Both the position numbers and the translations under genes were made by a program. From sequence record PP627281.1: a stretch of 57,280 bases of DNA, one strand, 5' to 3'. The DNA is from Escherichia phage KS_W4. The notes under the pieces were generated by a model, which searched no databases, was not told the origin of the DNA, and worked only from the letters and a program-made list of their open reading frames with translations. Every line of letters starts with the position of its first letter. Position 1 is the first letter of the stretch. Shown here one piece after another: positions 1 to 57,280 of this stretch.

Positions 1-12
1 AGGGGAGCTTCC

Positions 13-570
13 ATGAACGGGGCAAGTCAAGAGCAATATGATCGTGACTGGACGAACTATATCCAGTATGCAAATAGCTTGTCCGCTGACGAGATGGCAA
101 TACGTGACAAAGTTGTTGCTGAGTATATGTTCGACTACAATTGGACTAACGCTTGCATGAGATGCGGGTTCAATGCTATGTTTGCACAGGAGCTTGGCCA
201 ACGCTTTGCCACGGACTGTTACGTTCGATGGAAGCTCAAGGAGATTGAAAGATCCCGTGTTCAACGTACTTCTGAGCAAGCTAACATTGAAGCAGACCTA
301 GAGCGTCAGCATATCATTGAAGCATTAAAACGTGAAGCTCATTATACAGGACCGGGATCTTCTCAAGCTGCTAGAGTAGCCGCATTGGGCAAGCTTGCAC
401 AAATTTATGATTTGGATGCTCCCAAGAAGGCTAAAATTGATGTTACTAACAGAGGCGGCGTAATGATAGTCCCTGCTGTAGCAAATATTGACGAATGGGA
501 AAAAACTGCATCCGAGTCTCAACAACGACTAGTTAAAGAGACTGAAGATGGAGCTAAACCGACAACCTGA
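13..570 (+). CDS. putative terminase small subunit
   Basis: 185-aa ORF with RBS-like AGGGGAG upstream; directly precedes and overlaps the large terminase gene. Positional call only, no motif verified. Confidence 0.4.
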   Translation: MNGASQEQYDRDWTNYIQYANSLSADEMAIRDKVVAEYMFDYNWTNACMRCGFNAMFAQELGQRFATDCYVRWKLKEIERSRVQRTSEQANIEADLERQHIIEALKREAHYTGPGSSQAARVAALGKLAQIYDLDAPKKAKIDVTNRGGVMIVPAVANIDEWEKTASESQQRLVKETEDGAKPTT

Positions 571-2107
571 TAACATGCCGCGAGTAGTCTGGAAGCCACA
601 TCCAGGTTCACAGACACTCGCTCTATCCTGTCCTGCTGATATCATTTTATACCACGGTACTCGCGGTCCTGGAAAGACGGACTGCCAGCTTATGCGTTTC
701 CGTAAGAATGTTGGCGTAGGGTACGGTAAATTCTGGAAGGGTATTATATTCGATCGTGAATATAAAAACCTTGATGACCTTGTAACCAAATCACAGCGTT
801 GGTTCCCTGAATTTAAAGATGGTGCTAAATTCCTTAGCTCGAAGTCTGATTATAAATGGGTTTGGCCCACTGGGGAAGAATTGCTGTTCCGTGTTGCTTG
901 CAAAGAAAAGGATTATTGGTCTTATCATGGTCACGAATACCCGTTTATCGGATGGAACGAATTAACAAAGTATCCGGACGGGCGTTTGTTTGAAGCAATG
1001 ATGTCCTGTAACCGTTCATCCTTCCTACCCGAAGATAATCCAATTATCAATCCGGACGGTACTGTCACATATTTACCAGACATTCCTCTGGAAGTATTTG
1101 CTACCAGTAACCCGTTTGGTGCGGGGCATAACTGGGTTAAGAAACGCTTCATTGATGCTGCACCGATGGGTAAGATACTCAGGAAAACTACGCGAGTGTT
1201 TAACCCGCGGACGCAGAAAGAGGAAGATGTGGTTACGACGCAATGCCATATCTTCGGATCTTATCGTGAGAACAAAAACCTGAGCCCGAAATATATTGCA
1301 GAGCTTATGTCCATCACAGACCCGAACAAACGAGCTGCATGGTTAGGCGGTAGCTGGGATATCACCTCCGGCGGTATGTTCGATGATCTGTGGCGTAGCA
1401 CTGTTCATAAAATACGCCCATTCCCAATCCCATCAAGCTGGAAGATTACACGTTCTTTCGACTGGGGTTCTTCAAAACCATTCTCTGTTGGCTGGTGGGC
1501 TATTAGTGACGGTTCGGATGTTGTACGTGAGGACGGTACTACATTCTCTACTGTACGCGGTGACTTGTTCCGTATTAACGAATGGTACGGCACTAACGGT
1601 AAAACAAACGAAGGCCTACATTTGCTGGACTCAGAGATTGCAAGCGGTATACTGGAGCGGGAATTGGCCTGGGGTATACACGACCGTGTAGTTCCTGGAC
1701 CTGCGGATAATTCTATTTGGGATCTGGAGAACAATAACTCCACCGCTGCAACAATGGCGAAGAAAATCCGTCTCAACGGCAAGCTGTATAACGGCATCCA
1801 TTGGAAGAGAAGTGATAAATCTGCTGGGTCGCGTAAACGCGGATGGCAGAAAATGCGTGAGTTTCTTAAAGCCGCGTTGCGGGAAGATACAAACGGTAAA
1901 CCTTTGCCGGGACCACGTGAAAATCCAGCAATGTATGTTTTCGATAATTGCAATTATTTCTTTGAACTTGTTCCAAGTCTTCCTCGTGATGAAGTAGATC
2001 AGGACGACGTTGATACGGAATGTGAAGACCATATGGGCGATGAAGTACGTTATATGGTTCTGGATCAAGCTGTTTATACAGGTGTCGGTAAAACTATCGG
2101 TATTTAA
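548..2107 (+). CDS. terminase large subunit
   Basis: 519-aa ORF; N-terminal Walker A-like GTRGPGKTD; size and position upstream of portal gene. Alternative ATG at 575. Confidence 0.8.
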   Translation: MELNRQPDNMPRVVWKPHPGSQTLALSCPADIILYHGTRGPGKTDCQLMRFRKNVGVGYGKFWKGIIFDREYKNLDDLVTKSQRWFPEFKDGAKFLSSKSDYKWVWPTGEELLFRVACKEKDYWSYHGHEYPFIGWNELTKYPDGRLFEAMMSCNRSSFLPEDNPIINPDGTVTYLPDIPLEVFATSNPFGAGHNWVKKRFIDAAPMGKILRKTTRVFNPRTQKEEDVVTTQCHIFGSYRENKNLSPKYIAELMSITDPNKRAAWLGGSWDITSGGMFDDLWRSTVHKIRPFPIPSSWKITRSFDWGSSKPFSVGWWAISDGSDVVREDGTTFSTVRGDLFRINEWYGTNGKTNEGLHLLDSEIASGILERELAWGIHDRVVPGPADNSIWDLENNNSTAATMAKKIRLNGKLYNGIHWKRSDKSAGSRKRGWQKMREFLKAALREDTNGKPLPGPRENPAMYVFDNCNYFFELVPSLPRDEVDQDDVDTECEDHMGDEVRYMVLDQAVYTGVGKTIGI

Positions 2108-2118
2108 CTGGAGGGTAT

Positions 2119-3615
2119 ATGGGTATTGATGCAACTCACCCGCTATATGACAAGTGGAAGGATGCATGGGTTAAGTGCAACGACTGCTATGAGGGTGAAG
2201 ATAAAATTAAGGAAGAAGGTGTTAAATATCTGCCACCTTTAGCTTCCATGCTTATTGATGGGATGAATAATCCTAATGATTTGGGCTTTCAACGTTGGCT
2301 CGCTTATCGTCTGCGTGCTAACTTCCCTGACGATTATTCAAGTGCTGTCACAAACAATTTAGGTCTGTTGCACCAGAAGCCTCCTACAATCCAGCTTCCC
2401 CCTGAAATGGAATACATGCGGGAGCTGTGTACTGCGGATGGTGAAGACATTATTGCTCTGCTACGTCGCATCAACGAAATGCAGTTAAAAAATGGACGTT
2501 TGGGTCTGCTGCTGGACTTGCCAAAAGGTGAGGATGTAAATAACAGACCGTATATTAGCGTTTATGATGCTTTATCCATTATCAACTGGGATGATGGTAA
2601 AGATGAATTAGGCAATATTAACTTGAACATGGTTGTTCTGGATGAAAGTGGGCCTGTACGTGTCAATCAGTTTGACTGGAAAGAAGAGAAGCGTTATCGC
2701 GTCCTGCAATTAGGTCCGATGGACACAGATGAAGTTGCAGGTGGGGCGGTCTACTCCCAGCATTTATTTATCAACAATACCAATTATGATGAAGGGCAAA
2801 TGATTGCTCCTTATTATAAAGGTAAGACGCTGGACGAAATACCTTTCCAGTTTGTTAATACAACAGATATTACCCCAGCACCGGAAGCGCCTCCATTGTT
2901 GGGGCTAGCTAACATCTGCTTAAGCATGTACCGAAGTGACGCTGATTACCGTCAAAGTCTGCATATGCAAGGTCAGGACACGTTAGTTGTTGTTGGTGGC
3001 TCGGGCGAGAATGGGGATAAAGCCCCTCAACGTATTGGTCCTGGTGCGGTGATTAACGTTGCTCTTGGGGGTGACGCTAAATATGTAGGCGTTAGCGGCG
3101 ATGGTTTGTCCGAGCAACGCCTTGCATTGGCAGCGGATAAGCAGGAAGCTCAGATTAAAGCTGGGCAGATGGTAAACAACACCAAGAGCACGCAGGAATC
3201 AGGCGAAGCTATGAAAACGCGTATTGCTGCGCGTACCGCTAGCCTGATTCGAATTGCATATACTGGTGCGGCAGGTTTGGAAAACTTGCTGAAGGTCTGC
3301 GCTAAATGGATGGGCGCTGATCCAGAGAAAGTTGTGGTTAAGCCTAATCTTGAATTTACCAAGAGCATGTTTAACGGTCAGGATTTTGTTCAAATTATTA
3401 CTGCACGCAACCTTAAGGCTCCGATCAGCTTGCAGTCTATTCATGGCTGGCTTGTTGATCAGGGCTTAACCACACTCAGCTTTGAAGAAGAAATGGCAAT
3501 TCTTGAAGAAGAGCTTAAGAAGTGGCCTCTGCCCGATGATGCTAAAGCTGATTTAAACGCAGAGCAGCAAGTAAACAAAGATCCTAAGGAAGACGACGCT
3601 TCCGATAAAGAATAG
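2119..3615 (+). CDS. portal protein (putative)
   Basis: 498-aa ORF immediately after TerL with GGAGGG RBS; size and order typical of portal; no motif verified. Confidence 0.6.
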   Translation: MGIDATHPLYDKWKDAWVKCNDCYEGEDKIKEEGVKYLPPLASMLIDGMNNPNDLGFQRWLAYRLRANFPDDYSSAVTNNLGLLHQKPPTIQLPPEMEYMRELCTADGEDIIALLRRINEMQLKNGRLGLLLDLPKGEDVNNRPYISVYDALSIINWDDGKDELGNINLNMVVLDESGPVRVNQFDWKEEKRYRVLQLGPMDTDEVAGGAVYSQHLFINNTNYDEGQMIAPYYKGKTLDEIPFQFVNTTDITPAPEAPPLLGLANICLSMYRSDADYRQSLHMQGQDTLVVVGGSGENGDKAPQRIGPGAVINVALGGDAKYVGVSGDGLSEQRLALAADKQEAQIKAGQMVNNTKSTQESGEAMKTRIAARTASLIRIAYTGAAGLENLLKVCAKWMGADPEKVVVKPNLEFTKSMFNGQDFVQIITARNLKAPISLQSIHGWLVDQGLTTLSFEEEMAILEEELKKWPLPDDAKADLNAEQQVNKDPKEDDASDKE

Positions 3616-3710
3616 TTGCAACTTCCAAATTGATTGGTTTATATTAACGAACACGGGGTTGGGACGGCTCAGCCCCAAAAACGTCACACGGGTGACAACG
3701 GAGATAAGAA

Positions 3711-4583
3711 ATGAAAGAGAGTTCTGTAGCTATTAGTGTTGGTTTTGCTCTGATTAATCCACGCGCTCGCGGTGAAGGTGATGTGGAACTGGAATACGAA
3801 TATGCATCTGCGGAAGAGATCCCGGCAGAGTTTGCTGCCCTTTACGCAGAGCAGGGTGGTAAATACGTTCTTGCAAAAGTTAAAGGTGTAGCACCTGCTG
3901 ATAGCGTTCGTCGTCTGGAAAGTGCATTAGCAAAAGAACGTAACGATCATCGTCAGGTGAAGCAACAGATTAGCGCACTTGGACGTCCGGTTGAAGAAGT
4001 TCTTGCGGACCTTGATCGTATCCCTCAACTGGAAGCTGCCGCTAACGGTAAAGGTACTCCGGAAGACATCGAAAAGATGGTTAAAGCCCGTCTTGCGCCG
4101 CTTGAGCGCCAATTGCAAACTGTTATCACCGAGCGTGACACGGTTAAGCAGGAAATTGAAGGCTACCGCACTCGCGAAACTAAAGCGAAGATTAAAGATG
4201 CAGTTATTGCCGCTGCTTCTGGTGCCAAACTGCGTCCGTCTGCTATTGAAGATGCCGTAACTTATGCGCAGTTGCAAATGACTGTCGACGAGAACGGTAA
4301 TGTGGTTACGAAAGATGGGGCTGGTGTAACTCCTTACCTGACTCCGGCTGACTGGCTGAACGAAATCCTTCCGAAACGTCCGCACTGGGTTGAAGGATCT
4401 GCTGGTGGTGGTGCATCTGGTCAGGGCGCTGGTGGCCATCACGGTGAAGATCCATACAGCCACGACGGTTGGAACATCTCTAAGCAGATGAACCTCTGGA
4501 AAACTAACCAATCTTTAGCTAAACGTTTAGCTGAAAAGAATGGCGTAGACCCGCTGAAGCCTGTACGTCCTGCTAAGAAATAA
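3711..4583 (+). CDS. scaffolding-like protein
   Basis: 290-aa charged, coiled-coil-like protein between portal and major capsid genes; Gly-rich C-terminal region. Confidence 0.45.
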   Translation: MKESSVAISVGFALINPRARGEGDVELEYEYASAEEIPAEFAALYAEQGGKYVLAKVKGVAPADSVRRLESALAKERNDHRQVKQQISALGRPVEEVLADLDRIPQLEAAANGKGTPEDIEKMVKARLAPLERQLQTVITERDTVKQEIEGYRTRETKAKIKDAVIAAASGAKLRPSAIEDAVTYAQLQMTVDENGNVVTKDGAGVTPYLTPADWLNEILPKRPHWVEGSAGGGASGQGAGGHHGEDPYSHDGWNISKQMNLWKTNQSLAKRLAEKNGVDPLKPVRPAKK

Positions 4584-4705
4584 GTTGACATCCCGACGTC
4601 CCTGATGTTAAGTTTCAACACATCAGGGACACGGGTTCCTAAACAGCCTTCCACGGGGAAAGGCTACCAACAGTAAACAAATCAATCCTTTTCCTGGAGA
4701 CAAGT

Positions 4706-5767
4706 ATGTCTAAATCTAAAATTATTCTACCATTTGGTCGTGGTGAAACTGACCTGACTCGTTTGAAGGATGTCATTGTCCCTGAGATCTTCACTGGTTA
4801 TGTGCAGACGCAGACCGCTGAACTTTCTGCCCTGATCCAATCCGGTGCGGTTGTAATGGACGAGCGTTTATCTGCTAACCTTGCTGGTGCAGGTTTGACT
4901 TTTAACGAGCCGTTCTATAATGACCTGAAAGACGAAGACGAAGATATTGCGATCGATAAAGGTGCTCCGTCCAAACCGTCAAACATCACTACCGGATCTG
5001 AAGTTCAGGTTCGTATGAGTCGCTCAAAATCCTGGGGTTCTGCGGATCTGGTATCTGCTTTGATTGGTAACGACCCAATGACCGCTATCGGTAATCGCGT
5101 GTCTGCGTGGTGGGTTCGCCGTCTGCAAGCTGCATACATTGCAACCTGGAAAGGTGTATTTGCTAATGCCAAGAAATCCCATTCGGACGATCTGACGTTC
5201 GATATTTCCGGTTCTTCATTTGTAAACAACCAGACCAACTTTACCGCGTCTAACTTCATCAACGCAACTGCAACGATGGGTGATGCTGCTCGTGGTCTGA
5301 CCATGATTATGGTACACTCTACCGTTCGTAATCGTATGCGTCAGCTGAACCTGATCGACTTCATTCCGGATGCTCGCGGTGAAACTCAGTTCGAGTATTA
5401 TCAGGGTTTGCGTATTATTGAAGACGACTCCATGCCGCACAATCCGTCTACTGGTATCTTTGAAAGCTGGCTGTTCGGCCCGGGCGCGACTGCAATGGGT
5501 GCTGGTTCACCAAAAGTTCCGACCGCTGTGGTTCGTGACGAAGCTGCTAACAATGGCGCTGGTGAAGAAGTTCTTCACAACCGTGTTGAATGGATTCTGC
5601 ATCCGGTCGGTCATGCTTGGGCCGCTGCCCAAACTGCTAAAGGTGGTCCGTCTAACGCTGCTACCACTAACAACCTGGCCCATGAAGATTCCTGGCGTCG
5701 TGCGTTCCCTGAGCGCAAGCAGCTTAAAGTCGCACGCCTGATCACTCGTGAGTATCAGGGTTCCTAA
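4706..5767 (+). CDS. major capsid protein (putative)
   Basis: 353-aa ORF with RBS (CTGGAGA), followed by a strong rho-independent terminator; position after scaffold. Confidence 0.6.
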   Translation: MSKSKIILPFGRGETDLTRLKDVIVPEIFTGYVQTQTAELSALIQSGAVVMDERLSANLAGAGLTFNEPFYNDLKDEDEDIAIDKGAPSKPSNITTGSEVQVRMSRSKSWGSADLVSALIGNDPMTAIGNRVSAWWVRRLQAAYIATWKGVFANAKKSHSDDLTFDISGSSFVNNQTNFTASNFINATATMGDAARGLTMIMVHSTVRNRMRQLNLIDFIPDARGETQFEYYQGLRIIEDDSMPHNPSTGIFESWLFGPGATAMGAGSPKVPTAVVRDEAANNGAGEEVLHNRVEWILHPVGHAWAAAQTAKGGPSNAATTNNLAHEDSWRRAFPERKQLKVARLITREYQGS

Positions 5768-5798
5768 GGCTTCACTCAACGCCGCGCTGTAGTATTTT

Positions 5799-5825
5799 GG
5801 GGACATTTATGTCCCCTCTTTTTTA
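5799..5825 (+). terminator. rho-independent terminator after capsid gene
   Basis: GGGGAC-ATTTAT-GTCCCC stem-loop followed by TCTTTTTT. Confidence 0.7.
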
Positions 5826-5836
5826 GGAGAACAACC

Positions 5837-6160
5837 ATGCGTTATCAACGTTATGAACGACATGACTTGATGGAAAAATCGTTGCAGGTGGAGCCAATTT
5901 CGATTACTCTCGATCCTGCTAAGATTGACACCACAACTTCAGAAGTAAAGACGGTTACTGTTAAAATAAACTTTGTCCCAGGCGGAACTACAAACAAAGC
6001 GTATAGCGCGTCAGTTGACGGTTCCTCTGCTACAATTAAAGACAACGGGGACGGTACAATTACCGTGACCACAACCGCAAGCAGTGGTACTTCAAACTTG
6101 ACAGTAACGTCCAAGGCAAAGGATAGTGTTACTGGTACATGTGTTATTAATGTGACCTAA
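5837..6160 (+). CDS. Ig-like (Big_2-type) domain protein, possible capsid decoration
   Basis: 107-aa ORF with GGAG RBS; Thr/Ser/Gly/Val-rich beta-strand pattern typical of bacterial Ig-like domains; sits right after capsid gene. Confidence 0.5.
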   Translation: MRYQRYERHDLMEKSLQVEPISITLDPAKIDTTTSEVKTVTVKINFVPGGTTNKAYSASVDGSSATIKDNGDGTITVTTTASSGTSNLTVTSKAKDSVTGTCVINVT

Positions 6161-6177
6161 AAAATAAGGATTAAACA

Positions 6178-6831
6178 ATGAAGACATTAATTGAAGCATT
6201 GTTAGAACTTGATCCGGATAACCCGAATCATTGGACTAGCGACGGTCTACCTAAAGTTGACGCTCTGCGTTTCGCTACTGCTAACCCGTCTTTAACCCGC
6301 GACGATATTACAACTGCTGCTCCGCTGTTCACCCGCGATAACCGCGTGCTGGAAGAGCCAGAGCCAGTGGAACCTGTTAAATCTGCTGATCCAGTTTTAC
6401 ATGAAGCTGTCAAACAGGAGAAAGCTCATGAAGAACAAAAGAAAGTTGCGGTTGCAACGATGCAAATCGAAGTTAAGATTAGCGAAGCACTGCGTGCTCT
6501 TCTGGAGCCGGAAAAAATCGGTGACACTTCCAGCCTAAGCGATGAAGAGCTAAAAGCGAAGCGTGAAAAGCTTAGCGATGTGGTTAAAGAGATTGCCCAC
6601 ACTAAGCACGCGCTGGAGCTTGCTATTGCCGACGTTCAAGCGGATCTGGATAAGATTATCGTTGAGCAGGAAAGTCGTCGTCCTAAGTCCGGTCTTACTG
6701 CAACTCAGATGTATCTTGAAGCGCAGAAAAAACGTAAACCGGAAGACATGCTTTCTGACCATCGCTTCCAGAACCCTATTGACGATCCGGTCGCCCGTAT
6801 GGTTGCACGTAATATGATGCGTCGAGGTTAA
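6178..6831 (+). CDS. hypothetical protein (acidic, coiled-coil)
   Basis: 217-aa ORF with AAGGA RBS in head module. Confidence 0.5.
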   Translation: MKTLIEALLELDPDNPNHWTSDGLPKVDALRFATANPSLTRDDITTAAPLFTRDNRVLEEPEPVEPVKSADPVLHEAVKQEKAHEEQKKVAVATMQIEVKISEALRALLEPEKIGDTSSLSDEELKAKREKLSDVVKEIAHTKHALELAIADVQADLDKIIVEQESRRPKSGLTATQMYLEAQKKRKPEDMLSDHRFQNPIDDPVARMVARNMMRRG

Positions 6832-6833
6832 TC

Positions 6834-6989
6834 ATGGAAATGAGCCATAGACAATATGTGTTGTGGCTCCTCCGACGTAATAGAAAACGGCGTCAAGAAG
6901 ACGCCGTTTCTGTTCCTGAAGAAGAGCTCCCGCCACTTATCCCTACAACCATCGCAATGAGGAAGAAAGATGGAGATTCCACTGATAGT
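6834..6989 (+). CDS. small basic hypothetical protein
   Basis: 52-aa Arg/Lys-rich ORF (MEMSHRQYVLWLLRRNRKRR...) read by hand; below the ORF-track cutoff; overlaps the start of the next gene; contains a 10-bp-stem hairpin. Confidence 0.2.
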
Positions 6990-7476
6990 TGAAGATGGTA
7001 CTGGTGTACCGGATGCCAATAGCTACATCACCATTGAACAAGCTCGAACTTATGCAGCAATGCGAGGTATTGTTCTTCCAAGTGATGATGAAGATTTAAA
7101 GACAAAGATCTTCGACGCTATGGATTTTGTGGAAGGATACGGTCAACGGTTTAAGGGTTACAAAATGGACCCACAGCAACCGCTAAATTGGCCACGCTAC
7201 GGGGTGTTTGTGGATGGGTTCGAGCTACCCCAAAGCCCTTTGCCAAAGGCGCTTATAAACGCGGTTTGCCAGCTTACAGCGGACTCTGCATCTGGCGGTC
7301 CTCTTAACGGTAAAACTACAGCATATGCAGTCAAAAGAACTAAAGTAGAAGGTCTTGAGATTGAATATGCAACTGGTAGCACAGCACAGTCAGGTCCAGC
7401 AAAAACATATGATAAAGCTATGACGTTTTTATCACCTTTGCTGGGTTATCAAATGGGTAACAGATTAATACGGTGA
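6970..7476 (+). CDS. head-tail connector/adaptor (putative)
   Basis: 168-aa ORF with GAGGAAGAAAG RBS between head and tail genes; positional call. Confidence 0.4.
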   Translation: MEIPLIVEDGTGVPDANSYITIEQARTYAAMRGIVLPSDDEDLKTKIFDAMDFVEGYGQRFKGYKMDPQQPLNWPRYGVFVDGFELPQSPLPKALINAVCQLTADSASGGPLNGKTTAYAVKRTKVEGLEIEYATGSTAQSGPAKTYDKAMTFLSPLLGYQMGNRLIR

Positions 7477-7479
7477 TTT

Positions 7480-7860
7480 ATGAGCTTTCCTTATGAGCAG
7501 TTAGTTGAAGCTGCAAAGCAAATGATCAACGACGCTGGCGTGAACTGTACCCTTGTGGTCATGGAAAAAGGAGAAGGTCAAGATGAGTGGGACGATCCTA
7601 GTGTTGAAAAACGCTACCCATTTATCGGAGCTTTTCTTTCTCCGAAGGAAAAAATGATCGGTGGGAGCCTTGTTGCTACTGGCGAATTGAAAGTCTTAAC
7701 CTATCCAATGACTCCACCATTGACACGAGATAAAGCAATGACTGCACGCATTGAGCGTATGTCTCCTGATGGTGAGTTGGAAGTATGGACAATTAACGAG
7801 TTCGTTGATACAAGACCTGCTAATGTTTCTGTTCTTTATACTTTCAAGGTGACGCGATAA
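7480..7860 (+). CDS. head-tail joining protein (putative)
   Basis: 126-aa ORF translationally coupled to upstream gene; positional. Confidence 0.4.
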   Translation: MSFPYEQLVEAAKQMINDAGVNCTLVVMEKGEGQDEWDDPSVEKRYPFIGAFLSPKEKMIGGSLVATGELKVLTYPMTPPLTRDKAMTARIERMSPDGELEVWTINEFVDTRPANVSVLYTFKVTR

Positions 7861-8267
7861 TGGGATTCGGGGCGGATATACGGCGTGCAAGTCAAAAGGT
7901 GCTTGTCCAGACTGGGGAGCAAGCCAAAAAGGTTGTTGTCAAGTTCACGGAGAATGTAATTCAGGATACTCCTGTTAAGACCGGACGTACAAAAGGCGGT
8001 TGGCGTTCATCCATTGGTGCACCATATGCGACGGAAACTATCCGCCTCGATCCTACTGGAGAGTTAGCTAAAGCGGAAGCTAGGGTTATCGTAAGACAGT
8101 TGCCGGATGATAAAGACTGGACTTTCTACTTTAGCAACTTAACCCCGTATGCTCCGAAACTTGAATATCTTGGTTGGTCGCAGCAAGCGCCAAATGGCAT
8201 GGTGCGTATTAACGTAGCGAAGCTTCCAATGTTGATACGCCAAGCTATTGTAGAAGGAAAACTATAA
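7860..8267 (+). CDS. neck/head closure protein (putative)
   Basis: 135-aa ORF, start overlaps upstream stop; positional. Confidence 0.4.
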   Translation: MGFGADIRRASQKVLVQTGEQAKKVVVKFTENVIQDTPVKTGRTKGGWRSSIGAPYATETIRLDPTGELAKAEARVIVRQLPDDKDWTFYFSNLTPYAPKLEYLGWSQQAPNGMVRINVAKLPMLIRQAIVEGKL

Positions 8268-8716
8268 TGCTGGGATACGATTTTATTAATGACGCATTTA
8301 ATAAGATGCTACGCGAAGCGGTTGGACCGGATATAGGTATAGCGTGGAAGAACAAGAAGTTTACACCTAAAGCGAATCAGATGTGGTTAAAAGCAATCAA
8401 TGCACCTGCATCCACATACGCGGCAACGCTAGGTGACAACGGTCTGAATGAAATTCCAGGATTCTATCAAGTCACAGTGTACAGTCCGTTAAACACTGGA
8501 ACGTCTAAACAGAATCAAATCTTGGATTCCATTCGGAAAAAGTTTAAACTGGGCTTGCGTATCCCGTGCCCGGATGACCACACGATACGAATTGTCAGCT
8601 TAGACTTTTCGCAGGGTGGACAAACTTCGCTGAATGATTTTACCAGAGGCGGGGTTGAAGACAACTGGGACGTTAACTTTATTACAATCTATTGGTCGGC
8701 TCGTGAGCCGAGGTAA
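8267..8716 (+). CDS. tail completion protein (putative)
   Basis: 149-aa ORF, start overlaps upstream stop; precedes major tail gene. Confidence 0.4.
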   Translation: MLGYDFINDAFNKMLREAVGPDIGIAWKNKKFTPKANQMWLKAINAPASTYAATLGDNGLNEIPGFYQVTVYSPLNTGTSKQNQILDSIRKKFKLGLRIPCPDDHTIRIVSLDFSQGGQTSLNDFTRGGVEDNWDVNFITIYWSAREPR

Positions 8717-8730
8717 GAGAGGATCTAAAT

Positions 8731-9654
8731 ATGGCTACAGGTTCACGTTATTCGTGTTATTACGTCAAAGAAGATGTGAGCAACACAACTCCAGCAAGCG
8801 CGAAGTTTACCCCGTTTCGTGTAACGAGTTCCGGTCTGGATATTAACATTGCGACGCTGGAGTCTGAAGAACTGCGTGATGACGCAGAAACCGCAGACTT
8901 CCGTCTTGGCGCTCGAAGCGTTGAAGGTACGGTAACGGGCGAAATGTCCTTCGGTACGTTTGACGACCTCATTGCGGCAGCGCTGCGCGGTGAATGGCAG
9001 GAGAACGTCCTTAAAGGTGGTATTGTTCGCCAGTCATTTACTTTTGTAGACTATAACGCAGATCTGCCATCAGGTAAATACACAATCTATCGCGGTTGTG
9101 AAGTTAACAGCATGACTTTCGCATTGTCAGCTGAAAACATGACCACAGTAGAGTTTGGTATTGTTGGTCGTTCCATGGAAATTGCTGAATCACTTCCTGC
9201 CGGTGCTTCCATTAAACCTCGTACAACTTCTTCACCGATGGACGGCTTCTCCGGTCGCTTGCTGGAAGGCGGTCAGGAAATTAGCGTTATTACGGAAATC
9301 GGTCTTACCGTTGAAAACGATATCTCCCCGCGCTTCGTTGTTGGCTCGAAGTTCTCCATTGAACCGTCTGCTGGTCGCCGTGCTGTAACTGGTACAGCTA
9401 ACGTTTACTTCCTGGATAACAAACTGCGTAAGAAGTATCTGGATGAAGTGGAAACTTCAATCAAGTTTGATCTGATTGACCCAAGCAATCCGCAACAAAA
9501 ATACACTGTGGAAATCCCTCGCGTGAAATTCACTGAGGCTCCGCGTCCTATTGACGGTGAAGGCGATATCATGCTTAATATGGGCTACCGCGGATTGCTG
9601 GACCCAACAACCGCAAGTTCCATCAAAATTACCCGCGTTTTAGCGGGAGCATAA
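8731..9654 (+). CDS. major tail (tube) protein
   Basis: 307-aa ORF with GAGAGGA RBS, immediately upstream of the chaperone/tape-measure genes. Confidence 0.55.
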   Translation: MATGSRYSCYYVKEDVSNTTPASAKFTPFRVTSSGLDINIATLESEELRDDAETADFRLGARSVEGTVTGEMSFGTFDDLIAAALRGEWQENVLKGGIVRQSFTFVDYNADLPSGKYTIYRGCEVNSMTFALSAENMTTVEFGIVGRSMEIAESLPAGASIKPRTTSSPMDGFSGRLLEGGQEISVITEIGLTVENDISPRFVVGSKFSIEPSAGRRAVTGTANVYFLDNKLRKKYLDEVETSIKFDLIDPSNPQQKYTVEIPRVKFTEAPRPIDGEGDIMLNMGYRGLLDPTTASSIKITRVLAGA

Positions 9655-9663
9655 GGATAAGAA

Positions 9664-10071
9664 ATGACCGACACCAAAAAAGCCAAAGTTGCAGTAGCTA
9701 AAAGCTTCCGTGATTTTAAAACTGTGAGCCGGGCAAATGATCCGGCTAACACTAAGCCTATGAATGTGGTTATTCCTGGTGTAGGCGACACTGGCGAAAA
9801 ACTCTACATTCGTAGCCGCTACTGCACAGAGTACCGTGACGCTGAACTGAAAGCGCAACGTCAACTGTTGGCACTTATGCAGGGTAAAGACGGTGAAGTA
9901 ACAGATGCTATGAAGGAAGACATCCTTACCCGTTCACTGTGTAACCTTGTAGCAGGTTGGACTTTTGACGAGCCACCGACTGTTGACAACGTGTTTGAGT
10001 TCTTAACGGAGAACCCAACTGTCCGAGAAGACCTTAACGTGTTTGCCGCTAAAGATAGTAATTTTTTCTAA
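9664..10071 (+). CDS. tail assembly chaperone (G-like)
   Basis: 135-aa ORF between major tail and tape measure genes; ends ...KDSNFF with slippery TTTTTTC at 10062-10068. Confidence 0.6.
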   Translation: MTDTKKAKVAVAKSFRDFKTVSRANDPANTKPMNVVIPGVGDTGEKLYIRSRYCTEYRDAELKAQRQLLALMQGKDGEVTDAMKEDILTRSLCNLVAGWTFDEPPTVDNVFEFLTENPTVREDLNVFAAKDSNFF

Positions 10072-10469
10072 AAGCGCGCAGACAGTTAATTGATAAGAAG
10101 ATCCTCCAATGGGAACTAAATAGTAAAGTCCCCGGCGGGGGATCTTCTTTATTATCGCAACTGCAAAAGGTTGAGGAACAGTCTGGTAAGACGCCACCTA
10201 AGCTTAAAGAATATCGGGAAAAGGAAATACCGCTTTGCTTCGAATATCTATCTACTTTATTTGATGATATCTACACTGGAGGAGATTTTAGTTATACAGA
10301 ATTGCACAGCTATCAAGTGACAATGGGCTTACATCTTCAACCGTACGAATGCGAAATACTGCGGCAGCTATGGCTTGAAAAGCGCGTGTCAGAAGCTGAA
10401 CAAAATGCTAAACTCATGGAAAGTCAAATGCAAAATCAAAATAAAGGTAGAAGAAAAAGGAGAAGATAA
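9664..10469 (+). CDS. tail assembly chaperone -1 frameshift fusion product (GT-like), predicted
   Basis: The -1 frame is open from 10062 to a stop at 10467-10469 that overlaps the tape-measure ATG (TAATG); U UUU UUC heptamer at the chaperone 3' end; 10-bp inverted repeat AAGAAGATCC/GGATCTTCTT at 10095-10149 downstream. Confidence 0.5.
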
Positions 10470-13400
10470 TGGCCGAAACCGCTTCGCTAGTAATCAGAGT
10501 TGACGCGAGAGGGATTAGTACCGCGGACTCTATGTTGCGGAACTTAGCGCGTACAGGTGACACAGCGGAGCGGTCTGCTCAACGTGTTACCTCCAGCTAT
10601 AAAACATTGTCTAACACATCTAACGAACTTGCAACTGTCACAAGTCGTTTAGATGCTGCAATTGTAGGAATGATTAGCGTCGACACCATTAACCGTGTTA
10701 TTTCGCTATCGGACTCATGGACTATCCTCACCAACAAACTTGAACTGGCTCGTACGGGTAATGAAACCGTTGCGGATGCGCAGCAACGCGTGTTTGATAT
10801 TGCCCAGCGGTCACGTACAAGCTTGGAAGCAACTGCAACTCTGTACTCCCGTCTCCAGCGTGCGATGAAGAATACTGGTATGACTGGTATGGAGCTTGGA
10901 CGTATCACGGAAACAATTAACAAAGCAATGATTGTTTCCGGTGCAACATCCCATGAAGCAAGTGCTGCCCTTATTCAGTTTTCGCAAGCAATGGCATCCG
11001 GTGTTCTGCGTGGGGATGAATTCCGCTCTGTTGCAGAACAAGCGCCGCGCTTAACTCAAATCATGTCCGATTCGTTAGGCGTTACTATTGGACAATTGCG
11101 TGAGCTGGCGTACAGCGGCAAGTTAACAGCCGATGTGGTTATCAAATCGTTGTCTGGTGCTGCGGATACAATTGATAAAGAATTTAGCCGCACTATGCCA
11201 ACGTTCAACCAGCAATGGACAGTTGCAACAAACAACCTGACTAAGTTTATGGGCGAATCCCAAAAGACTCAAGGTGCTGTTGCTGCATTGGGACAGACGT
11301 TTGTTGCATTATCCGAAAACTTAGGAACGGTTGTAACGGTTGGTTCAGCTTTAGCCACAGTGATTACCGCCCGTATCATCACGGCAATGTTGGCCAAGAC
11401 TAAAGCGTCTATAGCTGCTGCAAAAGCATCACGGATGGAAGCTGCACAAACGGCGGCAACTACTGCGGTGATGCAAAGCTCTATTGGCGTTACCGCACAG
11501 AAAGCGGCTGCGGATCGTGCTGCTTCGCTTGCATCGTTGCAGGTGGCACGCGGTGCATTAGCAGTTGCTAAAGGTACGGCAGCGGAAGCCGGCGCACGTC
11601 TTGCTCTTATTAACGCTACCCGTGCGCATTCTGCGGCAATTATGGCGGACGTACAAGCGCGGCAAGCGCTCAATGCTGCGCTCAATGCAACCGTACCAGC
11701 CGCAAGCCGAGCCGCTACAGCAATGAGCGTGCTGCGCGGTGCTATGGGGTTAATTGGTGGTCCTGTTGGTGTAGCAATGCTGGCAGCGGGTGCAATTTAC
11801 TCCTATAAAGCGTCGCTGGAAGCTGGTCGTGCGGAAAACAATCAGTTTGCAGATAGTGTTGATAGTGTACGCGAAAAACTAATGCAGATGACGGAAGCTC
11901 AGCTGGCAGCTAACGCTGTCAAAGCTCGCGCAATACTTCCTGAACTTGAAGAGCAAATGAAGCGGGAACAGACCGCTCTAAAATCTGCAACAGAAACGCA
12001 AAAGTTCTACGAAGCACAATTAAAACGTCGAGCTGCATCCGGTCGAGATACTGCTAGTGCGGAAAAGAACTTACAGATTGCTACGGATAACGTCAAGCTA
12101 GCTGCTGAACGCGCGGAAGACGCACAACGTCGATATAACAATGTGCTTGAAATGACAAGCCCCGCTATAGAGAAAATAATCCCTCTAGCACGTCAGCTTG
12201 CTGCGGATATGAAGGCTGTCCTTAGCATTAAATCCGGTCCGTTAATTGACGAAAAAGTATTGGATCGCTTTAAAGGTCAACTCGGGGACGTTAACCGTGA
12301 GATTGATGTTAACACGGTTAAGGGCGCTGGTAATGCTCGCCAAGCTGCAATCCTTAGTGGACTGTACCAGACGCTGGGCAAGGATGCGGATACATACGGA
12401 AGTCTTATTCGCAAAGTGGCTATGGGTCAGGACGTTAGCTCAGAGGCAACAAGCGAATCCGCTAAAGAGCTTGTTAAATACGCTCAAGATTTGGCCCAAG
12501 CTCTTGGCAAAAACTACGATCTTGAAGAAGCAGAGAGGAACCGGACTAAAGCTACAAAAGACGCTATTAAGGCAGATCAACAAAACGCTAAGGTTATTGA
12601 CGATTTACGAAACAAGCTTAACGAAGTAACCACAGGGGTTAAGGAAAACGCCAAAGCGAAAGCGCAAGCGGTGGCACTTAATAAGCTCAATGCGTCTGCA
12701 ACGGCTGCGGAAAAAGCAGAAGTTGTTAGTCTTGCTGCTGCAATTTACGATGCAGAAGAAGCTCAAAAGAAACTGGACGAGCGTAAGAAGAACCGTAAGT
12801 TTGCTCAGGGTCTGTTAGATGAAGGTATGACAGACTATGAAAAAATCGCGTACGAGCAAAATACAAAGATTGCAGAGCTTAATGCAAAACAACGAGCCGA
12901 TGATCTAGCTTACTATCAGCTTTACGAAGATGCTAAAACCCAAGTCCTGAAGAAAGCGAGCATGGAAAGGGAAAATCTGGATAAAGTTCTTATGAACCGA
13001 ATGATATCCTTTTCTCAGGAATCCTTAGGCATTATAATGGATGGACTGTCACAGGCTGTAAGCCAGCAGAACTTCTTTTATAAAGCTATGTTTGCAGCAC
13101 AGAAAGCAATGCAAATCCCGTCAATCCTTGCTAACACGGAAACGGCAGCATCCGCGGCGCTTGCATGGGGTACACAGCAAGGCGGTGCTACAATGGGCGC
13201 AACAATGGCAGCTATAGTGAAAACTATGGGCTATGCGTCAGCAGCTACTGTGGGTGGCTTAGCAATTGCTGGTATGGCTCACGACGGTATTGATAACGTT
13301 CCGCGTGAAGGTACATGGTTGCTGGATAAGGGTGAACGTGTACTTAATGCTCCGTCTAATGACAAGTTAAATCGCTTTCTGGATAGCCAAGCTTCACAAC

Positions 13401-13585
13401 AAGGTGGCGTGAATATGTCCGGTGGTGTTAGCATTGTTCAGTATATCACGGTGCAAGGAAATGGCGATGCAGCACTCACACAAGCCATGCAAAAAGCAGC
13501 CCGTGATGGCGCTGAGCAGGGATATAATAAAGTTCTTAATGACTTTGCATCCCGAGGAACAATTCGTAGAACTGCAATGGGGTAA
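10469..13585 (+). CDS. tail tape measure protein
   Basis: 1038-aa Ala-rich, largely helical ORF directly after the chaperone frameshift region. Confidence 0.8.
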   Translation: MAETASLVIRVDARGISTADSMLRNLARTGDTAERSAQRVTSSYKTLSNTSNELATVTSRLDAAIVGMISVDTINRVISLSDSWTILTNKLELARTGNETVADAQQRVFDIAQRSRTSLEATATLYSRLQRAMKNTGMTGMELGRITETINKAMIVSGATSHEASAALIQFSQAMASGVLRGDEFRSVAEQAPRLTQIMSDSLGVTIGQLRELAYSGKLTADVVIKSLSGAADTIDKEFSRTMPTFNQQWTVATNNLTKFMGESQKTQGAVAALGQTFVALSENLGTVVTVGSALATVITARIITAMLAKTKASIAAAKASRMEAAQTAATTAVMQSSIGVTAQKAAADRAASLASLQVARGALAVAKGTAAEAGARLALINATRAHSAAIMADVQARQALNAALNATVPAASRAATAMSVLRGAMGLIGGPVGVAMLAAGAIYSYKASLEAGRAENNQFADSVDSVREKLMQMTEAQLAANAVKARAILPELEEQMKREQTALKSATETQKFYEAQLKRRAASGRDTASAEKNLQIATDNVKLAAERAEDAQRRYNNVLEMTSPAIEKIIPLARQLAADMKAVLSIKSGPLIDEKVLDRFKGQLGDVNREIDVNTVKGAGNARQAAILSGLYQTLGKDADTYGSLIRKVAMGQDVSSEATSESAKELVKYAQDLAQALGKNYDLEEAERNRTKATKDAIKADQQNAKVIDDLRNKLNEVTTGVKENAKAKAQAVALNKLNASATAAEKAEVVSLAAAIYDAEEAQKKLDERKKNRKFAQGLLDEGMTDYEKIAYEQNTKIAELNAKQRADDLAYYQLYEDAKTQVLKKASMERENLDKVLMNRMISFSQESLGIIMDGLSQAVSQQNFFYKAMFAAQKAMQIPSILANTETAASAALAWGTQQGGATMGATMAAIVKTMGYASAATVGGLAIAGMAHDGIDNVPREGTWLLDKGERVLNAPSNDKLNRFLDSQASQQGGVNMSGGVSIVQYITVQGNGDAALTQAMQKAARDGAEQGYNKVLNDFASRGTIRRTAMG

Positions 13586-13588
13586 TAT

Positions 13589-14173
13589 ATGCTCACTTGG
13601 CCCGAAGAAATTAGACCTTCCGAGATGGAATGGTATCTTGTTTCAAACTCTGTTGAATTTACAAGCCCCTTTAATGGGGCTTCACAAACTGTGTCCTATC
13701 CTGGGTCACGATGGGAAGCAACATTAACGTTCAGCAATTTAAATGACTGGCAATCCAGAAAGCTTGAATCAACGTTAGCTAAGCTTGACGGTAAAGCTGG
13801 TCGTATTATGCTTCAGGATTTTGGTCGCTGGGGTCGTGCACCGATTGGATCACCTGTGGTTAATGGCGCAAACAATACAGGGACAACTTTATCAACCAAA
13901 GGTTGGACTCCTAACAGAAAGGTTCTATGGGAAGGGGATTACATCGCAGTAAATAATGAATTAAAATTAATAACCGAAGATGCTTGGAGCGATTCTTCTG
14001 GTAACGTGATTTTAAATATTGCCCCAATGCTGAGGACTATTCCACCAAACGGGGCTAAAATCGAAACTCAAAAACCACAAGGGGCTTTCCGTTTAGCAGA
14101 AAACACTAACGGGGTTAAGCGTCAACCAGCTTTTAATAATTCATTCACTTTAAAATTCTCGGAGGCGTTCTAA
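13589..14173 (+). CDS. minor/distal tail protein
   Basis: 194-aa ORF immediately after tape measure; lambda-like order. Confidence 0.5.
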   Translation: MLTWPEEIRPSEMEWYLVSNSVEFTSPFNGASQTVSYPGSRWEATLTFSNLNDWQSRKLESTLAKLDGKAGRIMLQDFGRWGRAPIGSPVVNGANNTGTTLSTKGWTPNRKVLWEGDYIAVNNELKLITEDAWSDSSGNVILNIAPMLRTIPPNGAKIETQKPQGAFRLAENTNGVKRQPAFNNSFTLKFSEAF

Positions 14174-14757
14174 TGCTATTCAGTCCTTTCAGCGATACGC
14201 TTCTTAATGCAATGGAGCAGCCAAACGTTAGTTTGGTCCTTGCTGCGGAAATCGACTTTCCTTCTGGTGTAACGCGTGTACATACTGGGACAGGTGTTGT
14301 TGTTATTAACGGTCAAACGTTCCTGGGCGTTGGTACGCTTGGAGACGTAGGATCTGTAACAGAAGAAAACAGCACAAGCTCAAGCACAATGTCCATGGCA
14401 TTAAGCGGTCTGGATATGAGTCTTGTTGGAGAGACGTTAAACGAAGAAGTTATCGGGCGCAATGTTGTTTGCTATATTGCAGTGATGAACGATCAAGGTA
14501 ACGTCATTGCTGCTAATATTTTGTTTGAAGGTTTCATTACAGACACCGCATTACAAGCAGGTCAACAGAATGCATTGAGTTATGTTATTTCCAACGTGTT
14601 TGAGCGTTGGTCACAAGGTTTACCGGATCGCTATACGGATGAAAGTCAACAGCGTTTATATCCGGGCGACCGTTTCTTTAGATATATTGCACAAATGGCT
14701 GAACGTTCAATCTTCTGGGGGAGTAAAAAAGATGCGCCAGGGTTCTCCTATGAGTAA
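14173..14757 (+). CDS. minor tail protein
   Basis: 194-aa ORF with TAATG coupling to upstream gene. Confidence 0.5.
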   Translation: MLFSPFSDTLLNAMEQPNVSLVLAAEIDFPSGVTRVHTGTGVVVINGQTFLGVGTLGDVGSVTEENSTSSSTMSMALSGLDMSLVGETLNEEVIGRNVVCYIAVMNDQGNVIAANILFEGFITDTALQAGQQNALSYVISNVFERWSQGLPDRYTDESQQRLYPGDRFFRYIAQMAERSIFWGSKKDAPGFSYE

Positions 14758-15166
14758 GTTGCCAGGCTGGCAGACACGTTTATTAACCACAGTAAAGGAG
14801 TTGTCATCGACTCCTTTTTCTTGGGGTGAAAATGATTGCTGTACCTTTGCTGCTAAATGTGTTGATGCTCAATACGGTACAAATATCTACGAACAAGTCG
14901 CTGGAAAATATAGTACAGAGCTTGGAAGTAAAAAGTTCACTATTGAAAGAGTTGGAACCGCTTACCTTCCATTGTTATTGGATACTTACCTCAGCGAACG
15001 CGTTGACAAGAACTATGCGCAAAGAGGCGATGTGGTTACATTTGAGGGAGCATTGGGCTTAACTGCTGGCATATTATGGACTGGATATGTATGGGCTATG
15101 GGTCCGAACGGTGTGGAAACATTCCCGCTTAATAAGATCAAAATTACGGATATTTGGAGGGTCTAA
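14732..15166 (+). CDS. tail assembly protein (gpK-like, cysteine peptidase-type motif)
   Basis: GGGGGAG RBS before ATG at 14732; contains GENDCCTFAAKC motif; sits before the tip protein gene. Confidence 0.45.
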   Translation: MRQGSPMSKLPGWQTRLLTTVKELSSTPFSWGENDCCTFAAKCVDAQYGTNIYEQVAGKYSTELGSKKFTIERVGTAYLPLLLDTYLSERVDKNYAQRGDVVTFEGALGLTAGILWTGYVWAMGPNGVETFPLNKIKITDIWRV

Positions 15167-18100
15167 TGCCACCAGCAATAATTGGAGCAGCGATAGCTTT
15201 AGGTGCGTCGGCTGCTGCTGCGGCTAGTATTATTTCGGCTACTACCGCTCTCGTTATCGGTATTGCTGCAACCGCGGCAGGTGCTCTTTTGACTAAGACA
15301 CCAAATATGAACTTTGATGCTTACAAGGGGCAGCAAGAGCGTAAACAGGTTCTGCGTGCGGCTACAGCGTCACGTTCTGTTGTATATGGCACGACCGTAG
15401 CGTCCGGACTATTAGCATTTGCGGAGGAAGAAGCTGGAGATCAAGATGAAGGTGAATGGATGCATCTTGTTGTTGTTCTTGCTAGTCATAAATTGGAAGG
15501 TATTGAAACGATTTGGTTGGGTGATGACGGAATTGATTGGTTTGGTGAAAACGCTACTTGGGAGTTTCATAACGACCGTCAGACTGTTGACCCATTCATG
15601 TTAAGACATTGTCCTTCCTGGAAGGAGGATATGATTGGCAAGGGTATTGCATGGCTACGTTTAAGCTTAAAGTTTGATGCTGAAAAATTCCCATCTGGTT
15701 TGCCAAACGTCAAGGTGTTGAAAAAGGGACGTAGAGTCTATGACCCACGTTCCGGTCAAACTGTCTTTAGCGATAACGCTGCTCTTGTTATTCTTGATTA
15801 TTTCCGCACGTATTTAAAGCGCAAGGACGAGAATATTAACTGGGACCAATTCAAGGAAGCTGCTAACATCTGCGATGAGTTTGTTACTAACGCAGATAAC
15901 ACTACGGAAAGACGCTACCGCATTAACGGTGAGTTTGAAGTGGATGAAGCACCTGCCAAAATCCTTGATGCTATGCTTGAAGCTTGCGGTGGGGAACTAA
16001 CCTATATTGGCGGCAAGCATGGTCTGTTAGTTGGCGCTTATTATGGTCCTGCTACCATGACTTTGGACGAAAGCTGCATTGCTGGGGATATTAAAATTAT
16101 CCCTGAAACATCTTATAAAGAGCGCACCAATACCATTACAGGTACATTCGTTGACCCGAAGCAAACATACGCTGAAGCAGATTTTCCTCCAGTTGTGGTT
16201 AAGGAATGGGTGGAAAAAGATGGCGGCGAAATAACGCAGGACATGGATTTCCGCTTTGTTACAAGTGAATATCAAGCTCAACGTCTTGCTAATATTATTT
16301 TACGTCGTAAGCGTGTTGGTCGAACAATTGAAGTGCCGTGTAACATGAAGGGGTATAAATTCCGCCCGGGCATGTATGTCAACGTGACAATTTCAAATAT
16401 TGGAATGAAAAATGTTGAGATGCGCGTTACTAAATGGTCATTCGATCCTAAAGGTGGAATTAATCTTGTCCTTCGTCAAGACTTCCTGGAAATGTGGGAC
16501 GATGCTATTGGTAAACCAATGGAGCGTCCGGATCTGGTAGACCTTCCGTCTGGTGCTATTGCTCAACCGCAAAACCTTCAGTATCAGGTATTGCAGATCA
16601 GCGATGTTGTGCAAGGTGTTTTAACATGGAGCAATATTGGACAGGTAGCGTATAACCGCGTAGCCGTGCGACAGGGAGGTACAACGGTTTGGACTGCACA
16701 AGTCCCTGGCCAAAACGTTCGCGTTACTGGGTTGCTGCGTGGCGCGTATACAGCGCATGTTCAAGCGGTAGCTTATAGCGGGACAATATCACCGGAAGCG
16801 TATCTTGAATTTAATATTCAAGCGCCGCCTCCGCCAACGTCTATTGAAGTGCAACAGGGTTACTTTGCTATAAGTCTAATCCCTAAATCCGCAGATATTG
16901 CAAACGTTAGCACGCAGTATGATTTTTGGACCTCTGGTGAAACAAGATTGTCTTCCGTGTCTACGGATATTGTGGAACGCGAAGCAACTCGTAAAGGTAT
17001 GGGTACAACATGGACTTCAGAAGGTTTGAAGAATGACCACACTTATTACTGGTATGTTCGCACTATCAACGCTTTTGGATCGTCTGCATTTGTAGAGGTT
17101 GCTGCATTGTGCTTCACAACAGCTACAGACTTAATGCCACAGATTGATTCTGAGTTCAAGAAGACGGAGACTTATAAAGAGCTTACTGCTGAAATTACAG
17201 GTGTTAAAGACGGTGTTACCCAACTCAGCCAAACTGTAGTAGATACAGAAAAGCGTTTAAGCCAAAGTGTTAGCAACATTCAGCAGAGCGTTATTACTTT
17301 GGACGGTGTTGTTCAGGATCAAGGTGTTACTATCAATGAACAAGGACAACTTATTGATGCACAGGGCCGATTGATTGATACGCAAGGTAAAACTATTCAG
17401 CAAGTTAGCGCGACTGTACAGGAGACAAGTAAAGCAGTCGTAGATCTGGAAGGTAATGTTAACGCGCAATGGGGCGCTAAGGTACAGGTTGACAGTAAAG
17501 GGCAAAAATACGTCGCTGGTATCCAGTTAGGTATGGAAGGGTCCGGTGGAGCTGTCCAGTCTTACTTCATGGTGAGCGCTAACAACTTTGCTATCTATAA
17601 CCCGACAAACAGCGTAGCAGAACTGGCATTTGCTGTTAAGAACGGTCAAGTGTTCATGAAGGCTGCGTTTATTGAAAATGGTACTATCGACAGCGCCAAA
17701 ATTTCAAACCAGATTCAGTCAACTAACTACGCTAACAATAGCGCGGGTTGGATGATTAACAAGAACGGTAGCGCTCAGTTTAACAACGTAACGATAAGAG
17801 GTACTGTATACGCTAGCAACGGGTCTTTTACTGGTACAGTGAACGCAACAAGCGGTAAATTCAAGGGTACTGTGGAAGCCACCAGTTTTGTGGGTGATGT
17901 TGCGAATATGTGTGTCATTGCTGAGTCTGCAATACCAAACACACAAACTACAAGTTCAAGAACCTGGACAAAAACTTTCAAAGACTCATCCGGTTCAACA
18001 TTATCTAAAGACTTTGTGTTGTTATTAAGTTATAGTTTAACTGCATATACATCAAAGCAGTCAAGTCGTATAATTGTGACTGCTAACATAGGTGGAACAT

Positions 18101-18288
18101 CAATAACAAGGAGGATTGAGCGAGCTGCCAATGGACCTGCCATGGATGTAACCGTACCTTTAGCAGTGAAAGGAAAGACAGCGTCGAGCGTGACAATAAC
18201 CGTTAAGGAGGAGTATACGAACGTCTATGGGAGCTACTTGCGCCCGTCTGTAATATTAATGACTCGCGGAACTGGTAGTTGGTCGTAA
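15166..18288 (+). CDS. tail tip / host specificity protein (J-like)
   Basis: about 1040 aa; GGAGGG RBS and TAATG coupling; hydrophobic Ala-rich N-terminus, large beta-rich body; followed by terminator. Confidence 0.65.
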   Translation: MPPAIIGAAIALGASAAAAASIISATTALVIGIAATAAGALLTKTPNMNFDAYKGQQERKQVLRAATASRSVVYGTTVASGLLAFAEEEAGDQDEGEWMHLVVVLASHKLEGIETIWLGDDGIDWFGENATWEFHNDRQTVDPFMLRHCPSWKEDMIGKGIAWLRLSLKFDAEKFPSGLPNVKVLKKGRRVYDPRSGQTVFSDNAALVILDYFRTYLKRKDENINWDQFKEAANICDEFVTNADNTTERRYRINGEFEVDEAPAKILDAMLEACGGELTYIGGKHGLLVGAYYGPATMTLDESCIAGDIKIIPETSYKERTNTITGTFVDPKQTYAEADFPPVVVKEWVEKDGGEITQDMDFRFVTSEYQAQRLANIILRRKRVGRTIEVPCNMKGYKFRPGMYVNVTISNIGMKNVEMRVTKWSFDPKGGINLVLRQDFLEMWDDAIGKPMERPDLVDLPSGAIAQPQNLQYQVLQISDVVQGVLTWSNIGQVAYNRVAVRQGGTTVWTAQVPGQNVRVTGLLRGAYTAHVQAVAYSGTISPEAYLEFNIQAPPPPTSIEVQQGYFAISLIPKSADIANVSTQYDFWTSGETRLSSVSTDIVEREATRKGMGTTWTSEGLKNDHTYYWYVRTINAFGSSAFVEVAALCFTTATDLMPQIDSEFKKTETYKELTAEITGVKDGVTQLSQTVVDTEKRLSQSVSNIQQSVITLDGVVQDQGVTINEQGQLIDAQGRLIDTQGKTIQQVSATVQETSKAVVDLEGNVNAQWGAKVQVDSKGQKYVAGIQLGMEGSGGAVQSYFMVSANNFAIYNPTNSVAELAFAVKNGQVFMKAAFIENGTIDSAKISNQIQSTNYANNSAGWMINKNGSAQFNNVTIRGTVYASNGSFTGTVNATSGKFKGTVEATSFVGDVANMCVIAESAIPNTQTTSSRTWTKTFKDSSGSTLSKDFVLLLSYSLTAYTSKQSSRIIVTANIGGTSITRRIERAANGPAMDVTVPLAVKGKTASSVTITVKEEYTNVYGSYLRPSVILMTRGTGSWS

Positions 18289-18295
18289 TAAATAA

Positions 18296-18324
18296 TTAAC
18301 CCCTCAAACGAGGGGTTAATTTTC
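18296..18324. terminator. bidirectional rho-independent terminator
   Basis: TTAACCCCTC-AAAC-GAGGGGTTAA followed by TTTTC; lies between the + tip gene and the - lipoprotein gene. Confidence 0.7.
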
Positions 18325-18556
18325 AATAATCAATTACACAGTTTGAAGGTGAACCAATTCTTCGGTATTCATGATCAATCTCATGGCACCATTGTCCAGT
18401 CATTGGAAGCTTTTCGGTATCATAAATTAAAGAACCGTTACCATCACGGTCTAACGGTTTTGGAATAACGCCGGAATTAGGTTTACCCGTATTTAGACCG
18501 TTACCACATGCAGTGAGGGATAAAGTTAATGCCAGCATAATTAAAGCGCGTTTCAT
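18323..18556 (-). CDS. Cor-like lipoprotein (putative superinfection exclusion)
   Basis: 77-aa ORF with signal peptide and lipobox LTAC-G; opposite strand inside the tail module, as in T1/phi80-type cor genes. Confidence 0.5.
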   Translation of the reverse strand: MKRALIMLALTLSLTACGNGLNTGKPNSGVIPKPLDRDGNGSLIYDTEKLPMTGQWCHEIDHEYRRIGSPSNCVIDY

Positions 18557-18638
18557 TGGGACTCCTTTGTGTTGTTGTCAAGGTTCAATTCTAATATACT
18601 TGTTGTGTTGAGTAAGTCAAATAAATGTGGGAGATATT

Positions 18639-19799
18639 ATGGCAACTCGTTTACGTGGTACTTTAGTTGATGGTTTAAATAAACCAATTGTCAACGCTAC
18701 AGTTGCGCTTTTAGCAAAAGGGAATAGCTTATTGGTATTGTCCGGCAGTGAAGCTATCTTTAAAACAAGCGCAACCGGAACATATGATATTACAGTCCAA
18801 ACAGGCTATTACAAGGTTATTATCGGTCCGCAAGGTAGCGAGCCTTATAAAGCTGGTGAAATTGCTATTTACGCGGACAGTAAAGAAGGTACGCTGAATA
18901 ACTATTTAACTTCCTGGGCACCGGAAGAGTTAACTCCGGAAGTTATTGCACAGGTTAAAGATTTAGTTTCACAAGCTGAGACAGCTAAGAATGCTTCAGC
19001 TTCGTCAGCTACTAAATCCGAGCAGGAACGAGTTAAAGCAGAAGCTGCTGCTAAAAAGGCGGAAGATACTGCTAACGGTATGAAAGATTCTATTGGTCTA
19101 GCTAACAGACCTCGTCATATTGAAGATATCACTGGAAATCCTGCAAGCTTCCTTGGGTTTATACGCATTCTAAGAGCCACTACCGTAGGATATCCGTCTA
19201 TTGCCAGCGCAGATAACACTTTAGCTGGTTTTATTTCCCCAATGGATGGAACGCCAGGCTATATTGGTTTATTTGTTGGCGATGTGACTGGAACAGTTTA
19301 TAGTTACCGATGGGTACAAACGAAGGGTGCTTCATGGTGGAAAAGTGCTCTTTACAGTCAAATTGATAGATATATTCAGCTGGCTAGCGGTGAGACTCAG
19401 ATGAAGAGCGGTAATGCTAATTACCATCTATACATTAACGATCTGCAAGGATGGGGAGCCTATGATAATATTAATAAGCGGTTTATACCCCTGCCAGTTG
19501 CCAAAGGCGGTACAGGGGCGCTCACAGACGCGGATGCTCGTACAAACTTACGCCTCGGTGCTAATGATACACCGCAGTTCAGAAACCTTAATCTTGTTAA
19601 CGTAGCAGACACAGCTCAAGCCCCTTCCGGTATTGTGAGCGGTTATTTAAATAATAGTTCTGGAGTTCAAAGATGTCGCTACCGCATATATTCTGAGATA
19701 CGCGGAGATAACAAAGCGTGGTTAACCTTACACCTTCAATCAGACACAGCAACAAATAAATATGCTGGTTTAAGTGTGGATGGTAAATTTCATTGGTAA
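18639..19799 (+). CDS. tail fibre protein
   Basis: RBS GGGAGAT before ATG at 18639 (ORF track starts at GTG 18627); contains WGAYD...IPLP...GGTGA...TNL motif also found in the next ORF. Confidence 0.55.
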   Translation: MATRLRGTLVDGLNKPIVNATVALLAKGNSLLVLSGSEAIFKTSATGTYDITVQTGYYKVIIGPQGSEPYKAGEIAIYADSKEGTLNNYLTSWAPEELTPEVIAQVKDLVSQAETAKNASASSATKSEQERVKAEAAAKKAEDTANGMKDSIGLANRPRHIEDITGNPASFLGFIRILRATTVGYPSIASADNTLAGFISPMDGTPGYIGLFVGDVTGTVYSYRWVQTKGASWWKSALYSQIDRYIQLASGETQMKSGNANYHLYINDLQGWGAYDNINKRFIPLPVAKGGTGALTDADARTNLRLGANDTPQFRNLNLVNVADTAQAPSGIVSGYLNNSSGVQRCRYRIYSEIRGDNKAWLTLHLQSDTATNKYAGLSVDGKFHW

Positions 19800-21333
19800 C
19801 GCTATAAGTCTATCAGATGTACAAACGTCCAAAGTAAACCTACAGGTAAATAGATTCCTGCAAGCTACAGGCGAAACTGATGTGGTTAACCATGCAGGGA
19901 CAGCTCAAATTTTTATCACTGATAATAAAAATTGGGGGGCTTACGATAAAGAATTAAAGCGTCATATCCCTTTGCCCATTTCACAGGGTGGGACTGGAGC
20001 GGTTACTATTGGTGACGCTAAGACAAATTTACAAATACCTTCTGTTGGTGCTGGAGACTGGTTGGAGATTGCTGCTCCTTCTGGCGTTGAAGCGGGGAAA
20101 TATTATCCAATTGTAATCAAAGCTCAATATGCCTCTTTATATGCTTCTGGTTTCTTTATAGATATACAAACTAGAAGCTCTAGAGGTTCAGATCCTATGA
20201 ACTGTTGTACATTTAACGGATTCATACGAACAGGTGGTTGGTCGGATAGGAAAGACGCTGGCTATGGATACTATAACCGATATGGTTCTAATGAGCTTGC
20301 TTTAAAATGCATATTGGTATCCGCTAAGAATGCTGAAGACAATATAGCTGTATATGTAGAAGGTAGAGCATTCCCAGTGAAAATGCGCATACCTCAATTT
20401 TGCACAGCTACGGCAGTCGCTTCAGCTTCTACATATGGTGAAGTGACATTTGCTTGGGGTACATCCAATCCTGCTACAGATTCAGTTGGGGTAAATACCC
20501 TATTTGATTTCTCTTTAAATAGAGTTGGTTTTTATCAAGCATCTACTGAAGGAAACTATTATATTGGTAACGGCCAACGTATAGTTCTTTCTAATGGGAT
20601 GTCCGTAGGGGATGAATTAACCTTAACCACACCTAAGATTACTTTCAGTGGCACAGTAGCAGCGGGTAACGGTTTTATTGCGGATGGGACGTCTGTATCC
20701 AATGCTACTTTTTATAGTCGTTATCGTGTCGGTGATACTGTTTACGGTGCGGAGTTCCGGGCTAGTGAGAATGCAGCCCAAGTTATTGTCGGAGACCCAG
20801 CAGGAACTAATCATCAATTCTTCAACTTTAATCTTAATGGTACATTTAGCGCGCCAAACGGTTTATTAAGCTCCACTGGTGTTGATTGGACGTTACGTCG
20901 GGACGCTACCGATTCAACTACCATGTTCCCACACCAGAAGGTTAGCTGGCTTAATGCTGGCTGTGAACCTATGGGCGATGGAAGGGTTCATTACTGTTGG
21001 ATTATGGGAGTGATACCGCCTACGCCTGGCACTATCGAACGACCCGTGAATGTGATGTATGTCGGCTTCCACCAGTTTAAAATCACGATCGCTCCAAACT
21101 CCATTAGTCAGTCTGATCTTGATCGTATGCACGTTTACGTCAGCGATGGTACAGACTTTGCAGGTGATTTTATTAATAAGTTTCTTGGTATGCAACCTGA
21201 GCAACCTGTAGAAGCTCGCGAGCACATTAGCCCGTGGCCGCCAATGATTGATCAGGAAGTGTTACAGCCAAAGACCGCTCAAACGGCCCCTCAGAAACCG
21301 GAGCAGAAGGTGAAACCAAATGACGAAGAATGA
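19780..21333 (+). CDS. tail fibre protein 2 / receptor-binding candidate
   Basis: about 517 aa; starts (GTG 19774 or ATG 19780) in a different frame overlapping the upstream fibre stop; N-terminus repeats the WGAYD...GGTGA...TNL motif. Confidence 0.5.
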   Translation: MVNFIGNAISLSDVQTSKVNLQVNRFLQATGETDVVNHAGTAQIFITDNKNWGAYDKELKRHIPLPISQGGTGAVTIGDAKTNLQIPSVGAGDWLEIAAPSGVEAGKYYPIVIKAQYASLYASGFFIDIQTRSSRGSDPMNCCTFNGFIRTGGWSDRKDAGYGYYNRYGSNELALKCILVSAKNAEDNIAVYVEGRAFPVKMRIPQFCTATAVASASTYGEVTFAWGTSNPATDSVGVNTLFDFSLNRVGFYQASTEGNYYIGNGQRIVLSNGMSVGDELTLTTPKITFSGTVAAGNGFIADGTSVSNATFYSRYRVGDTVYGAEFRASENAAQVIVGDPAGTNHQFFNFNLNGTFSAPNGLLSSTGVDWTLRRDATDSTTMFPHQKVSWLNAGCEPMGDGRVHYCWIMGVIPPTPGTIERPVNVMYVGFHQFKITIAPNSISQSDLDRMHVYVSDGTDFAGDFINKFLGMQPEQPVEAREHISPWPPMIDQEVLQPKTAQTAPQKPEQKVKPNDEE

Positions 21334-21604
21334 AGGTATTGATAAAGTTGTTGAAGGGCTTTCTATTCGCGCTCATGTTATAGCAGATGAAGGTCATGAT
21401 CAACTTACTATTATGAAATCCGCATTCAGCGATTTCAAGTCGCTTGGAAACTTAAGCGGGTTAATGACTGTGATGTCGACCGGAAAATTAACCCAGCAGC
21501 AAATCAGTCTAGCGCAACGTATTGCTGTTAAAGTTATTGCGGTACTTGGGATGATTGAAGCCGAAAAGCCCAGTTCCAAGCAGGATAACGAAAGCGACCT
21601 TTAA
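21320..21604 (+). CDS. hypothetical protein (possible fibre assembly factor)
   Basis: 94-aa ORF overlapping the end of the fibre gene; RBS AAGGTGAAA. Confidence 0.4.
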   Translation: MTKNEGIDKVVEGLSIRAHVIADEGHDQLTIMKSAFSDFKSLGNLSGLMTVMSTGKLTQQQISLAQRIAVKVIAVLGMIEAEKPSSKQDNESDL

Positions 21605-21615
21605 GGAGGTCTACT

Positions 21616-21819
21616 ATGTGTGGTAATACTAACCGTTGCTGTTTAGGCAGTCCTGCAACACAAGCAGGTATACTTCAGGGGCAATTGGCTCAAGCAGCGT
21701 GTAATTGCAAGACGTTTCAACCAGTAGCGCCAACTCCGTTGTTTGTGAATGCTTTTGCACCGCCTGTTTTCAATACTTTTGGCGTATACCCATACGGTGC
21801 TTTCTTTCGTATATTCTAA
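21616..21819 (+). CDS. hypothetical Cys-rich small protein
   Basis: 67-aa ORF with GGAGG RBS; last gene of the + block. Confidence 0.45.
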   Translation: MCGNTNRCCLGSPATQAGILQGQLAQAACNCKTFQPVAPTPLFVNAFAPPVFNTFGVYPYGAFFRIF

Positions 21820-21826
21820 GAAGAGA

Positions 21827-21850
21827 AAAGGGGCAAACGCCCCTTTCTTT
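21827..21850. terminator. bidirectional terminator between convergent blocks
   Basis: AAAGGGGC-AAAC-GCCCCTTTC hairpin between the end of the + block (21819) and the end of the - block (21849). Confidence 0.65.
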
Positions 21851-22127
21851 AACGCTTATGAAAAGCTGACAGGATTGCAAGTGTTACAGCACCCAATCCG
21901 ACGACGGTAGCATAAGTGAGTTGATGTTGAACTTTAACAAAACCGTAATAGGTGCTAGGGATCTCCACAATCCCAAACGCCATAGCAAAGCTGGTTCCAA
22001 GCAGTGCGACAGCAAGGGCGCGTAATAACGCCCTGCTCATTGCTGTGAAACCTTTCTCGTTACTGTCTCCGGTCATTATAACCACAATAATAAGAAACAG
22101 AGCAACAATTACTAGCAAGTATCCCAT
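21849..22127 (-). CDS. hypothetical membrane protein
   Basis: 92-aa hydrophobic ORF (ATG 22127; track begins at TTG 22130). Confidence 0.4.
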   Translation of the reverse strand: MGYLLVIVALFLIIVVIMTGDSNEKGFTAMSRALLRALAVALLGTSFAMAFGIVEIPSTYYGFVKVQHQLTYATVVGLGAVTLAILSAFHKR

Positions 22128-22333
22128 CAACGTCTTCTCCTGTACATGTATTGATCATAAGTAGTCGCAATAATAGTGACTGGCCAGCAAACAAGTATGC
22201 ATAGAAGACTCACAATTTTCTCCCAACGTTTCTTATGAGCTAGCGCATAATCATAATTATTCCAACAAAAGAAATAAGTCATTGCTGCAATCACAGCACC
22301 AATAATGAAATAAATAACTACATATTCATTCAT
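22127..22333 (-). CDS. hypothetical membrane protein
   Basis: 68 aa from ATG 22333 with GGGAG RBS; two hydrophobic segments; C-terminal RRRR. Confidence 0.4.
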   Translation of the reverse strand: MNEYVVIYFIIGAVIAAMTYFFCWNNYDYALAHKKRWEKIVSLLCILVCWPVTIIATTYDQYMYRRRR

Positions 22334-22515
22334 TAAGTAAACTCCCATTCTAAAGTATTACGATAGCTTGATGGTACATAACGCCCAGGACGAGGATCAA
22401 AACTTTTAACGGAAAATTCCAAAGTTCCTGCGCTATATAGTTGTACTTTTTGCCCGTCCCACGGTCCGCCAATTAGCTTAAAAGTCTGTCTGTAACCTTT
22501 TGCTGCTCTAGCCAT
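22333..22515 (-). CDS. hypothetical protein
   Basis: 60 aa from ATG 22515 with AAGGAG RBS; preceded by a terminator-like hairpin ACCCGCG-CGAA-CGCGGGT. Confidence 0.4.
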   Translation of the reverse strand: MARAAKGYRQTFKLIGGPWDGQKVQLYSAGTLEFSVKSFDPRPGRYVPSSYRNTLEWEFT

Positions 22516-22558
22516 ATTCACTCCTTAAAATACCCGCGCGAACGCGGGTATTATTTTA

Positions 22559-22765
22559 TTACGCTTCCGGTGATTCCGGAGTTGGCTCATCTGGAACAAC
22601 AATAACGTCGGCTAAAACTTTCAACGCTTCTTGCTGCTCAGCGGTCATATTATTCCAGTAATAGACGTGAATGTAAACTACTGGTTTATCCCCATGTTGC
22701 CACGGTTCGCGACTTACTACATCCACACCTAAATCACTTGCTACGCTCTTTTCTTTACCAGCCAT
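22559..22765 (-). CDS. hypothetical acidic protein
   Basis: 68-aa ORF with AAAGGGG RBS. Confidence 0.45.
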   Translation of the reverse strand: MAGKEKSVASDLGVDVVSREPWQHGDKPVVYIHVYYWNNMTAEQQEALKVLADVIVVPDEPTPESPEA

Positions 22766-22797
22766 GCTAATATACCCCTTTAAGGTTTTACACGCAG

Positions 22798-23091
22798 CTA
22801 GCCCCCAAAAGTACCCCTATGATCAAGGGTTCTAATGCGCTGCTCCAGCCAACGTGCGTTCTTTTCAAAATGTTTATTGGTACGAGCTGCTTTGCACGCA
22901 TCAATAATACCTAACTCACATCCAAGCTGCGTTTGTCCCATCACGTAAGAATGAGTTAACATGCTGGATACAAGGTCTTCACATTGTAACTTAATAGGAT
23001 GGTCTTGGCATAGTTTCTTTGCTGCATCTTTTAAATCCACAGCTTGGACACCAGGCGCTATCAGCAAAGTTACGAGTAATAAACGTTTCAT
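22798..23091 (-). CDS. hypothetical secreted/periplasmic protein
   Basis: 97-aa ORF with N-terminal signal peptide (MKRLLLVTLLIAPGVQA) and several Cys. Confidence 0.45.
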   Translation of the reverse strand: MKRLLLVTLLIAPGVQAVDLKDAAKKLCQDHPIKLQCEDLVSSMLTHSYVMGQTQLGCELGIIDACKAARTNKHFEKNARWLEQRIRTLDHRGTFGG

Positions 23092-23375
23092 TATGCTTTC
23101 CCTTTACGACATAAGGCTTGAAGTTCAAGAAGCGCATCAATGTCTTCCTGTGGAGTTACACCAACGTGAATTGGATATTTAGCGCGACATTCGTAGCCAA
23201 CGTCAACAGTGTGGTTAATGTAGCCGTAAACACATCCACCAATAACAGTGAAGATAAGCGCAACAATCATTGTAAGGTATTTACCTTGTTTGCGTTCTTC
23301 ATTTTGTTTATTAAGCTGACGGTTAAGTTCCACCGCGTCAATTTTACCTTTATTGTAATCGTCTACTAAGCTCAT
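23091..23375 (-). CDS. hypothetical membrane protein
   Basis: 94 aa from ATG 23375 with GAGGAG RBS; one hydrophobic segment; sits just after the polymerase terminator. Confidence 0.45.
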   Translation of the reverse strand: MSLVDDYNKGKIDAVELNRQLNKQNEERKQGKYLTMIVALIFTVIGGCVYGYINHTVDVGYECRAKYPIHVGVTPQEDIDALLELQALCRKGKA

Positions 23376-23400
23376 TTTGCATCTCCTCTTGTTGTATGCA

Positions 23401-23429
23401 TATATTAAAACAGACCCGCGAAGGGTCTG
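23401..23429 (-). terminator. rho-independent terminator after DNA polymerase gene
   Basis: On the minus strand: CAGACCC-TTCGC-GGGTCTG followed by TTTTAATAT. Confidence 0.6.
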
Positions 23430-23439
23430 CAAGTAGAAT

Positions 23440-25425
23440 TTAGGCATATCCCATGTCTTCGAGATACTTCTCTGCTTTAGCTATATAAGCATCATAATCT
23501 ATGTCGTCCGGTATTTTATCCGGTAGCGTCATGATTGGGACACCTCCCGCGCTACCAGCTACACGGTTGCCCGAGTTAGCATAGATTATTTCGGGAGTTT
23601 CTTCATTGGTGCTTAAATACCAGCGTACAACCTTACCCAAAAATTCGCCATTCCATACCGCGCCACCTTTCACCGCACGTAGGATAATGAATTTTCTAAT
23701 ATCGTTGCAATTGCGTATAGTACGAGAAACAGGCGTACCGTGGGCCAAACATTCACATACAGCTTCCATAATAATTTCACCAGTACAGTTCTTTTGAAGC
23801 CCTGTTTTCGCGAACCAGCCTTTACGTTTAATTTCAACATTTCCTTCCTCATCAGGTTCTTTTACTGCAACATAGTTATTGACGTTAGCACTGTACAGCT
23901 TGTCATAGTAGTTGGATTCCATTTCAAAGCCTGTCACAGACTCCCACCACTTGATCATGTCATCAACGAAGTCCTGCATGTGGTCAGGATACTTAACCAC
24001 AATACCATCCGTGTTAGCTGAAATTACTTTAACACCGTTCAGCTCAAACGCTTCAATGAGCATTAACAGCGATAGCTGTCCGGTGATAGTTACCTGTATC
24101 AATAATTGCGGCGCGTACAATACAGACCACATTGAACCCAATTTACCGAACGATCCGTTGATTACGATCTTCAGCGTATTGGCTGTGTTCTTGTCCCCTG
24201 AGTGCTTGGCCGCAATACGACGGTCTACAATGCTTTTATAAACACGAAGAAACGCTGGTCCCAACTGCTCAGGGTATAAGCCCTGATTAAGAATAATTGA
24301 AGGGTAATAGGACGTTACGTCAATGTCCCGCTTCTTAATACCTGGCTCTTTACCGTGACCAGCACACTCTTCGGAGCTATGCAAACCGCCAATACCCATA
24401 CGGTAGACACCGTCCGCAATCTTGATCTCAAGACCTGTTAACGCTGGAGGCAAGCTAACGCCACCGTTATCGCTAACAACAAAACGGCAGTCCCGAACAA
24501 TATCCAAAACACTATTCATCAGAGGTGTTTGAAAACGAATAAAGTCCGGTATGTTATATGCATACTTAGTTCCAGGATAAACTTGGGGACGCTGGGGGCG
24601 CACACCAGTTAACGCTTGAATTTCGTGTTTAATTACGTCTTCGGCAATCTGCGCATCAGAACGTGAACGCAGATCCACACCGTATTCTTGCGACATAATT
24701 TCACGAAGGTGCAAAGGCTCTTGCAATGCAATAAAACATTCTTCCGTCTGTACAAGGTCGTTAATACAGTACCAGCGTACAATTAACATCTGGTCCTGCG
24801 TCAACATTGTATTTGGCTTAAATGGTAAATCCTGCATACGGCGAGTATGTACACGTCCGCCATATTGTTTCAAACCACCAGATCCAGGCAGAACTTCCAT
24901 AATATCAATGTGGTTAACGTTCTGCATACGCTTAAGGCGGTAACTCTTCAACACATCGGAAGGACGCCAATCTTCCACGATTATCTTATCGGTTGCGTCT
25001 TTAAGCTGCGCATTAGAACAGCCGTTAAGCGCAAGCGTAGCAATGGGCATATCGTACCCGTTACCGTTAAAGCTTACGATAAGGAAGTTTGTCATTACCC
25101 AGTTAAGTAACAAGCAATTTAAACTACAACCGTGATACATTTCGAAGTAGACAACTTTCTTAGTTCGCACTCCGCGAAATGCAATTAAGAAATAGTTTGG
25201 ATAACATTCAATATCGTACACAAGCGGTTCGCGGTTAATCCATGCTTGAATAAGTTCGTCCTGCGTATACAGGTTGTATTGGAAGTTCCGCGCTTCTTCA
25301 AGGTTAGGCAGATAATCCGGGCGCTCCCAAGTGCGCTCCGGCGGTAAACGTTTAACCTTTTCTTTCTTTGCTTTTGGCTCAGGCGGTAAGTCCTGCCAAA
25401 AGAAACCAATAGCATCTGTCCGCAT
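23440..25425 (-). CDS. DNA polymerase, family B
   Basis: 661 aa from ATG 25425; exonuclease motifs YDIECY and FNGNGYD; polymerase motifs DVTSYYPSII (A), KIVINGSFGK (B), NTDG (C). Confidence 0.8.
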   Translation of the reverse strand: MRTDAIGFFWQDLPPEPKAKKEKVKRLPPERTWERPDYLPNLEEARNFQYNLYTQDELIQAWINREPLVYDIECYPNYFLIAFRGVRTKKVVYFEMYHGCSLNCLLLNWVMTNFLIVSFNGNGYDMPIATLALNGCSNAQLKDATDKIIVEDWRPSDVLKSYRLKRMQNVNHIDIMEVLPGSGGLKQYGGRVHTRRMQDLPFKPNTMLTQDQMLIVRWYCINDLVQTEECFIALQEPLHLREIMSQEYGVDLRSRSDAQIAEDVIKHEIQALTGVRPQRPQVYPGTKYAYNIPDFIRFQTPLMNSVLDIVRDCRFVVSDNGGVSLPPALTGLEIKIADGVYRMGIGGLHSSEECAGHGKEPGIKKRDIDVTSYYPSIILNQGLYPEQLGPAFLRVYKSIVDRRIAAKHSGDKNTANTLKIVINGSFGKLGSMWSVLYAPQLLIQVTITGQLSLLMLIEAFELNGVKVISANTDGIVVKYPDHMQDFVDDMIKWWESVTGFEMESNYYDKLYSANVNNYVAVKEPDEEGNVEIKRKGWFAKTGLQKNCTGEIIMEAVCECLAHGTPVSRTIRNCNDIRKFIILRAVKGGAVWNGEFLGKVVRWYLSTNEETPEIIYANSGNRVAGSAGGVPIMTLPDKIPDDIDYDAYIAKAEKYLEDMGYA

Positions 25426-26378
25426 TAGACACGTTCTCCAATTAATACACCGCGAAGATTTTCCCCAAAGAATGCGCAAGGTTGCGGATACAAACTAAAG
25501 TCCGCAGTCTTAACCACATTTTCAAGCAATAGCAGGATATCAATATTGTACACTCCCGTAATTGTCCGGTCCTGCAATACGAAGCTTGCACCTTCTGCAT
25601 CGTCGTAATGAGTACGGGCTAGACCGTTTTCAATATATACGCGAGGACGGTCTTCTGCAAACGGTTTAATTTTATGCAAGCCCTCAAATAGACCTGGATC
25701 AACAGGATGCGCATTGCATTGAACATTTAAAATACGACGTATATCTGGCCACTCCGCATCAATAAGCTGTGTCCGCAACCAGCGACCTTCCGGATAATGA
25801 AACGTCACATTGTTCTTGCTAACCTGAATATGTGTAGGGTTAGCTTTAATGCGCAATATTTCTTTGATAGCAACAGACGGTATTATGCAGTCTATAGGGA
25901 ACTGATTGCCAAACCAGTATTCCGCAATAGTCACGTTATTTGTAGCAAACAGGCTACCGTTATTAATCAGGATACCGCAAGCCCACGGACGGGAAGCATC
26001 GGAGCCTACAAACGGAGCAACGGACTTCACACCATGTACGAAGCGAGCACCGTCTATTTCATACAGATCCCCTTCAGGGGATACATGCGGAGTTTCTTTA
26101 TCGATGCAGCGTATAGCAACACGAAACGGGCCTGACTTGATATTCAGCTTACCGTTAGCCATCATTGTTAGCTGCACTGTTTCATCACAGTTTGAAATAG
26201 CTTTAATCATTGGACCAGCTTCAGGCTTGCAATCAATATCCAGCTCAATGGGGCTGCCCAGTGCAATAACACCGTTAAAGCCTTGTACCTGCCCGTCACG
26301 AATAAGAAAACTGGTAAGCCCTTCTACCAGTTCCTTTTTAGCGACGGAGCCTTGAACAAATTTAAGAGCGTCTAACAT
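25425..26378 (-). CDS. sliding clamp-like protein (beta-clamp fold, putative)
   Basis: 317 aa; three-part repeat architecture and sequence pattern reminiscent of DnaN-type clamps; translationally coupled to the polymerase gene. By-eye inference only. Confidence 0.4.
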   Translation of the reverse strand: MLDALKFVQGSVAKKELVEGLTSFLIRDGQVQGFNGVIALGSPIELDIDCKPEAGPMIKAISNCDETVQLTMMANGKLNIKSGPFRVAIRCIDKETPHVSPEGDLYEIDGARFVHGVKSVAPFVGSDASRPWACGILINNGSLFATNNVTIAEYWFGNQFPIDCIIPSVAIKEILRIKANPTHIQVSKNNVTFHYPEGRWLRTQLIDAEWPDIRRILNVQCNAHPVDPGLFEGLHKIKPFAEDRPRVYIENGLARTHYDDAEGASFVLQDRTITGVYNIDILLLLENVVKTADFSLYPQPCAFFGENLRGVLIGERV

Positions 26379-26605
26379 TAGCGATCCTCGATTGCTCTAA
26401 TTGTGGTTAAATCTAATTCACAGGTTGGAGGGTATCCATAAAGTCCCATTTGTTTTCCTTGTGCATTAAACCATGTGCCTGACGGATCCTGCCACTGCTT
26501 AGGTGTCTTGTGGAGAAATACTACTCTGTTTTCACCGTAATAATTAATTCTTACGCCTGTGTGAGTATATTTACGTTTACCTTTTGGTCTTCTTAAGTTA
26601 GCCAT
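26378..26605 (-). CDS. hypothetical protein
   Basis: 75-aa ORF coupled between the DpdA and clamp-like genes. Confidence 0.4.
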   Translation of the reverse strand: MANLRRPKGKRKYTHTGVRINYYGENRVVFLHKTPKQWQDPSGTWFNAQGKQMGLYGYPPTCELDLTTIRAIEDR

Positions 26606-27525
26606 CAGAACAACTCCATTACACGATCACGGAATGTGCCGTCATGGGTGGCGTTAATGTTTGCAGCAATTACACCATACGCCCATAAGTTGAAAGCAGC
26701 ACGTGATTCATAGATTGTTGACAAACGTTCGTAAGTGAAACCGTTTTGCTCAAGGTATTTAAGGACAGCGTCTTGTTCAATTTCAGTTAATGTTGAAACA
26801 TGCTTACCAAAATGATGGCGGTCCGGTGACTTATCTGATACGCGCATTGGTCCCCACGGAGGAGTAACTACACTTCCAAACGCTGCCGCTTGAATCCAGG
26901 AGGATGAGTCACAGCTATACCACGGGTAACGTTCCATAATGGTAGTGGACGTAATACCAAATGCATGAAGCTTAATCTTAGGACGACCGCTACCATCGCA
27001 AATATATTTGTCCCACATACGATCAAGCCAAGTTTTAAGTGTGTCCGTTGAACGCCCTACCATGCCACCAATCGTGATATATTCGTAGTTCTTCATGTAA
27101 TATTCAAGATAGCGGAAGTCTTCACCGAAGTGAAAGCAGGGTAACGGTTTGGCGCCTCGTGCTTCCATTTCAAGCTGGTTACGGTATGTCTGCAACGGAT
27201 CACCGATGCCATCGAGCACCGACGCCATTACTGCACCATCTTCTACGCGAAGGATGTCTTTGTTGCGCTTAATGTATTCGCAGTATTCAACAATATCAAT
27301 GTGAGCACCCAAAGAGTGCGCGGAGAATGCACCGGAGTCGAGAAACACTTTAGCCCCGTCCGCACGCATTTGATCAACATACTTCTGACGCCCAACGTAG
27401 TGGTACGATTCCAAAATATGGGGCAGGTTGCGAGTGATATTTTTCTCATGCTCGGATAGCTTTTCGTAACGCTGCTGTCCAGGCATATATCCGTTCGTGT
27501 AAACTGCTGCCATAAAAACGTTCAT
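26605..27525 (-). CDS. dpdA: DpdA-like DNA-guanine transglycosylase (TGT family)
   Basis: 306 aa; GGAGGA RBS; FLDSGAF motif and TGT-like length; adjacent to the preQ0 synthesis genes. Confidence 0.65.
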   Translation of the reverse strand: MNVFMAAVYTNGYMPGQQRYEKLSEHEKNITRNLPHILESYHYVGRQKYVDQMRADGAKVFLDSGAFSAHSLGAHIDIVEYCEYIKRNKDILRVEDGAVMASVLDGIGDPLQTYRNQLEMEARGAKPLPCFHFGEDFRYLEYYMKNYEYITIGGMVGRSTDTLKTWLDRMWDKYICDGSGRPKIKLHAFGITSTTIMERYPWYSCDSSSWIQAAAFGSVVTPPWGPMRVSDKSPDRHHFGKHVSTLTEIEQDAVLKYLEQNGFTYERLSTIYESRAAFNLWAYGVIAANINATHDGTFRDRVMELF

Positions 27526-27728
27526 TTTTGGAACGGTCCTCCAAACTGATCAATTAGTTCTAAAGTACGCCACGCTTCATTAAATGCTTCGTCCGCGCGA
27601 TGTTTAGCGTCAATAAGCTGCTGCTTTAAGACATCTGTAGGCGCATCATTCTGTATTGCAGAACAAGCATCCGCAGTACCTGCTTTAAGCTGGTAGAATG
27701 CTGTCTCTAAGATTAGTTGTCTTGACAT
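27522..27728 (-). CDS. hypothetical protein
   Basis: 68 aa from ATG 27728 with GGAGGA RBS, just after a terminator. Confidence 0.4.
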   Translation of the reverse strand: MSRQLILETAFYQLKAGTADACSAIQNDAPTDVLKQQLIDAKHRADEAFNEAWRTLELIDQFGGPFQK

Positions 27729-27742
27729 ATTTCCTCCAATGA

Positions 27743-27780
27743 CTAAAAAGCCCATACCAGTATTATGACCGATATGGGCT
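27743..27780 (-). terminator. putative terminator after folE
   Basis: AGCCCATA ... TATGGGCT stem (16-nt loop) followed on the minus strand by CTTTTTAG. Confidence 0.45.
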
Positions 27781-27799
27781 TGATCTGTAAAGCTATCTA

Positions 27800-28408
27800 T
27801 TATTTACAAGCTTCAAGGAACTCCCGGCGCCATTCTTTACCAATATTGCTACCATGCTCCAGTTCTGTAGCGCCCCGGAACGCTTTGGTAATAGTAGAGC
27901 TGCCACATACCTGCTTAACCCCGCGCGATTCCATGCACATATGCTTAGCATCGATATAAACACATACAGCTTTCGGATTTAGGTGCTCCTGGATAGCGTC
28001 TGCAATCTGGTTAGTTAGACGCTCTTGCACTTGCAAGCGACGGCTAAAAGCATCAACCACGCGAGACAGTTTACTGAGCCCCACAATGCGACCGTTAGGA
28101 ACATACCCCACGACAGCGCGACCGATAATAGGGGCCATATGGTGTTCACAATGACTGTAAACAGGAATATCACGAACAATAACCATTTCATTAGTATCTT
28201 CCGCCCCGTCCTCAAAGGTCTTAAACAGACCAGCAATATCTACATCGTAACCGCCGAACCATGTAGCATAAGCTTTTGCTACACGCTCCGGAGTTTCCTC
28301 CAGCCCTGGGCGCAGAACCGCGCTAACTTCAATTTGAGATAGTAAAGTACGCACAGCGTTAGCAATACGGAATTGAACACCTTCACTATTAATACTATAT
28401 TTAGACAT
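27800..28408 (-). CDS. folE: GTP cyclohydrolase I
   Basis: about 202 aa from ATG 28408 (AAGGAAA RBS); conserved CEHHMAPI segment typical of FolE. Confidence 0.75.
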   Translation of the reverse strand: MSKYSINSEGVQFRIANAVRTLLSQIEVSAVLRPGLEETPERVAKAYATWFGGYDVDIAGLFKTFEDGAEDTNEMVIVRDIPVYSHCEHHMAPIIGRAVVGYVPNGRIVGLSKLSRVVDAFSRRLQVQERLTNQIADAIQEHLNPKAVCVYIDAKHMCMESRGVKQVCGSSTITKAFRGATELEHGSNIGKEWRREFLEACK

Positions 28409-28442
28409 GGTTTGCAGTTTCCTTGTTGTTAATGTGGTCATA

Positions 28443-28979
28443 TTACAGGCTATAGTTTACGTGACATTTCGAAGTTTCTTCGATGGTGCATTCTACAAGT
28501 TGAACACCATGTTCGTCAAGCAGTTGCGGCCCAATTACTTCAACCATGTACGCAGCCAGATTTTCAGCAGTAGGATTGAACGGTAAAGACACCAGTGAAT
28601 CGTTAAAAGCTTTAAGATCTTCATCCCCTTCACCGAAAGTAGGCCAACCGCGTTCAGATTGAGTATCCGTTTCAATACAACATTGCAGTCCGTTGATCAA
28701 CATATCCTTTTCCCAATGTAGAAACTTATGATCCCAGTTATCTTCTAGCCACTGGCAGAGCGTAGTTTTAACCACACTAAAGTCAATCACGCGCCCAACG
28801 CTGTCCAGACCGTCCTCAATCAGCTTTCCTCGTGTCACTACTTTTCCGCATCCATGCTTCGGAGCAACCTTAAAGTGAAACTTATAGTTGTGACCGTGGA
28901 GGTGGCGACATTTGCTTTCGTGACCTACAACACGATGTCCGGCGCAAATTTCATGTGAACGAATTACTGTATAGCTCAT
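28443..28979 (-). CDS. queD: 6-carboxy-5,6,7,8-tetrahydropterin synthase
   Basis: 178 aa; CxxxHGH-type signature (CAGHRVVGHESKCRHLHGHNY). Confidence 0.7.
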   Translation of the reverse strand: MSYTVIRSHEICAGHRVVGHESKCRHLHGHNYKFHFKVAPKHGCGKVVTRGKLIEDGLDSVGRVIDFSVVKTTLCQWLEDNWDHKFLHWEKDMLINGLQCCIETDTQSERGWPTFGEGDEDLKAFNDSLVSLPFNPTAENLAAYMVEVIGPQLLDEHGVQLVECTIEETSKCHVNYSL

Positions 28980-29566
28980 TTTAATACCTCTTTAGACTGT
29001 TCAATTTCTAATGCACGCTGTGCGGATGCAATAATATCTTTCAAGTCTTCTACCAGACTTTTATGACCGCGTTCGCCCGGCTGCAACGCCTTTTTAATTA
29101 AATGTTGTAAAGCTGGGTTAGTTGTTTTCCAAGCTTCCAAGACATCATACACGTCCACGATGCATTTTACAACATTGCCGTTTTGATCTTTACCATAAAT
29201 AATTTTCTGATATTTATTCATGGGAATTTTAGATGGTTCATATTTGGTAAAAACTGCACCATTAAATGTATTACTTATGCTTATTCCAGAAGAAGGTTGA
29301 TGGTACACTCCGGAGCGAGTGTTTTCGCTGGCTTGTTTGACGTAATCATCCGCAACGATATATCGCCAGGCTATAATATCTTGAACTTTATAAGGGCTAT
29401 TTTCATCCATAGCTGAACGCCCTTCTATAGCCCAATCCCATCCATGTAATAGATTCTTAACGTGTGTGCCGTTGCGCAAACGAACTTCAAACTTTTCATT
29501 GCGAAGAAAGATTGGCATTCCTTTCCCATCGTGCTGGTGCCAAATTTTATTAAGATTATCTTTCAT
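28976..29566 (-). CDS. hypothetical protein within the 7-deazaguanine cluster
   Basis: about 196 aa from ATG 29566 (track starts at TTG 29605); no motif recognised. Confidence 0.45.
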   Translation of the reverse strand: MKDNLNKIWHQHDGKGMPIFLRNEKFEVRLRNGTHVKNLLHGWDWAIEGRSAMDENSPYKVQDIIAWRYIVADDYVKQASENTRSGVYHQPSSGISISNTFNGAVFTKYEPSKIPMNKYQKIIYGKDQNGNVVKCIVDVYDVLEAWKTTNPALQHLIKKALQPGERGHKSLVEDLKDIIASAQRALEIEQSKEVLK

Positions 29567-29567
29567 T

Positions 29568-30047
29568 TTACGCTCTCGCTGTACGTGATTGAACTTCGTA
29601 AACAATCCAAAGGATAGCGGATGCTGTGAACTTACTTAAGCTCATTGCTACCATTGATCCCGGATTAACAATACCTATAATACTTAAGAACACAATGGAG
29701 TCAATCGGTACAGCTACCAAAGAGCTAATAAATACACGTTGATGAAACGGCTTCTTAGTAATCGTGTATACCGCATAGTCCGCAAACTCGCTAAGAGCAA
29801 AGGATGCAACGGATGCAACTACAACAGCAGGATCCCCAAATACCCAGCTAAGGATGCAACCAACAATCATTGCAGGGATAACGCCTTTACCAGCGTTACG
29901 CTGTGCGTAGTCACGCAACACAAAGATAATACCTACAAAGAAAGCCATCATGGGGACTACGCCAAGAGGCGTGTTAAGCATCGGAAGGTAGGAAAAGCCA
30001 AGGTTTACGAATGTAATTGCAGCCAGATAAGCAACGATAAATTTCAT
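29568..30047 (-). CDS. YhhQ/DUF165-like membrane protein (putative queuosine-precursor transporter)
   Basis: about 159 aa from ATG 30047 (GGAGAA RBS); six hydrophobic segments; pattern resembles YhhQ-family transporters. Confidence 0.45.
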   Translation of the reverse strand: MKFIVAYLAAITFVNLGFSYLPMLNTPLGVVPMMAFFVGIIFVLRDYAQRNAGKGVIPAMIVGCILSWVFGDPAVVVASVASFALSEFADYAVYTITKKPFHQRVFISSLVAVPIDSIVFLSIIGIVNPGSMVAMSLSKFTASAILWIVYEVQSRTARA

Positions 30048-30167
30048 ACTTTTGTTCTCCAGTTTTAACAGCGTTATTCGCTGGTTGTTGGGTTTAAAAG
30101 CTTTAGTAGTATAGTTGGGTCCCCGCACCCTAAACAATGCGCTAGCGGTGCGGTTTTCGCGGTAAGA

Positions 30168-30875
30168 TCAAGCTTTGCTAATAAATTCGCTGTACCCTTT
30201 AGCACGCAGTTTGCACGCAGGACATTCACCGCAACCATATCCCCAGTCATGCAGAGTGCGACGGACGCCGTTATAACACGTATGGGACTGCTCAATTACT
30301 GTGGTTAAGAAACCAACCTTATCCGCCAGCTCAAACGTTTCAGCTTTATTTAAACGCATAAGCGGAGTAACAAAATGGATATCTGTTTCATATCCAACGT
30401 TTAATGTAGCTTCAAGCAGGTCTACAAACTGCTGGCGGCAATCCGGATAACCGCTATAGTCTGTTTCACAAACGCCTGTAACCACATATCGGGCTCCAAC
30501 CTTCTGCGCGTAGGCGTGAGCGGTAGTCAGAAAAAGCGCATTACGGTTTGGCACAAAGCTTGCCGGAAGGTTGTTGTGCTGTTCGTGATGTTCGTTAACA
30601 TCACCTTCGTTCCCGATTAAAGCACTATTGCCAATCTGTTTTAAAGCAGGTAATTCAAAGACAACAAATGGGACATCGTGCTCTTTACAAATTTGATTAG
30701 CACAAGCCAGCTCAATGTTATGACGTTGACCGTATGCAAAACCAATAGCGTAGACCTTATCATAGTTATTAAGGGCAAGACCCAAACAGGTCACGCTGTC
30801 CTGGCCGCCAGACAGGACGACAACGGCGGAGTTATGATTTTTTACAGGGAATACCAGTTTATCTAATTTATTCAT
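30168..30875 (-). CDS. queC: 7-cyano-7-deazaguanine synthase
   Basis: about 235 aa from ATG 30875; PP-loop SGGQDS motif; C-terminal Cys cluster (CGECPAC). Confidence 0.8.
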   Translation of the reverse strand: MNKLDKLVFPVKNHNSAVVVLSGGQDSVTCLGLALNNYDKVYAIGFAYGQRHNIELACANQICKEHDVPFVVFELPALKQIGNSALIGNEGDVNEHHEQHNNLPASFVPNRNALFLTTAHAYAQKVGARYVVTGVCETDYSGYPDCRQQFVDLLEATLNVGYETDIHFVTPLMRLNKAETFELADKVGFLTTVIEQSHTCYNGVRRTLHDWGYGCGECPACKLRAKGYSEFISKA

Positions 30876-30876
30876 T

Positions 30877-31065
30877 TTAGAACCCTTTAAGGCTAATATT
30901 AAGATTAACGACCACTTGTTCAACTACATCATCAGATGTCATCTGACGCTTATGAATTTCAAGCTCCGAATGTATGTTCTTGGATGCAGCACGACAGATA
31001 GCGTCATTCAGCTCGTCTTGTAAACGTTGCATCTTCTGCATAAGAATTACAGTTTCTTCATTCAT
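30877..31065 (-). CDS. hypothetical small protein
   Basis: 62-aa ORF; appears paralogous to the next upstream 70-aa ORF. Confidence 0.35.
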   Translation of the reverse strand: MNEETVILMQKMQRLQDELNDAICRAASKNIHSELEIHKRQMTSDDVVEQVVVNLNISLKGF

Positions 31066-31270
31066 CTTCTACACCTTTAATATCACAAGGGTTGATTGTT
31101 ACGTTTGACATCACAATCGGATGATTGCGTGCTCCGATTGTACTAACGTGGTTAATATCTAATTCAACATGCACACCCTGCATAGTAGCGTGAGCAATTG
31201 CAGAATTAAGTTTTTCTACCAGCTCAGTGATCATTTCCTGATGCTGTTTCGCTTCTTCCAAAGTGATCAT
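31058..31270 (-). CDS. hypothetical small protein
   Basis: 70-aa ORF in the que cluster. Confidence 0.35.
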   Translation of the reverse strand: MITLEEAKQHQEMITELVEKLNSAIAHATMQGVHVELDINHVSTIGARNHPIVMSNVTINPCDIKGVEDE

Positions 31271-31525
31271 TTAAACCTCCGTTAATGTTTGAGTCCAGTC
31301 TAAGCCTTCAAGGTCTACATCAGCTATTTCATCGTACTCGTAAGCTCCCGGATCTGCTGGCAGCCATCTATCAAATCGATGGCTGAGTTCTGGAGGAATT
31401 GCTTCATACCCCCAAACCTTCCCATCCTTGTCGGCTGCCAGATAATCAACTCGACTTGGAACGGTTAAAGTGACACCACAAAAATTAACATCTTTAGTAT
31501 GCACAACCTGACTTAATACACGCAT
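31271..31525 (-). CDS. hypothetical protein (VDLEGxDW family)
   Basis: 84 aa; C-terminal ADVDLEGLDWTQTLTEV shared with the ORF at 52069-52374. Confidence 0.45.
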   Translation of the reverse strand: MRVLSQVVHTKDVNFCGVTLTVPSRVDYLAADKDGKVWGYEAIPPELSHRFDRWLPADPGAYEYDEIADVDLEGLDWTQTLTEV

Positions 31526-32232
31526 TATTCCACCCCGATATATTTGTGAACCTGAAGCTGCAACGTGTACCCGTGTTTCATACAGCTTTTGACAACCGCT
31601 TGGATGTTACTGTGGTTAAGATCTTCATCCTGCTCGTCCATTGGCTGTAAATATATCTTACCCTTGAACCCCTTCGGAGGTCTAGCGATAAATGGCGTAG
31701 CTTGATGATCTAATGCCTGAAGCGGTAAACCGTCTTCCACGTTTACACAGCACGCTTTAAGCACATATTTAAATGCGTTTGCTCGGTACAGCACAGTAGG
31801 ATGAATTTTTGAAGTCTTAGGACTGCATACAATGACAGGCAGCTGGGAAAAGTTCTTAGGTAAAGGCATAGACCCATTCGTTTCAATTTGTACAAGATAC
31901 CCGCGCGATAAGAGTTGTTCGACAAACGGGTTAATTTGCTGACGGAACGGTTCACCCCCAGTAATAACCACAAGTGAGGTGCTATTGCCTGATTCCAGCT
32001 TACGGCTTTCGATTAAACGCATGATATCAACAATGTGATAAAGAGAACGACCTACAGTATAGTCAGTATCACAGCCCGGACATTGCAGGTTACACCCAGC
32101 AAGTCGCACAAATACAGCAGGTTGGCCGCAGAATGGCCCTTCACCCTGAATGGTAGAGAATACCGAATGCACGTCTAAATACATATCGTTTTCTTTAGAA
32201 CGAGACTCGGGAGCTTGTTGATTAATATTCAT
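31525..32232 (-). CDS. queE: 7-carboxy-7-deazaguanine synthase (radical SAM)
   Basis: 235 aa; CNLQCPGC (Cx3Cx2C-type) cluster; GGEP motif; RBS AGAGGA. Confidence 0.75.
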   Translation of the reverse strand: MNINQQAPESRSKENDMYLDVHSVFSTIQGEGPFCGQPAVFVRLAGCNLQCPGCDTDYTVGRSLYHIVDIMRLIESRKLESGNSTSLVVITGGEPFRQQINPFVEQLLSRGYLVQIETNGSMPLPKNFSQLPVIVCSPKTSKIHPTVLYRANAFKYVLKACCVNVEDGLPLQALDHQATPFIARPPKGFKGKIYLQPMDEQDEDLNHSNIQAVVKSCMKHGYTLQLQVHKYIGVE

Positions 32233-32246
32233 CTTAAATCCTCTAG

Positions 32247-32276
32247 TGAAAAAGAAAGCGCCTCATTGGGCGCTTT
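32247..32276 (-). terminator. rho-independent terminator
   Basis: AAAGCGCC-CAATGA-GGCGCTTT followed by CTTTTTC on the minus strand. Confidence 0.65.
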
Positions 32277-32301
32277 CATTATAACGTGATATGTTTTGAT
32301 A

Positions 32302-33114
32302 TTACAAGCCGTTCAGGGCTTCCGGTACTGGTACAGGTACGCGACCAGTCACACCATTAAATTTCTTCCAGCGTGCATACTGGGTTTTAACGGTATCTTC
32401 GTTCAGCCCATGGCGACCGGCCAGATTCAGAACATAAGAGATCGGAGCAGGTTGGCCCAGCGTAGCGCTAATCTGGTCCATCAGAGCCCAAGCACGACCG
32501 CAGGAAGTTTCCGGTTGCGGACGGCGAACACCGTTCTGTTCCGGCATACGATTAGCTTCTTTTTCTTTCTCGCGGAGTTCTTTAGCGCGTGCTTTTTCCG
32601 CTTCTTTTTCTGCCTGTTTTGCAGCACGGATCTTGTCTTTGAAGCCTTTAATAGTAGCTTCCAGACCATCCACCAGACCCTGGGCAGAAGTTACAGCACC
32701 GGACAGGTCTTCACCTTTAGACTTCTTAACGACAGCTTTCAGCTCTTTCAGAGCTTCTTTAATGGTCTTCAGGTTTGCAGATCCCTGAGTTTCTGCTTCC
32801 GTGATCTGTTCAACAGTGCTTTCGTCGGTGACGGTAGCCAAAGAGTTTTTCAGGATTTCAGCAGCGTTAGCAATCGCATTAAATTTGTTTTCCGCTTCAG
32901 TGCGGATTTCAGCTTGTTTCTTTTCAGCGGCAGCTTTTTTCTCTGCTTCTTTTTTCTCTTTTGCTACGCGTGCAGCTTCAGCAGCAGCGGCTTTCTTAGC
33001 TTCTGCATCATTCACAGTAGCTTCTTTCTTTGCAGGTTTAGCAGATTTTGCAGCGGCAGCAGCGGCAGCAGCGGCAGCGGCTTTTTTATCTTCAATGTTG
33101 CTCATTCTCTTCAC
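32302..33114 (-). CDS. Ala/Lys/Glu-rich protein with conserved C-terminal domain
   Basis: 270 aa; poly-Ala tract encoded by GCN repeats at 33050-33082; C-terminal about 45 aa shared with the ORF at 48588-49202. Confidence 0.5.
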   Translation of the reverse strand: MKRMSNIEDKKAAAAAAAAAAAKSAKPAKKEATVNDAEAKKAAAAEAARVAKEKKEAEKKAAAEKKQAEIRTEAENKFNAIANAAEILKNSLATVTDESTVEQITEAETQGSANLKTIKEALKELKAVVKKSKGEDLSGAVTSAQGLVDGLEATIKGFKDKIRAAKQAEKEAEKARAKELREKEKEANRMPEQNGVRRPQPETSCGRAWALMDQISATLGQPAPISYVLNLAGRHGLNEDTVKTQYARWKKFNGVTGRVPVPVPEALNGL

Positions 33115-33232
33115 TCCGAATTGTTATGGGTTCGTTTGTTACCAACGGGGTTAAATGTACCAAAGGATTTTGTGACACGCAACCCCTTATCTGAATATTT
33201 TTAAAAATATTTTTGATCAAGCTTAGAACTTA

Positions 33233-33727
33233 CTAACTCTTTGCCCCTCTGCCCGGTGTCCATGCGGCTTGCAATGCGGGTTGCTCACAAACGACCCTGG
33301 CACCGGAAATAATACCACCCTCCCGTTCAGCATCGTATTTGACACGGGCAGGTTTCCAAAGTCCTTCATCCATTGACGGAACGTATTGCCCAATTTGAGG
33401 TGAGCAAAAGCCTTGGATATCGTATTCCACACAGAATTCGGCTTGTGCGCTGATTTGGGCGTGATCCAGGATTGTTTCTGGAAGTTGCGTAAAGTAATCA
33501 AACAAAATGCGCTCAACGATTTCCCGTTCATAAGGTGCAGCTCCTAAGTTTTCTGTCAAGTTAATATAAAGCATTTGAAGATCAACATCTTCAAGATCAT
33601 GTAAATCGTCTACTGGTGTCACCAGTGTTGACTCAGGGCAACAAATAATTCCAAGTTGGTGTAGTGTCAGCCAATTGGGATGCTTTGCCAAGAGTTCAAA
33701 TTTATCTGTATCAATCAGGACGTACAT
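33233..33727 (-). CDS. hypothetical protein
   Basis: 164-aa acidic ORF. Confidence 0.4.
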   Translation of the reverse strand: MYVLIDTDKFELLAKHPNWLTLHQLGIICCPESTLVTPVDDLHDLEDVDLQMLYINLTENLGAAPYEREIVERILFDYFTQLPETILDHAQISAQAEFCVEYDIQGFCSPQIGQYVPSMDEGLWKPARVKYDAEREGGIISGARVVCEQPALQAAWTPGRGAKS

Positions 33728-33740
33728 TGCAATCCCCTAT

Positions 33741-33771
33741 AAATAAGTAATGCCCCAATAGTAGGGGCATT
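33741..33771 (-). terminator. putative terminator after helicase gene
   Basis: AATGCCCC-TACTATT-GGGGCATT followed by ACTTATTTAT on the minus strand. Confidence 0.4.
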
Positions 33772-33786
33772 AGATGTTGAAGTCAA

Positions 33787-35769
33787 TTAGAACGGAACGT
33801 AATCTGGATCATCTACTTGTACAGGATTAACCACATTGTTCACTGTTATACCTTGCGTATTCTGCGAAACAATATCATCCCAGCTCACATCATCGTTATA
33901 GCTCGGACCTTCGGTTGTTCCATCTTGCCCGTATACTTTAACTTGAATAGCTTCGTCGTCCTGTGGAGCTTCAAACTTACCGAAACACGTACCATCATAA
34001 TCATAGTTCAATATCTCAGGCCATTTCTTATTGGTATGAACTTTGATGTATTTCGGTGTTTTAAGCATTGCAGCAACATCAAGAGCTTCTTCAATAGTTT
34101 GTGGTAAAGGAAGATGCGTCCTTTTCTTCCACCATGCAACCGCTTTACGACCTGCCCAGTCACCATGAAGCAGAGCTACCCATTCGCTGAATATTTTACT
34201 ACCGCAATAATAAGTCACCTTCATTGTTGGTGGTTTAGAGCTGTCATTGCGTTTAGTGTGCTTCGCATAAGTAACATGCGTAACTTTAAAGTCTTCAACT
34301 ACAGGAATGTCCTGCTTGATCAATGCTTCGGTACTTGCTGCCTTTTTAAGTTTCGTTTGGAACTTAAACTCATGACCGCAAAATCCTTCTTTAACATAAT
34401 CCGTTCCACGTAGTCTAAATCCCTTCAAATATAATTGTTGAACTTGTTCCTGTGTAACGCTGTCCATAGGAATTGGTGCAAAGCCACCACAATAGCGAGC
34501 AGATGCATGATTATACGACCCGCACACATCGCATTCTTTAACCGGAGCAGTACCAGCACCTTTTTCGCCCGGGCGCTTGGGTTTAACAGGGTCGTTAATA
34601 GGGCCCAAACGACGCGTATTACCGCTGAAATCCAGTACAAGGCAGTTCTGCTTAGGGCTTGCTGCAATAGCTTGCAAGCGGCCTTCCTGCGTGGAAAGAT
34701 CAAAGCCCTCCGCATATACCGGACGCGTACCGCGACCCAACATCTGAACCCATAGCACCGCCGAGGCAGTTGGGCGAAGCATGATAATCAGATCAAGCAT
34801 TGGATGGTCGAAACCTGTGGTTAAGACGTTGTTATTTGTCAGCGCTCGAAACTCTCCACGCTTGAACTTTTCAATAATCTCGTCACGCTCTTTTGCATCG
34901 AGCTTTGAGTGAATACATCCGCAACTAATACCCATATCGTTCAGCATATCGCACGCATCTTTAGCGTGTTCAATACCAGAACAAAATATAAGCCAACTTT
35001 GACGGTCTTCACCACATTCAATGGCTTCCTCAAGTGCTCGGAGTGTTGCGTCGTCGCGGTTCACCGCACTTTGCAGCTCACTCTGGATAAACTCACCGCC
35101 GCGTTTCCCTACCCCGTTGAGGTCCAGTTCCATCTTTGTACGCTTTGGCACAACCGGAAGTAAATAACCTTGCTCCAGGAACCAGTTAAAGGCTTCAGGG
35201 GTAGTTGCATCAAACGTTACTTTATCAAATAAAGCATCATCGTCTTCGTTTTCCTTAACAATTGAGCCGTAACCCAGTCGGTAAGGTGTAGCGGTAAGAC
35301 CGATGATTTTTAAATACGGGTTAACTTCACGCAATGCTGCAAAGAACTTCTTATACATTGTTGCATCACGCGGACTAATAAGGTGCGCTTCATCCACAAA
35401 GATTAGATCAACCTTGCCAAACTTTTTAGGATGCTTAGCAACAGATGCAATCCCCGCAAATGTGATAAGATTATAAACTTCTTTACGCTTCAAACCTGCG
35501 CTGTAAATACCTGCTGGCGCTTCCGGCCAGACTTTCATTAATTTATCATAGTTTTGTGCAATTAACTCTTTGACGTGAGTTAACATCATTACGCGCTGGT
35601 TTGGATACCATTTATAAAGCAGATCGAGGAACCCAGCGATAACGAGCGATTTTCCTGTCCCTGTTGGTAACAGGATCAAAGGGTTCCCCGCGTTACCCTT
35701 TTCAGCATCAAAATAGCGGAATACGCTATAAACTGCTTCCTGTTGATAATCGCGGAGCTGCATAATCAA
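33787..35769 (-). CDS. SF2 DNA helicase (DEAH-type)
   Basis: 660 aa; Walker A LPTGTGKS; Walker B/DEAH in LIFVDEAHLI; C-terminal Cys-rich segment. Confidence 0.75.
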   Translation of the reverse strand: MIMQLRDYQQEAVYSVFRYFDAEKGNAGNPLILLPTGTGKSLVIAGFLDLLYKWYPNQRVMMLTHVKELIAQNYDKLMKVWPEAPAGIYSAGLKRKEVYNLITFAGIASVAKHPKKFGKVDLIFVDEAHLISPRDATMYKKFFAALREVNPYLKIIGLTATPYRLGYGSIVKENEDDDALFDKVTFDATTPEAFNWFLEQGYLLPVVPKRTKMELDLNGVGKRGGEFIQSELQSAVNRDDATLRALEEAIECGEDRQSWLIFCSGIEHAKDACDMLNDMGISCGCIHSKLDAKERDEIIEKFKRGEFRALTNNNVLTTGFDHPMLDLIIMLRPTASAVLWVQMLGRGTRPVYAEGFDLSTQEGRLQAIAASPKQNCLVLDFSGNTRRLGPINDPVKPKRPGEKGAGTAPVKECDVCGSYNHASARYCGGFAPIPMDSVTQEQVQQLYLKGFRLRGTDYVKEGFCGHEFKFQTKLKKAASTEALIKQDIPVVEDFKVTHVTYAKHTKRNDSSKPPTMKVTYYCGSKIFSEWVALLHGDWAGRKAVAWWKKRTHLPLPQTIEEALDVAAMLKTPKYIKVHTNKKWPEILNYDYDGTCFGKFEAPQDDEAIQVKVYGQDGTTEGPSYNDDVSWDDIVSQNTQGITVNNVVNPVQVDDPDYVPF

Positions 35770-36674
35770 TCTTTCCCGTAATAGTTAGCTACTTGATAGT
35801 TTTGACAACCAACTTTTTGACCCTGAGTATCTACTGCAACGGAATGGAAATTGCAATACCATGTTCCATCATCTTTTGGCTCAAGAAATTGACATGTGCG
35901 ACAGTTTACCTCCGGCATAGTTTTACGCCAGCACAATGAGGAATGGTCGCACCATTTGCATTCGAAGAAGGTAGAGTCTTTGAATGCACGGTCAGGAATA
36001 TCCGTAGCAATAGCAATCTGCACACCACGATCAATATACATGTCCGCAGTGACCGGATCAAACGGAATAATTTCTGCGTAAACTTCATCATCGTTCTTGT
36101 TTACCGCAAGATATAACGCTGCGCCAAGTCCAAGCTTGCGCATGTACACGTTCATCTGTACATAGTGCTCAGGTTTAGCTTCTTTGACACCTTTAGCTTT
36201 CAGCTTCTTGAACGACTTATCGTTGTGAGTCTTCATTTCAGTAAGCACGGGCATTCCAGGCTGAACGTCCGGACAACCTATAACCACACCATCGCAGGAA
36301 CCGCCAAAGTGTCCGCCAGCTTCGCTGATACGGAACTGGTGTCCGTTTTCATCCTGCTGGTACACCTGCATACCTGCCGCAAGAAGCATAGCAATGAAAC
36401 GCGCTTCTTCCAGATGCCCGCGGTTAAATAAGCGGAGCTGGCGTCCATCAAACTCTTTACGCGTAGCCCAGCGATACCCGTAGAACAGCTTGCGAGCACA
36501 TTGTTGTCCAATAAGGGAAGCACCTAAGTGACTGCGGTTGCCGCTTTCGGGGCGATATGCGTCTTCAATTGTGGGAATGACTACGCCAAGATACTTACGG
36601 TAAGTCCCACCCTGATCTTTTTGCACACCGTCATTGATTGCTTGAAGTGTTTTTTCTGCAATATAAATAGCCAT
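35766..36674 (-). CDS. PD-(D/E)xK-type exonuclease (putative recombination nuclease)
   Basis: 302 aa; D...E.K-like arrangement (GSCDGVV, LTEMKTH) and C-terminal Cys cluster. Confidence 0.45.
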   Translation of the reverse strand: MAIYIAEKTLQAINDGVQKDQGGTYRKYLGVVIPTIEDAYRPESGNRSHLGASLIGQQCARKLFYGYRWATRKEFDGRQLRLFNRGHLEEARFIAMLLAAGMQVYQQDENGHQFRISEAGGHFGGSCDGVVIGCPDVQPGMPVLTEMKTHNDKSFKKLKAKGVKEAKPEHYVQMNVYMRKLGLGAALYLAVNKNDDEVYAEIIPFDPVTADMYIDRGVQIAIATDIPDRAFKDSTFFECKWCDHSSLCWRKTMPEVNCRTCQFLEPKDDGTWYCNFHSVAVDTQGQKVGCQNYQVANYYGKD

Positions 36675-36685
36675 TGGAGTACCTT

Positions 36686-36713
36686 AGAAAAATAAGCCGT
36701 CTTTCGACGGCTT
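36686..36713 (-). terminator. rho-independent terminator
   Basis: AAGCCGTC-GAAA-GACGGCTT followed by ATTTTTCT on the minus strand. Confidence 0.6.
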
Positions 36714-36739
36714 AGGGACACTACAGAGGGAGGATTAAC

Positions 36740-37609
36740 TTACTGCTGCCACGGCGGGACGGCTGCTTGTGCCGGATGCGGTTCAGCTTGCTGCTGTGGC
36801 TGCGCTTGCTGCTGCGGTGCCGCTGCCTGACCCGGCTGCGCTAACTGCTGCGCCCACGGTTGCTGAGCTGCTTCCGGTGCTACTGGCTGTTGTACCGGAG
36901 CTTGCTGAACTGGCTGCTGTGGCGCTGCGTTTTGAGCAGGGTTATCCCACGGCTGCGGTGCGGCATTCTGCCACGGTTGAGCTGCTGCGCCCTGCTGCGG
37001 TGCTGGTTGCTGAACAGTCTGCTGTTGCTGTACCGGAGCTTGCTGCTGTACAGGTGCTTGCTGTTGCTGAGCAAACGGGTTAGCTGCTGGCTGCTGCGGT
37101 GCTGCGCCCGGGAATGCTGGCTGCTGTGCTGGCGCACCTGCACCGAACGGGTTAGCTACTGCTGGAGCGCCCATTGATGGAGCCTCTGCTGCTTTTTCTG
37201 CATACTTAACCGGATCGTTAATGTTAGCGTAACCGTTAGGCTCGTTGCTGTCTTCATAACCTTCCTGAGAACGAACTTTCAGACGCAGGTTCAGCGGAAT
37301 GTTATGCAGTTGAGCAGGAGTATCCCAGCGAATTACACCAACTGCATGAGACAGAGCGCCCAGTTGCTCGTAAGCGATACGCACAGTATCTTCGTTGTCA
37401 TTGATGACGTTATAACGAGCAAAGATTTTACGCCCTTTAGCAAAACCGTCAATGATGCTAAACGTTACCTGGATCGCCATACCGCCATTTTTGGTCGGTT
37501 TAAATTCAGATGCTTCAATTACTGCTTTATACCAACCTTTCGGCAATGCGCCGTAAGAAGGTGCTTGATAGCTGCTCGCGTCAAAGTGGAAATTAGTTGG
37601 CATAGTCAT
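36740..37609 (-). CDS. ssDNA-binding/annealing-associated protein with Q/P/A-rich tail (putative)
   Basis: 289 aa; globular N-terminal about 150 aa followed by a low-complexity Gln/Pro/Ala-rich C-terminus; beside a Sak4-like ATPase. Confidence 0.35.
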   Translation of the reverse strand: MTMPTNFHFDASSYQAPSYGALPKGWYKAVIEASEFKPTKNGGMAIQVTFSIIDGFAKGRKIFARYNVINDNEDTVRIAYEQLGALSHAVGVIRWDTPAQLHNIPLNLRLKVRSQEGYEDSNEPNGYANINDPVKYAEKAAEAPSMGAPAVANPFGAGAPAQQPAFPGAAPQQPAANPFAQQQQAPVQQQAPVQQQQTVQQPAPQQGAAAQPWQNAAPQPWDNPAQNAAPQQPVQQAPVQQPVAPEAAQQPWAQQLAQPGQAAAPQQQAQPQQQAEPHPAQAAVPPWQQ

Positions 37610-38337
37610 TAGTTGATACCTTTCATTTTGTTGATAACAGAACCTAAGTGTGGGACTTCAACCGCATCTAAACGTCCCGAACGATCCTTAGCGATTGTAT
37701 TAAAGTCCGGTTGAGTTTGCAAGTAACGATATGAGTTACCTTGCTGATCCTTATTTACATTCAGACGAAACACTTCGTCGAAGAAGTAAGGGAGCATTTG
37801 CCCCAATTTGGACCCAGGCATAGATGGAGCATACGCGGTAACACCGGAGACTTCATCTTTGTCTTTGCCCATTTTAGCAGACATATAAACATGTTTGCCA
37901 GGAATATCGCGAAATTTACGGATCAGATCTTGCATCTTTTCAAGCAAAGTACCATAAGCTTGACGAGGATCTTTTGTTCCTTTTTTCGCATTGTTTAAAC
38001 ATTGTTCAGCAATTTCGCTCAAGCTGTCAAGCGCAATAGAATCGAAATACTGCTGGTTAGCTGGAGTTACGCACCACTGATAAGCAGCTTCAACGTCCTC
38101 CAGACATTTAACTTCGATAACAGGAATGTCATAAACGATCGGCAATCCCATGTTACCATAAACGCGATTAAGGTTTTCCGCTGCAATAGATAACAGACCG
38201 GACTCTGCGCTGATCAAAATTGGTTTAGGTAGTGTGGCTACAAGGCTGGTTTTACCCATACCAGCTTCACCGTAAACCAGAATTTTAACGCCTGTGTCTT
38301 GCACTACTTGTGAAGACATTTTAATTTCAATGGCCAT
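37609..38337 (-). CDS. RecA-like ATPase (Sak4-like, putative)
   Basis: 242 aa; Walker A GEAGMGKTS near N-terminus; small size typical of phage Sak4-type ATPases. Confidence 0.5.
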   Translation of the reverse strand: MAIEIKMSSQVVQDTGVKILVYGEAGMGKTSLVATLPKPILISAESGLLSIAAENLNRVYGNMGLPIVYDIPVIEVKCLEDVEAAYQWCVTPANQQYFDSIALDSLSEIAEQCLNNAKKGTKDPRQAYGTLLEKMQDLIRKFRDIPGKHVYMSAKMGKDKDEVSGVTAYAPSMPGSKLGQMLPYFFDEVFRLNVNKDQQGNSYRYLQTQPDFNTIAKDRSGRLDAVEVPHLGSVINKMKGIN

Positions 38338-38402
38338 TTAACGCCTCTCTTTTAAGTTCGTGCTCATTGTAACGTAATATACTTTGAACCCTCAATTACT
38401 TT

Positions 38403-39329
38403 TTAATCTAAAGCCTGATCAGTTTCATCGCGGAAATGCATAAAGTTAGCAAAACGCGGTTTATCTTTAACGCCATGAGGAAAGTGTTTATATGAAATAG
38501 TCCGACCTTTAATCTTGTCAGGGTTATTCCAATAATAAATCTTATCCTCTTGCGTTAATTTACCAGGACTAACGTTGATTGTATTGCCCGTCTTAACGTC
38601 TTTACAAACAAGCGTCCCGATCATACCATTAGGAACTTTATTTTCCTGATGTGAAGATCGTGTAGTCCTTCCCAGCTCGTTAACGGTAGCTTCATTAAGA
38701 TTAGTTTCACCCTCAATAATATCGAGGACAATAGCGTCTTCCTGAATAAAGCGTTTAATACGAAGATATCCACCTTCGCGAACTGTACCGCGCCCATGCT
38801 TATAAGGCTTTTCAGGATCGCGGATAATAATACCTTCATAACCCATATCAAGCCAAATGTTTTCCCAGTAGAGCAGCTCTTGCAAAGACTTAACCACATA
38901 CATTGGCACAACTTGCAGGTCGAGCAATTCGCCTTTAGCGTGCTGTGTGGTTATAAAATCTTTCATCATGTTGTAGCGTGCTTCATAGCCCAGGTCTGCA
39001 ACACTTTCAGCGCACAGATCAAAGATGTGCCATTTCAGGAACGGTTCACCTTCAATTGTGTTTACCGCACTGGTTGTTTTACGGCACAGGTCTGGATCTG
39101 TTTCTACACCTGCTGCGAGTTCACCGTCATAGCCCATGTATTGAGGACCGCTGAAAATCGCGCTTGTATGGCGGTTTTTAAACAGCTTTAAGCTGCGCCC
39201 TACTATCTGCCCGTCCGGATTTAAACCGCGCACACCGTCGATTTTAGGCAGTATGCAGCACGGAAACTTAATCTTTTCTTCAACAGCGTCAGTCGCTAAA
39301 TGTGGTTTGAATGCCATTGTTAACCTCAT
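38403..39329 (-). CDS. ATP-dependent DNA ligase
   Basis: about 305 aa; nucleotidyltransferase motif I KIDGVR (KxDG); alternative ATG at 39317. Confidence 0.7.
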   Translation of the reverse strand: MRLTMAFKPHLATDAVEEKIKFPCCILPKIDGVRGLNPDGQIVGRSLKLFKNRHTSAIFSGPQYMGYDGELAAGVETDPDLCRKTTSAVNTIEGEPFLKWHIFDLCAESVADLGYEARYNMMKDFITTQHAKGELLDLQVVPMYVVKSLQELLYWENIWLDMGYEGIIIRDPEKPYKHGRGTVREGGYLRIKRFIQEDAIVLDIIEGETNLNEATVNELGRTTRSSHQENKVPNGMIGTLVCKDVKTGNTINVSPGKLTQEDKIYYWNNPDKIKGRTISYKHFPHGVKDKPRFANFMHFRDETDQALD

Positions 39330-39949
39330 TCATAATAATCATGTTGATGGGAACTGCTGCGTATACCGCAACGTTCTAAAAGTATTGCAGCTTTTTGAGC
39401 TTTCTCTTTCATACGAGTATTACGGCGTAAATGTCCGCTACCCTTTTTAGGTCTGTTTTCCTTTTTCTTTGCTTCGGAAATAAGCTCTTTGCATTCCTGC
39501 AAACGGATCTTGCTTCTTTCCAATCGCATAGCAGAACGCGCACGTTCATCACAAAATCTTTGAGCTTTGCTACGCTGGTCCTGATTACTTGTATGACCTT
39601 TAACGTGGCGAAACTCAATAGTAAGGTTATATTTACGAAGTTGATCGTTCAACCATTTGAAAGCTGTACCTTCCTGTTCGCTTTTCCAGCTTGCCTCTTT
39701 ATACACTTTAATAGCTGTTGAACAATCTGTTTGCACAATTAAATGATCACCCGATTGAATTAAATTAGCTTTCAATCCTTCCCAAATGACATTACAAATT
39801 GCCATCGTTTCAGCGGCATTGTTATCCGGAGCACCTCGTAATGGGCCACCATTAGCATTATTTCCACGGTTACAGACTACCCATCCACCATATCCCGCGG
39901 CTTTTGTATTTGGGCAAAAACTTGCATCAGAAATAATTGTTACTCTCAT
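39326..39949 (-). CDS. RNase H-like protein
   Basis: 207 aa; acidic residue pattern (IISDAS ... AETMAI ... QTDCS ... KGHTSN) resembling RNase HI; basic C-terminal tail. Confidence 0.5.
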   Translation of the reverse strand: MRVTIISDASFCPNTKAAGYGGWVVCNRGNNANGGPLRGAPDNNAAETMAICNVIWEGLKANLIQSGDHLIVQTDCSTAIKVYKEASWKSEQEGTAFKWLNDQLRKYNLTIEFRHVKGHTSNQDQRSKAQRFCDERARSAMRLERSKIRLQECKELISEAKKKENRPKKGSGHLRRNTRMKEKAQKAAILLERCGIRSSSHQHDYYE

Positions 39950-39960
39950 TGTTTTTCCTT

Positions 39961-39988
39961 AATAAAAAAGGGGTCGAAAGACCCCCTT
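39961..39988 (-). terminator. rho-independent terminator
   Basis: AAGGGGGTC-TTTC-GACCCCTT followed by TTTTTTATT on the minus strand. Confidence 0.7.
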
Positions 39989-39993
39989 GTAAG

Positions 39994-40224
39994 TTATGCA
40001 GGAATAGATTCTTCCGGTTCTTCAGGGATCACGATTTCAATCTCTTCTTCATTTTGGAAGGTTAGACGGAAACCATCTCCTGGGCGCCCGAAAGCAAAGG
40101 TAAGGGCTATCGTATTATCCTGCTCGTAATGACAGATACTTTCTACTTTCATTTCGTTACCGTAAAAGTCACGGTAAATCATTCCAGGAAGTGCATCTGT
40201 TGCCTTGATCTTTCTTACAGCCAT
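39994..40224 (-). CDS. hypothetical protein
   Basis: 76-aa ORF with GGGGGAA RBS. Confidence 0.45.
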   Translation of the reverse strand: MAVRKIKATDALPGMIYRDFYGNEMKVESICHYEQDNTIALTFAFGRPGDGFRLTFQNEEEIEIVIPEEPEESIPA

Positions 40225-40235
40225 TATTCCCCCGT

Positions 40236-41138
40236 TTACAGTTTGTCTTTGAACTCTTCGATATATTGCTCGATCGGATACTGCTTGCGCTTGAAACGAT
40301 CAAACAAGATTTTAGCAGATTCTACGTCTTCGTCGCTCTCTTTACTTGCGCCCGGTGCCATAAAATCACGCCATGTAAAACCGTTCAGATTATGCATCTT
40401 AGCGATGTGTTTATTGTAACGACTTTCCCAGTCCACACGCGGACCTTCCATCTTGCGTAAACCGCGCCCAAGCACCTGTACATATAAATCTTTCTGACGT
40501 TGTACAGCTTCGCCATTATAAGGTCCGGTTTTAAACTCAACAACACTACCGTTAAGATCTGCACCATCCGCAAAGTTGTGTAGCATAGTTTCAATAACGT
40601 CATTCAATGTTGGAACCGTCACTTTACCCTGGGCAATACCTGCCAAATAACCGACATTTTCTTCACCGTACAACTCGATCAGTTCTTTCTTGGTCGCTTC
40701 TGCTTCTTTATTTGCAGACAGAGCTAACATCTGTTGTTCGAACATGTGTTCCTGTTCCAGGAAGTGGGCATAGCGTTCTTCGTCCACTTTGCACACAATC
40801 CATTTATATTCAACATCCTTGCTGAAGTCCGGATACTGATCCACTTCTACTACTTCCGTAGTAAAGAACTTGCCGTTATATTGAATAACAACAGTATCGT
40901 TGCACACAATCCATTTATATTCAACATCCTTGCTGAAGTCCGGATACTGATCCACTTCTACTACTTCCGTAGTAAAGAACTTGCCGTTATATTGAATAAC
41001 AACAGTATCGCCCGGTTGTAATTCGTCGCTTTCCAGGGCACGGTAGGTATAAAGACGACCACCTGCTTCAAACTTAACTTTGACAGTTACAACACCTTTT
41101 AACAGGGCATGATAAGCTTTCTGAAATTCTTTACGCAT
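40236..41138 (-). CDS. hypothetical protein with internal 37-aa tandem duplication
   Basis: 300 aa; AGAGGAAA RBS; contains two adjacent copies of DTVVIQYNGKFFTTEVVEVDQYPDFSKDVEYKWIVC. Confidence 0.5.
   Translation of the reverse strand: MRKEFQKAYHALLKGVVTVKVKFEAGGRLYTYRALESDELQPGDTVVIQYNGKFFTTEVVEVDQYPDFSKDVEYKWIVCNDTVVIQYNGKFFTTEVVEVDQYPDFSKDVEYKWIVCKVDEERYAHFLEQEHMFEQQMLALSANKEAEATKKELIELYGEENVGYLAGIAQGKVTVPTLNDVIETMLHNFADGADLNGSVVEFKTGPYNGEAVQRQKDLYVQVLGRGLRKMEGPRVDWESRYNKHIAKMHNLNGFTWRDFMAPGASKESDEDVESAKILFDRFKRKQYPIEQYIEEFKDKL
40789..41010. repeat. perfect 111-bp tandem direct repeat (2 copies) inside CDS
   Basis: Copies at 40789-40899 and 40900-41010 are identical by eye; period 111 bp (37 codons), in frame. 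Confidence 0.85.
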
Positions 41139-41179
41139 TTTAGTTTCCTCTTGGGCGGATTGACCGCCCGTTAATGTGG

Positions 41180-41590
41180 TTAAGCTTTATTTGGAACGAT
41201 TTCCAGTGACGCAGATCCAACTTTAGATTCAACGCACTGGTTGAAGACTGCGGCTTGCTCCGCTGTAAGTTTACGCCAAGCCGCAACTTTCAATACAGGT
41301 TTATTTTCCACAAGCTGATCAACGTTAACACCAACTTTAATCAGATCGCCCAGGATTCCGTTAAGACTTGGAAGATCAATTTTACGATCAATCTTGTGGG
41401 TCATTTTCATAACCCCGCCAGTAATCTCAACTTTATTAGTCCCTTCAGACGGCGCTGGGAAATAGGACTTAATAATCTTATCACGGAGTGCTCGCTCACG
41501 AGCTTGCAGCTTCTGCAATTCCGCTTTAGTTTTATACCACTCAATTACATCTGCTTCTGTTGCTTGTACTGCTTTATCTGCGTCGAACAT
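41180..41590 (-). CDS. hypothetical protein
   Basis: about 136 aa from ATG 41590 with AGAGGA RBS. Confidence 0.4.
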   Translation of the reverse strand: MFDADKAVQATEADVIEWYKTKAELQKLQARERALRDKIIKSYFPAPSEGTNKVEITGGVMKMTHKIDRKIDLPSLNGILGDLIKVGVNVDQLVENKPVLKVAAWRKLTAEQAAVFNQCVESKVGSASLEIVPNKA

Positions 41591-41653
41591 TTTTCTGTCC
41601 TCTGTTGTGTTTCGATGTATGTATAGTAACACATCCATGTGCTTAAGCAAGAC

Positions 41654-42244
41654 TTATTTTTTATCTAAATGACGTGAAGTCATGATCGGATGCGTAGCAG
41701 CTTCTTCCTCTGCTGTAACCACATTGGCAGATGTACCAGTGGACCCAAAGCCATTGGCACCGCGCTCAGTAGTTTTGAGCTCGTCTACTTCTACCAGTTG
41801 CACGCAAGGCACCTTAATAAGCATAGCTTGCGCGACACGGCTACCGTGCTCAACAATGAAGCCTTCTTCATTATCAATGGTAAGCTTAATCTTAACTTCC
41901 CCAGTGTAATCGCTGTCAATAACGCCCACGCAGTTAGCTAGTCGCACGTCATTTTTAAATCCGTGCCCGCTGCGGGAATAGATCATAAGCGCGTAGCCTT
42001 CAGGGATATCAAATGCTAATCCTGTGCGAATAACTTCACTTTCTCTGAAGTACACCTGATTATACCCATCCGCACGTAGATCCGCGTGCAGGTCAAAGCA
42101 AGCTGCCCCGGCAGTAGCGAACGCTGGTAGAATTGCGGTGTCTGTTAAGCGCTTCACACCGACCGGAATTGTGCTTAATGATGCGGCAAATTTTTCAACA
42201 TCAATTGCAAAAGAATTTTTTGTGATATTTAATACGTCAGTCAT
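41654..42244 (-). CDS. dut: dUTP diphosphatase
   Basis: 196 aa; dUTPase motifs AGAACFDL, SRSG, GVIDSDYTGE, RGANGFGSTG. Confidence 0.8.
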   Translation of the reverse strand: MTDVLNITKNSFAIDVEKFAASLSTIPVGVKRLTDTAILPAFATAGAACFDLHADLRADGYNQVYFRESEVIRTGLAFDIPEGYALMIYSRSGHGFKNDVRLANCVGVIDSDYTGEVKIKLTIDNEEGFIVEHGSRVAQAMLIKVPCVQLVEVDELKTTERGANGFGSTGTSANVVTAEEEAATHPIMTSRHLDKK

Positions 42245-42253
42245 AATTTCACC

Positions 42254-42721
42254 TTATTGAATTGAACCGCGATCAATTAACCATTGTTTCGCGTGCGCTT
42301 TAAAAATAATGCGATAGTCGTCAAGACTAATCTCCGCGCGGATGGAATCTTTAACTTCGTACCACTGCCACTCACCATTGCTAAAGACAACTGGATTGAG
42401 TGGTAGAACAACCTTCCATCCTTTACGTTCTATTTTATACATCAGAACTGGATATCTGCCAAGCTCTTTAGCGGATTGAACAGTCTGCTTCCACCATGTG
42501 TTCACCTGTGGCGTAGCATGGTTTTTTACTTCAACCGCATGGTGGCATGTATTGCTAATATCGCAACCACCGACCGCACTTTGATTCTGGTTACGCTGAG
42601 CAATAGGTTTCTCCGGTAACTGCATCCCCAGCTCTGCGTAGATTTCGGCATAAATTGCATTAAAGAAATCGCATACTTCCCGCTCACCGCGTTGACCTTT
42701 AGCGCGAATATTTACTGCCAT
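42254..42721 (-). CDS. Holliday junction resolvase-like nuclease (Hjc-type, putative)
   Basis: about 155 aa from ATG 42721 (GGAGA RBS); KGQRGEREV ... D ... EVK arrangement reminiscent of Hjc-type PD-(D/E)xK resolvases. Confidence 0.4.
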   Translation of the reverse strand: MAVNIRAKGQRGEREVCDFFNAIYAEIYAELGMQLPEKPIAQRNQNQSAVGGCDISNTCHHAVEVKNHATPQVNTWWKQTVQSAKELGRYPVLMYKIERKGWKVVLPLNPVVFSNGEWQWYEVKDSIRAEISLDDYRIIFKAHAKQWLIDRGSIQ

Positions 42722-42792
42722 GTTTGTCTCCATAACTTTAATGTAAAACACTTCATAAAGAATTTTATATTGAAGTTCTGTTGATCTCAAGG

Positions 42793-42826
42793 AACAAAAA
42801 AGCCCAGGCATAAGGATTCCTGGGCT
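42793..42826 (-). terminator. rho-independent terminator
   Basis: AGCCCAGG-(loop)-CCTGGGCT followed by TTTTTTG on the minus strand. Confidence 0.6.
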
Positions 42827-43138
42827 CTCTTGATTGTCGGATAGCTTACTTTGACTGCCGTCTTCGTCTATCCTGGCCTACTTGTACAGCCTCGCCAAAG
42901 GCTGGTGACGGTTTGGTACATCTGGCGCCGTCGAGTTAAACATCGTTCACGTCGTTCAGTAAGTTGCGGGTTTATCCTGTCCGCTCCAGGAAGCCCAGCG
43001 AAAGTAGTTGCTGTAAGGAGGTACAGCTACCGCTTTCAAGGGCTTGAGTTAAGCATCGTTCACTAAGTTAATGTTGTTAAATTGTTAAACCTCGTTAACT
43101 GTGGTTATCTTAAAGGATGCAGTCTTGAATGGCAAGCT

Positions 43139-43456
43139 TCAATTTTGCGCGGTTCCCTTTGCCGCTTTTGGTGCTAAAGTACCATCATTTAACATCAACT
43201 CAAAACCTGTTACTTGATCGGTTGGAACAATAGGGTAATTCATGATAGCCATGTGGATACAACACCCTCCATCACATTCGTCGATGTATTCACTACCCCA
43301 ATAGTATAAATGACCATCTCTTCGAATATCCATTGCTGTAGGGAAATCTACAAGAATTCTTTTGATTTCTTTTCGTCCTTCTTTATGCAGATTAGTTTCA
43401 ATACGGATAAGCTCCGCATAAATTGCTTCACAAATAGTGTTTACAATTCCCATCAT
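43139..43456 (-). CDS. hypothetical protein
   Basis: 105-aa ORF; Cys-rich segment CDGGCC. Confidence 0.4.
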   Translation of the reverse strand: MMGIVNTICEAIYAELIRIETNLHKEGRKEIKRILVDFPTAMDIRRDGHLYYWGSEYIDECDGGCCIHMAIMNYPIVPTDQVTGFELMLNDGTLAPKAAKGTAQN

Positions 43457-43650
43457 TTACCCCTTAAGTTTTGAATCATTCTATCACAGGCAGCTTTTAC
43501 AGAAGAGTTCTGCCACTCTTCCTCAATTTGTGAAGGTTCTTCAGGCGAATAAGCAGCACTAATCAAGCACTGATTATAACCTTCAATATAAGCTTGCTTT
43601 GCGGTATCTATTATTGCTTGTAAAGCAACATTAAATAATTGTTGATCCAT
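43453..43650 (-). CDS. hypothetical protein
   Basis: about 65 aa from ATG 43650 with GAGGTG RBS. Confidence 0.35.
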   Translation of the reverse strand: MDQQLFNVALQAIIDTAKQAYIEGYNQCLISAAYSPEEPSQIEEEWQNSSVKAACDRMIQNLRGK

Positions 43651-43833
43651 CTCACACCTCACAGAATGTACATAAACCAGAAATAACCAGCTACGAAAAT
43701 AGCACCCGCGAATAATTTTAAAAGCTCGAACATTGTTCCCTCCGTTAACTTTATGATGTAAGTATAGCAGGACTTGCGATGTATGCAACAACTTTAGACT
43801 TGAAATGCATCTATAAAATAGCACGATTTGCCT

Positions 43834-43862
43834 TTACATCTGATCAGTCTAACTGTACTATT
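43834..43862 (+). promoter_or_regulatory. putative sigma70-type promoter (TTTACA-N17-TACTAT)
   Basis: Hexamers with 17-bp spacing about 30 bp upstream of the ATG at 43892. Confidence 0.35.
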
Positions 43863-43891
43863 AACTCATAAGCAAAACGGAGGATTACAAA

Positions 43892-44116
43892 ATGGTCATG
43901 CTGAATAAAGTATATAGCACAATGGGCGCGGATTATAAAGTTGTACGTCACCCGCGTACTGGCAAATTTGAAGCATATATCCGTCCAATGGGTGAAGGTT
44001 GGATGTATTACGGTACTTATGACGACGCTGAGCAAGCTTATGAAGAAGCGGAAAGTGCAGCGGAAGCATCCGAAATTATGGCAAGGTACGACGTCGATGA
44101 TTACTATCTCAACTAA
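43892..44116 (+). CDS. hypothetical acidic protein (orphan plus-strand gene)
   Basis: 74-aa ORF with strong RBS (ACGGAGGA); own promoter-like element upstream and terminator downstream; opposite orientation to all neighbours. Confidence 0.5.
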   Translation: MVMLNKVYSTMGADYKVVRHPRTGKFEAYIRPMGEGWMYYGTYDDAEQAYEEAESAAEASEIMARYDVDDYYLN

Positions 44117-44118
44117 CA

Positions 44119-44148
44119 ATAAAGGGCCGAAAGGCCCTTTATTTATTT
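44119..44148. terminator. bidirectional rho-independent terminator
   Basis: AAAGGGCC-GAAA-GGCCCTTT followed by ATTTATTTG. Confidence 0.7.
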
Positions 44149-46479
44149 GCTTAAGTCTTTGAAAACACTCTCAATTGACTCGTCTATATACCATCCCAAC
44201 CCCCTGAAATTACGCTTCAATGCATCCTCACGCGTAACCGGAACAAGCGCGCCCATGTCTACAAGTTGTTTGATAGTCAGGTCTGTCGCAGTACCTGCCC
44301 CCATCCTGTGATTCTTGAATGCTGCTAACCCGTAGGTTCTGCGTGTGATAGTTGCCTTCGGAATAATACCGTCAACTCGCAGCTCCTTACGATCACATGC
44401 AATTTTACCGCCAAGATAATCTTTGCAGACCTGGCAAATAGCCTTCACGCGCGTTTCATCATCACCGCCAATAGTACCTTTTTCCCATGCGTTGATCATG
44501 ATGTCTTGCCCATGCGTGACAAAATCTACCGCCCATTGCATGTGATTGGGCTGAACGACAGGATTGATCCAGTTTTCCCCCACTGCTAACAGGGAAGCAA
44601 GACGCAGAGCTTTAAGGTGCGCACGGTTCCACGGCTGACGGATAGCTTCGTCTTTTGTTGCGTTAATGTGTTCATCGCACAACAAGTTAAACTCCCGCTC
44701 GATCCTTGCAGCTTCAGGGCTTAACTGGACGGTAACGGTCTGGAACTTTGCCATTGTCACTAACGTGTGGTTAACAAGATGGCACACCATGTCCTTTAAT
44801 TGCTGTGGCATTGTAATTTCAGGATTCTCGTTTGCAGGAACACGATCCCCTTCATATTGCACAATGTGGAAACGGGACAAGAAACCGTCTTCCATCATTT
44901 CACGTGTTAACGCTTCAAAGAATGTGTCCGGTGTTGTTTCGCCCAAAATGCTGAACGCTACCCCTTCCATCGTTTTGGTATTATTAGCCTTATCAGAATA
45001 TCCGATACCGCCAACAACATCCATCGCACCAGATTTTTGATACACATCTGTAATAGTTTGCTTCAAGGTGTAGTTCGCAGTGCCTGGCTGAGCTGTCGCC
45101 ATACCTTTAATGGTTTTACCAAACTCACCGTTAATATTCACAAACGAAGTATGATCCGCAAAACTTTTACGCAAGGCAGGACCGGAAGCATAGTTAGTCA
45201 TGTCTACAAATTCATGCACTTGCGGCAATTGCTCGCCTACCTGCTTACAAATATAGCTGGGCCCAGCGTGAAGCATTTCTTTACCCACACCTGATCGGGC
45301 AATGAGCACAAAGTAACCGTTCAGCCCTGTGTTGGTGATAGTATTCCATACCTTACCGCATACACCTGACAAGAATGCTAACGATGCAGTGATTGCAATT
45401 TCTTTCACCGGACGCTGCGATGCTTTGTAGATATACTTCGCAAGCTCACCAGCAAGTCCCGGCGGCCATTCAATAGCTGTTGCATCAATGGACGTGCTTT
45501 CTGCAACTACTATTTCACCGGACGGGCTGACTGTGGTTACAGGCATTTCCGTTACCTGCTGCATTGCACTGTGTGCGGCTTGCATACGGGCAGCGTAATC
45601 CCGCGCCAGTGCCGCTACGTTTTCCTGGGCAATGCGTTCACGCTCCATACGACCGCGGCACATGCGCAAACAACGGTCAATATGAACATTGTTCTTATTA
45701 GCCTTCTCACGTTTGCCCAGTGCGCTGTAACGGAACAGACGACGACATTGCTCATTACTTTCTGTGTAGAATGCATACATAGAAATAAGAGCAAGATCTG
45801 CTTCAGACTGGGAAGGGAATCCCATTTCAACCCATTCGCCATTGAATAGGCGTGCATACTTATCCCCGTTGTCCGCTTCAAGTGCGCGCTGGTGAATAGT
45901 TGCATCGTCTTCTACCGGATCTTTTTCTACCAGTTCAATTTCATATGTCTTGCGCTGAAGATCAATTTCATTCACAAGCATAGTAAGGTAATGATCACGT
46001 TCTGCAACTGGTTTGTTATAGACAGGATTACCCGTGCAGATAATAAAACGCTCCTGACTATAAACCTCGACACCATCACGTCGACGTCCTTTGCCGATGT
46101 TTCCTCTTAACCACAGGTGGACGCCCAAGCCTGAGCGACTTACTTCGGTGTAAGTATCGAACGCGGTCATGATCTGTTCAAAGCGGCGCAACTGTTCCGG
46201 CGTCGTGTGCTTCTTGGGATCAGGTTCATTGGTTGCGTTCTTCACATCCAGGTCGATGCAGGTGAACGGGTCTTGCGCAGTAAGCACGAAGCCGATGTAA
46301 GGTTTATTGAAATGAGCGGCGCAACCTTTGGCAGCTTCAAACGTCATTAGCATATCCGGATCGGTAACGTCCGCAGCCATCAAACGTCCAATATCGTTAT
46401 CCCATACAAGCGGCTTTTTATCAGCATCGGCGATCGCCCATTGTGGGAAAGCTTTAATTTCAGCGGGAAACAGTTCCAT
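44143..46479 (-). CDS. primase-polymerase (AEP-type) / helicase replication protein
   Basis: 778 aa; N-terminal AEP-like motifs (CIDLDVKN; SRSGLGVHLW); central P-loop-like ARSGVGKE; large size typical of primase-helicase fusions. Confidence 0.55.
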   Translation of the reverse strand: MELFPAEIKAFPQWAIADADKKPLVWDNDIGRLMAADVTDPDMLMTFEAAKGCAAHFNKPYIGFVLTAQDPFTCIDLDVKNATNEPDPKKHTTPEQLRRFEQIMTAFDTYTEVSRSGLGVHLWLRGNIGKGRRRDGVEVYSQERFIICTGNPVYNKPVAERDHYLTMLVNEIDLQRKTYEIELVEKDPVEDDATIHQRALEADNGDKYARLFNGEWVEMGFPSQSEADLALISMYAFYTESNEQCRRLFRYSALGKREKANKNNVHIDRCLRMCRGRMERERIAQENVAALARDYAARMQAAHSAMQQVTEMPVTTVSPSGEIVVAESTSIDATAIEWPPGLAGELAKYIYKASQRPVKEIAITASLAFLSGVCGKVWNTITNTGLNGYFVLIARSGVGKEMLHAGPSYICKQVGEQLPQVHEFVDMTNYASGPALRKSFADHTSFVNINGEFGKTIKGMATAQPGTANYTLKQTITDVYQKSGAMDVVGGIGYSDKANNTKTMEGVAFSILGETTPDTFFEALTREMMEDGFLSRFHIVQYEGDRVPANENPEITMPQQLKDMVCHLVNHTLVTMAKFQTVTVQLSPEAARIEREFNLLCDEHINATKDEAIRQPWNRAHLKALRLASLLAVGENWINPVVQPNHMQWAVDFVTHGQDIMINAWEKGTIGGDDETRVKAICQVCKDYLGGKIACDRKELRVDGIIPKATITRRTYGLAAFKNHRMGAGTATDLTIKQLVDMGALVPVTREDALKRNFRGLGWYIDESIESVFKDLSK

Positions 46480-46488
46480 TGCAAATCC

Positions 46489-46734
46489 TTACTTAGAAGC
46501 TAGTTTTAACATGGATATAATTGCCGCCTTAATAGTATCAACTGTGTCCTGGACTTCTTGCTTGGACGCAAATGTGTTAACATATTCCACGCTATCCAAA
46601 ACTTTAACGTATAAGCGATAGCCTTCACCTTCCACATGTTCAACAACATAACCGTTGATGTCTAAAGACTTGCCAAAATAGCAACATGAAGATTTTGAAT
46701 TAACCTGTTTCATGAAAGGATCAATTGTAGCCAT
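46489..46734 (-). CDS. hypothetical protein
   Basis: about 81 aa from ATG 46734 with GGAGGA RBS. Confidence 0.4.
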   Translation of the reverse strand: MATIDPFMKQVNSKSSCCYFGKSLDINGYVVEHVEGEGYRLYVKVLDSVEYVNTFASKQEVQDTVDTIKAAIISMLKLASK

Positions 46735-47008
46735 AAATCTGTTTCCTCCGCCATTCTTCATATGCTGAATTATTTGCATCATATACTTCGCAAGCGTCTT
46801 TCATGCTGTCATACAGTCCAAGGAACGTTCGCCTTGTTTCCCCGCTTGCATCTACCCATGTTAATCGGGCGAGCCATTTACCCGTTTTGTAATCGAAAGT
46901 AACGCCCTCACGCCCGCTCACATTCTCCCGAGGCACTCGCGGTTTCCGGCGTGCAAGCCCGCGCCCTTTGAAGTTGCTCCCCGGCACCGTGCGACACTTA
47001 CGACCCAT
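46721..47008 (-). CDS. AP2-like DNA-binding domain protein (putative)
   Basis: about 95 aa from ATG 47008 (AGGAG RBS); basic N-terminus; GVTFDYKTGKWLARL...LGLYDS..A...Y pattern resembling AP2 domains. Confidence 0.4.
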   Translation of the reverse strand: MGRKCRTVPGSNFKGRGLARRKPRVPRENVSGREGVTFDYKTGKWLARLTWVDASGETRRTFLGLYDSMKDACEVYDANNSAYEEWRRKQIYGYN

Positions 47009-47198
47009 AAACCGCTCCTGCATACTGCTTTAAGACAGGCTCTGCAACTTCGCGCACGTAAACGTACACGTTAGCAATTTTAACTTCGCCCGGCAGCTTA
47101 CCGCGTAGCGAACACAACTTGCGACGGCTAAGACCGAAGCGCTTCTCAATTTCTGATGTGGTTATGTATTTAAGATCAAATTCTTTTTGATGGTTCAT
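46998..47198 (-). CDS. putative HTH DNA-binding protein
   Basis: 66-aa ORF with GGAGG RBS; ITTSEIEKRFGLSRRKL resembles a helix-turn-helix; first gene downstream of the repeat-rich non-coding region. Confidence 0.45.
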   Translation of the reverse strand: MNHQKEFDLKYITTSEIEKRFGLSRRKLCSLRGKLPGEVKIANVYVYVREVAEPVLKQYAGAVYGS

Positions 47199-47357
47199 AC
47201 CTACCTCCTAACAGCACTATACACAATCCATAGTAATGCAGCCACAATTATTCCACATGAAGTTATGATGTGAGAGGATTGTTAATATATAACCACATGT
47301 GATGGAAAGTTTTGGGTAGGAATAGTTGGTGCTCCACAGTTTGCGCAATGTGACCGA

Positions 47358-47394
47358 AAGTTTTGTGAGTTTTGCAAAGTTTTGCGAAGTTTTG
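47358..47394. repeat. tandem iteron-like repeats (RAGTTTTG x4, about 10-bp period)
   Basis: Copies begin at 47358, 47367, 47377 and 47387; additional copies at 47307 and about 47445; inverted copy CAAAACT near 47796. Confidence 0.7.
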
Positions 47395-47585
47395 TGGTGC
47401 CACTGTTGCTAAAAACTTTAATAAAAACAATAAGTTGGTGCAGTAAGTTTTTGCGTTTTGGGGTAAAACGCATTTTTTACCCTAACACCCAAATCCCGAC
47501 TGTTAGTAAAAAACGTATATAAATCAATAGCATAGATACTAAATGAATAGTGAATGGAATGGGTAGAAATCCAAATGATGGAAGT

Positions 47586-47600
47586 GGAATAAATTATTCC
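47586..47600. repeat. palindromic operator-like site GGAATAA-A-TTATTCC
   Basis: 15-bp near-perfect palindrome; surrounded by several TGGAAT(A) repeats between 47550 and 47630. Confidence 0.55.
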
Positions 47601-47866
47601 TACTTGATAGAATAATGGAATCGGTACTCCAGAGCGCAAAAACCTAAAACTTTCAGTCAACAGACTAAAAACGGATAGAAACTAAAAGTTAATAAGTAAT
47701 ACCATAAATATATATAAAATAAGGATTTATTAGTAATGTATATAGTACCTATTGGTATTATTTGAATGTTTTTGGGTCATTGTTAAAAAGTCCCAAAACT
47801 CACAAAAAGTGAAAGAATACAAATCGTGACAGGATTGTTAATGGAATATGGTGTATGGATATACAG

Positions 47867-47913
47867 TATTATTCCAGATTCCGGAATAATTGGAATAATG
47901 GAATAAATTATTG
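47867..47913. repeat. second cluster of GGAATAAT/ATTATTCC palindromic sites
   Basis: ATTATTCC (47868-47875) and GGAATAAT (47883-47890) are inverted; followed by GGAATAATGGAATAAATTATTG. Confidence 0.55.
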
Positions 47914-48026
47914 AACTATTGTGATCGGAAGGTATATCAAGCTATAATGCGCTTAATCGCGGGATATTGGAGGAGGACTTTATTGCGCGGTTAACCGGAC
48001 CAGTAGGAGGGCTGGCCCGGAGTAGT

Positions 48027-48353
48027 TTAAAGCTGTACAGGTATGAAGTGGGCTAGCGTATCGTCGGACATAATACCCGACAGTTTTTCGCTTACCCAGT
48101 CGGACCAAATGCTATCCGGTTCCTGGCGATGCACAAACCAGATTTCGGATGTGCCTTCTTTGCGCATCGGTTGCACTTCTGCAAGGAACTTGTCCTGCAT
48201 AAGACGGGTGAAGCATACGCTGGTCATTGGAACCGGCTTTTCGTCTTTATTGTAATAAGGGATTAATATTTTATTTCCGAAGTCGGCAACTTCATAAACT
48301 GTTCCTTTTCGCAAGCCTTGGATGTCAGTGTAAGAGCGAATGAACTTTTTCAT
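48027..48353 (-). CDS. hypothetical protein
   Basis: 108-aa ORF. Confidence 0.4.
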   Translation of the reverse strand: MKKFIRSYTDIQGLRKGTVYEVADFGNKILIPYYNKDEKPVPMTSVCFTRLMQDKFLAEVQPMRKEGTSEIWFVHRQEPDSIWSDWVSEKLSGIMSDDTLAHFIPVQL

Positions 48354-48355
48354 AT

Positions 48356-48532
48356 TTATTTCCTTACGAACACAGAGCCGACGAATAACGTTGATTGAGT
48401 AGCAGCTTGCTCGATTAATTCTCCAACAAGCTGGGACTGGTTTAGAGGTTTAAGGCCTTCTTTGGCGCGTGCTTCATTTACACGACGTTGAAGGTCTTTT
48501 AAGTATTGAGTTGCAAAGCTATCTAATTGCAT
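48356..48532 (-). CDS. hypothetical small protein
   Basis: 58-aa ORF (MQLDSFATQYLKDLQRR...) found by manual translation; stop lies 3 nt before the downstream gene start; below the ORF-track cutoff. Confidence 0.35.
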   Translation of the reverse strand: MQLDSFATQYLKDLQRRVNEARAKEGLKPLNQSQLVGELIEQAATQSTLFVGSVFVRK

Positions 48533-48587
48533 TTTCTTATCCTTAGGGCTCCCGCAGAAGCCCGTTAGTGAACAGTGTGGTTATAGA

Positions 48588-49202
48588 TTATGCGTCCAGT
48601 CCGTTGTATTTGCGCCAGGCGTAGAACTGAATGGCTACCGTTGTCCCGTTGTAAGAAGGCATTGCAGCTTTCATCTCTTTCAGCTCCGGCGTGCGGCCCA
48701 GTTCGGCCAAAAGTTTGTCGCCCATTGCCCACACTTCGGCAGTTTTTCCTTTCAGGGGCTTGCGAGCGCCATTTTTGAAATCACAGCGAGCAGCTTTTAC
48801 ATCCTGTTTTGGCGCGGCAGCTTTTGGCTCTTCAATTTTGATTTCAGAAACCTGCGTGGCAGCTTTTGCGTGTTTCATATCTTTCTCTTCCTCCTGCTCC
48901 AGAGCTTCGAGGCAGCTTTTGACGATTTCCGGATTTACCATCGGGCGCAGTACCGAGGCGCTAGCAGCTGGCGCGGCGGTCGGTGCCGGGACTTTCTGCT
49001 CCGGCTTTTGAGCTTTTTCGTGCTCGCGCAGCACCTGAAGGACTTCCTTTTCAACAATGTAAAAACCAATATCGTCCTGATGGATTAACTGTTCATGTGC
49101 GTCGCGTGCAACCTGACCCCAGCGAGTTTTCAGAGCGCGGCGTGCATTCGTTTTCATGGTGTAGCGCATTTTGTCCTGTTCGCGGTGAGTTACTTTAGAC
49201 AT
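48588..49202 (-). CDS. hypothetical protein, paralog of the 32302-33114 product (shared C-terminal domain)
   Basis: about 204 aa from ATG 49202 (AAAGGAG RBS); C-terminus VWAMGDKLLAELG...TVAIQFYAWRKYNG aligns with the C-terminus of the A/K-rich protein. Confidence 0.5.
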   Translation of the reverse strand: MSKVTHREQDKMRYTMKTNARRALKTRWGQVARDAHEQLIHQDDIGFYIVEKEVLQVLREHEKAQKPEQKVPAPTAAPAASASVLRPMVNPEIVKSCLEALEQEEEKDMKHAKAATQVSEIKIEEPKAAAPKQDVKAARCDFKNGARKPLKGKTAEVWAMGDKLLAELGRTPELKEMKAAMPSYNGTTVAIQFYAWRKYNGLDA

Positions 49203-49232
49203 GGTATAGCTCCTTTCGTTAAAGTTAGTTTG

Positions 49233-49262
49233 CTTATTATTGCCCACCGTGATAGTAGGCAA
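49233..49262 (-). promoter_or_regulatory. putative minus-strand promoter (TTGCCT ... GGGCAATAATAAG)
   Basis: Minus-strand TTGCCTA-N14-GGGCAATAATAAG just upstream of the gene starting at 49202; same motif repeated at 49553-49585. Confidence 0.35.
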
Positions 49263-49275
49263 TGTATAAGAAAAC

Positions 49276-49524
49276 TTACTGGACGATAGCAACGAAATCC
49301 GCGTTTGCGATGTCCATGCTTGCGAAAGCAACGATGCTATAGTCTGTGTCGTTTTCGGCGTTAAACGCTTTGAGGAACTGCTGTACCGCTGCTTTATGGT
49401 TAAGCGTTACGTCGATAGCATAGTCCCAGCTATAGACTTTGCGCTTGCCAAAACCTTTAACTGCAATGCGTGCGCCTTTGGTGTTAGTTGGTGCCAAAAA
49501 TTTAGTGATGATAGAAGTAGCCAT
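49276..49524 (-). CDS. hypothetical protein
   Basis: 82-aa ORF with GAGGA RBS downstream of a promoter-like motif. Confidence 0.45.
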   Translation of the reverse strand: MATSIITKFLAPTNTKGARIAVKGFGKRKVYSWDYAIDVTLNHKAAVQQFLKAFNAENDTDYSIVAFASMDIANADFVAIVQ

Positions 49525-49552
49525 GATGTAATCCTCGTTTTGTTTAAGTTGA

Positions 49553-49585
49553 CTTATTATTGCCCAGTCAGATCAACTAGGCAAG
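49553..49585 (-). promoter_or_regulatory. putative minus-strand promoter (TTGCCT-N17-AATAAT)
   Basis: Minus-strand TTGCCTAGTTGATCTGACTGGGCAATAATAAG upstream of the gene starting at 49524. Confidence 0.4.
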
Positions 49586-49591
49586 ATATAA

Positions 49592-49755
49592 ATCAACTAT
49601 TTTCGCTCACATAATCCAGTGCAGCTTCGAGGAAATAAAATTCTTCCTGCTTATATAAGCTGATTGCCCACTCCAGCTGAGCGCGAGTAAGGTGGCGGTA
49701 TTTGTTGTCGATGCTATAGCTGCGACCGAAGTAAATGATATTGAAGTAGTTGAAC
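49592..49755 (-). CDS. hypothetical small protein
   Basis: 53-aa ORF (MFNYFNIIYFGRSYSIDNKYRHL...) with GGAGG RBS, found by manual translation; first gene of the minus early block. Confidence 0.35.
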
Positions 49756-50073
49756 ATAACGCGCCTCCAAGTGTGGTTAAGAAGTAGTACCGTGTTGCTA
49801 TGGGTACATAATAGCGATGCATTGTGATATTGAATAGGCCAAACGTGCTATTTTGATCTTGTTTTGCATCTAGTGAAAATTATGCTTGCCCTGCATGTTT
49901 AGCACTAATGGCCTAACTAACATCACACGATCTTGTCTACGCGCGTGCATACATACATATAAGGAGCGCCGGACCGGATCGGACCGACCAGGGACACACA
50001 ACCGTCCCTATCTGCCCTGTAAACTGGTCCACGGACCGGTCCAAAATATTTTTATAAAAGATGCAAAAAGGTG

Positions 50074-50102
50074 TAGACATATGATCAATCTAACCCTACT
50101 AT
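50074..50102 (+). promoter_or_regulatory. putative sigma70-type rightward promoter (TAGACA-N17-TACTAT)
   Basis: Hexamers with 17-bp spacing about 50 bp upstream of the first plus-strand early gene (50152). Confidence 0.4.
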
Positions 50103-50151
50103 ATACACATACCGCAAGGGTACTACAAATTAACTTAAAGGGGTTTACATC

Positions 50152-50355
50152 ATGTCTATTCGTAACGTTATCTGTGTAATGGTTGCAAACAATAATTTTG
50201 GTTTCGTAGAAGGTGCAGAGTATAAAATGGATCTTAAGACTCGTTGCATTATTAAAGGTGAAGAGGAATGGCGTGCAGTGGTAGAAGATCGCGGCGATAT
50301 CTACATCTATAGTTCTGATACAATGAAAACTATTGCCGTCTTCGAATTTAACTAA
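50152..50355 (+). CDS. hypothetical early protein
   Basis: 67-aa ORF with AAAGGGG RBS. Confidence 0.45.
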   Translation: MSIRNVICVMVANNNFGFVEGAEYKMDLKTRCIIKGEEEWRAVVEDRGDIYIYSSDTMKTIAVFEFN

Positions 50356-50423
50356 GCTAACTTATACAATGGGCATTAGTACAGTGCCCATTAATAAGCT
50401 AACTAATTATAACGAGGTGTATT

Positions 50424-50609
50424 ATGTCTACGAACACTGTGAAGTCTGTAAATAATAGCAACAGAACATTTAAAGTTATGTACTATGGCGAATATATCGG
50501 AGACGTTACAGCTCCCAGCCGCATCGCTGCGGAAGACTTCGTCCGCGCAGAGATGCAACTTGGAATTGCCGATTTTGCAGCCATTATCGAACTGGTAGAG
50601 GTGTACTAA
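50424..50609 (+). CDS. hypothetical early protein
   Basis: 61-aa ORF with GAGGTG RBS. Confidence 0.45.
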   Translation: MSTNTVKSVNNSNRTFKVMYYGEYIGDVTAPSRIAAEDFVRAEMQLGIADFAAIIELVEVY

Positions 50610-50610
50610 T

Positions 50611-50754
50611 ATGTCACGTAAATACACGCTTACACGCGCACAGCACGCGCTATTATTGCAGGTTATGCGCATGGAGTACGAAGAGACTACATGGGCGCAG
50701 GCCATGCAGACAGGGCGCGAGTTCTACGCGCAACTAATAGCACAAAATGCCTAG
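50611..50754 (+). CDS. hypothetical small protein
   Basis: 47-aa ORF coupled to the upstream stop (TAATATG); manual translation. Confidence 0.3.
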   Translation: MSRKYTLTRAQHALLLQVMRMEYEETTWAQAMQTGREFYAQLIAQNA

Positions 50755-51052
50755 ACAACATGATCGGTCTGGTGGATACTACACACATCAACCAAACAAC
50801 GGGGTAAACAAAATGCGTAGTTTCAAATGTGTAAGCGTAAACGATAATGCTAAGGCTAGTGCAAAGGGTCTGTTCACAGTAGGTAATGTGTATGACTTCA
50901 ACATGGAAAGTTATATACACATGACCCTCACGGGCGTAATGTTCGGCGACGTTGGTGCGGTGCGCTGCGAATTAAACAAGTACACGGAAAAGGAATATGC
51001 TCTTATCAGCCGCTACACGGGCGAGCCGTTAGCTGTGTTCCATGCAGCTTAA
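50747..51052 (+). CDS. hypothetical protein
   Basis: 101-aa ORF; alternative ATG at 50813. Confidence 0.35.
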   Translation: MPRQHDRSGGYYTHQPNNGVNKMRSFKCVSVNDNAKASAKGLFTVGNVYDFNMESYIHMTLTGVMFGDVGAVRCELNKYTEKEYALISRYTGEPLAVFHAA

Positions 51053-51485
51053 GCTATAACGCACACAGCGCCACGCTAGCGAGCTAATGCACAAAGGCAA
51101 TGGTAATGCATTAGCTCGGGCGAAACAGGCGCACAGCGTCGCGCACAGCTCACACAGCTCACACAGACCCACGCAGGCCCAGCCGCGCGACCCCACCCAT
51201 CCTTTTCCAGGTACTTGGAGCGCCGGGGCGTGCCCGTCCATCCTGATAGTAAGTGCTTGTCTAAATCTCACCCATCACATAGCCTATCCACCTACATCCA
51301 TGACCCCACCTACCTTCTTTTTGAATATATTGCGCTCATCCTTTCTAAATATATGGATTTTGGTAGTAAATTCTGAGTCGTCAACGTATAATTCGTCTTG
51401 TAGCTGCTCCATAGCTACCATCTTTAAGCGGATGCAACCAATTTCTATCAATTCTTACCAGTTTTACAGCATCAAGGAGGTATTT

Positions 51486-51713
51486 ATGTGCGACTCCAGT
51501 GCAAGCGCTACACCCAGCACCTCCAGCAATGTGGTTACAGAGGTAAATGCAATGCGATTAGGTCCATATCGCGGCTATTATGGTCGTGCTGCATGGAATG
51601 ACGCTACTCAACGTTTTGAAGGCTGGATTATCTGCCCGGAACGTGTTAAATTTCACTCCGTAAAGAGAAAAATATCGTTCTTAATTTTCAAAAATGTGTC
51701 ACTAAATATGTAG
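51486..51713 (+). CDS. hypothetical protein
   Basis: 75 aa from ATG 51486 with strong RBS AAGGAGG; the longer tracked ORF (51087-) runs through a non-coding-looking region and was trimmed. Confidence 0.45.
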   Translation: MCDSSASATPSTSSNVVTEVNAMRLGPYRGYYGRAAWNDATQRFEGWIICPERVKFHSVKRKISFLIFKNVSLNM

Positions 51714-51726
51714 AGGAGCAAGAAGA

Positions 51727-52017
51727 ATGCGTGTAGAAGAGATTGTTGAAGGTAAAGAGTATCGTCTGCTGACTGACATTGGTGGTGTTGGGTATACTCC
51801 GGATGATGCAGCTTGTTTTAACGTCCTTCCGCAAGGTGCTATCGTGACAGTTAACAAGGTCGTTACCGATTTATACAGCGTTCATGACGGCAGATGGCCA
51901 CATGCAGTTATTGTCACCTTCGGTAAAGATGGATATGTGGATCTTGACGGCGAAGATGACGCTTACGAAGTTGCTTATACAGGTCTTGTAAGCCCCAATT
52001 TCCTGGAAGAAGTATAA
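51727..52017 (+). CDS. hypothetical protein
   Basis: 96-aa ORF with GAGGAG RBS; followed by a GGGCTC-TACG-GAGCCC hairpin. Confidence 0.45.
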   Translation: MRVEEIVEGKEYRLLTDIGGVGYTPDDAACFNVLPQGAIVTVNKVVTDLYSVHDGRWPHAVIVTFGKDGYVDLDGEDDAYEVAYTGLVSPNFLEEV

Positions 52018-52068
52018 TTATCAATCTATAATGGGCTCTACGGAGCCCTTAATTATCTGGAGATTGTT

Positions 52069-52374
52069 ATGCTGTATTTAGGAATGGATTTAAATCGAGA
52101 AAAACCGGATATCCCTGCGGTCGATTCTAAAACTGCAATCAAAGTCCTGTTTTTCGATCAGGAAATCCCTGTAGAGCCGGACGCTACTCACATAGCGGTA
52201 GATGCTAATGGTGTTGTTCATTGCTACTGGGCAAAACCTATCAGGTATAAACGCGGTAACGAATGGCTTATGGGTCATGGTAATATACGTGTTCGCTACT
52301 GCGGCGAAGTTGACCTTGAAGGTATGGACTGGCGCGATACGTTGAAGGAGATTACTACATATGTCCACAGCTGA
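52069..52374 (+). CDS. hypothetical protein (VDLEGxDW family)
   Basis: 101 aa; C-terminal GEVDLEGMDWRDTLKEI matches the ORF at 31271-31525. Confidence 0.5.
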   Translation: MLYLGMDLNREKPDIPAVDSKTAIKVLFFDQEIPVEPDATHIAVDANGVVHCYWAKPIRYKRGNEWLMGHGNIRVRYCGEVDLEGMDWRDTLKEITTYVHS

Positions 52375-52450
52375 AGTTACCACATTCATAATAGCTTTTG
52401 CGGTTGCTTTATTTCTTCTAGCTAAGTTAGATTTATTTATTGGGTAACTT

Positions 52451-52675
52451 ATGCGACTACTTATGGTTCTTGGTGTTATGATTGCCGCTTTCGTTGTATT
52501 TGCAATTGTGGACTCCAAAGAAATGGAGCGGCAAAACTGCCAGCGTACTGGTAACAGCCGGGAGGATATTATTTGGCAATATATTTACGATGCAAAAGGT
52601 AATGTTATGTCAATGTATCCTCAGGTTATTACTGAGTATGAATATAAATGTGATGACCGTAACAGGTGGAGATAA
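52451..52675 (+). CDS. hypothetical membrane-anchored protein
   Basis: 74 aa; N-terminal hydrophobic helix. Confidence 0.4.
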   Translation: MRLLMVLGVMIAAFVVFAIVDSKEMERQNCQRTGNSREDIIWQYIYDAKGNVMSMYPQVITEYEYKCDDRNRWR

Positions 52676-52677
52676 TA

Positions 52678-53157
52678 ATGGAAGTTACTGAAGCTGCTAA
52701 ACGCATGGTGAAATTCTATGTTGGTTCTGATTCACCTTTAATTCGCGCTTTTGGTCAGGAGCTTTATGTTTTCCAGGGTAATCGAGAGGAGGCTGAAGAG
52801 GTCGCTCAGAAGATTCTTGATTTACAAGAAAAAGCTAAACGGGCGGATGCCCTGGAAGCTGAATGGCGAGCTCAGGAAGAACGTGCCGAAAATGCTGAAA
52901 CTAACCTTGTCGACATGCGTGCTGCTGAACACGCTTTATCCGATTCTTATATTCGTTTGCGTCAAATTGTTGGTGCAATGAATCCGCCGGGTGTGACCAG
53001 CGAAGAGGTGTGGGCGCATACCGAGAAGAAGGCTCAAGAGTTGCGTGATCGCTGCGAAGCTCTGGAAGCTGTAGCAAAGGACTTCCTGCGTCGTAATAAA
53101 TATGGTCCTTTGTTCTATCGTGATTTGTATAATCGTTTTAAGGAGATTGTGGAATGA
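52678..53157 (+). CDS. hypothetical protein
   Basis: 159 aa from ATG 52678 (AGGTGGAG RBS); acidic and helical. Confidence 0.45.
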   Translation: MEVTEAAKRMVKFYVGSDSPLIRAFGQELYVFQGNREEAEEVAQKILDLQEKAKRADALEAEWRAQEERAENAETNLVDMRAAEHALSDSYIRLRQIVGAMNPPGVTSEEVWAHTEKKAQELRDRCEALEAVAKDFLRRNKYGPLFYRDLYNRFKEIVE

Positions 53158-53423
53158 TTACTGCTCAAGAAGCTCGTGAATTGAGTGATAAGCTGGATAT
53201 TAGCGAAGATATTGAATTTATCAGTGATAGCATTCGCGTAGCTGCTACAAAGGGGTACAATAAAGTATCACTTGTAACTAAATACGGGGCTGTTGGCAAT
53301 CCTGACACTCAAGACCCAACCACTATGAAGATTGCTAAATGGTTAGCAGATTCAGGTTTTACTGTCCTATACTATCCTTCAATGGACCAACGTGATAATG
53401 AGCGTACTGAGGTAGCATGGTGA
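53154..53423 (+). CDS. hypothetical protein
   Basis: 89-aa ORF with AAGGAG RBS. Confidence 0.45.
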   Translation: MITAQEARELSDKLDISEDIEFISDSIRVAATKGYNKVSLVTKYGAVGNPDTQDPTTMKIAKWLADSGFTVLYYPSMDQRDNERTEVAW

Positions 53424-53490
53424 TTGAAGAAAATATCAAGTATTGGAAAGGTTTTATTGACGAAATGCTCAAACCATTGGAGAAGAAATA

Positions 53491-53883
53491 ATGCTATTAG
53501 TCGTCACCGGAGGGCGTAATTTTAAACATGTAGAGTATATTTATGCTCAACTGGATAAGTTGCATACGCAAAGAAGGATAACCACACTTCGCCACGGTGA
53601 CGCTGACGGTGTTGACCGGATTTGCGCACATTGGGCAGAGCGCAACGGTATTAAGACAGAAGCGTTCCCTGCCCCGTGGGACAATCTTTCCTTACCAAAT
53701 ACCAAGATACGGTATAACGCCAAGGGTGCTTATAATGCACAAGCTGGTGCTTACCGCAATCAATTAATGCTGGATACTGATCCTAAACCAGATCACGCTA
53801 TTGTGTTTCCTGGCGGAGCTGGTACTATGGACATGTACAGACGGATTAAAGCATCCGGTATTCCTTACACATTAGCGGAGTAA
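53491..53883 (+). CDS. SLOG/LOG-like Rossmann-fold protein (putative)
   Basis: 130 aa; VVTGGR, GDADGVD and VFPGGAGTMDM motifs resemble the LOG/SLOG superfamily. Confidence 0.35.
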   Translation: MLLVVTGGRNFKHVEYIYAQLDKLHTQRRITTLRHGDADGVDRICAHWAERNGIKTEAFPAPWDNLSLPNTKIRYNAKGAYNAQAGAYRNQLMLDTDPKPDHAIVFPGGAGTMDMYRRIKASGIPYTLAE

Positions 53884-53886
53884 ATA

Positions 53887-54357
53887 ATGGCTGACGTTAA
53901 AACTATTGTTGATGCAATGGACGAATCCAAAGACTGCCAACTGAAGAAGTCGTTTGAAGTAAAACAGGTTACAGAGACTCAGTTAATAGCAAGATTCGCA
54001 CGTCATTGCGGCTTGGGGCGCGGGAAAGACTGGAACGGGCTTATTGTTATGCCTACATCACAGATCCTTGTCTATGTCCGTAATGTTGTAGAAGATGTTC
54101 TGCGTCTTCAGGTTGAAATCGGTGATGTAGAAATTAACATGACCGCGAGCTCTACTATTGTGGTTAAATGGCAGTCGGGCGAGACACTTCGTTTGGAAGC
54201 GTGTCATTGTGCTAAGAGCTTGCACCACCTGCGCGGTTGTCACTACCAGTTTGTTGGCTTTGTGCATCTACAAGGGTTAAGCGGGCGTACGGCGATGGTA
54301 GCGCGTTTGCTGCTGCGTCCTTATAATAACGAGCCGGAAGTCATATACGAGGCATAA
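53887..54357 (+). CDS. hypothetical protein
   Basis: 156-aa ORF with GGAG RBS. Confidence 0.4.
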   Translation: MADVKTIVDAMDESKDCQLKKSFEVKQVTETQLIARFARHCGLGRGKDWNGLIVMPTSQILVYVRNVVEDVLRLQVEIGDVEINMTASSTIVVKWQSGETLRLEACHCAKSLHHLRGCHYQFVGFVHLQGLSGRTAMVARLLLRPYNNEPEVIYEA

Positions 54358-54358
54358 G

Positions 54359-54781
54359 ATGATTAAACATGTCAAACAGCCAACTTTAAATACATGCGTT
54401 TCTGCGTGTTTGGCAATGATCCTTAATAGACCTGTAGAAGAAGTAATTGCGGAATTTCATGATCGATATTACAACAACTGGGAAATAACAATTTCCGAAT
54501 ATTTAGTACAAAACAATGTTGACCACATCTGTTCTGTAGGCGGTGGGCGTGAGACTATATACATGGGTGGTTTGTTTTTGTGCACTGTCCCAAGTCTCAA
54601 TGTTCCTGGAGCACTGCATCAGGTTGTGATCGATACAACTAATCACAAGTTTATTGTACATGACCCAATTAAAGGTTGGGAAGGTAAAAAGTTCTACGTT
54701 GGCCCGGATCAAGATCCTGAACAGCCAGGAGCATTTATCATTCATACTTGGGTTAAAGACGTTGAGATTGTGCTTAATTAA
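54359..54781 (+). CDS. C39-like papain-fold cysteine peptidase (putative)
   Basis: 140 aa; QPTLNTCVSACLAMIL (Gln/Cys pair) and later LHQVVID (His) resemble the C39 peptidase catalytic arrangement. Confidence 0.4.
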   Translation: MIKHVKQPTLNTCVSACLAMILNRPVEEVIAEFHDRYYNNWEITISEYLVQNNVDHICSVGGGRETIYMGGLFLCTVPSLNVPGALHQVVIDTTNHKFIVHDPIKGWEGKKFYVGPDQDPEQPGAFIIHTWVKDVEIVLN

Positions 54782-54843
54782 AAACCTTGCTATCAGATAA
54801 CCCTTCATTGTATTGTGTACCCATCGAATAAGAGGGGTACACA

Positions 54844-55029
54844 ATGACCAAACTATACGCCGGATTGTTTTTATTTGCGACGTTAATGTTCGCTGGGCTT
54901 TATACCTATACAGTAGTCGAACAACCTTCCACGGTTATCCGAATCTTTGCAAGTACAGGGCTTTGTATCTGTCTTATTCTATTTGTTTTATGCATTGTTA
55001 TTATCCAAGACCAAAGGAAAATTAAATGA
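54844..55029 (+). CDS. small membrane protein (2 TM)
   Basis: 61 aa with two hydrophobic helices; RBS AGAGGGG. Confidence 0.4.
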   Translation: MTKLYAGLFLFATLMFAGLYTYTVVEQPSTVIRIFASTGLCICLILFVLCIVIIQDQRKIK

Positions 55030-55490
55030 CCACAATTGCGTTTGATGGAAAAGTATTAGCTGCGGACCGTGGAGTTATGCGCGGGGAAGCTGTGACTGCT
55101 TATAAGAAAGTTCATAGCGTAAATGGACATCGTGGACGGTTTTTACTGGGATTGTGCGGCCTTACAGCATTTACCGATCAGGTGTTGCGTTATTTTAATA
55201 GCGCGGAACCTGTTAAGTTCCCTGATATTAAACTTTACAGCAAAGATGACGATTACGGGCAAACTTGCGGTCTTGCGGTTACTCCGGAAGGTACTTGCCA
55301 TTTTATTTATAATGATGGTACTTTGAGCGAACCCATGCTGGATGGATGGGGATCTGAGGGTAGCGGTTGTGTGTTTGCTGCTGGCGCGTTAGCTGCTGGT
55401 GCAAGTGCGAGCGAAGCTATTGAGTTAGCAATTAAACACACCACATGCGCATTCCTGGGAGTTGATACAATATCATTTGAGGGTTTTTAA
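55026..55490 (+). CDS. HslV/proteasome-like Ntn-hydrolase (putative threonine peptidase)
   Basis: 154 aa beginning MTTIAFDGK (compare HslV MTTIVSV...); GLCGLTAF and GSEGSGCVFAAGALAAG segments align by eye with HslV GFAGGTADAF and GSGG regions. Confidence 0.4.
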   Translation: MTTIAFDGKVLAADRGVMRGEAVTAYKKVHSVNGHRGRFLLGLCGLTAFTDQVLRYFNSAEPVKFPDIKLYSKDDDYGQTCGLAVTPEGTCHFIYNDGTLSEPMLDGWGSEGSGCVFAAGALAAGASASEAIELAIKHTTCAFLGVDTISFEGF

Positions 55491-55751
55491 ATGACTACAT
55501 TCAGTCACCTGATCCCACCTGCTTATCACAGCAAGGTAGTTGACCACGGGACGCATGTTGTAATTGGTGGCGAAATCTTTATCACAGATAACGAGGAAAT
55601 CGCCATTGCAATTATTGACAGCACTCAGCATGACTTTATGGTTATCCTGCAACACGAACCCGATAACTTCACTTTTTACTCCAGCTACGGGGTCGATAAA
55701 GGTGGAAAAGGTCTTGTTAGCTGGTACATTAGCGAGTGGTTTGACGGGTAA
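55491..55751 (+). CDS. hypothetical protein
   Basis: 86-aa ORF with GAGGG RBS. Confidence 0.4.
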   Translation: MTTFSHLIPPAYHSKVVDHGTHVVIGGEIFITDNEEIAIAIIDSTQHDFMVILQHEPDNFTFYSSYGVDKGGKGLVSWYISEWFDG

Positions 55752-55833
55752 TCTCCTTAGATCAATTCTCCTTGCGCCGTATCAAGTTTCTCTGTTACCC
55801 TTCAGTGGTTCATGTCAAGCGGAGGAACTCGAT

Positions 55834-56271
55834 ATGGCGCTTCAACCTCGTGGTATTCGTAACAACAATCCAGGTAACATTCGCTGGGGTGATAATTGGC
55901 AGGGATTGGTCCCTGTTGATAAGCGGACCGACAAATCTTTTGCACAATTTACGCAACCGATCTACGGCATCCGCGCTCTGGCGAAAGTCCTGACCAACTA
56001 CACCAAACGTGAAGGCTTGCCCAATGTGGGTAAGAAAAACATCGACACTGTACGTGAAATTATCGCTCGCTGGGCCCCGCCTAACGAAAACGATACGGAA
56101 GCGTATATTCGTTCTGTTGCCAAAGCAATTGGTGTTGAACCTAACGATCCAATCAATGTCTTCGACAAGACGATAATGTCAGGTTTGGTAAAAGCAATCA
56201 TTCGTCATGAAAATGGCATGATGCCTTACACGGACGACGTAATCAACCGCGCTATTGCAATGGTAATTTAA
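55834..56271 (+). CDS. putative endolysin / cell-wall hydrolase (family not recognised)
   Basis: 145 aa from ATG 55834 (GGAGGA RBS); immediately upstream of the holin and spanins; motif GIRNNNPGNIRW; functional call is positional. Confidence 0.3.
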   Translation: MALQPRGIRNNNPGNIRWGDNWQGLVPVDKRTDKSFAQFTQPIYGIRALAKVLTNYTKREGLPNVGKKNIDTVREIIARWAPPNENDTEAYIRSVAKAIGVEPNDPINVFDKTIMSGLVKAIIRHENGMMPYTDDVINRAIAMVI

Positions 56272-56307
56272 CTGATGGGGCGTCAGCCCCTTTTTATTGG
56301 AGGGAAC

Positions 56308-56652
56308 ATGTTCAACTCATCAAACGAACATTGGGCAGTTCTAGCGGGGTTTGCTCTGATTTCCCTCATTGGGGGAGCTCTCGGTTACGTCATGCGTACA
56401 ATTGACGCTGGTAAGAAGGTACGGATAAGCATTGCATGTCTTGAAGGTTTATCCGCCGCGTTCTTCGGCGTTATAATGTACGCGATCTACAGGGAGTTTA
56501 ATATCAGCCTTTGGTTCGCTTTTGGCCTTGCTGGCCTATTCGCTTGGGCGGGTTCACGTGCTACGCTAAAAGCTCTAAAGTCGCTTCTAGCATCGCGGAC
56601 AGGGATCAAACTCGACTCAGAGGACTGCAAACATGAAAATGATTCTAAATAA
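56308..56652 (+). CDS. holin (class I-like, 3 TM)
   Basis: about 114 aa from ATG 56308 (GGAGGGA RBS); three hydrophobic segments and a charged C-terminus; directly precedes the spanins. Confidence 0.5.
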   Translation: MFNSSNEHWAVLAGFALISLIGGALGYVMRTIDAGKKVRISIACLEGLSAAFFGVIMYAIYREFNISLWFAFGLAGLFAWAGSRATLKALKSLLASRTGIKLDSEDCKHENDSK

Positions 56653-57109
56653 CTTCTTCAGCTTCATAAAAGCTAAGCCCCGTCTGTTTATCGAGTACCT
56701 GATGATCGGCGCGGTGGTGTTTTTATGCGGAGTGGCCGCTTACCTGTGGTCACAAAACGAGCTTAACAAATCAAATTTAAGCTTGGCTGAAGAACGTTTA
56801 ACCGTTGTGGAGAAGGACAATGCTAAGCTGAGCGAAGCTGTTGTATTTCTTGCTGCACAAAGGGAGAAAGATACGGACTCTTTCAAGAAACTAACTTCTG
56901 CAATTCAGGACGAACAACATAACCACAAGTTGCTTCAGGACAAGTTGCAGACACTGGAGAAAAGCAATGCTGACGTCAAAGCTTATCTTAACGAGCGTAT
57001 TCCTGATGATTTGCGCAGGTTGCTCGACGCAGACTCAACCTCCCCCAGCTCCACAGATAGTGAAGGTAAGACTACCCGCGCATCTACTGGTGGAATGTCG
57101 GGAAGTTGA
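56633..57109 (+). CDS. i-spanin (Rz-like)
   Basis: 158 aa; N-terminal TM helix followed by a coiled-coil periplasmic domain; overlaps the holin end and the o-spanin. Confidence 0.6.
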   Translation: MKMILNNFFSFIKAKPRLFIEYLMIGAVVFLCGVAAYLWSQNELNKSNLSLAEERLTVVEKDNAKLSEAVVFLAAQREKDTDSFKKLTSAIQDEQHNHKLLQDKLQTLEKSNADVKAYLNERIPDDLRRLLDADSTSPSSTDSEGKTTRASTGGMSGS

Positions 57110-57272
57110 GAAAATTCCTTTGGTTTACACAAGAGATATTATCCGACGTTTACAGGATACAGAAACTGCTCTGACTGAATGTAAGCTAAGGGTTAAGGAA
57201 ATCATACGCTATGAAGCTGAAAATGTTTCGCTTGATTTTGTAGGATCAAGCAATTATATTCAGCCTAAATAG
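56967..57272 (+). CDS. o-spanin (Rz1-like lipoprotein)
   Basis: 101 aa; signal peptide with lipobox ICAGC; Pro-rich segment TQTQPPPAPQ; starts inside the i-spanin gene in another frame and extends past it (overlapped architecture). Confidence 0.6.
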   Translation: MLTSKLILTSVFLMICAGCSTQTQPPPAPQIVKVRLPAHLLVECREVEKIPLVYTRDIIRRLQDTETALTECKLRVKEIIRYEAENVSLDFVGSSNYIQPK

Positions 57273-57280
57273 CAATAAGA

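What the first reader, a model, noticed from the sequence alone, without database searches (positions are those of the whole stretch)
47199..48026. 820-bp repeat-rich non-coding region: candidate origin of replication / control hub
The region holds four tandem about 10-bp repeats RAGTTTTG (47358-47394), with further copies nearby and an inverted copy near 47796. It also holds multiple TGGAAT(A) repeats forming palindromes (GGAATAA-A-TTATTCC at 47586-47600; ATTATTCC/GGAATAAT at 47868-47890) and a very AT-rich stretch (about 47690-47770). Helical-turn iterons, palindromic operators and an AT-rich unwinding element are the classic origin architecture. The region is flanked by genes for an HTH protein, an AP2-like DNA-binding protein and the AEP primase-helicase.
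Basis: partly seen in the sequence, partly recalled or inferred. Interest (0 to 1): 0.6.

Follow-up and report, generated by a model that had tools for sequence, protein, structure and literature searches.

The report
Probable replication origin of Seuratvirus phage
An 828-base gene-free stretch of this E. coli phage genome carries short repeated sites on both sides of the genome's most easily melted DNA, next to a primase-helicase gene, so it is most likely the phage's still-undescribed replication origin; the kind of origin is already known and nothing here has been tested at the bench.

Summary
The window is a Seuratvirus (Queuovirinae) coliphage genome. Region 47199-48026 is non-coding: it has no Rfam or tRNA hit, and its ORFs are broken by frame-shifting indels in a relative. 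It is nevertheless more conserved than both flanking genes.

Three results point to an origin. First, it holds the genome-wide minimum of G+C and of duplex stability (47675-47774). Second, the cumulative GC-skew minimum lies at 47256, and genes on the same strand show opposite skew on the two sides. Third, two motif systems are swapped among 19 relatives. AAGTTTTG versus AGTTTAT tracks the C-terminal half of the primase-helicase, which models as an MCM-like AAA+ domain plus a winged helix. TGGAATA versus CCCTAT versus CACTAT tracks the small genes beside the gap.

The closest described system is the SaPI origin: iterons flanking an AT-rich centre, read by the winged helix of a self-loading helicase.

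Verdict: probable origin that also contains promoters. It is a new member of a known kind and is untested experimentally. Confidence is about 0.7; interest is moderate.

The parts
47199..48026 (.). Whole non-coding region: candidate origin plus inter-operon control region
   Evidence: No conserved ORF and no Rfam or tRNA hit. It is 96.6-98.9% identical in six close relatives whose flanking genes are 89-95% identical.
47247..47274 (-). Promoter-like site for the 66-aa gene/primase operon (CTCACA-16-AATAAT preceded by TG); its -10 overlaps a TGGAATAAT site
   Evidence: Consensus scan. Retained in STP-SP5 as CTCACA...TGGAATAGT. Function is inferred.
47307..47314 (+). Isolated X1 site AAGTTTTG
   Evidence: Conserved in STP-SP5.
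47357..47394 (+). Four tandem X1 iterons (A/G)AGTTTTG spaced 9-10 bp apart
   Evidence: Tandem Repeats Finder: period 10, 3.9 copies. Exact sites. Conserved in STP-SP5.
47445..47478 (+). Degenerate X1 site (AAGTTTTT) followed by a hairpin GCGTTTTGGGGTAAAACGC and a T-run (terminator-like)
   Evidence: The hairpin is not conserved in STP-SP5, which has another AAGTTTTG copy here, so a terminator role is doubtful.
47553..47626 (.). Left cluster of TGGAAT(A) sites (47555, 47585, 47616; spacing 30-31 bp), including the palindrome GGAATAAATTATTCC at 47586-47600
   Evidence: The block 47586-47624 is nearly invariant in STP-SP5.
47637..47662 (-). Start of the segment shared by all Seuratviruses; holds an inverted X1 site TAAAACTT (47645-47652). 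X2 phages have ATAAACTTATAAACTT at this position
   Evidence: Homology boundary at 47637 in 25 records. Sites.
47675..47774 (.). AT-rich core, candidate DNA-unwinding element. The conserved block ATAAATATATATAAAATAAGGATTTATT...GGTATTATTTGA also contains a + strand extended -10-like TGGTATTAT (47753-47761)
   Evidence: Genome-wide G+C minimum and least stable duplex. Conserved in all motif types.
47768..47807 (.). Inverted repeat right of the core: GTTTTTGGGTC ... GTCCCAAAAC, then CAAAACTCACAAAA (X1 sites in opposite orientations). X2 phages carry GAGTTTAT-N9-ATAAACTC here
   Evidence: (I2, I13).
47839..47912 (.). Right cluster of TGGAAT/GGAATAA sites (47842, 47871 on the - strand, 47883, 47891, 47899)
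   Evidence: Motif columns are 96% conserved against STP-SP5, other columns 79%. Replaced by an unrelated segment in types B and C, except in Dru_SM1.
47919..47948 (+). Promoter-like TTGTGA-18-TATAAT present in every relative examined; it sits directly upstream of a + strand HNH endonuclease gene in STP-SP5, SLUR76 and Dru_SM1
   Evidence: Its role in the window is unknown.
47995..48020 (-). GC-rich hairpin CCGGGCCAG/CTGGTCCGG after the stop codon of the 108-aa gene (terminator-like end of the upstream leftward operon)
   Evidence: Minus-strand fold z = -2.64. Annotated as a rho-independent terminator in SA126VB and SA80RD.
46998..47198 (-). 66-aa protein (phrog_11967) with a MerR/Xis-like winged-HTH model; candidate reader of the TGGAATA sites
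   Evidence: Its sequence clusters by Y-motif type.
46721..47023 (-). 100-aa AP2-like ORF, probably a remnant of an HNH-AP2 homing endonuclease
   Evidence: AP2 match at E = 4e-4, below Pfam's cut-off. It matches only the AP2 part of HNH endonuclease PHROGs.
44143..46479 (-). 778-aa primase-helicase: AEP prim-pol plus helix-bundle domain (aa 1-289), MCM-like AAA+ domain, and C-terminal winged helix (about aa 674-778); candidate initiator that reads the X sites
   Evidence: Co-variation.

Best explanation
The region is most likely the phage's origin of replication, built like the origins of SaPI-type self-loading helicases.

Proposed mechanism (inferred unless marked otherwise):
- The C-terminal winged-helix domain of the phage's own primase-helicase (AEP primase, MCM-like AAA+ ATPase, winged helix) binds the AAGTTTTG ('X') sites. 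These lie on both sides of the AT-rich core and in a 10-bp-phased array about 300 bp to its left.
- Binding melts the core at 47675-47774. Helicase rings load for bidirectional replication, and the fused primase starts DNA synthesis.
- A second set of sites, TGGAAT(A) ('Y'), is read by a product of the small-gene module beside the gap. The most parsimonious candidate is the 66-aa MerR/Xis-like protein. One Y site overlaps the -10 element of that operon's promoter, which would couple origin architecture to autoregulation.

Shown here: the sequence anatomy, its statistics, its conservation, the composition signals, the co-variation patterns and the predicted protein folds.
Inferred: who binds what, the melting, and origin activity itself.
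For: 1. Unwinding element. The AT-rich core is the global minimum of G+C and of duplex stability in 57 kb, and it is conserved in every relative.

2. Strand composition. The cumulative GC skew has its global minimum at 47256. Minus-strand genes left of the gap have a mean + strand skew of -0.107, and minus-strand genes right of it +0.050 (Mann-Whitney p = 2e-4). At third codon positions the values are -0.05 and +0.30 (p = 0.002). The flip therefore does not follow transcription direction, which only changes at about 50.7 kb. Hafnia phage yong3, whose helicase half is 54% identical, shows the same pattern, with its skew minimum 110 bp from its equivalent gap.

3. Selection on non-coding DNA. 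The gap is 96.6-98.9% identical in six relatives whose flanking genes are 89-95% identical. Against STP-SP5, motif columns are 85% conserved and other columns 68% (p = 5e-5).

4. Cognate specificity.
   - In 19 phages, the X1 motif (GTTTTG, 3 or more copies) always accompanies the window-type helicase half.
   - The X2 motif (GTTTAT, 6 or more copies) always accompanies the slur01-type helicase half.
   - The N-terminal 289 aa of the primase are 100% identical between the two types. The predicted winged-helix region (aa 674-778) is only 43% identical.
   - Y motifs (GGAATA, CCCTAT, CACTAT) follow the phrog_11967/phrog_27223 module instead, and that module's tree is incongruent with the helicase tree.

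5. The initiator.
   - The model of aa 290-778 has pLDDT 89.9.
   - The best PDB sequence hit is SaPI5 PriRep5, 7OLA.
   - SaPI origins have 6-12 short iterons flanking an AT-rich centre and are read by the Rep winged helix (PMC9371898).

6. Wider family. Vid5, yong3 and a metagenomic relative each have a similar gap at the head of the replication operon. Each gap has an AT core flanked by GTTT(T)ATA(GG)-type repeats.
Against: - There are no experimental data of any kind, and no paper in the searched library describes an origin for this group.
- The skew contrast rests on six small early genes, which may simply have a different composition.
- The 19 phages collapse to about four lineages, so perfect concordance between X motif and helicase type has roughly a 1-in-8 chance expectation. 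Physical linkage is not fully excluded.
- Operator-regulator pairs would show the same kind of co-variation.
- The region also holds promoter-like sites, so a regulatory role cannot be separated from an origin role.
- X-site orientation around the core only partly matches the SaPI rule.
- The origin would lie upstream of the operon, about 720 bp from the primase gene, not immediately downstream of rep as in SaPIs.
- Dru_SM1 carries the right-hand GGAATA cluster without the window-type small genes.
- No DnaA box (one 1-mismatch hit only) and no IHF consensus site was found.
Confidence: 0.7

Rival explanations
1. The region is purely a transcriptional control region between two operons. The repeats are operators for phage regulators (the MerR/Xis-like 66-aa protein and others). 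The AT-rich block is a promoter with an UP element, and replication starts elsewhere.
For: - A promoter-like site for the 66-aa gene overlaps a TGGAATAAT site. A + strand promoter-like site is conserved in all relatives. An extended -10-like TGGTATTAT lies inside the AT core, and a terminator-like hairpin closes the upstream operon.
- The adjacent small protein has a regulator-type fold.
- Y motifs co-vary with that gene module, as operators would.
Against: - It does not explain the GC-skew flip among co-directional genes.
- It does not explain why the X motif follows the helicase C-terminal half rather than the neighbouring regulators.
- It does not explain why about 20 sites are spread over 700 bp on both sides of the genome's least stable DNA.
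- The promoter scan found no more sites than in shuffled sequence: 4 found against 5.5 expected.
Confidence: 0.17
2. The region encodes one or more non-coding RNAs. One example would be a GGA-rich + strand transcript from the conserved promoters acting as a protein sponge. Another would be a short RNA running from the 47919-47948 promoter to the 47995-48020 hairpin.
For: - Two + strand promoter-like elements are conserved in all relatives.
- There are many UGGAAU/GGA motifs on the + strand.
- The + strand fold of 47899-48048 has z = -1.83, with 7 of 200 shuffles folding at least as well.
Against: - No Rfam family matches, even at E <= 10, beyond chance-level hits.
- Fold z-scores across the region are unremarkable, from -1.8 to +1.4 on the + strand.
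- The GGA-rich segments are replaced by unrelated sequence in type B and C phages, while the AT core and X sites persist.
- The terminator-like hairpin at 47452 is not conserved.
Confidence: 0.05
3. The region is a packaging signal (pac or cos, with terminase small-subunit binding repeats).
For: Packaging sites can also combine short repeats with bendable AT-rich DNA (general knowledge). The genome ends of this phage are not known to me.
Against: - The region lies about 10 kb from the terminase genes (13-2107), inside the replication/early gene block.
- Its repeats co-vary with replication proteins, not with any packaging gene tested.
- Packaging does not produce a GC-skew switch.
Confidence: 0.04
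4. The region is non-functional mosaic debris left by recombination and homing-endonuclease traffic, and the repeats are incidental.
For: - The locus is a recombination hot spot with HNH genes inserted or lost on both sides.
- The AP2-like ORF looks like an endonuclease remnant.
Against: - The gap is more conserved than the genes around it, and its motif positions are preferentially conserved.
- A gap of 630-830 bp with the same layout is kept in all 19 relatives and in more distant genera.
Confidence: 0.03

Closest known systems
SaPI replication origins and their Rep / PriRep self-loading initiator-helicases (Staphylococcus aureus pathogenicity islands; PMC9371898)
   Same: - Short iterons (5-8 nt) in many copies on both sides of a central AT-rich region.
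- An initiator that is itself the replicative helicase and reads the iterons through a C-terminal winged helix.
- In SaPI5 the primase is fused to the helicase. PriRep5 (7OLA) is the best PDB sequence hit of the window's primase.
- Iteron specificity differs between elements along with the Rep protein.
   Different: - Sequence similarity to PriRep5 covers the primase domain only.
- The helicase here models as MCM-like (as in SaPIbov1 Rep2 and SCCmec Cch), not SF3 as in PriRep5.
- The candidate origin lies upstream of the operon, about 720 bp from the gene, not immediately downstream of rep.
- A second motif system with its own co-varying small proteins is present.
- The host is a virulent coliphage, not a satellite.
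Satellite phage P4 ori/crr and the alpha primase-helicase (from my own knowledge)
   Same: One polypeptide combines primase, helicase and a C-terminal origin-binding domain. It binds octamer iterons found in two separated clusters in direct and inverted orientation.
   Different: The P4 alpha protein has a different primase type and an SF3 helicase. There is no sequence relationship in the origin. P4 needs two cis regions 4.5 kb apart.
Iteron plasmid origins (pSC101, P1, F, RK2) with autoregulated Rep
   Same: Direct repeats phased at about one helical turn lie next to an AT-rich unwinding element. A binding site overlaps the promoter of the adjacent replication operon.
   Different: No Rep_3-type initiator is present, and there are no DnaA boxes or IHF site. 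The iterons here are 7-8 bp rather than 17-22 bp. The helicase is phage-encoded and presumably self-loading.
MCM/ORC and viral SF3 origins (SV40, papillomavirus)
   Same: An AAA+ helicase with an attached DNA-reading domain assembles on inverted short sites flanking an easily melted segment. MCM helicases are the best structural match of the helicase half.
   Different: The resemblance is structural only, at 10-17% identity. There is no separate ORC or loader known here. Bacterial virus context.
Phage lambda ori and O protein
   Same: Four phased iterons plus an AT-rich segment, with specificity that is swapped among relatives together with the initiator.
   Different: The lambda origin lies inside the initiator gene, uses 18-19 bp iterons, and recruits host DnaB through the P protein. 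None of these apply here.

Membership tests
SaPI-type origin (iterons around an AT-rich centre, read by a self-loading initiator-helicase) | Multiple short (5-8 nt) iterons, 6-12 or more copies | tested here: met
   Seven AAGTTTTG-like sites on the + strand and three inverted sites within one mismatch. Enrichment over shuffles is shown.
SaPI-type origin (iterons around an AT-rich centre, read by a self-loading initiator-helicase) | Central AT-rich region with iterons on both sides, at least two per side in opposite orientation | tested here: inconclusive
   The AT core at 47675-47774 is the global minimum. X sites lie on both sides: 47645 (-) on the left, 47768 (+, degenerate) and 47794 (-) on the right. 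The main array is 280 bp to the left, and the orientations only partly fit the rule.
SaPI-type origin (iterons around an AT-rich centre, read by a self-loading initiator-helicase) | [quoted passage not shown] | tested here: not met
   The region lies upstream of the operon. The primase-helicase start codon (46479) is 720 bp from the gap, with three small ORFs in between.
SaPI-type origin (iterons around an AT-rich centre, read by a self-loading initiator-helicase) | Initiator is a hexameric-type helicase with a C-terminal winged-helix DNA-binding domain | tested here: met
SaPI-type origin (iterons around an AT-rich centre, read by a self-loading initiator-helicase) | Iteron sequence is specific to the cognate initiator | tested here: met
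   This is comparative evidence only. X1 versus X2 motifs match the helicase C-terminal type in 19 of 19 phages, which represent about four lineages. The winged-helix region is the most divergent part, at 43% identity.
SaPI-type origin (iterons around an AT-rich centre, read by a self-loading initiator-helicase) | Initiator binds and melts the origin, and the origin supports replication | not testable with these tools
   Requires EMSA or footprinting, permanganate probing, plasmid amplification or marker-frequency analysis.
Sequence homologue of SaPI5 PriRep5 | Significant sequence similarity over the whole protein | tested here: not met
   The phmmer hit to 7OLA has E = 7e-11 but covers only aa 59-264, the primase domain. 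The helicase half is MCM-like, whereas PriRep5 is SF3.
Iteron-plasmid / oriC-type origin | DnaA boxes, an IHF site and a Rep_3-type initiator | tested here: not met
   Only one 1-mismatch DnaA-box hit and no IHF consensus site. There is no Rep_3 or similar Pfam hit in the neighbouring proteins.
Lambda-type origin | Iterons located inside the initiator gene | tested here: not met
   The region is non-coding.
Described structured RNA (Rfam 15) | Match to a covariance model at the gathering score | tested here: not met
   There are 0 matches at the gathering score. At E <= 10 there are only three chance-level hits of 16-18 bits.

The most novel reading that the evidence does not exclude
The origin may be 'two-keyed'. 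An MCM-like primase-helicase would read one motif family (AAGTTTTG or AGTTTAT) through its winged helix. A small MerR/Xis-like protein, joined in other lineages by phrog_27223, would read a second family (TGGAATA, CCCTAT or CACTAT). The two keys are exchanged independently by recombination. This would give Seuratviruses replicon-specific, mutually incompatible origins, a bacterial-virus counterpart of initiator-plus-licensing-factor logic, and possibly a basis for competition between co-infecting relatives.
Probability: 0.3. Interest if true: 0.65.

Novelty: new member of a known kind. Interest (0 to 1): 0.5.

Why it matters
- No origin is described for Seuratvirus or Queuovirinae in the literature I could search. 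These phages belong to the widely used BASEL collection (Bas21-25) and carry 7-deazaguanine-modified DNA.
- A defined origin with a cognate self-loading MCM-like primase-helicase would give an E. coli-tractable model for MCM-type helicase loading.
- It would also provide a handle for phage engineering, such as origin-bearing plasmids and replication-based selection.
- It would explain one of the sharpest mosaic junctions in these genomes: an exchange of origin specificity.

Tried and rejected
- **Rfam and tRNA.** The Rfam scan (gathering score, then E <= 10 on the region) and the ARAGORN tRNA/tmRNA scan found nothing.
- **Coding potential.** The 63-aa ORF annotated in OddieOddie and the 80-aa TTG ORF are broken by non-triplet indels in STP-SP5, so I rejected them.
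- **RNA folding.** Sixteen 150-nt windows on both strands were folded. Only the terminator region stands out, at z = -2.64.
- **The + strand terminator-like hairpin at 47452-47478.** It is not conserved in STP-SP5, so I rejected it as a conserved element.
- **DnaA boxes and IHF sites.** Absent.
- **'The AP2-like protein reads GGAATAA'.** Not supported. Dru_SM1 has the right-hand GGAATA cluster without the window-type small genes, and SA80RD has the HNH gene at that position without GGAATA.
- **A second TGGAAT cluster at 22.2-22.7 kb.** It lies in coding sequence and I judged it chance.
- **NrS-1 prim-pol recognition sites.** GTGA and GTGG occur inside two iterons. The motif is too short to weigh, so I kept it only as a lead.
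- **IMG/VR scan with the primase.** It gave only four loci.
- **Homologue search with the 66-aa protein.** It gave only five close relatives.
- **Profile search of the 66-aa family against PDB sequences.** Nothing significant.
- **Pfam on the helicase C-terminal 119 aa.** Nothing.
- **Literature.** Searches for a Seuratvirus origin, promoters or transcriptome found nothing relevant.
Full report
**Identity of the window.** The window is a complete or nearly complete genome of an Escherichia phage of the genus Seuratvirus (subfamily Queuovirinae). The region itself is 96.6-98.9% identical to ECP2304, PLYYY01, OddieOddie, GottfriedDienst (Bas21), VogelGryff, Skure and SLUR25, and 34 phage records hold a match. 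Region 47199-48026 lies between two minus-strand genes. On the right is a 108-aa gene (48027-48353, phrog_25978) that ends a leftward block of small genes. On the left is a 66-aa gene (46998-47198, phrog_11967). That gene is followed by a 100-aa AP2-like ORF, a 97-aa ORF and a 778-aa primase-helicase at 44143-46479 with PHROG 'DNA primase', an NrS-1-type helix-bundle domain and DUF3987.

**Check of the observation.**
- Tandem Repeats Finder reports a period-10 array at 47357-47394.
- Exact AGTTTTG sites lie at 47308, 47359, 47368, 47378 and 47388, with an inverted copy at 47794.
- GGAATAA and TGGAAT sites form the stated palindromes.
- The region is 1.45% of the window but holds 6 of 15 AGTTTTG sites, 7 of 17 GGAATAA sites and 8 of 40 TGGAAT sites.
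- Eleven 7-mers occur four or more times, against a mean of 1.25 and a maximum of 8 in 500 dinucleotide-preserving shuffles.
- The AT-rich stretch is the lowest-G+C window of the whole sequence at every scale from 60 to 828 bp. It is also the least stable 100-bp duplex, about 4.5 sd from the mean.

**Is the region non-coding?** Yes. There is no Rfam or tRNA match. The short ORFs inside it are broken by indels of 10, 11, 2 and 1 bp in Salmonella phage STP-SP5, the most divergent relative that shares the same layout. Even so, the gap is more conserved than the genes around it. In six close relatives it is 96.6-98.9% identical, while the 66-aa and 108-aa genes are 89-95% identical. Against STP-SP5, columns inside the two motifs are 85% conserved and the other columns 68% (Fisher p = 5e-5). 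The DNA sequence itself is therefore under selection, and that selection is concentrated on the repeats and the AT core.

**Composition signal.** The cumulative GC skew of the window reaches its global minimum at 47256 and its maximum at 21960.
- The flip does not coincide with the change of coding strand, which happens at about 50.7 kb.
- The 29 minus-strand genes left of the gap have a mean + strand skew of -0.107. The six minus-strand genes right of it have +0.050 (Mann-Whitney p = 2e-4).
- At third codon positions the values are -0.05 and +0.30 (p = 0.002).
- This is what bidirectional replication from the gap would produce, with termination near 22 kb on a circularised genome.
- In Hafnia phage yong3, a more distant relative, the local skew minimum again falls 110 bp from the equivalent gap.
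- The caveat is that the contrast rests on six small early genes.

**Comparative anatomy.** This was the most informative result. All relatives keep a gap of 630-830 bp here, but it is a mosaic.
- Right part (47637-48026). It is shared by all relatives. It contains the AT core, an inverted repeat just right of the core, a + strand promoter-like TTGTGA-18-TATAAT (47919-47948) and the terminator-like hairpin of the upstream operon.
- Left part. It is replaced together with the adjacent genes.
- 'Y' motifs. These are TGGAATA in the window group and STP-SP5 (type A), CCCTAT in Seurat, CAjan, slur01 and SLUR76 (type B), and CACTAT in CSP1, Greed, SA126VB, Dru_SM1, WildeMaa, SA80RD, phiG7, SeppeHuegi and others (type C).
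- 'X' motifs. These are AAGTTTTG (X1) or AGTTTAT (X2). They occur in the middle of the left part, at the left edge of the conserved part, and in the inverted repeat right of the AT core.
- The counts are clear-cut in 19 phages.

**What co-varies with what.**
- The small MerR/Xis-like protein (phrog_11967) and, where present, the 250-270-aa protein phrog_27223 cluster by Y type. Types A, B and C are 44-64% identical to one another, and the two C sub-lineages are 70-72% identical.
- The primase-helicase follows a different tree. Its first 289 residues are 100% identical in all lineages. Residues 341-673 are 69% identical and residues 674-778 only 43% identical between two allelic forms.
- The window-type form is found in every X1 phage, including six type-C phages. 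The slur01-type form is found in every X2 phage, including six other type-C phages.
- So the X motif follows the helicase C-terminus and the Y motif follows the small-gene module, and the two have been reassorted.
- Because the 19 phages reduce to about four lineages, the concordance alone is weak statistically, roughly 1 in 8 by chance. One further detail adds weight: the X sites embedded between two CACTAT clusters still match the helicase type.

**The proteins.**
- An AlphaFold model of primase residues 290-778, built on 50 homologues, is confident, with pLDDT 89.9.
- By sequence, the best solved relative is SaPI5 PriRep5 (7OLA), although only over the primase domain.
- The paper describing that structure states that SaPI Reps are self-loading initiator-helicases. 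Their C-terminal winged helix reads 5-6-nt iterons, and 6-12 iterons flank a central AT-rich region (PMC9371898). That is the architecture seen here.
- The 66-aa protein models at pLDDT 83 as a small MerR/excisionase-like winged HTH. Its nearest folds are RacA, BldC and Tn916 Xis, with TM-scores of 0.56-0.69 but non-significant E-values. Members of that fold class are known to bind arrays of short repeats (my own knowledge).
- The AP2-like ORF matches only the AP2 part of HNH-AP2 endonuclease families, and no link to GGAATAA could be shown.

**Wider family.** More distant phages with the same primase-helicase have an AT-rich core flanked by GTTT(T)ATA(GG)-type repeats in a 500-700-bp gap at the head of the replication operon. 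These are Hafnia phage yong3, Pantoea phage Vid5 and a metagenomic contig. The X-like motif therefore changes slowly along with a conserved protein, whereas the Y motifs and their proteins are lineage-specific.

**Most likely mechanism.** The region is the phage origin. The winged helix of the primase-helicase would bind X sites on both sides of the AT core and in the phased array to its left. It would then melt the core, load helicase rings for bidirectional forks, and prime with its own AEP domain. The Y sites would be bound by the small-gene module, most simply the 66-aa protein. One Y site overlaps the -10 element of the promoter-like site at 47247-47274, which would tie origin architecture to autoregulation of the replication operon. 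The anatomy, statistics, conservation, skew, co-variation and folds are shown here. The binding partners, the melting and origin activity are inferred. My confidence is about 0.7.

**Rivals.**
- A purely transcriptional control region (0.17) explains the promoters and the Y-module co-variation. It does not explain the skew flip, the helicase-X link or the global stability minimum.
- Non-coding RNA (0.05) is disfavoured by the Rfam results, the ordinary fold z-scores and the replacement of the GGA-rich segments in other lineages.
- A packaging site (0.04) and mosaic debris (0.03) are disfavoured by location, co-variation and conservation.

**What remains unexplained.**
- The role of the + strand promoter-like site conserved in all relatives is unknown. 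It sits directly upstream of an HNH gene in three phages but faces only the terminator hairpin and antisense DNA in the window.
- It is unclear whether the extended -10-like element inside the AT core fires.

**Novelty.** No paper in the searched library describes an origin for this phage group. The kind of element is known: an iteron origin served by a self-loading helicase with a winged helix. I therefore rate this a new member of a known kind. Two features go beyond the textbook case, namely the fused AEP-MCM-winged-helix initiator in a virulent coliphage and the two independently exchangeable motif systems.

Noticed in passing
window 40789-41010: A perfect tandem duplication of a 111-bp unit (2.0 copies, 100% match) lies inside the minus-strand ORF 40236-41138. 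It would duplicate 37 amino acids in frame.
   Followed up: no
window 44143-46479 (primase-helicase): The gene has a sharp mosaic junction. Residues 1-289 are 100% identical between the window and slur01 lineages, residues 341-673 are 69% identical and residues 674-778 are 43% identical. The perfectly conserved prim-pol half may serve as the recombination site for exchanging origin specificity.
   Followed up: yes
L011 3994-4470; L013 3701-4030; L014 2940-3269 (right edge of the gap in STP-SP5, SLUR76, Dru_SM1): HNH homing-endonuclease genes are inserted on the + strand directly after the conserved TTGTGA-18-TATAAT promoter-like site, replacing the 108-aa gene. Other HNH genes sit between the primase and phrog_11967 genes in Dru_SM1 and SA80RD. 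The locus is a hot spot of endonuclease traffic.
   Followed up: partly
window 46721-47023: The 100-aa 'AP2-like' ORF matches only the AP2 portion of HNH-AP2 endonuclease PHROGs (phrog_99, phrog_4578). It overlaps both neighbouring ORFs by 26 and 62 nt, so it is probably a degenerate endonuclease remnant rather than a dedicated origin-binding protein.
   Followed up: partly
window 47358-47397: Two iterons read AAGTTTTGTGA and AAGTTTTGTGG. GTGA and GTGG are the efficient template recognition sites reported for the NrS-1 prim-pol (PMC8718748), whose helix-bundle domain family is detected in this primase. This could be coincidence.
   Followed up: no
window 36777-37063: In-frame tandem repeats of 9-18 bp (GCTTGCTGC and TGCTGTACAGGAGCTTGC types) occur on the + strand within minus-strand ORF 36740-37609. 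Apart from the gap itself, these are the only windows in the genome with a comparable 7-mer repeat count.
   Followed up: no
window 21828-21960: A strong bidirectional terminator-like hairpin (aaaaggggcaaacgcccctttctt) lies where the + and - gene blocks converge, about 110 bp to the left of the cumulative GC-skew maximum (21960). This is the candidate replication terminus if the 47.7-kb origin is real.
   Followed up: partly
L028 3112-3818; L007 230-870; L029 1-530: More distant phages with the same primase-helicase (Hafnia yong3, Pantoea Vid5, a Logan contig) have AT-rich cores flanked by GTTT(T)ATA(GG)/CCCCTATA repeats at the head of the replication operon. In Vid5 and the Logan contig this lies about 5 kb upstream of the primase gene.
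   Followed up: partly
OR880647.1 (Escherichia phage ECP2304, 63.6 kb record): The region occurs twice in this record, which is 4-6 kb longer than its relatives. This is probably an assembly overlap of a circularly closed contig rather than a biological duplication.
   Followed up: no

What the first reader, a model, noticed from the sequence alone, without database searches (positions are those of the whole stretch)
49823..50151. Divergent control region with GGACCG repeats and a perfect GGACCGGTCC palindrome
Between the leftward and rightward early blocks lie GGACCG motifs (49971, 49981, 50033), a perfect 10-bp palindrome GGACCGGTCC (50033-50042) and an AGGGAC/GTCCCT hairpin (49990-50008). 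These sit just upstream of a rightward promoter-like element (TAGACA-N17-TACTAT, 50074-50102), whose -10 matches that of the 43834 promoter. The layout resembles operator sites governing a bidirectional early switch, though no repressor gene is evident.
Basis: seen in the sequence. Interest (0 to 1): 0.4.

Follow-up and report, generated by a model that had tools for sequence, protein, structure and literature searches.

The report
Early promoter region with decayed repeats
The GGACCG repeats and the palindrome are real but are chance by-products of a fast-changing, dispensable repeat cassette that sits between two strongly conserved early promoters of a Seurat-like E. coli phage, so they are very unlikely to be repressor-binding sites.

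Summary
The window is a Seuratvirus (Queuovirinae) genome; its closest relative is phage SeppeHuegi. The rightward promoter TAGACA-N17-TACTAT is invariant in 11 relatives.

The GGACCG words, the AGGGAC/GTCCCT hairpin and the GGACCGGTCC palindrome all lie in the one hypervariable part of the spacer, 49963-50042. That part is 39% identical and 46% gapped across relatives, against 89-94% identity in the flanks. The palindrome is already broken in the 96.5%-identical spacer of SeppeHuegi. The whole segment is missing from at least 10 related phages and contigs.

The segment is a decayed copy of a 19-bp iteron-like unit, GYGCCGRA-NN-TACCAGGK. Seuratviruses carry 0-4 tandem copies. Five of the six Nonagvirus genomes read through this locus carry three; JenP1 has none. 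The second GGACCG is simply positions -6 to -1 of the single unit left in this phage.

The conserved control elements are two divergent sigma-70-type promoters, each with an upstream TAGCAC-N3-TGGCC-type box. By homology, the region lies in the middle of a ~3.65-kb direct terminal repeat.

The operator reading is not supported. The cassette is most likely an accessory protein-binding array. Its function is unresolved. Interest is low to moderate.

The parts
49758..50151 (.). Divergent non-coding spacer (394 bp) between the leftward and rightward early gene blocks
   Evidence: ORF list. Relatives SeppeHuegi and SA126VB are annotated with the same layout.
49808..49836 (-). Leftward promoter P_L: TATTCA-N17-TATTAT (-35 at 49831-49836, -10 at 49808-49813)
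   Evidence: Pattern match. Both hexamers are invariant in 12 phages, while the leader just downstream carries a 5-bp indel. The architecture matches the rightward promoter of Seurat and WildeMaa. Predicted, not mapped.
49835..49850 (-). Upstream box TAGCACGTTTGGCCTA, abutting the -35 of P_L
   Evidence: Exact match. The same box type precedes the promoters at 43819 and 50738 and the Seurat/9g rightward promoters. Invariant in relatives.
49900..49942 (+). Mirror-image box TAGCACTAATGGCCTA followed by a promoter-like relic (TAACTA-N17-CTACGC) with no usable -10
   Evidence: With the P_L box it forms the 28-nt, 75% complementary inverted repeat 49823-49850 / 49900-49927. RNA fold of the minus strand gives z = -4.2. 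Nearly invariant in relatives.
49862..49871 (+). TTTTGCATCT, left arm of a perfect 10-bp inverted repeat whose partner is at 50059-50068
   Evidence: I3. Both arms are invariant in relatives. A similar ATGCATCT lies upstream of the 43834 promoter.
49963..50042 (+).
   Evidence: Measured over 49966-50042: 39% identical and 46% gapped against 11 relatives, versus 89-94% identity in the flanks. Absent, 1-4 units, or rearranged in relatives.
49966..49977 (+). Remnant of an iteron unit, GCGCCGGACCGG; contains the first GGACCG
   Evidence: Aligns with GCGCCGGACCAG of SLUR25 and SA126VB and with GCGCCGGACAGG of SeppeHuegi and ECP2304.
49976..49993 (+). The single recognisable iteron-like unit, GATCGGACCGACCAGGG (consensus GYGCCGRA-NN-TACCAGGK). 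The second GGACCG is its positions -6 to -1.
   Evidence: Logo from 35 distinct units of two phage genera. G(-6), A(0), C(+1) and G(+4) are invariant and the other three core positions are 34 of 35. Units listed.
50023..50042 (+). ACTGGTCCA/ACCGGTCCA 12-bp local duplication; it creates GGTCC-AC-GGACC-GGTCC and the 10-bp palindrome
   Evidence: D6. SLUR25 has only CTGGTCC here. The centre of the palindrome varies (CCGG, CCAG, CTGG, CAGG) in the closest relatives.
50043..50073 (+). A/T-rich tract (83% A+T) with AGATGCAAAA at 50059-50068; UP-element-like region upstream of P_R
   Evidence: Essentially invariant in 12 phages.
50074..50102 (+). Rightward promoter P_R: TAGACA-N17-TACTAT, with a GATC in the spacer
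   Evidence: Hexamers invariant. The spacer TGATCA.TCTAAC is shared with the 43833 promoter. Predicted, not mapped.
49593..49757 (-). First leftward gene (54 aa, PHROG 18706, unknown function)
50152..50355 (+). First rightward gene (67 aa, no family match)
47587..51236 (.). Predicted direct terminal repeat containing the whole control region (inferred by homology only)
   Evidence: ECP2304 carries an exact 3,695-bp repeat at both record ends; it maps to window 47587 to ~51236. Homology with several relatives breaks exactly at 51237. The window itself does not show both ends.

Best explanation
The interval is the divergent early-promoter region of a Seuratvirus. It has three parts.

(1) An almost invariant left module. 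It carries the leftward sigma-70-type promoter P_L (TATTCA-N17-TATTAT) with a TAGCAC-N3-TGGCC box against its -35. A mirrored, decayed copy of that box and promoter lies next to it.

(2) An almost invariant right module. It carries an A/T-rich UP-like tract and the rightward promoter P_R (TAGACA-N17-TACTAT).

(3) Between them, a GC-rich cassette built from a 19-bp iteron-like unit, GYGCCGRA-NN-TACCAGGK. The cassette expands, contracts, inverts and is lost among close relatives. In this phage it has decayed to one degenerate unit, one remnant and a 12-bp local duplication.

The GGACCG words, the small hairpin and the GGACCGGTCC palindrome are side products of that decay. They are not binding sites in their own right.

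Shown: the sequence facts, the conservation pattern, the unit family and its distribution, and its dispensability.

Inferred: host RNA polymerase starts early transcription in both directions from P_L and P_R. Any regulator most likely acts through the conserved TAGCAC boxes or AGATGCAAAA elements. The ACCAGG-core units are accessory binding sites for a conserved phage or host DNA-binding protein that tunes these promoters, or possibly an auxiliary origin, without being required for growth.
For: Identity and layout.

Conservation: the flanks are 0.89 and 0.94 identical; the centre is 0.39 identical and 0.46 gapped; the promoter hexamers are 1.00.

Motifs not conserved.

Cassette copy number:
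- Absent in yong3, RCIP0359, Skure, slur01, SA80RD and L022 and in L038, L043, L056 and L072.
- Replaced by other sequence in Seurat, WildeMaa and JenP1.
- 2 units in L063; 3 in Greed and SLUR25; 4 in CAjan and Dru_SM1.

Same unit at the syntenic spot in Nonagvirus: three copies 26-27 bp apart in BRET, 9g, HdK1, JenP2 and SE1, although the flanks do not align.

Logo: G(-6) and four of the six ACCAGG positions are invariant, the other two are 34 of 35, and the spacers are variable.

The empty site ATATAA-AGCTG-CCAAAATA keeps the AGCTG of the cassette's right end, so it is a deletion derivative.

Promoter family with shared upstream box and spacer.

The 9g authors independently predicted divergent Pl and Pr promoters in the homologous spacer (PMC4276943).
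Against: No transcription start, protein binding or deletion phenotype has been measured for any of these phages. The papers found do not cover it.

P_L and P_R have weak -35 hexamers (3-4 of 6). They are supported only by conservation and paralogy.

No candidate binder for the ACCAGG unit was identified. No gene co-varies with the cassette, and no DNA-binding domain was found nearby.

The cluster of GGACCG is statistically unusual for that word. A lineage-specific new site therefore cannot be formally excluded.

With only one degenerate unit, the cassette may be functionless in this particular phage.
Confidence: 0.62

Rival explanations
1. GGACCG repeats and the GGACCGGTCC palindrome are operator sites for a phage repressor that governs a bidirectional early switch.
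For: The motifs are present and clustered beyond chance for that word. One of them is a perfect dyad. They lie between divergent promoters.
Against: They are not conserved even in spacers that are 90-96% identical. The whole segment is absent from at least 10 relatives. The sites lie 32-103 bp upstream of the P_R -35 and more than 130 bp from P_L, so they do not overlap either core promoter. Perfect 10-bp palindromes are no more frequent than chance in this genome (54 against 64 expected). No repressor-like protein was found nearby.
Confidence: 0.04
2. The ACCAGG-core units are iterons of a replication origin. The phage primase-helicase, or another initiator, binds them. The adjacent 83% A+T tract melts, helped by transcription from P_R, as at lambda ori or the T7 primary origin. 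The origin would be auxiliary, because other origins or recombination-dependent replication can replace it.
For: Tandem direct repeats with an invariant core lie next to an invariant A/T-rich tract at the divergence point of transcription. The units are conserved across two genera. The phage encodes an NrS-1-like primase-polymerase fused to a DUF3987 helicase, a class that starts synthesis at specific sites. The minimum of cumulative GC skew is near 46-48 kb, but this is confounded by gene orientation.
Against: The array is missing from many viable phages, and their primase is up to 99% identical to this one (Skure). This phage has one degenerate unit. Spacings of 26-27 or 35-37 bp are half-integral helical turns, unlike the in-phase iterons of known origins. 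No DnaA or IHF sites were found.
Confidence: 0.15
3. The cassette is a functionless minisatellite. It would be kept only by slippage and unequal recombination between the two terminal-repeat copies.
For: Copy number ranges from 0 to 4. There are inversions, deletions and micro-duplications among near-identical phages. Complete loss is the commonest state in Seuratvirus. No partner gene was found.
Against: The same 19-bp unit survives at the syntenic site in two genera whose flanking non-coding DNA no longer aligns. The ACCAGG core and G(-6) are invariant or nearly so (34-35 of 35 units at every position), while the spacers vary freely. Five of the six Nonagvirus genomes read at this locus, plus one IMG/VR contig, keep three units at fixed spacing.
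Confidence: 0.14
4. The units are recognition sites for the small terminase, or otherwise serve formation of the terminal repeat.
For: In Nonagvirus the array lies 215-280 bp inside the right boundary of the terminal repeat. That boundary was found at the same nucleotide in two ways: by read starts in 9g (PMC4276943) and from the exact 3,367-bp repeat of HdK1.
Against: In Seuratvirus the predicted boundaries are 1.24 kb to the right and 2.4 kb to the left of the unit. The array is absent in many phages, including the Nonagvirus JenP1, which keeps the boundary sequence. The type of boundary segment does not co-vary with the cassette.
Confidence: 0.04
5. The array is transcribed and acts as a repeat RNA decoy against a host defence, in the manner of the pseudo-ToxI repeats of phage PhiTE.
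For: It is a non-coding intergenic tandem repeat of 35-37 nt in Seuratvirus, always in one orientation. Its copy number is variable, it is dispensable on K-12, and it lies in an early region. A promoter-like element sits 15-25 bp upstream in both genera. Precedent: PMC3475682.
Against: There is no Rfam match, ToxI included, on the arrays of CAjan, 9g or SLUR25. No similar array was found in 5,426 E. coli genomes or in the species-representative genome scan, apart from two contaminant contigs. RNA fold z-scores are only -1.6 to -2.0. The invariant part is ACCAGG, not an A-rich cleavage site. The upstream promoter relic in Seuratvirus lacks a -10. The Nonagvirus period is only 26-27 nt.
Confidence: 0.03

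Closest known systems
Pl/Pr divergent promoter spacer of phage 9g (Kulikov et al. 2014, PMC4276943)
   Same: It is the syntenic non-coding spacer between the early and late arms of a Queuovirinae genome. Divergent sigma-70-type promoters are predicted there. It lies in or at the terminal repeat, and it contains the same ACCAGG-core units.
   Different: The 9g spacer is 603 bp and includes the physical genome end. It has three regular units that abut a TAGACA promoter. Here the spacer is 394 bp and 1.2 kb from the predicted end, with one decayed unit. The units themselves are not mentioned in the parts of that paper I searched.
Lambda-type operator sets (OR/OL) of a bidirectional PR/PRM switch
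   Same: Repeated short sites lie between divergent promoters.
   Different: Lambda operators are conserved, dyad-symmetric, overlap the core promoters and sit next to their repressor genes. None of these holds for GGACCG.
Iterons of phage and plasmid origins (lambda ori, P4 ori/crr, P1 oriR)
   Same: Tandem direct repeats of about 19 bp with an invariant core lie next to an A/T-rich tract, and copy number differs between relatives.
   Different: This cassette is dispensable. Its spacing is not in helical phase. No initiator link has been shown. Only one unit remains in this phage.
Pre-early and early promoter clusters inside long terminal repeats (T5 first-step-transfer region)
   Same: Strong host-type promoters and small genes of unknown function are duplicated in a several-kb direct terminal repeat (DTR in Queuovirinae: PMC10484667; T5 comparison from PMC13250531).
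   Different: The repeat here is 3.4-3.7 kb and carries a divergent promoter pair at its centre. Two-step DNA entry is not known for these phages.
Pseudo-ToxI repeats of phage PhiTE (Blower et al. 2012, PMC3475682)
   Same: A non-coding intergenic tandem repeat of about 36 nt in a phage, with a labile copy number.
   Different: No sequence or covariance-model similarity to ToxI was found, no cognate host array was found, and transcription has not been shown.

Membership tests
Repressor operator set of a bidirectional switch | The sites are conserved among related phages that share the promoters | tested here: not met
   Across 11 relatives the 49966-50042 part of the cassette is 39% identical and 46% gapped, while the promoter hexamers are 100% identical. 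The palindrome is unique to this phage.
Repressor operator set of a bidirectional switch | The sites overlap or abut the -35/-10 elements they control | tested here: not met
   GGACCG sites end at 49976, 49986 and 50042. The P_R -35 starts at 50074 and the P_L -35 ends at 49836.
Repressor operator set of a bidirectional switch | A cognate DNA-binding repressor gene is present in the region | tested here: inconclusive
   Pfam and PHROG found no DNA-binding domain in 18 flanking small ORFs. The only hints are weak sub-threshold AP2-like hits at 46721-47023 and 43892-44116. The former does not co-vary with the cassette.
Sigma-70-type early promoter (P_R and P_L) | -35 and -10 hexamers with 16-18 bp spacing, conserved in relatives | tested here: met
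   TAGACA-N17-TACTAT and TATTCA-N17-TATTAT. Both are invariant in 12 phages. Paralogous copies exist.
Sigma-70-type early promoter (P_R and P_L) | A mapped transcription start | not testable with these tools
   No transcript data were found for Seuratvirus or Nonagvirus.
Iteron array (origin or regulatory) | Two or more tandem direct repeats with a conserved core | tested here: not met
   Met in relatives, with 2-4 units in Seuratvirus and 3 in Nonagvirus. This window has one degenerate unit plus a remnant.
Iteron array (origin or regulatory) | The core is conserved beyond neutral expectation across lineages | tested here: met
   Every position of ACCAGG and G(-6) is identical in 34-35 of 35 distinct units from two genera whose flanks do not align.
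Iteron array (origin or regulatory) | Bound by a cognate initiator or regulator | not testable with these tools
   No co-varying gene was found. Binding needs EMSA or pull-down.
Iteron array (origin or regulatory) | Retained in all functional replicons of the group (as an essential origin would be) | tested here: not met
   Absent from at least 10 Seuratvirus genomes or contigs, and replaced in Seurat, WildeMaa and JenP1.
Direct terminal repeat region | The same sequence is present at both physical ends of virion DNA | not testable with these tools
   Shown for relatives: ECP2304 3,695 bp; HdK1 3,367 bp, ending at the nucleotide reported as the 9g physical end. The window shows one copy only, so raw reads are needed.
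Type III antitoxin mimic (pseudo-ToxI-like RNA) | Sequence or structure similarity to a host antitoxin repeat array | tested here: not met
   No Rfam hit. No E. coli genome match.

The most novel reading that the evidence does not exclude
The ACCAGG-core cassette could be an accessory, fast-evolving non-coding counter-defence or copy-control element carried in the terminal repeat. It might act as a transcribed repeat RNA or as a DNA decoy that titrates a host factor. Gain, loss and copy-number change would then reflect an arms race with particular E. coli strains. This would explain why it is conserved in core sequence yet dispensable on K-12.
Probability: 0.06. Interest if true: 0.7.

Novelty: new member of a known kind. 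Interest (0 to 1): 0.22.

Why it matters
For annotation, the result moves attention away from eye-catching but unconserved GC-rich words. It points instead to the elements that are actually under selection: two early promoters, their TAGCAC-N3-TGGCC boxes and the AGATGCAAAA elements.

It also defines a repeat family that I did not find described in the papers searched. The family is shared by the two coliphage genera of Queuovirinae and sits in the centre of the terminal repeat. Natural alleles with 0, 1, 2, 3 and 4 units exist in otherwise near-identical phages. That is a ready-made allelic series for testing whether the array affects early transcription, replication start or host range.

These phages are used in the BASEL collection and in work on 7-deazaguanine DNA modification, so a map of their early control region is of practical use. 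It does not bear on any long-standing open question.

Tried and rejected
- Known RNA families: none in the whole window or in the region at a permissive threshold. None on the arrays of relatives. No tRNAs.
- Host REP/BIME origin of the GC-rich units: no match in 5,426 E. coli genomes.
- Dispersed repeat within the phage: the unit occurs only at this locus.
- Dcm/EcoRII (CCWGG) relevance of the ACCAGG core: CCWGG is not avoided in the genome, 74 against 68 expected.
- Search for a partner gene by co-occurrence. The AP2-like 100-aa ORF is present in both cassette-plus and cassette-minus phages. No window ORF is shared with CAjan and 9g but missing from Skure. The syntenic small genes upstream of the primase in 9g and in this phage are unrelated.
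- Link between the cassette and the type of terminal-repeat boundary: none.
- Hairpin or RNA structure in the cassette: z-scores from -1.2 to -2.0, and pairings not conserved.
- DnaA and IHF sites: none.
- By eye the 58-aa ORF 48356-48532 looked ribbon-helix-helix-like. It has no support from PDB sequences or Pfam.
- Literature on Seuratvirus/Nonagvirus promoters, origins or transcriptomes: nothing beyond the 9g promoter prediction.
- My recollection that the ToxI repeat contains GAAAT.CAGGTG, like the unit, could not be checked in the texts available. It is not used as evidence.

Full report
WHAT THE WINDOW IS. A 2-kb stretch around the finding matches 34 phage records, all Seurat-like E. coli siphoviruses (Queuovirinae, genus Seuratvirus). 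The best match is phage SeppeHuegi at 94% identity over 2 kb and 96.5% over the spacer itself. Genes run rightward from 13 to about 21.3 kb (terminase and structural genes). They run leftward from about 23.4 to 49.76 kb (replication and 7-deazaguanine modification genes), then rightward again from 50.15 kb to the end. The finding is therefore the single divergence point of the genome. It is a 394-bp non-coding spacer, 49758-50151, between a 54-aa leftward ORF and a 67-aa rightward ORF. Annotated relatives have the same layout.

THE OBSERVATION. GGACCG is not enriched in the genome: 18 copies against 13.2 expected. Four hits within 72 bp is unusual for that word: 0 of 1000 Markov simulations reached 4 hits, and 1 of 1000 reached 3. 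The clustering has a simple origin in two local micro-duplications, CGGACCGG/CGGACCGA 10 bp apart and ACTGGTCCA/ACCGGTCCA 12 bp apart. Perfect 10-bp palindromes are ordinary here, 54 seen against 64 +/- 7 expected. The GC-rich segment does not fold better than shuffled sequence (z = -1.24).

CONSERVATION DECIDES THE INTERPRETATION. I aligned the spacer with 11 relatives and measured identity to the window by segment.
- Left flank: 0.89.
- Right flank: 0.94.
- Both promoter hexamer pairs: 1.00.
- Central part 49966-50042: 0.39 identical and 0.46 gapped.

The first GGACCG reads GGACAG in SeppeHuegi and ECP2304. The palindrome reads GGACCAGTCC, GGACTGGTCC and GAACAGGTCC in SeppeHuegi, ECP2304 and SA126VB. 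The hairpin arms do not stay complementary.

In yong3, RCIP0359, Skure, slur01 and SA80RD, one IMG/VR contig and four metagenome contigs, the whole segment is replaced by five bases (ATATAA-AGCTG-CCAAAATA). Those five bases match the right end of the cassette in SLUR25-type phages (…GTAAGCTGGTCCAAAATA). The empty site is therefore a deletion derivative, not an unoccupied insertion site.

WHAT THE CENTRAL SEGMENT IS. Where the segment is long, it resolves into tandem units of the form GYGCCGGA-NNN-ACCAGG-K followed by a variable GC-rich stretch. The period is 27-37 bp. There are four units in CAjan and Dru_SM1, three in Greed and SLUR25, and two in a metagenome contig. In another contig one unit is inverted.

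A search with the CAjan array found one short match outside the genus, in the Nonagvirus phage BRET. It lies in BRET's own divergent spacer, as three regular units 26-27 bp apart. The same three units are present in 9g, HdK1, JenP2, SE1 and an IMG/VR contig. JenP1 has a different insert there.

A logo from 35 distinct units gives G-Y-G-C-C-G-R-A-N-N-T-ACCAGG-K. G(-6) and four of the six ACCAGG positions are invariant. The other two are identical in 34 of 35 units, and the spacers are free to vary.

In the window only one unit is recognisable, GATCGGACCGACCAGGG at 49976-49993. The second GGACCG is its positions -6 to -1. The first GGACCG belongs to a truncated unit, GCGCCGGACCGG (SLUR25 has GCGCCGGACCAG). 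The palindrome comes from the 12-bp duplication at the right end.

The unit occurs nowhere else in the window. It has no match in 5,426 E. coli genomes. In a scan of species-representative bacterial genomes it turned up only in two short contaminant contigs.

WHAT IS ACTUALLY CONSERVED. The rightward promoter TAGACA-N17-TACTAT is preceded by an invariant 83% A+T tract.

A leftward promoter, TATTCA-N17-TATTAT at 49808-49836 on the minus strand, is equally invariant. The leader just downstream of it varies and carries a 5-bp indel, as expected beyond a start site. Its -35 is abutted by the box TAGCACGTTTGGCCTA.

The same box-plus-promoter architecture recurs at 43819-43861 and at 50738-50780 in the window. 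It also forms the rightward promoter of Seurat and WildeMaa (…CACGTTTGGCC-TAGACA-N17-TACTAT) and appears next to the third unit of 9g (TAGCAC-ATACA-TAGACA).

A second, mirrored box at 49900-49915 heads a promoter-like relic with no usable -10. Together the two boxes make the 28-nt imperfect inverted repeat 49823-49850 / 49900-49927 (minus-strand RNA fold z = -4.2). With almost no variation among relatives, covariation cannot be assessed.

A perfect 10-bp inverted pair, TTTTGCATCT at 49862 and AGATGCAAAA at 50059, is also invariant. If a regulator acts here, these elements are better candidates for its sites than GGACCG. No DNA-binding domain was found in 18 neighbouring small ORFs. Two small proteins give weak, sub-threshold AP2-like hits.

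GENOMIC SETTING. ECP2304, a close relative, carries an exact 3,695-bp repeat at both ends of its record. Mapped to the window, it spans 47587 to about 51236, so the control region lies at its centre. Homology with several relatives breaks exactly at 51237.

In Nonagvirus, HdK1 has a 3,367-bp terminal repeat. Its right boundary is the very nucleotide that the 9g paper reported as the physical genome end from read starts (PMC4276943). There the units lie 215-280 bp inside that boundary. Direct terminal repeats are also documented for another Queuovirinae lineage (PMC10484667). For this window the repeat is an inference from homology.

MECHANISM. Most likely, host RNA polymerase starts early transcription in both directions from P_L and P_R. 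The cassette between them is an accessory array of protein-binding sites that has largely decayed in this phage.

I rank a modulatory binding array above the alternatives because the core is under selection across genera, yet the array is dispensable. In Seurat-type phages the same slot is filled by different sequence that includes a perfect ATGTCA-N5-TGACAT dyad. This suggests an exchangeable regulatory slot.

An auxiliary origin is the strongest rival. Iterons lie next to an A/T-rich tract, and the phage encodes an NrS-1-like primase-polymerase/helicase. Against it stand the frequent loss of the array in phages with near-identical primase, spacings that are out of helical phase, and the absence of DnaA or IHF sites.

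A packaging role fits Nonagvirus geometry but not Seuratvirus, and JenP1 keeps the boundary without the array. A neutral minisatellite does not explain the invariant core. An RNA decoy in the manner of pseudo-ToxI (PMC3475682) is not excluded, but it found no support.

VERDICT. The operator interpretation is not supported. The promoter call is supported. The underlying feature is an ordinary divergent early-promoter region containing the remnant of an iteron-like repeat family, which I did not find described in the papers searched. The family is shared by Seuratvirus and Nonagvirus. Interest is low to moderate, and its main value is the natural 0-4 copy allelic series.

Noticed in passing
window 47587-51236 (by homology to L019/L020): The relative ECP2304 has an exact 3,695-bp direct terminal repeat that maps to this span. 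Homology with several relatives breaks exactly at 51237. The last ~120 bp before that point (51114-51236) exist in at least two unrelated versions among relatives.
   Followed up: partly
window 47200-47980: A ~780-bp AT-rich non-coding stretch holds about seven copies of AAGTTTTG-like words (47305-47460) and many GGAAT/ATTCC-rich repeats (47540-47920). The predicted left boundary of the terminal repeat (47587) falls inside it. It may hold packaging or end-recognition signals.
   Followed up: no
L016/L018 position 874 (9g record 28,243; HdK1 record 3,367): The physical end of 9g inferred from read starts and the boundary of HdK1's terminal repeat coincide to the nucleotide (…GCCGCGGGGCGGCTC|TTAGATC). 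Three ACGTTAYARTA-like repeats lie just inside. A similar GC-rich word (GCGCCGGGGCGTGCC) precedes the predicted boundary in the window at about 51220.
   Followed up: partly
L013 1290-1560 (WildeMaa) and L012 950-1220 (SA80RD): A ~270-nt purine-rich non-coding stretch lies directly downstream of the rightward promoter in these two phages. It has no counterpart in the window and no Rfam match. It could be a long leader or a small RNA.
   Followed up: partly
L014 ~1213-1232 (Seurat) and the matching place in L013: In Seurat-type phages the slot occupied by the ACCAGG units holds different sequence, with a perfect ATGTCA-N5-TGACAT dyad about 35 bp upstream of the promoter's -35. This is a better operator candidate than anything in the window's cassette.
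   Followed up: no
window 43819-43861, 50074-50102, 50752-50780: Three promoters of the family carry a GATC (Dam site) at the same place in the spacer, 3-4 nt after the -35. The G of GATC is followed by A. From my own recollection (not checked here), CAjan's 7-deazaguanine modification targets a GA context. If so, these promoters may differ between virion and replicated DNA.
   Followed up: no
window 43892-44116 (+) and 46721-47023 (-): Two small proteins (74 and 100 aa) give weak, sub-threshold AP2-domain hits in Pfam. The 74-aa one also hits plant ERF/AP2 structures at marginal E-values. It sits on the opposite strand inside the leftward block and has its own promoter of the early family.
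   Followed up: partly
window 44143-46479 (-): The 778-aa 'primase' combines an NrS-1-type primase-polymerase helix-bundle domain with a DUF3987 helicase-like region. It is 99% identical to that of Skure but only 77% identical to CAjan's.
   Followed up: no
L065 (metagenome contig PPYE01311188.1): One iteron unit is inverted relative to SLUR25 (CCGGATC-TACCAGGGG-GATCCGG becomes CCGGATC-CCCTGGTA-GATCCGG). The flip occurs between 7-bp inverted repeats and shows how recombinogenic the cassette is.
   Followed up: no
L113 (Dyella japonica contig_62, 1,036 bp) and L181 (Sulfoacidibacillus thermotolerans contig56, 3,487 bp): Short contigs in assemblies of unrelated bacteria carry the Nonagvirus three-unit array with its flanks. 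They are almost certainly coliphage contamination of those assemblies.
   Followed up: no
window 51087-51713 (+): The 208-aa ORF spans the GC-rich non-coding boundary region. Its 5' part is probably not a gene. A real gene may start near the ATG at 51486, preceded by AAGGAGG.
   Followed up: no

What the first reader, a model, noticed from the sequence alone, without database searches (positions are those of the whole stretch)
51053..51485. 430-bp C/A-rich non-coding stretch within the early operon
No ORF with a plausible start or RBS spans this region; the 208-aa tracked ORF is low-complexity until its last 75 codons, which follow a strong RBS at 51486. The DNA has an 11-bp-stem hairpin (GAGCTAATGCA...TGCATTAGCTC, about 51083-51120), direct repeats GCTCACACAG (about 51148-51168) and strongly skewed C/A composition. 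This could be a structured leader, an sRNA, or a recombination hotspot.
Basis: seen in the sequence. Interest (0 to 1): 0.45.

Follow-up and report, generated by a model that had tools for sequence, protein, structure and literature searches.

The report
Conserved non-coding spacer in phage operon
This 430-base stretch of a Seuratvirus-type coliphage really is non-coding; it is a conserved, modular spacer that most likely ends one early transcript and starts the next, and is a favoured site for swapping gene cassettes: useful for annotation, but an ordinary kind of element.

Summary
Window 51053-51485 lies between two small rightward genes of a Seuratvirus-type (Queuovirinae) coliphage and encodes no conserved protein. 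The 208-aa ORF exists only because this window lacks one T after 51235.

The 12-bp hairpin (51080-51118), the CACAGC-type repeats and the C-over-G bias are all real. The bias is the strongest on the + strand of the 57-kb window.

The stretch is conserved at the nucleotide level in about 35 phage records and weakly in Salmonella, Hafnia and metagenomic relatives. It is built of modules that recombine independently. Its right part is replaced by an HNH homing-endonuclease gene or other small genes in some relatives.

Best reading (confidence about 0.45, inferred only): a transcription-unit boundary. Stem-loops sit directly after the upstream stop codon. An untranslated, C-rich, G-poor, weakly structured tract follows, as at Rho loading sites. 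Then come a promoter-like -10 (TATAAT 51387-51392) and a leader with two small hairpins before a strong ribosome-binding site.

No Rfam family matches, and there is no overall RNA structure signal on either strand. A replication origin, or a non-coding RNA, is not excluded. Interest is modest.

The parts
51053..51485 (+). Whole conserved non-coding intergenic region between two small rightward genes
   Evidence: 85-98% identical in about 35 Seuratvirus records and about 70% in STP-SP5 and yong3. No frame is conserved.
51032..51069 (+). Imperfect palindrome across the upstream stop codon (GCTGTGT...AGCTTAAGCT...ACACAGC); local counterpart of hairpin HP1
   Evidence: Inverted repeat found. Divergent lineages have GCGCUGU-N7-ACAGYGC at this place.
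51080..51118 (+). Hairpin HP2: 12-bp perfect stem with a 15-nt loop holding GCAATG-GTAATG
   Evidence: z = -4.2. 97% of cells are paired, 2 pairs show compensatory changes, and all 3 one-sided changes are G.U on the + strand only.
51129..51166 (+). Cluster of GCRCACAGC / CACAGCTCA short direct repeats (a further copy at 51061-51069)
   Evidence: Two to three GCACAGC copies are kept in STP-SP5, L054 and yong3.
51119..51316 (+). C-rich, G-poor tract (candidate Rho loading region). It contains two GACCCCACC boxes (51189-51206, 51302-51319) and the invariant blocks CCAGGTACTTGG (51207-51218) and GTCCATCCTGATAGTA (51236-51251)
   Evidence: C 0.40, G 0.20. The C/G peak here is the highest on the + strand of the window. 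The blocks are single-copy in the window. There is no excess structure.
51235..51236 (+). Window-specific 1-nt deletion (a T present in all relatives) that fuses the spurious ORF in frame with the downstream gene
51316..51317 (.). Cassette junction after CCCCACCTACCTT. Relatives continue here (or up to about 40 nt upstream) with an HNH gene cassette or SD04's small-ORF cassette
51364..51392 (+). Promoter-like site: -35 TAGTAA (3 of 6), 17-nt spacer, perfect -10 TATAAT (51387-51392)
   Evidence: Read from the sequence. The -10 is TATACT in STP-SP5 and L054 at the aligned place. It fell below the scan's -35 threshold.
51357..51384 (-). Overlapping minus-strand promoter-like site: TTGACG, 16 nt, CAAAAT
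   Evidence: STP-SP5 has CTGACA/CTAAAT and yong3 has GTGACG/TAAAAT, but L054 has CAAAAC, which lacks the final T.
51400..51434 (+). Leader hairpins: HP3 (51400-51418, GTAGCT..AGCTAC) and HP4 box CATCTTTAAGCGGATG (51419-51434)
   Evidence: Both fold as adjacent hairpins on the + strand in the window, STP-SP5 and L054. The HP3 stem sequences differ (GUACC/GGUAC; AGCGCUA/UAGCGUU) while the HP4 box is identical.
51474..51488 (+). Shine-Dalgarno AAGGAGG, 5-nt spacer and ATG of the downstream gene (phrog_24875)

Best explanation
The stretch is a conserved, modular intergenic control region at a transcription-unit boundary inside the rightward early gene block. It also serves as a cassette insertion site.

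Proposed mechanism, read left to right on the + strand RNA:
(i) One or two stable stem-loops sit directly after the stop codon of whatever gene lies upstream. They could protect the 3' end of the upstream message.
(ii) About 200 nt of untranslated, C-rich, G-poor, weakly structured RNA follows. Host Rho could load there and stop or attenuate read-through within the next 100-200 nt.
(iii) An A+T-rich segment carries a sigma-70-type -10 that restarts transcription.
(iv) An approximately 85-nt leader follows, with a 5'-proximal hairpin, a strictly conserved 16-nt hairpin box and a strong ribosome-binding site for the next gene.

Shown here: the region is non-coding, it is conserved at nucleotide level, it is modular, the hairpins are kept through compensatory or G.U changes, and the composition is skewed. 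Inferred only: the Rho dependence, the activity of the promoter, and any transcript ends.
For: - Non-coding. Close relatives carry several 1-nt indels and a 31-nt insertion. ORF lengths are inconsistent. The minus-strand ORF has stops or frameshifts in PLYYY01, CAjan and STP-SP5. Pfam and PHROG give no hit, and only 4 close protein clusters exist.
- Constraint. Diversity is pi = 0.029-0.034 in two sub-blocks, against 0.07-0.13 at third codon positions of the flanking genes. Blocks are kept at about 70% overall identity in STP-SP5, L054 and yong3.
- The element always begins right after the stop codon of non-homologous upstream genes.
- HP2 pairing is kept by compensatory changes, and one-sided changes are G.U on the + strand only.
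- C/G is 1.3-2.0 in every lineage's gap against 0.8-0.9 in flanking genes. This includes the unrelated 'type-2' module and the Providencia gap. The top C/G window of the + strand lies here. There is no excess structure.
- Other sequences at the same site point to the same function. Eight Seuratvirus records replace 51113-51237 with a module holding a 12-bp G+C hairpin (z = -3.2) and a 10/12 promoter match, annotated there as terminator plus promoter. Providencia phages have a canonical intrinsic terminator (z = -5.6) and strong promoter matches in the syntenic gap.
- The -10 is TATAAT, TATACT and TATACT in three lineages, and the leader hairpins are kept.
- The HNH and SD04 cassettes that replace the right part begin with their own extended -10-like TGnTAAAAT.
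Against: - No transcript data exist, so the Rho dependence is inferred from composition and context alone.
- Rho loading sites are degenerate. They do not explain invariant blocks such as GTCCATCCTGATAGTA or CCAGGTACTTGG.
- The -35 is weak (3 of 6), and the consensus scan did not call this promoter.
- HP2 has no U-tract, so it is not itself a terminator.
- The blocks occur once in the genome, which would equally suit an origin or another unique cis site.
- Much of the conservation among the E. coli phages may reflect recent shared ancestry.
Confidence: 0.45

Rival explanations
1. DNA-level cis element, most plausibly the replication origin or a site where a leftward G-rich transcript forms an R-loop primer. 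It would combine short repeats, a strand-asymmetric G/C tract and an adjacent A+T-rich segment.
For: The conserved blocks are single-copy. GCACAGC repeats are spaced 9-12 bp apart and are kept in all lineages. An A+T-rich segment lies next to them (GC 0.385 at 51300-51499). A minus-strand promoter-like site would give a G-rich RNA, and one of only two canonical G4 motifs of the window lies on the minus strand at 51168-51198. The element sits about 1 kb from the divergent strand switch near 50 kb and roughly opposite the convergent switch near 22 kb. The syntenic Providencia gap holds four 25-nt repeats at 30-31-nt spacing. The phage encodes a primase-polymerase/helicase-type protein.
Against: The cumulative GC-skew minimum is at 46-48 kb, not here. 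No DnaA box or IHF site was found. The repeats are 7-9 nt, not iteron-sized. Eight relatives lack the repeat module altogether, and HNH-carrying relatives lack the A+T-rich part. The G4 motif and the minus -10 are not kept in divergent lineages. The hairpin's substitutions favour + strand RNA.
Confidence: 0.17
2. A stable non-coding RNA, for example a protein-binding or decoy RNA, made from the C/A-rich unit on the + strand or from its G/U-rich complement.
For: The stretch is conserved at nucleotide level without coding. Hairpin pairing is kept. In Providencia phages strong promoter matches directly precede an A/C-rich repeat array that ends at a terminator-like hairpin.
Against: No Rfam hit at E <= 10 in the window or E <= 1 in four divergent homologs. 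Folding z-scores are -0.95 to +1.65 on both strands. The RNAalifold covariation term is +0.8. No dedicated promoter lies upstream and no intrinsic terminator downstream in the E. coli-type element.
Confidence: 0.1
3. Largely functionless spacer left by repeated cassette exchange and homing-endonuclease traffic, possibly including decayed gene remnants. Its conservation would reflect recent common descent and co-conversion rather than selection.
For: There are many recombination breakpoints and alternative cassettes. Most homologs are more than 90% identical overall. Gene callers place different spurious ORFs here.
Against: Discrete blocks and both hairpin pairs persist in lineages only about 70% identical. 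Sub-block diversity is 2-4 times lower than at neighbouring third codon positions. The C>G bias is kept even where the sequence is replaced.
Confidence: 0.2
4. Protein-coding: either the long + strand ORF from ATG 51087 (as annotated in CAjan, Seurat, KurtStettler and others), or the 42-aa minus-strand ORF 51284-51412 (as annotated in OddieOddie, CSP1C, Greed and ECP2304).
For: Open frames exist and are annotated in several records. One + frame ends at the same TGA (51374-51376) with a similar ...LLFEY...GSKF tail in the window, STP-SP5 and L054.
Against: ORF length from 51087 varies from 58 to 208 aa because of 1-nt indels. The TGA-ending frame is open for only 36 codons with no usable start in most relatives, 8 in CAjan and 12 in yong3. 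The invariant block GTCCATCCTGATAGTA is read in different frames in different lineages. The minus ORF has a stop in PLYYY01, a frameshift in CAjan and 3 stops in STP-SP5, and its substitutions are nearly all non-synonymous. No Pfam or PHROG hit. Only 4 close clusters of 71-153 aa were found among 5.8 billion proteins. No ribosome-binding site precedes ATG 51087, which lies inside the hairpin stem.
Confidence: 0.03

Closest known systems
Rho-dependent terminators of E. coli and its phages (for example lambda tR1 between cro and cII)
   Same: The tract is untranslated, C-rich, G-poor and weakly structured. It follows directly on a stop codon inside an early operon and has a stem-loop at its 5' side, and the next gene follows within a few hundred nt. 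The composition criteria match those in PMC7815308.
   Different: No boxA was found, and no N-like antiterminator was looked for. Rho dependence is untested. Long exactly conserved blocks are not expected of a plain Rho loading site. A new promoter appears to follow, rather than antiterminated read-through.
Intergenic insertion sites of free-standing homing endonuclease genes and morons in lytic phages (as known for T4 seg/mob genes, recalled from general knowledge)
   Same: Presence/absence of an HNH gene at exactly this intergenic site among close relatives. Flanking sequence is replaced along with it, including the first 22 codons of the downstream gene. Each inserted cassette brings its own promoter-like sequence.
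   Different: The window itself carries no endonuclease. No cleavage site was identified.
Promoter-associated phage replication origins (T7 primary origin, T4 oriF/oriG R-loop origins; recalled from general knowledge)
   Same: Promoter-like sites lie next to an A+T-rich segment and a strand-asymmetric G/C tract. The element is unique and conserved.
   Different: GC skew does not point here. Parts are dispensable in relatives. No experimental origin mapping exists for this phage group; the literature searches found none.

Membership tests
Rho-dependent terminator (loading site plus release zone) | At least about 80 nt of C-rich, G-poor RNA on the transcribed strand | tested here: met
   51119-51316 is C 0.40 and G 0.20. 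The 78-nt window at 51264 has C 30 and G 5, the top of the + strand.
Rho-dependent terminator (loading site plus release zone) | The tract is not translated | tested here: met
   No conserved ORF in any frame. This rests on comparative inference, not ribosome data.
Rho-dependent terminator (loading site plus release zone) | Little secondary structure in the tract | tested here: met
   z = -0.71 for 51053-51320. Only the 5' hairpin is significant.
Rho-dependent terminator (loading site plus release zone) | Transcript 3' ends that depend on Rho (sensitive to bicyclomycin) | not testable with these tools
   Needs infection RNA-seq or Term-seq with and without bicyclomycin.
Intrinsic (Rho-independent) terminator | G+C-rich hairpin immediately followed by a U-tract | tested here: not met
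   HP2 is followed by GGGCGAAACAGG. The scan finds no terminator in 51053-51485; the nearest is at 52033-52048.
Lambda-type nut site | boxA consensus upstream of a boxB hairpin | tested here: not met
   No CGCTCTTA (1 mismatch or fewer) and no rrn boxA (3 mismatches or fewer) in 51000-51520.
Described RNA family (Rfam 15) | Covariance-model match | tested here: not met
   The only match in 49500-53000 is a chance snoRNA hit outside the region (E = 8.6). Four divergent homologs give nothing relevant. No tRNA or tmRNA.
Structured non-coding RNA in general | Fold more stable than shuffles, with covariation | tested here: not met
   z -0.71, +0.51, -0.95 and +1.65. Covariation term +0.8. Only local hairpins are supported.
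Iteron / DnaA-type replication origin | Array of iteron-sized (17-22 bp) repeats or DnaA boxes next to an A+T-rich unwinding element | tested here: inconclusive
   Only 7-9-nt repeats. No DnaA box or IHF site. An A+T-rich segment is present. GC-skew minimum lies at 46-48 kb.
Sigma-70 promoter | -35 and -10 hexamers at 16-18-nt spacing | tested here: inconclusive
   + strand: TAGTAA, 17 nt, TATAAT (9 of 12; the -10 is kept in 3 lineages). - strand: TTGACG, 16 nt, CAAAAT (9 of 12). The number of sites in the region does not exceed shuffles.
Protein-coding gene | Frame, start and length conserved, with substitutions biased to synonymous sites | tested here: not met
Free-standing homing endonuclease locus | Endonuclease gene present or absent at one intergenic site among close relatives | tested here: met
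   An HNH gene sits at this site in WildeMaa, SA80RD, Dru_SM1 and phiG7. The window has the endonuclease-free allele.

The most novel reading that the evidence does not exclude
The 260-nt C/A-rich unit, with its invariant single-copy blocks and flanking hairpins, may be a dedicated cis-acting element of Seuratvirus-like phages. It could be the replication origin (possibly primed by an R-loop from a leftward G-rich transcript), or a binding platform for a phage or host protein that controls the early-to-middle switch. A large non-coding gap with the same strand bias sits at the same place in Providencia Craquatrovirus phages, which would suggest an older, shared function.
Probability: 0.2. Interest if true: 0.55.

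Novelty: new member of a known kind. Interest (0 to 1): 0.3.

Why it matters
For annotation, about a dozen GenBank records place mutually inconsistent 'hypothetical protein' genes on this stretch, on either strand. These should be removed. The window's 208-aa ORF is an artefact of a single missing base.

For biology, the region marks the likely boundary between two early transcription units in a phage group used in therapy and defence-system screens (the BASEL phages Bas21-25). It also pinpoints a natural cassette-insertion site that tolerates foreign genes, which could help engineering.

If the conserved blocks prove to be an origin or a regulatory protein site, it would be the first cis element defined for Queuovirinae.

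Tried and rejected
- Rfam scans of the window region and of four divergent homologs found nothing. ARAGORN found no tRNA or tmRNA.
- Whole-region folding on both strands and RNAalifold gave no signal beyond local hairpins.
- A candidate mid-region stem (51208-51260) was not significant, with z = -0.7 in the window and +0.14 in slur01.
- No match was found in E. coli genomes, so this is not host-derived.
- IMG/VR scans by DNA pattern and by the downstream protein added only 3 close homologs.
- Cross-genus homology to Providencia phages did not hold up. A pairwise score looked significant. However, a profile HMM built from the Seuratvirus lineage did not find the Providencia loci above decoys. 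Only synteny, composition and a marginal similarity remain.
- The conserved blocks do not recur elsewhere in the genome, so they are not a repeated phage promoter or operator.
- The other non-coding C/A-rich stretch at 49.9-50.04 kb is unrelated in sequence.
- The extra 253 bp in CSP1 and RCIP0359 is an unrelated 83-aa gene, not a duplication.
- A + strand frame ending ...GSKF* looked conserved in three lineages but failed across all homologs.
- Literature searches on Seuratvirus, CAjan and Queuovirinae found no description of this region, of promoters, or of an origin.
- No boxA, DnaA box, IHF site or Chi site was found.

Full report
**Identity and context**

The window is a Seuratvirus-type (Queuovirinae) coliphage. 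Its closest records are CSP1/CSP1C, RCIP0359 and PLYYY01.

Genes run rightward at 1-21 kb, leftward at 23-49.5 kb, and rightward again from about 50.15 kb to the end. The finding lies about 1 kb into this last block of small genes. It sits between the stop codon at 51050-51052 and the ATG at 51486, which follows AAGGAGG at 51474-51480. In OddieOddie's annotation the equivalent 432-nt gap is far larger than any other gap between rightward genes in the stretch fetched, which are 68 nt or less.

**Check of the observation**

- The hairpin is a perfect 12-bp stem, 51080-51091 / 51107-51118, with a 15-nt loop. Its z-score is -4.2 and no shuffle out of 200 folds as well.
- CACAGCTCA is repeated in tandem at 51144-51161. 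Looser GCRCACAGC copies lie at 51061, 51129 and 51141.
- The C-over-G bias is extreme. 51119-51316 is 40% C and 20% G. The 78-nt window at 51264 (C 30, G 5) has the highest C/(G+1) on the + strand in the whole 57-kb window. Most other C-rich windows lie under leftward genes.

**It is not coding**

An alignment of 13 full-length close relatives shows several independent 1-nt indels and a 31-nt insertion. The ORF that starts at the equivalent of ATG 51087 is 58, 61, 96, 126 or 171 aa in different phages.

It is 208 aa in the window only because a T present in every relative is missing after 51235. Putting it back gives 96 aa. That ATG lies inside the hairpin stem and has no ribosome-binding site.

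The 42-aa minus-strand ORF annotated in four records has an in-frame stop in PLYYY01, a frameshift in CAjan and three stops in STP-SP5. Almost all its substitutions change the amino acid.

A + strand frame ending at TGA 51374-51376 looked conserved in three lineages. In most relatives, however, it is open for only 36 codons with no usable start, 8 in CAjan and 12 in yong3. The invariant DNA block GTCCATCCTGATAGTA is read in different frames in different lineages.

None of these ORFs hits Pfam or PHROGs. The CAjan-annotated 92-aa product has only four close clusters, of 71-153 aa, among 5.8 billion proteins. Public records annotate this stretch in mutually inconsistent ways.

**It is conserved as DNA/RNA**

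The 433 nt match about 35 phage records at 85-98% identity. They match Salmonella phage STP-SP5 and Hafnia phage yong3 at about 70%, and nothing in E. coli genomes. A metagenome scan added an intermediate lineage, L054.

Within close relatives, diversity in 51119-51200 (pi 0.034) and 51317-51440 (pi 0.029) is 2-4 times lower than at third codon positions of the flanking genes, which show 0.07-0.13.

Several things persist across the four divergent lineages:
- two to three GCACAGC copies;
- ACCCGACCCAYC...TTTTCC.GGTACTT;
- GTCCATYCTGATAGTA;
- CCCCACCYACCTT...GAATAT;
- AAATTCTGA...GTCA;
- in three lineages, an identical CATCTTTAAGCGGATG.

These blocks occur once in the window.

**It is modular and a recombination hotspot**

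Homology starts exactly at 51056, whatever gene lies upstream.
- Eight records, plus several metagenomic contigs, replace 51113-51237 with an unrelated 260-bp 'type-2' module that is found only at this site.
- A 31-nt insertion sits at about 51268 in slur01-like phages.
- From about 51278-51316 onward, WildeMaa, SA80RD, Dru_SM1 and phiG7 carry an HNH homing-endonuclease gene instead of the window's right part. They also lack the first 22 codons of the downstream gene.
- Aeromonas phage SD04 has two small ORFs inserted between 51277 and 51349.

**Structure**

Neither strand folds better than shuffles overall (z -0.71, +0.51, -0.95 and +1.65). RNAalifold gives no covariation support for a global fold. 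Local hairpins are supported, though.
- For HP2, 97% of cells pair across nine distinct variants. Two pairs show compensatory double changes in STP-SP5 (GAGCUAGCCC/GGGCUAGCUC). The three one-sided changes are all G.U on the + strand, which would be A.C on the other strand.
- STP-SP5, L054 and yong3 also have a hairpin HP1 (GCGCUGU-N7-ACAGYGC) immediately after their non-homologous upstream genes. The window has an imperfect palindrome across its stop codon instead.
- In the right part, a hairpin at 51400-51418 keeps its pairing with entirely different stems in STP-SP5 and L054. It is followed by the identical 16-nt hairpin box.

**Promoter-like sites**

A perfect TATAAT at 51387-51392 is TATACT at the aligned place in STP-SP5 and L054. 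Its -35 is weak (TAGTAA). An overlapping minus-strand site (TTGACG, 16 nt, CAAAAT) is kept in STP-SP5 and yong3 but loses the key T in L054. By consensus alone these calls are not above chance.

**Most likely mechanism**

I read the region as a transcription-unit boundary. The steps are protective stem-loops after the stop codon, then an untranslated C-rich, G-poor, unstructured tract suited to Rho loading, then restart from the -10 at 51387-51392. The restart would give an approximately 85-nt leader with a 5' hairpin, a conserved box and a strong ribosome-binding site.

The composition and distances match the general description of Rho loading sites. That description has termination 100-200 nt downstream and 3' ends trimmed afterwards by exonucleases (PMC7815308).

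The best indirect support is what other phages put at the same place.
- The type-2 module holds a 12-bp G+C hairpin (z = -3.2) and a 10/12 promoter match. SA126VB's authors annotated these as terminator and promoter.
- The Providencia phages PSTCR4 and PSTCR7 have a 640-nt gap at the same position in the gene order. It holds a canonical terminator (z = -5.6) and strong promoter matches.
- The C>G bias is kept in all of these.

None of this shows actual termination or initiation, so I put confidence at about 0.45.

**Rivals**

- An origin of replication or other unique DNA site (0.17) would fit the single-copy conserved blocks, the repeats, the adjacent A+T-rich segment and the position near the divergent strand switch. 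Against it, the GC-skew minimum is at 46-48 kb and no DnaA or IHF sites exist. The repeats are short, and whole modules are dispensable in relatives.
- A stable non-coding RNA (0.10) lacks support from Rfam, folding or terminators.
- A largely functionless recombination scar (0.20) is hard to square with the blocks and hairpins kept at 70% identity.
- Coding (0.03) is effectively excluded.

**Cross-genus claim**

A pairwise alignment of window 51246-51359 to the Providencia gap scored above shuffles. A profile built from the Seuratvirus lineage did not recover those loci above decoys. I therefore claim only synteny, shared composition bias and a marginal similarity.

**Verdict**

This is a real, conserved, non-coding, mosaic intergenic control region of a familiar general kind, not described in the literature searched. 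It is worth a correction to annotations and a simple transcript-mapping experiment, but it is not a surprising new class.

Noticed in passing
window 51486-51713 (about 51662): The downstream gene (phrog_24875, weak HicB-like match) is 75 aa here but 83 aa in all relatives. The window has AAA where they have AAAA, which shifts the last 23 codons and removes the usual 10-nt overlap with the next gene. Together with the missing T after 51235, that makes two window-specific single-base deletions within 430 nt, so sequencing or assembly error is possible.
   Followed up: yes
window 51552 onward; L013 2331-2516; L039 2513-2698: The conserved core of the downstream protein starts at MRLGPY. The 22-residue S/T-rich N-terminus of the window type is absent in HNH-carrying phages and in Providencia phages. 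STP-SP5 and L054 have a Cys-rich extension instead.
   Followed up: partly
window 49825-50150: A second unannotated stretch lies at the divergent strand switch. It includes a C/A-rich part (49900-50040, C/G 1.41) with GGACCG-type repeats and a promoter-like site at 50074-50102. It is unrelated in sequence to the finding.
   Followed up: partly
window 51168-51198, minus strand: One of only two canonical G-quadruplex motifs (four G3+ runs) in the whole window lies on the minus strand of the C-rich tract. It is kept in CAjan and slur01 but not in STP-SP5, L054, yong3 or the type-2 module.
   Followed up: yes
L039 956-1072 (Providencia phage PSTCR7); same in L040: Four copies of an approximately 25-nt A/C-rich repeat (TGTAACAATAACA...) at 30-31-nt spacing lie inside a 640-nt unannotated gap. 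Strong promoter matches precede them, and two CACCCCACTA boxes 111 nt apart follow. This looks like an iteron array or a repeat-rich RNA.
   Followed up: partly
L013 1727-1740 (phage WildeMaa): A run of 13 C sits at the junction between the conserved unit and the HNH cassette, where other phages have CCCCACCTACC.
   Followed up: no
L001 2529-2780 (CSP1C_076); also RCIP0359 and CSP1: These phages carry an extra, unrelated 83-aa gene between the downstream gene and the next one. It is absent from the window. It is annotated 'antitoxin HicB' and its neighbour 'Hfq', names that Pfam does not support for the neighbour.
   Followed up: partly
L011 1865-2175 (Aeromonas phage SD04): An unannotated insertion holds two small ORFs, the first a 31-aa hydrophobic peptide (MSLIGLASAFVLGMVAGAMLMVLIVVLAMRN). 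An extended -10-like TGTTAAAAT precedes it.
   Followed up: no
window 51094-51116; L005 1541-1560: The HP2 loop and 3' arm read GGCAATGGTAATGCATTAGC. In the type-2 phages the same place is a perfect 7-2-7 palindrome, TGGTAAT-GC-ATTACCA. From memory the hexamer layout resembles a Fur box. This was not tested, and the layout is not kept in STP-SP5.
   Followed up: no
window 44143-46479, minus strand: A 778-aa protein combines an NrS-1 polymerase-like helix-bundle domain with DUF3987, which suggests a primase-polymerase/helicase. It is relevant to how replication starts in this phage group.
   Followed up: no

What the first reader, a model, noticed from the sequence alone, without database searches (positions are those of the whole stretch)
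53491..55490. Early-region cluster of a SLOG/LOG-like protein, a C39-like cysteine peptidase, a small membrane protein and an HslV-like Ntn-hydrolase
Within 2 kb the phage encodes a LOG/SLOG-type Rossmann protein (VFPGGAGTMDM), a papain-fold C39-like peptidase (QPTLNTCVSACLAMIL...LHQVV), a 2-TM peptide and a short HslV/proteasome-like protein starting MTTIAFDGK (threonine N-terminal nucleophile position). Two different peptidase folds plus a nucleotide-processing SLOG domain in the early operon is not standard siphophage content. It suggests a host-takeover or anti-defence module, for example degradation of host defence proteins or processing of nucleotide signals. This is the best candidate here for an undescribed functional system.
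Basis: inference. Interest (0 to 1): 0.65.

Follow-up and report, generated by a model that had tools for sequence, protein, structure and literature searches.

The report
Phage accessory genes with terminase decoy

Summary
The window is a complete Seuratvirus (Queuovirinae) genome, 98% identical over this region to phage SD04.

- a YspA-type SLOG protein
- a stand-alone C39-like cysteine peptidase with intact Gln/Cys/His/Asp
- a 61-aa two-helix membrane protein
- a short HslV-like Ntn hydrolase, which fits the published PPH family

They are not a conserved system. Outside Seuratvirus and phage Vid5 the genes do not travel together.

A published knockout library of a near-identical phage, DruSM1, bears on the anti-defence idea.
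- The SLOG gene counters AVAST type III (Avs3).
- Deleting the HslV-like gene changed nothing.
- Deletions of the C39-like and membrane genes were not obtained.

I find it is a diverged, catalytically dead copy of residues about 43-139 of the phage's own large terminase ATPase domain (hhalign E 3.5e-7). Its DruSM1 ortholog (ORF84) gives the strongest Avs3 sensitisation when deleted (EOP 10^-4). Avs3 senses the large terminase.

I propose, as an untested inference, that this protein is a terminase-derived decoy or shield.

The parts
53491..53883 (+). YspA/YAcAr-type SLOG protein, 130 aa. Ortholog of DruSM1 ORF83, a published anti-AVAST type III protein.
   Evidence: Pfam PF10686 E 9e-18 and phrog_289 E 6e-23. 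It is 96% identical to DruSM1 ORF83, which is recorded as anti-AVAST type III. It keeps R89, N90, T112 and D114, the residues EVADES predicted to bind AMP. The LOG motif PGGxGTxxE reads PGGAGTMDM here.
53887..54357 (+). u156, 156 aa: a degenerate copy of a segment of the terminase large subunit (TerL) ATPase domain. Ortholog of DruSM1 ORF84. Proposed decoy or shield against the terminase sensor Avs3.
   Evidence: Homology to the phage's own TerL residues 43-139:
- BLASTP E 3e-6.
- hhalign probability 93%, E 3.5e-7.
- Smith-Waterman score 75 against 30.4 +/- 4.3 for shuffles.
- A TerL-segment HMM finds u156 orthologs at E 5e-8 to 5e-5.
- In 50,697 phage genomes the only non-ortholog tblastn hit is a terminase large subunit.

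The Walker A lysine aligns with V28 and Walker B N137/E138 with V126/H127. dN/dS is 0.10-0.14. The DruSM1 ORF84 deletion gave EOP 10^-4 on AVAST type III, and the gene could not be cloned.
54359..54781 (+). Stand-alone C39-like papain-fold cysteine peptidase, 140 aa, phrog_4049. Substrate unknown.
54811..54846 (+). Predicted RNA hairpin that encloses the Shine-Dalgarno sequence and start codon of the 61-aa membrane protein. It lies in an invariant intergenic region.
   Evidence: Free energy -20.1 kcal/mol, z -3.2 against shuffles. The region from 54786 onward is identical in 6 relatives, so there is no covariation to test.
54844..55029 (+). TM61: 61-aa protein with two hydrophobic helices, phrog_22841. 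Its stop overlaps the start of the next gene (ATGA).
   Evidence: Hydropathy, phrog_22841 E 6e-45, gene junction. The DruSM1 ORF87 deletion mutant was not obtained.
55026..55490 (+). [quoted passage not shown]
   Evidence: phrog_1040 E 5e-32. Profile against PDB HslV E 3.2e-8, with a roughly 13-residue deletion over the HslV stretch I take to be helix H2. T2, D14 and G45 are invariant and K27 near-invariant. The PPH family is described in PMC8665760. The DruSM1 ORF88 deletion is viable with no defence phenotype.
55491..55751 (+). 86-aa protein of unknown function, phrog_23528. Its start abuts the PPH stop (TAAATG).
674..964 (+). Segment of the large terminase gene (TerL, 548-2107) encoding residues 43-139, from just after the Walker A lysine through Walker B. 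u156 is a copy of this segment.
   Evidence: TerL identity rests on Pfam Terminase_6N, E 5e-6.
55834..56652 (+). Context: endolysin (55834-56271) and holin (56308-56652) directly downstream, followed by the spanins and the genome end.
   Evidence: Annotation of the Seurat, DruSM1 and CSP1C orthologs; ORFs.

Best explanation
The 2-kb stretch is the distal end of a Seuratvirus accessory-gene block. It is a mosaic of independently mobile phage genes and not one multi-protein system. It is organised as two tightly coupled runs: SLOG-u156-C39, then TM61-PPH-u86.

The part with demonstrated anti-defence relevance is the adjacent pair SLOG + u156, and both act against the terminase sensor Avs3.

The SLOG protein is a small nucleotide-binding Rossmann protein. 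Its activity against AVAST type III is shown in an ortholog, but its mechanism is unknown. Others have predicted that it binds or processes AMP.

u156 is a duplicated, diverged fragment of the phage's own large-terminase ATPase domain. It has lost the P-loop lysine and the Walker B acidic pair, so it cannot hydrolyse ATP. It keeps 15 positions that are identical and at least 90% conserved in both families.

I infer that u156 presents part of the surface or beta-sheet that Avs3 reads on the terminase, but lacks the ATP site and the nuclease domain that Avs3 also contacts. It would therefore occupy the sensor without allowing productive tetramerisation (a decoy). Alternatively it would cap free terminase (a shield).

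The C39-like peptidase and the PPH are catalytically competent, stand-alone accessory proteases with unknown substrates, and nothing ties them mechanistically to the SLOG/u156 pair.

What is shown: gene identities, catalytic residues, the terminase homology, lack of co-occurrence, and the published ortholog phenotypes. What is inferred: the decoy or shield mechanism.
For: **Identity and folds:**

**No conserved linkage:**
- 7 of 56 and 1 of 56 C39-anchored loci have a PPH or a SLOG nearby; 0 of 78 and 1 of 78 PPH-anchored loci have a C39-like gene or a SLOG.
- Elsewhere the C39-like gene sits in lambdoid replication/nin regions, or between topoisomerase II genes of roughly 157-kb phages.
- Elsewhere the PPH sits in packaging, head and connector modules.

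**u156 is a TerL fragment:**
- BLASTP E 3e-6.
- TerL is the only non-self hit of the u156 profile among 274 window ORFs, E 7e-4 against 0.21 for the next.
- hhalign probability 93%, E 3.5e-7.
- Gumbel p from shuffles about 1e-6.
- The reciprocal TerL-segment HMM finds u156 orthologs at 5e-8 to 5e-5.
- The only non-ortholog tblastn hit in 50,697 phage genomes is a terminase large subunit.

**u156 is a functional gene:** purifying selection, dN/dS 0.10-0.14.

**Published phenotypes in a phage whose cluster proteins are 87-100% identical:** deleting ORF83 or ORF84 sensitises the phage to AVAST type III, ORF84 most strongly at 10^-4. ORF83 complements. ORF84 could not be cloned.

**Avs3 biology:** SeAvs3 senses the large terminase, including its active-site residues, bound ATP and nuclease domain. 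Small terminase-ATPase-like phage proteins (T4 vs.8, Ksap2) do engage Avs sensors (PMC13601566). A Seuratvirus TerL is bound and sensed by KpAvs2 in vivo (PMC11564622).
Against: - No binding or rescue data exist for u156. The ORF84 phenotype was never complemented because the gene could not be cloned, so an indirect or polar effect is not excluded.
- KpAvs2 still defends against Seuratvirus phages that carry u156, so any decoy effect is not general to terminase sensors.
- That the 'AVAST type III' of the Gao library is the terminase-sensing SeAvs3 rests on my own knowledge. I could not read Gao 2022.
- Vid5 has C39, SLOG and PPH adjacent, a hint of some linkage within Queuovirinae.
- The failure to delete the C39-like and TM61 genes may mean they have a core role that this explanation leaves open.
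Confidence: 0.5

Rival explanations
1. SLOG, the C39-like peptidase, the membrane peptide and the HslV-like hydrolase form one host-takeover or anti-defence module, in which the two proteases destroy host defence proteins and the SLOG domain processes nucleotide signals.
For: - The genes are tightly packed and co-oriented with overlapping junctions.
- Both proteases keep complete catalytic sets.
- The SLOG ortholog is a validated anti-defence protein.
- Phage Vid5 has C39, SLOG and PPH adjacent in a different order.
Against: - Co-occurrence outside Seuratvirus and Vid5 is near zero.
- The PPH deletion in DruSM1 is viable and has no listed change on any tested defence system.
- The families sit in unrelated genomic contexts in other phages.
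- The C39 allele has a different evolutionary history from its neighbours, dS 0.72-0.87 against 0.02-0.44.
- None of the six proteins matches a PADLOC model.
Confidence: 0.12
2. u156 is a packaging regulator and not an immune decoy. As a terminase ATPase-domain fragment it would bind TerL, TerS or portal and tune motor assembly. The Avs3 phenotype of its deletion would then be secondary, for example through more free or mis-timed terminase being exposed to the sensor.
For: - Homology to the TerL ATPase core.
- The gene could not be cloned in E. coli, which is compatible with a protein that is toxic or acts on core machinery.
- The deletion also shifts QatABCD sensitivity by 10^-2.
Against: - The gene is dispensable for plaque formation without a defence system, since the deletion mutant was obtained.
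- It is confined to 34 Seuratvirus-like genomes plus one Salmonella phage, although the TerL clade is much wider.
- It sits next to another anti-Avs3 gene.
Confidence: 0.2
3. The peptidases and the membrane peptide serve morphogenesis or lysis and have nothing to do with defence. The C39-like peptidase and TM61 would be needed for a late step such as processing a virion or lysis protein. PPH would be a non-essential morphogenetic or quality-control protease.
For: - The C39-like and TM61 deletions were not obtained, like those of the holin and structural genes.
- The genes lie directly upstream of endolysin, holin and spanins.
- PPH relatives in other phages lie among TerS, TerL, portal, scaffold and adaptor genes.
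- No recognisable prohead protease turned up among the first head-module proteins scanned.
Against: - In most other phages the C39-like gene is in replication/nin regions, not late regions.
- No double-glycine-type leader was found in any protein of this phage.
- 'Not obtained' may be a technical failure.
- PPH is dispensable.
Confidence: 0.15

Closest known systems
DruSM1 ORF83 and ORF84 (Ojima et al., bioRxiv 10.1101/2024.04.14.589459; ORF83 is also in the EVADES anti-defence database, bioRxiv 10.1101/2025.06.06.658234)
   Same: They are direct orthologs of the window's SLOG (96% identity) and u156 (92% identity), in the same order and the same genus. Their deletions sensitise the phage to AVAST type III. 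ORF83 is validated by complementation.
   Different: Neither paper identifies ORF84 as terminase-derived. ORF84 is listed only as 'hypothetical protein' and was not cloned. DruSM1 carries an extra 68-aa gene (ORF85, with a qatABCD phenotype) that this window lacks.
T4 vs.8 and Bas60 Ksap2: small terminase-ATPase-like phage proteins that engage Avs2 (PMC13601566, PMC11564622)
   Same: They are small stand-alone phage proteins, related by sequence or fold to the TerL ATPase domain, that interact with terminase-sensing STAND proteins through the same sensor pocket.
   Different: vs.8 keeps its Walker A and B motifs, and both proteins activate Avs2. u156 has lost both motifs, covers only about 100 residues of the domain, and genetically protects against Avs3.
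[quoted passage not shown]
   Same: It is a phage-encoded group I proteasome/HslV homolog of about 140-154 residues. It has Thr1, Asp17, Lys33 and Gly47 equivalents and no propeptide. Its alignment to HslV has a deletion where I place helix H2, the helix the paper says PPH lacks.
   Different: I could not compare it directly with the family representative WP_042125023.1. No PPH has a known substrate or quaternary structure, and the DruSM1 ortholog is dispensable.
C39 double-glycine peptidase domains of PCAT1, ComA and LahT
   Different: It is stand-alone at 140 aa, with no ABC transporter, and falls below the Pfam gathering score (13.7 against 22 bits). No double-glycine substrate is evident in the phage. 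It belongs to a large phage-specific family, phrog_4049, annotated 'unknown function'.
YspA/YAcAr SLOG family (Pfam PF10686, formerly DUF2493) and LOG phosphoribohydrolases
   Same: A Rossmann-like SLOG fold with the glycine-rich PGGxGT loop, passing the Pfam threshold. EVADES finds LOG proteins as its closest structural neighbours.
   Different: The catalytic Glu of the LOG motif PGGxGTxxE is Met here (PGGAGTMDM). No PDB relative is detectable by sequence. The enzymatic activity is untested.

Membership tests
YspA/YAcAr SLOG (Pfam PF10686) | Score above the Pfam gathering threshold | tested here: met
   64.3 bits against a cutoff of 28.2, E 9e-18, residues 3-64
LOG cytokinin-type phosphoribohydrolase | PGGxGTxxE motif with the catalytic Glu (definition from my own knowledge of the family) | tested here: not met
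   The motif reads PGGAGTMDM, so the terminal Glu is replaced by Met. No PDB sequence hit at E <= 1.
Published anti-Avs type III protein (DruSM1 ORF83) | Orthology to the experimentally tested protein | tested here: met
   96% identity over 130 of 130 residues in a syntenic position. Keeps R89, N90, T112 and D114.
Published anti-Avs type III protein (DruSM1 ORF83) | Counter-defence activity of this phage's own protein | not testable with these tools
   Needs a plaque assay on an Avs3-carrying host.
Peptidase C39 (Pfam PF03412) | Score above the Pfam gathering threshold | tested here: not met
   13.7 bits against a cutoff of 22, and only residues 3-24 match
Peptidase C39 (Pfam PF03412) | Gln oxyanion residue, Cys nucleophile, His and Asp in C39 order, on a papain-like fold | tested here: met
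Peptidase C39 (Pfam PF03412) | Fusion to, or partnership with, an ABC exporter and a double-glycine leader substrate | tested here: not met
   The protein is a stand-alone 140 aa. No ABC transporter is among the neighbouring genes I scanned or read from annotation. No convincing double-glycine leader in any phage ORF.
HslV | Homology to HslV/proteasome beta, with an N-terminal Thr nucleophile and Asp17, Lys33 and Gly47 equivalents | tested here: met
   Profile against the PDB: 151 chains, HslV at E 3.2e-8. T2, D14 and G45 invariant, K27 near-invariant.
HslV | Full-length subunit of about 175 aa with both helix pairs, acting with the HslU ATPase | tested here: not met
   The protein is 154 aa with a roughly 13-residue deletion over the HslV stretch I take to be H2. 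No HslU-like gene lies in the adjacent genes examined. Use of the host HslU is not testable here.
PPH (Fuchs et al. 2021) | About 140 residues, phage-encoded, group I, lacking helix H2, no propeptide | tested here: met
   No direct alignment to the family representative was possible.
Terminase large subunit ATPase domain (for u156) | Sequence homology to the ATPase core | tested here: met
Terminase large subunit ATPase domain (for u156) | Walker A GxxxxGK[ST] and Walker B acidic residues | tested here: not met
   The alignment starts at K43/T44 of TerL, paired with V28/T29 of u156. N137/E138 pair with V126/H127.
Protein decoy of an immune sensor's target (for u156) | Direct binding to the Avs3 sensor, or to TerL, with inhibition of activation | not testable with these tools
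   Only the genetic phenotype of the ortholog is available.

The most novel reading that the evidence does not exclude
u156 is a phage-made decoy of a pathogen-associated molecular pattern. It is a duplicated, catalytically dead fragment of the large terminase, and it competitively occupies the terminase-binding sensor of Avs3 (or caps free terminase). The phage can thereby keep an immutable essential protein while hiding it from a pattern-recognition receptor. The adjacent nucleotide-binding SLOG protein may cooperate, for example by supplying or removing the nucleotide that Avs3 reads on the terminase. By extension, other small terminase-like phage proteins such as T4 vs.8 and Ksap2 could be decoys that some Avs2 alleles have since learned to detect.
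Probability: 0.35. Interest if true: 0.8.

Novelty: new variant of a known kind. Interest (0 to 1): 0.55.

Why it matters
Avs/NLR-like sensors are thought to be hard to escape because they read conserved, essential phage proteins such as the terminase. How phages evade them is largely open.

A terminase-derived decoy would be a simple and general evasion route: duplicate the recognised domain, kill its activity, and express it separately. It would also explain why small terminase-like proteins keep appearing in Avs studies.

The idea can be tested at once with existing reagents (SeAvs3, Seuratvirus TerL, the DruSM1 ORF84 deletion).

The other components are ordinary. They add one more member each to known phage families, and showing that they are not a system prevents a false lead.

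Tried and rejected
**Searches that gave nothing useful**
- Single-sequence PDB searches for the C39-like, PPH and SLOG proteins gave nothing significant. The C39 and u156 family profiles against the PDB also gave nothing.
- PADLOC found no match for any of the six proteins. NCBIfam gave nothing for the five main proteins and only a negligible hit, 13.7 bits against a cutoff of 850, for the 86-aa protein.
- Rfam found no family in 47000-57280.
- Sigma-70 promoter and intrinsic terminator scans were no better than shuffles, so the early-versus-late question stays open.
- A loose motif search for a double-glycine leader substrate of the C39-like peptidase in all 91 non-overlapping ORFs matched only Rossmann loops and membrane segments.

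**Weak structure evidence for u156**
- AlphaFold2 gave only pLDDT 61.
- Foldseek against BFVD gave nothing at E <= 0.001, only one local 'Terminase-like' hit.

**Literature limits**
- No paper on a phage C39-like anti-defence protease was found.
- Gao et al. 2022 (Science) is not held. The supplement of Bechon et al., which lists the proteins pulled down by KpAvs2 during Bas22 infection, is not held either. I therefore could not check whether the u156 ortholog bas22_0086 co-purifies with an Avs.

**Readings I considered and rejected**
- u156 as a decaying pseudogene fragment: it is intact in 35 records and under purifying selection.
- The HslV-like protein as a bona fide HslV: see the membership test.
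Full report
**What the window is**

Megablast of 53000-56300 finds 34 phage records, of which 32 cover at least 80% of the query. The best are Aeromonas phage SD04 (98.2% identity) and Cronobacter phage CSP1 and its derivative CSP1C (97.1%), followed by Escherichia phages of the genus Seuratvirus, subfamily Queuovirinae (Seurat, CAjan, several BASEL phages, DruSM1) at 92-95%.

ORF listing and GC skew show a complete genome. The small and large terminase genes start at positions 13 and 548, and the spanins end the sequence. The finding lies in a rightward block that starts near 49.5 kb. That block runs through many small ORFs into endolysin, holin and spanins.

**Checking the observation**

- The 130-aa ORF at 53491-53883 passes Pfam PF10686, the YspA/YAcAr SLOG family, at E 9e-18.
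- The 61-aa ORF has two strongly hydrophobic segments.
- The 154-aa ORF at 55026-55490 starts MTT. M1, T2, D14, G45 and a G-x-G motif are invariant in 18 homologs, and the Lys33 equivalent is near-invariant. A family profile matches 151 HslV and proteasome-beta chains in the PDB, best E 3.2e-8.

The genes are tightly packed. The junctions read TAA-ATA-ATG, TAAGATG, a 62-nt gap, ATGA and TAAATG. All the genes are under purifying selection.

The label 'early' is not supported by anything I could compute.

**Are the components known?**

Yes.

[quoted passage not shown] This family of about 140 residues was described bioinformatically in 2021. [quoted passage not shown] The HMMER alignment to HslV shows a deletion of about 13 residues over the stretch I take to be H2.
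- The C39-like protein belongs to phrog_4049, annotated 'unknown function'. A profile search of 1.84 billion representative proteins finds 932 clusters at E <= 0.001, nearly all stand-alone proteins of about 140 aa.
- The SLOG protein belongs to phrog_289.
- One GenBank record, CSP1C, already carries the names 'DprA', 'cysteine protease' and 'HslV' for these genes, shifted by one gene.

**Is it one system?**

I fetched 56 non-Seuratvirus viral contigs anchored on the C39-like gene (+/-10 kb) and 78 anchored on PPH (+/-8 kb). I then searched all their ORFs with profiles.

| Anchor gene | Loci | PPH nearby | C39-like nearby | SLOG nearby |
|---|---|---|---|---|
| C39-like | 56 | 7 (3.7-5.6 kb away in six) | n/a | 1 |
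| PPH | 78 | n/a | 0 | 1 |

The single locus that combines all three is a 61,437-bp Queuovirinae-type contig. Its length matches Pantoea phage Vid5, and the order there is C39-SLOG-PPH.

Elsewhere the genes sit in unrelated contexts.

- The C39-like gene lies among replication-O, DnaC-like or P-like loader, NinB, NinG and Ant genes of lambdoid-type contigs, or between the two topoisomerase II genes of roughly 157-kb phages.
- PPH lies among TerS, TerL, portal, scaffold, head-tail adaptor and Neck1 genes.
- Within Seuratvirus the C39 allele has a different history from its neighbours: dS 0.72-0.87 against 0.02-0.44.

This is a mosaic of mobile accessory genes and not a conserved module.

**Experimental evidence from a near-identical phage**

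Ojima et al. (bioRxiv 10.1101/2024.04.14.589459) attempted deletion of every ORF of the Seuratvirus DruSM1. They then challenged the mutants with the Gao defence-system library.

I mapped their ORF numbers to this window using the deletion-primer and cloned-gene sequences in their supplementary tables. I compared the proteins by BLASTP.

| DruSM1 ORF | Window gene | Identity | Deletion mutant | Phenotype |
|---|---|---|---|---|
| ORF83 | SLOG | 96% | obtained | Sensitive to AVAST type III; cloned gene scored 'Anti-AVAST typeIII' |
| ORF84 | u156 | 92% | obtained | Largest AVAST type III effect (EOP 10^-4), plus 10^-2 on qatABCD; gene could not be cloned, so never complemented |
| ORF85 | absent from the window (68 aa) | n/a | obtained | qatABCD sensitivity |
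| ORF86 | C39-like | 87% | not obtained | not testable |
| ORF87 | TM61 | 98% | not obtained | not testable |
| ORF88 | PPH | 100% | obtained | no altered defence listed |

The EVADES preprint (10.1101/2025.06.06.658234) lists ORF83 as an anti-defence protein. It predicts a LOG-like AMP-binding site at R89, N90, T112 and D114, and all four residues are present in the window's protein. The LOG catalytic motif, however, reads PGGAGTMDM and so lacks the terminal Glu.

**What u156 is**

Pfam, NCBIfam and PADLOC return nothing for u156, and its one PHROG match (phrog_25149) has no annotated function. It is confined to Seuratvirus-like phages.

Its sequence after residue 28 (GLGRGKDWNGLIVMPT ... WQSGETLRLEAC ... 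YQFVGFVH) looked like the stretch of a large terminase that follows the P-loop. I therefore tested it against the phage's own TerL.

- BLASTP gives E 3e-6, 28% identity over 100 residues, pairing u156 29-128 with TerL 44-139.
- The u156 family profile, searched against all 274 window ORFs of 50 aa or more, finds TerL as the only non-self hit. The E-value is 7e-4, against 0.21 for the next hit.
- hhalign of the u156 family against 26 TerL sequences of 56-78% identity gives probability 93% and E 3.5e-7.
- The Smith-Waterman score is 75. For 2000 shuffles the mean is 30.4 +/- 4.3 and the maximum 61, giving a Gumbel p of about 1e-6. The next-best window ORF scores 43.
- Reciprocally, an HMM of TerL residues 30-150, searched against every ORF of 142 fetched loci, retrieves true terminases and then the u156 orthologs at E 5e-8 to 5e-5. 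The only other hit in that range is a 48-aa ORF cut off at the end of locus L002, which lies just past the small-terminase gene and which I take to be the truncated start of TerL.
- tblastn of u156 against 50,697 phage genomes finds its 34 orthologs. The one other hit is the N-terminus of a terminase large subunit, from Pseudomonas phage Lucjan, at E 6e-3.

Fifteen positions are identical and at least 90% conserved in both families. The catalytic residues are lost, however: K43 pairs with V28, and N137/E138 pair with V126/H127. An invariant Cys/His cluster occupies the former Walker B region. dN/dS of 0.10-0.14 shows a functional gene.

**Why that matters**

According to Evans et al. 2026 (PMC13601566), SeAvs3 senses the large terminase. 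It reads active-site residues, the bound ATP and the native nuclease domain. Its C-terminal sensor binds the same ATPase surface as that of Avs2.

Small terminase-ATPase-like phage proteins enter that pocket and activate Avs2. T4 vs.8 has intact Walker motifs, and Ksap2 has weak fold similarity.

Bechon et al. 2024 (PMC11564622) show that KpAvs2 binds the TerL of a Seuratvirus in vivo. That phage is Bas22/KurtStettler, hit H15 here.

So u156 is a dead fragment of the sensed protein, encoded next to a validated anti-Avs3 gene. Its deletion gives the strongest Avs3 sensitisation in the screen. The most economical reading is a decoy that occupies the sensor without completing the interface. A shield that caps free terminase is the main alternative. 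This step is inference, because no binding or complementation data exist.

Neither Ojima et al. nor EVADES mentions a terminase relationship for ORF84. I could not read Gao et al. 2022, so I cannot exclude that one of its anti-Avs proteins is similar. My equating of the library's 'AVAST type III' with SeAvs3 also rests on my own knowledge.

**The two peptidases**

Both look catalytically competent, and nothing links them to defence.

- The failed C39-like and TM61 deletions may reflect an essential function, a function essential only in that host (as the authors themselves note), or a technical failure.
- I found no double-glycine-type leader in any protein of this phage.
- PPH is dispensable in the laboratory. 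Its frequent position inside packaging and head modules elsewhere hints at a morphogenetic or quality-control role.

**Verdict**

- The 'undescribed functional system' of two peptidases plus SLOG is not supported.
- The most interesting content of the interval is the overlooked terminase-fragment gene. It yields a specific, testable hypothesis for evading a pattern-recognition receptor.

Noticed in passing
window 54782-54846: The 62-nt gap between the C39-like gene and TM61 is almost invariant in six relatives: 54786-54860 is identical apart from one base. This holds even though the flanking C39 gene has dS 0.72-0.87. The gap folds into a hairpin at 54811-54846 (-20.1 kcal/mol, z -3.2) that encloses the Shine-Dalgarno sequence and AUG of TM61. 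A weak TTGCTA-18-TATTGT promoter-like motif precedes it.
   Followed up: partly
window 54359-54781 compared with L001, L003 and L006: The C39-like gene is far more diverged from the Seurat, DruSM1 and slur01 alleles (dS 0.72-0.87, 85-87% protein identity) than its neighbours are (dS 0.02-0.44; PPH is 100% identical). This suggests allele replacement by recombination.
   Followed up: partly
L003 5093-5299 (DruSM1) and L223 1293-1499 (KurtStettler); absent at window 54357/54359: Several relatives carry an extra 68-aa gene (phrog_27185; Ojima ORF85, whose deletion gives qatABCD sensitivity) between u156 and the C39-like gene. In this window the u156 stop overlaps the C39 start (TAAGATG), so that gene is missing.
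   Followed up: partly
loci L065-L142 (PPH-anchored viral contigs): PPH relatives mostly lie inside packaging, head and connector modules, next to TerS, TerL, portal, scaffold, Ad1 and Neck1 genes. TerL-type neighbour clusters occur in 20 and 13 of 80 loci. The 2021 family description reported no conserved viral gene context.
   Followed up: partly
window 54202-54267 (u156 residues 106-127): An invariant Cys/His cluster (C106, C108, H113, H114, C118 and H127; H107 and H119 near-invariant) sits where TerL has its Walker B strand. It may be a metal site acquired after the duplication.
   Followed up: no
L002 (GenBank PQ202980, phage CSP1C): The product names in this public record appear shifted by one gene. 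'DprA' sits on the 156-aa gene, 'cysteine protease' on the 61-aa gene, 'HslV' on the 86-aa gene and 'endolysin' on the holin.
   Followed up: yes
window 56272-56290: A GC-rich hairpin followed by a T run (GGGGCGTCAGCCCC TTTTT) lies between endolysin and holin. It is also annotated as a terminator in phage Seurat, so holin and spanin expression may depend on read-through or a separate start. The longer holin ORF starting at 56275 is probably not used; the real start is 56308.
   Followed up: no
loci L007-L011 and L058 (roughly 157-160 kb phage contigs): In these large phages the C39-like gene is inserted precisely between the large and medium DNA topoisomerase II subunit genes. This is a very different context from the lambdoid nin region or the Seuratvirus right end.
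   Followed up: partly
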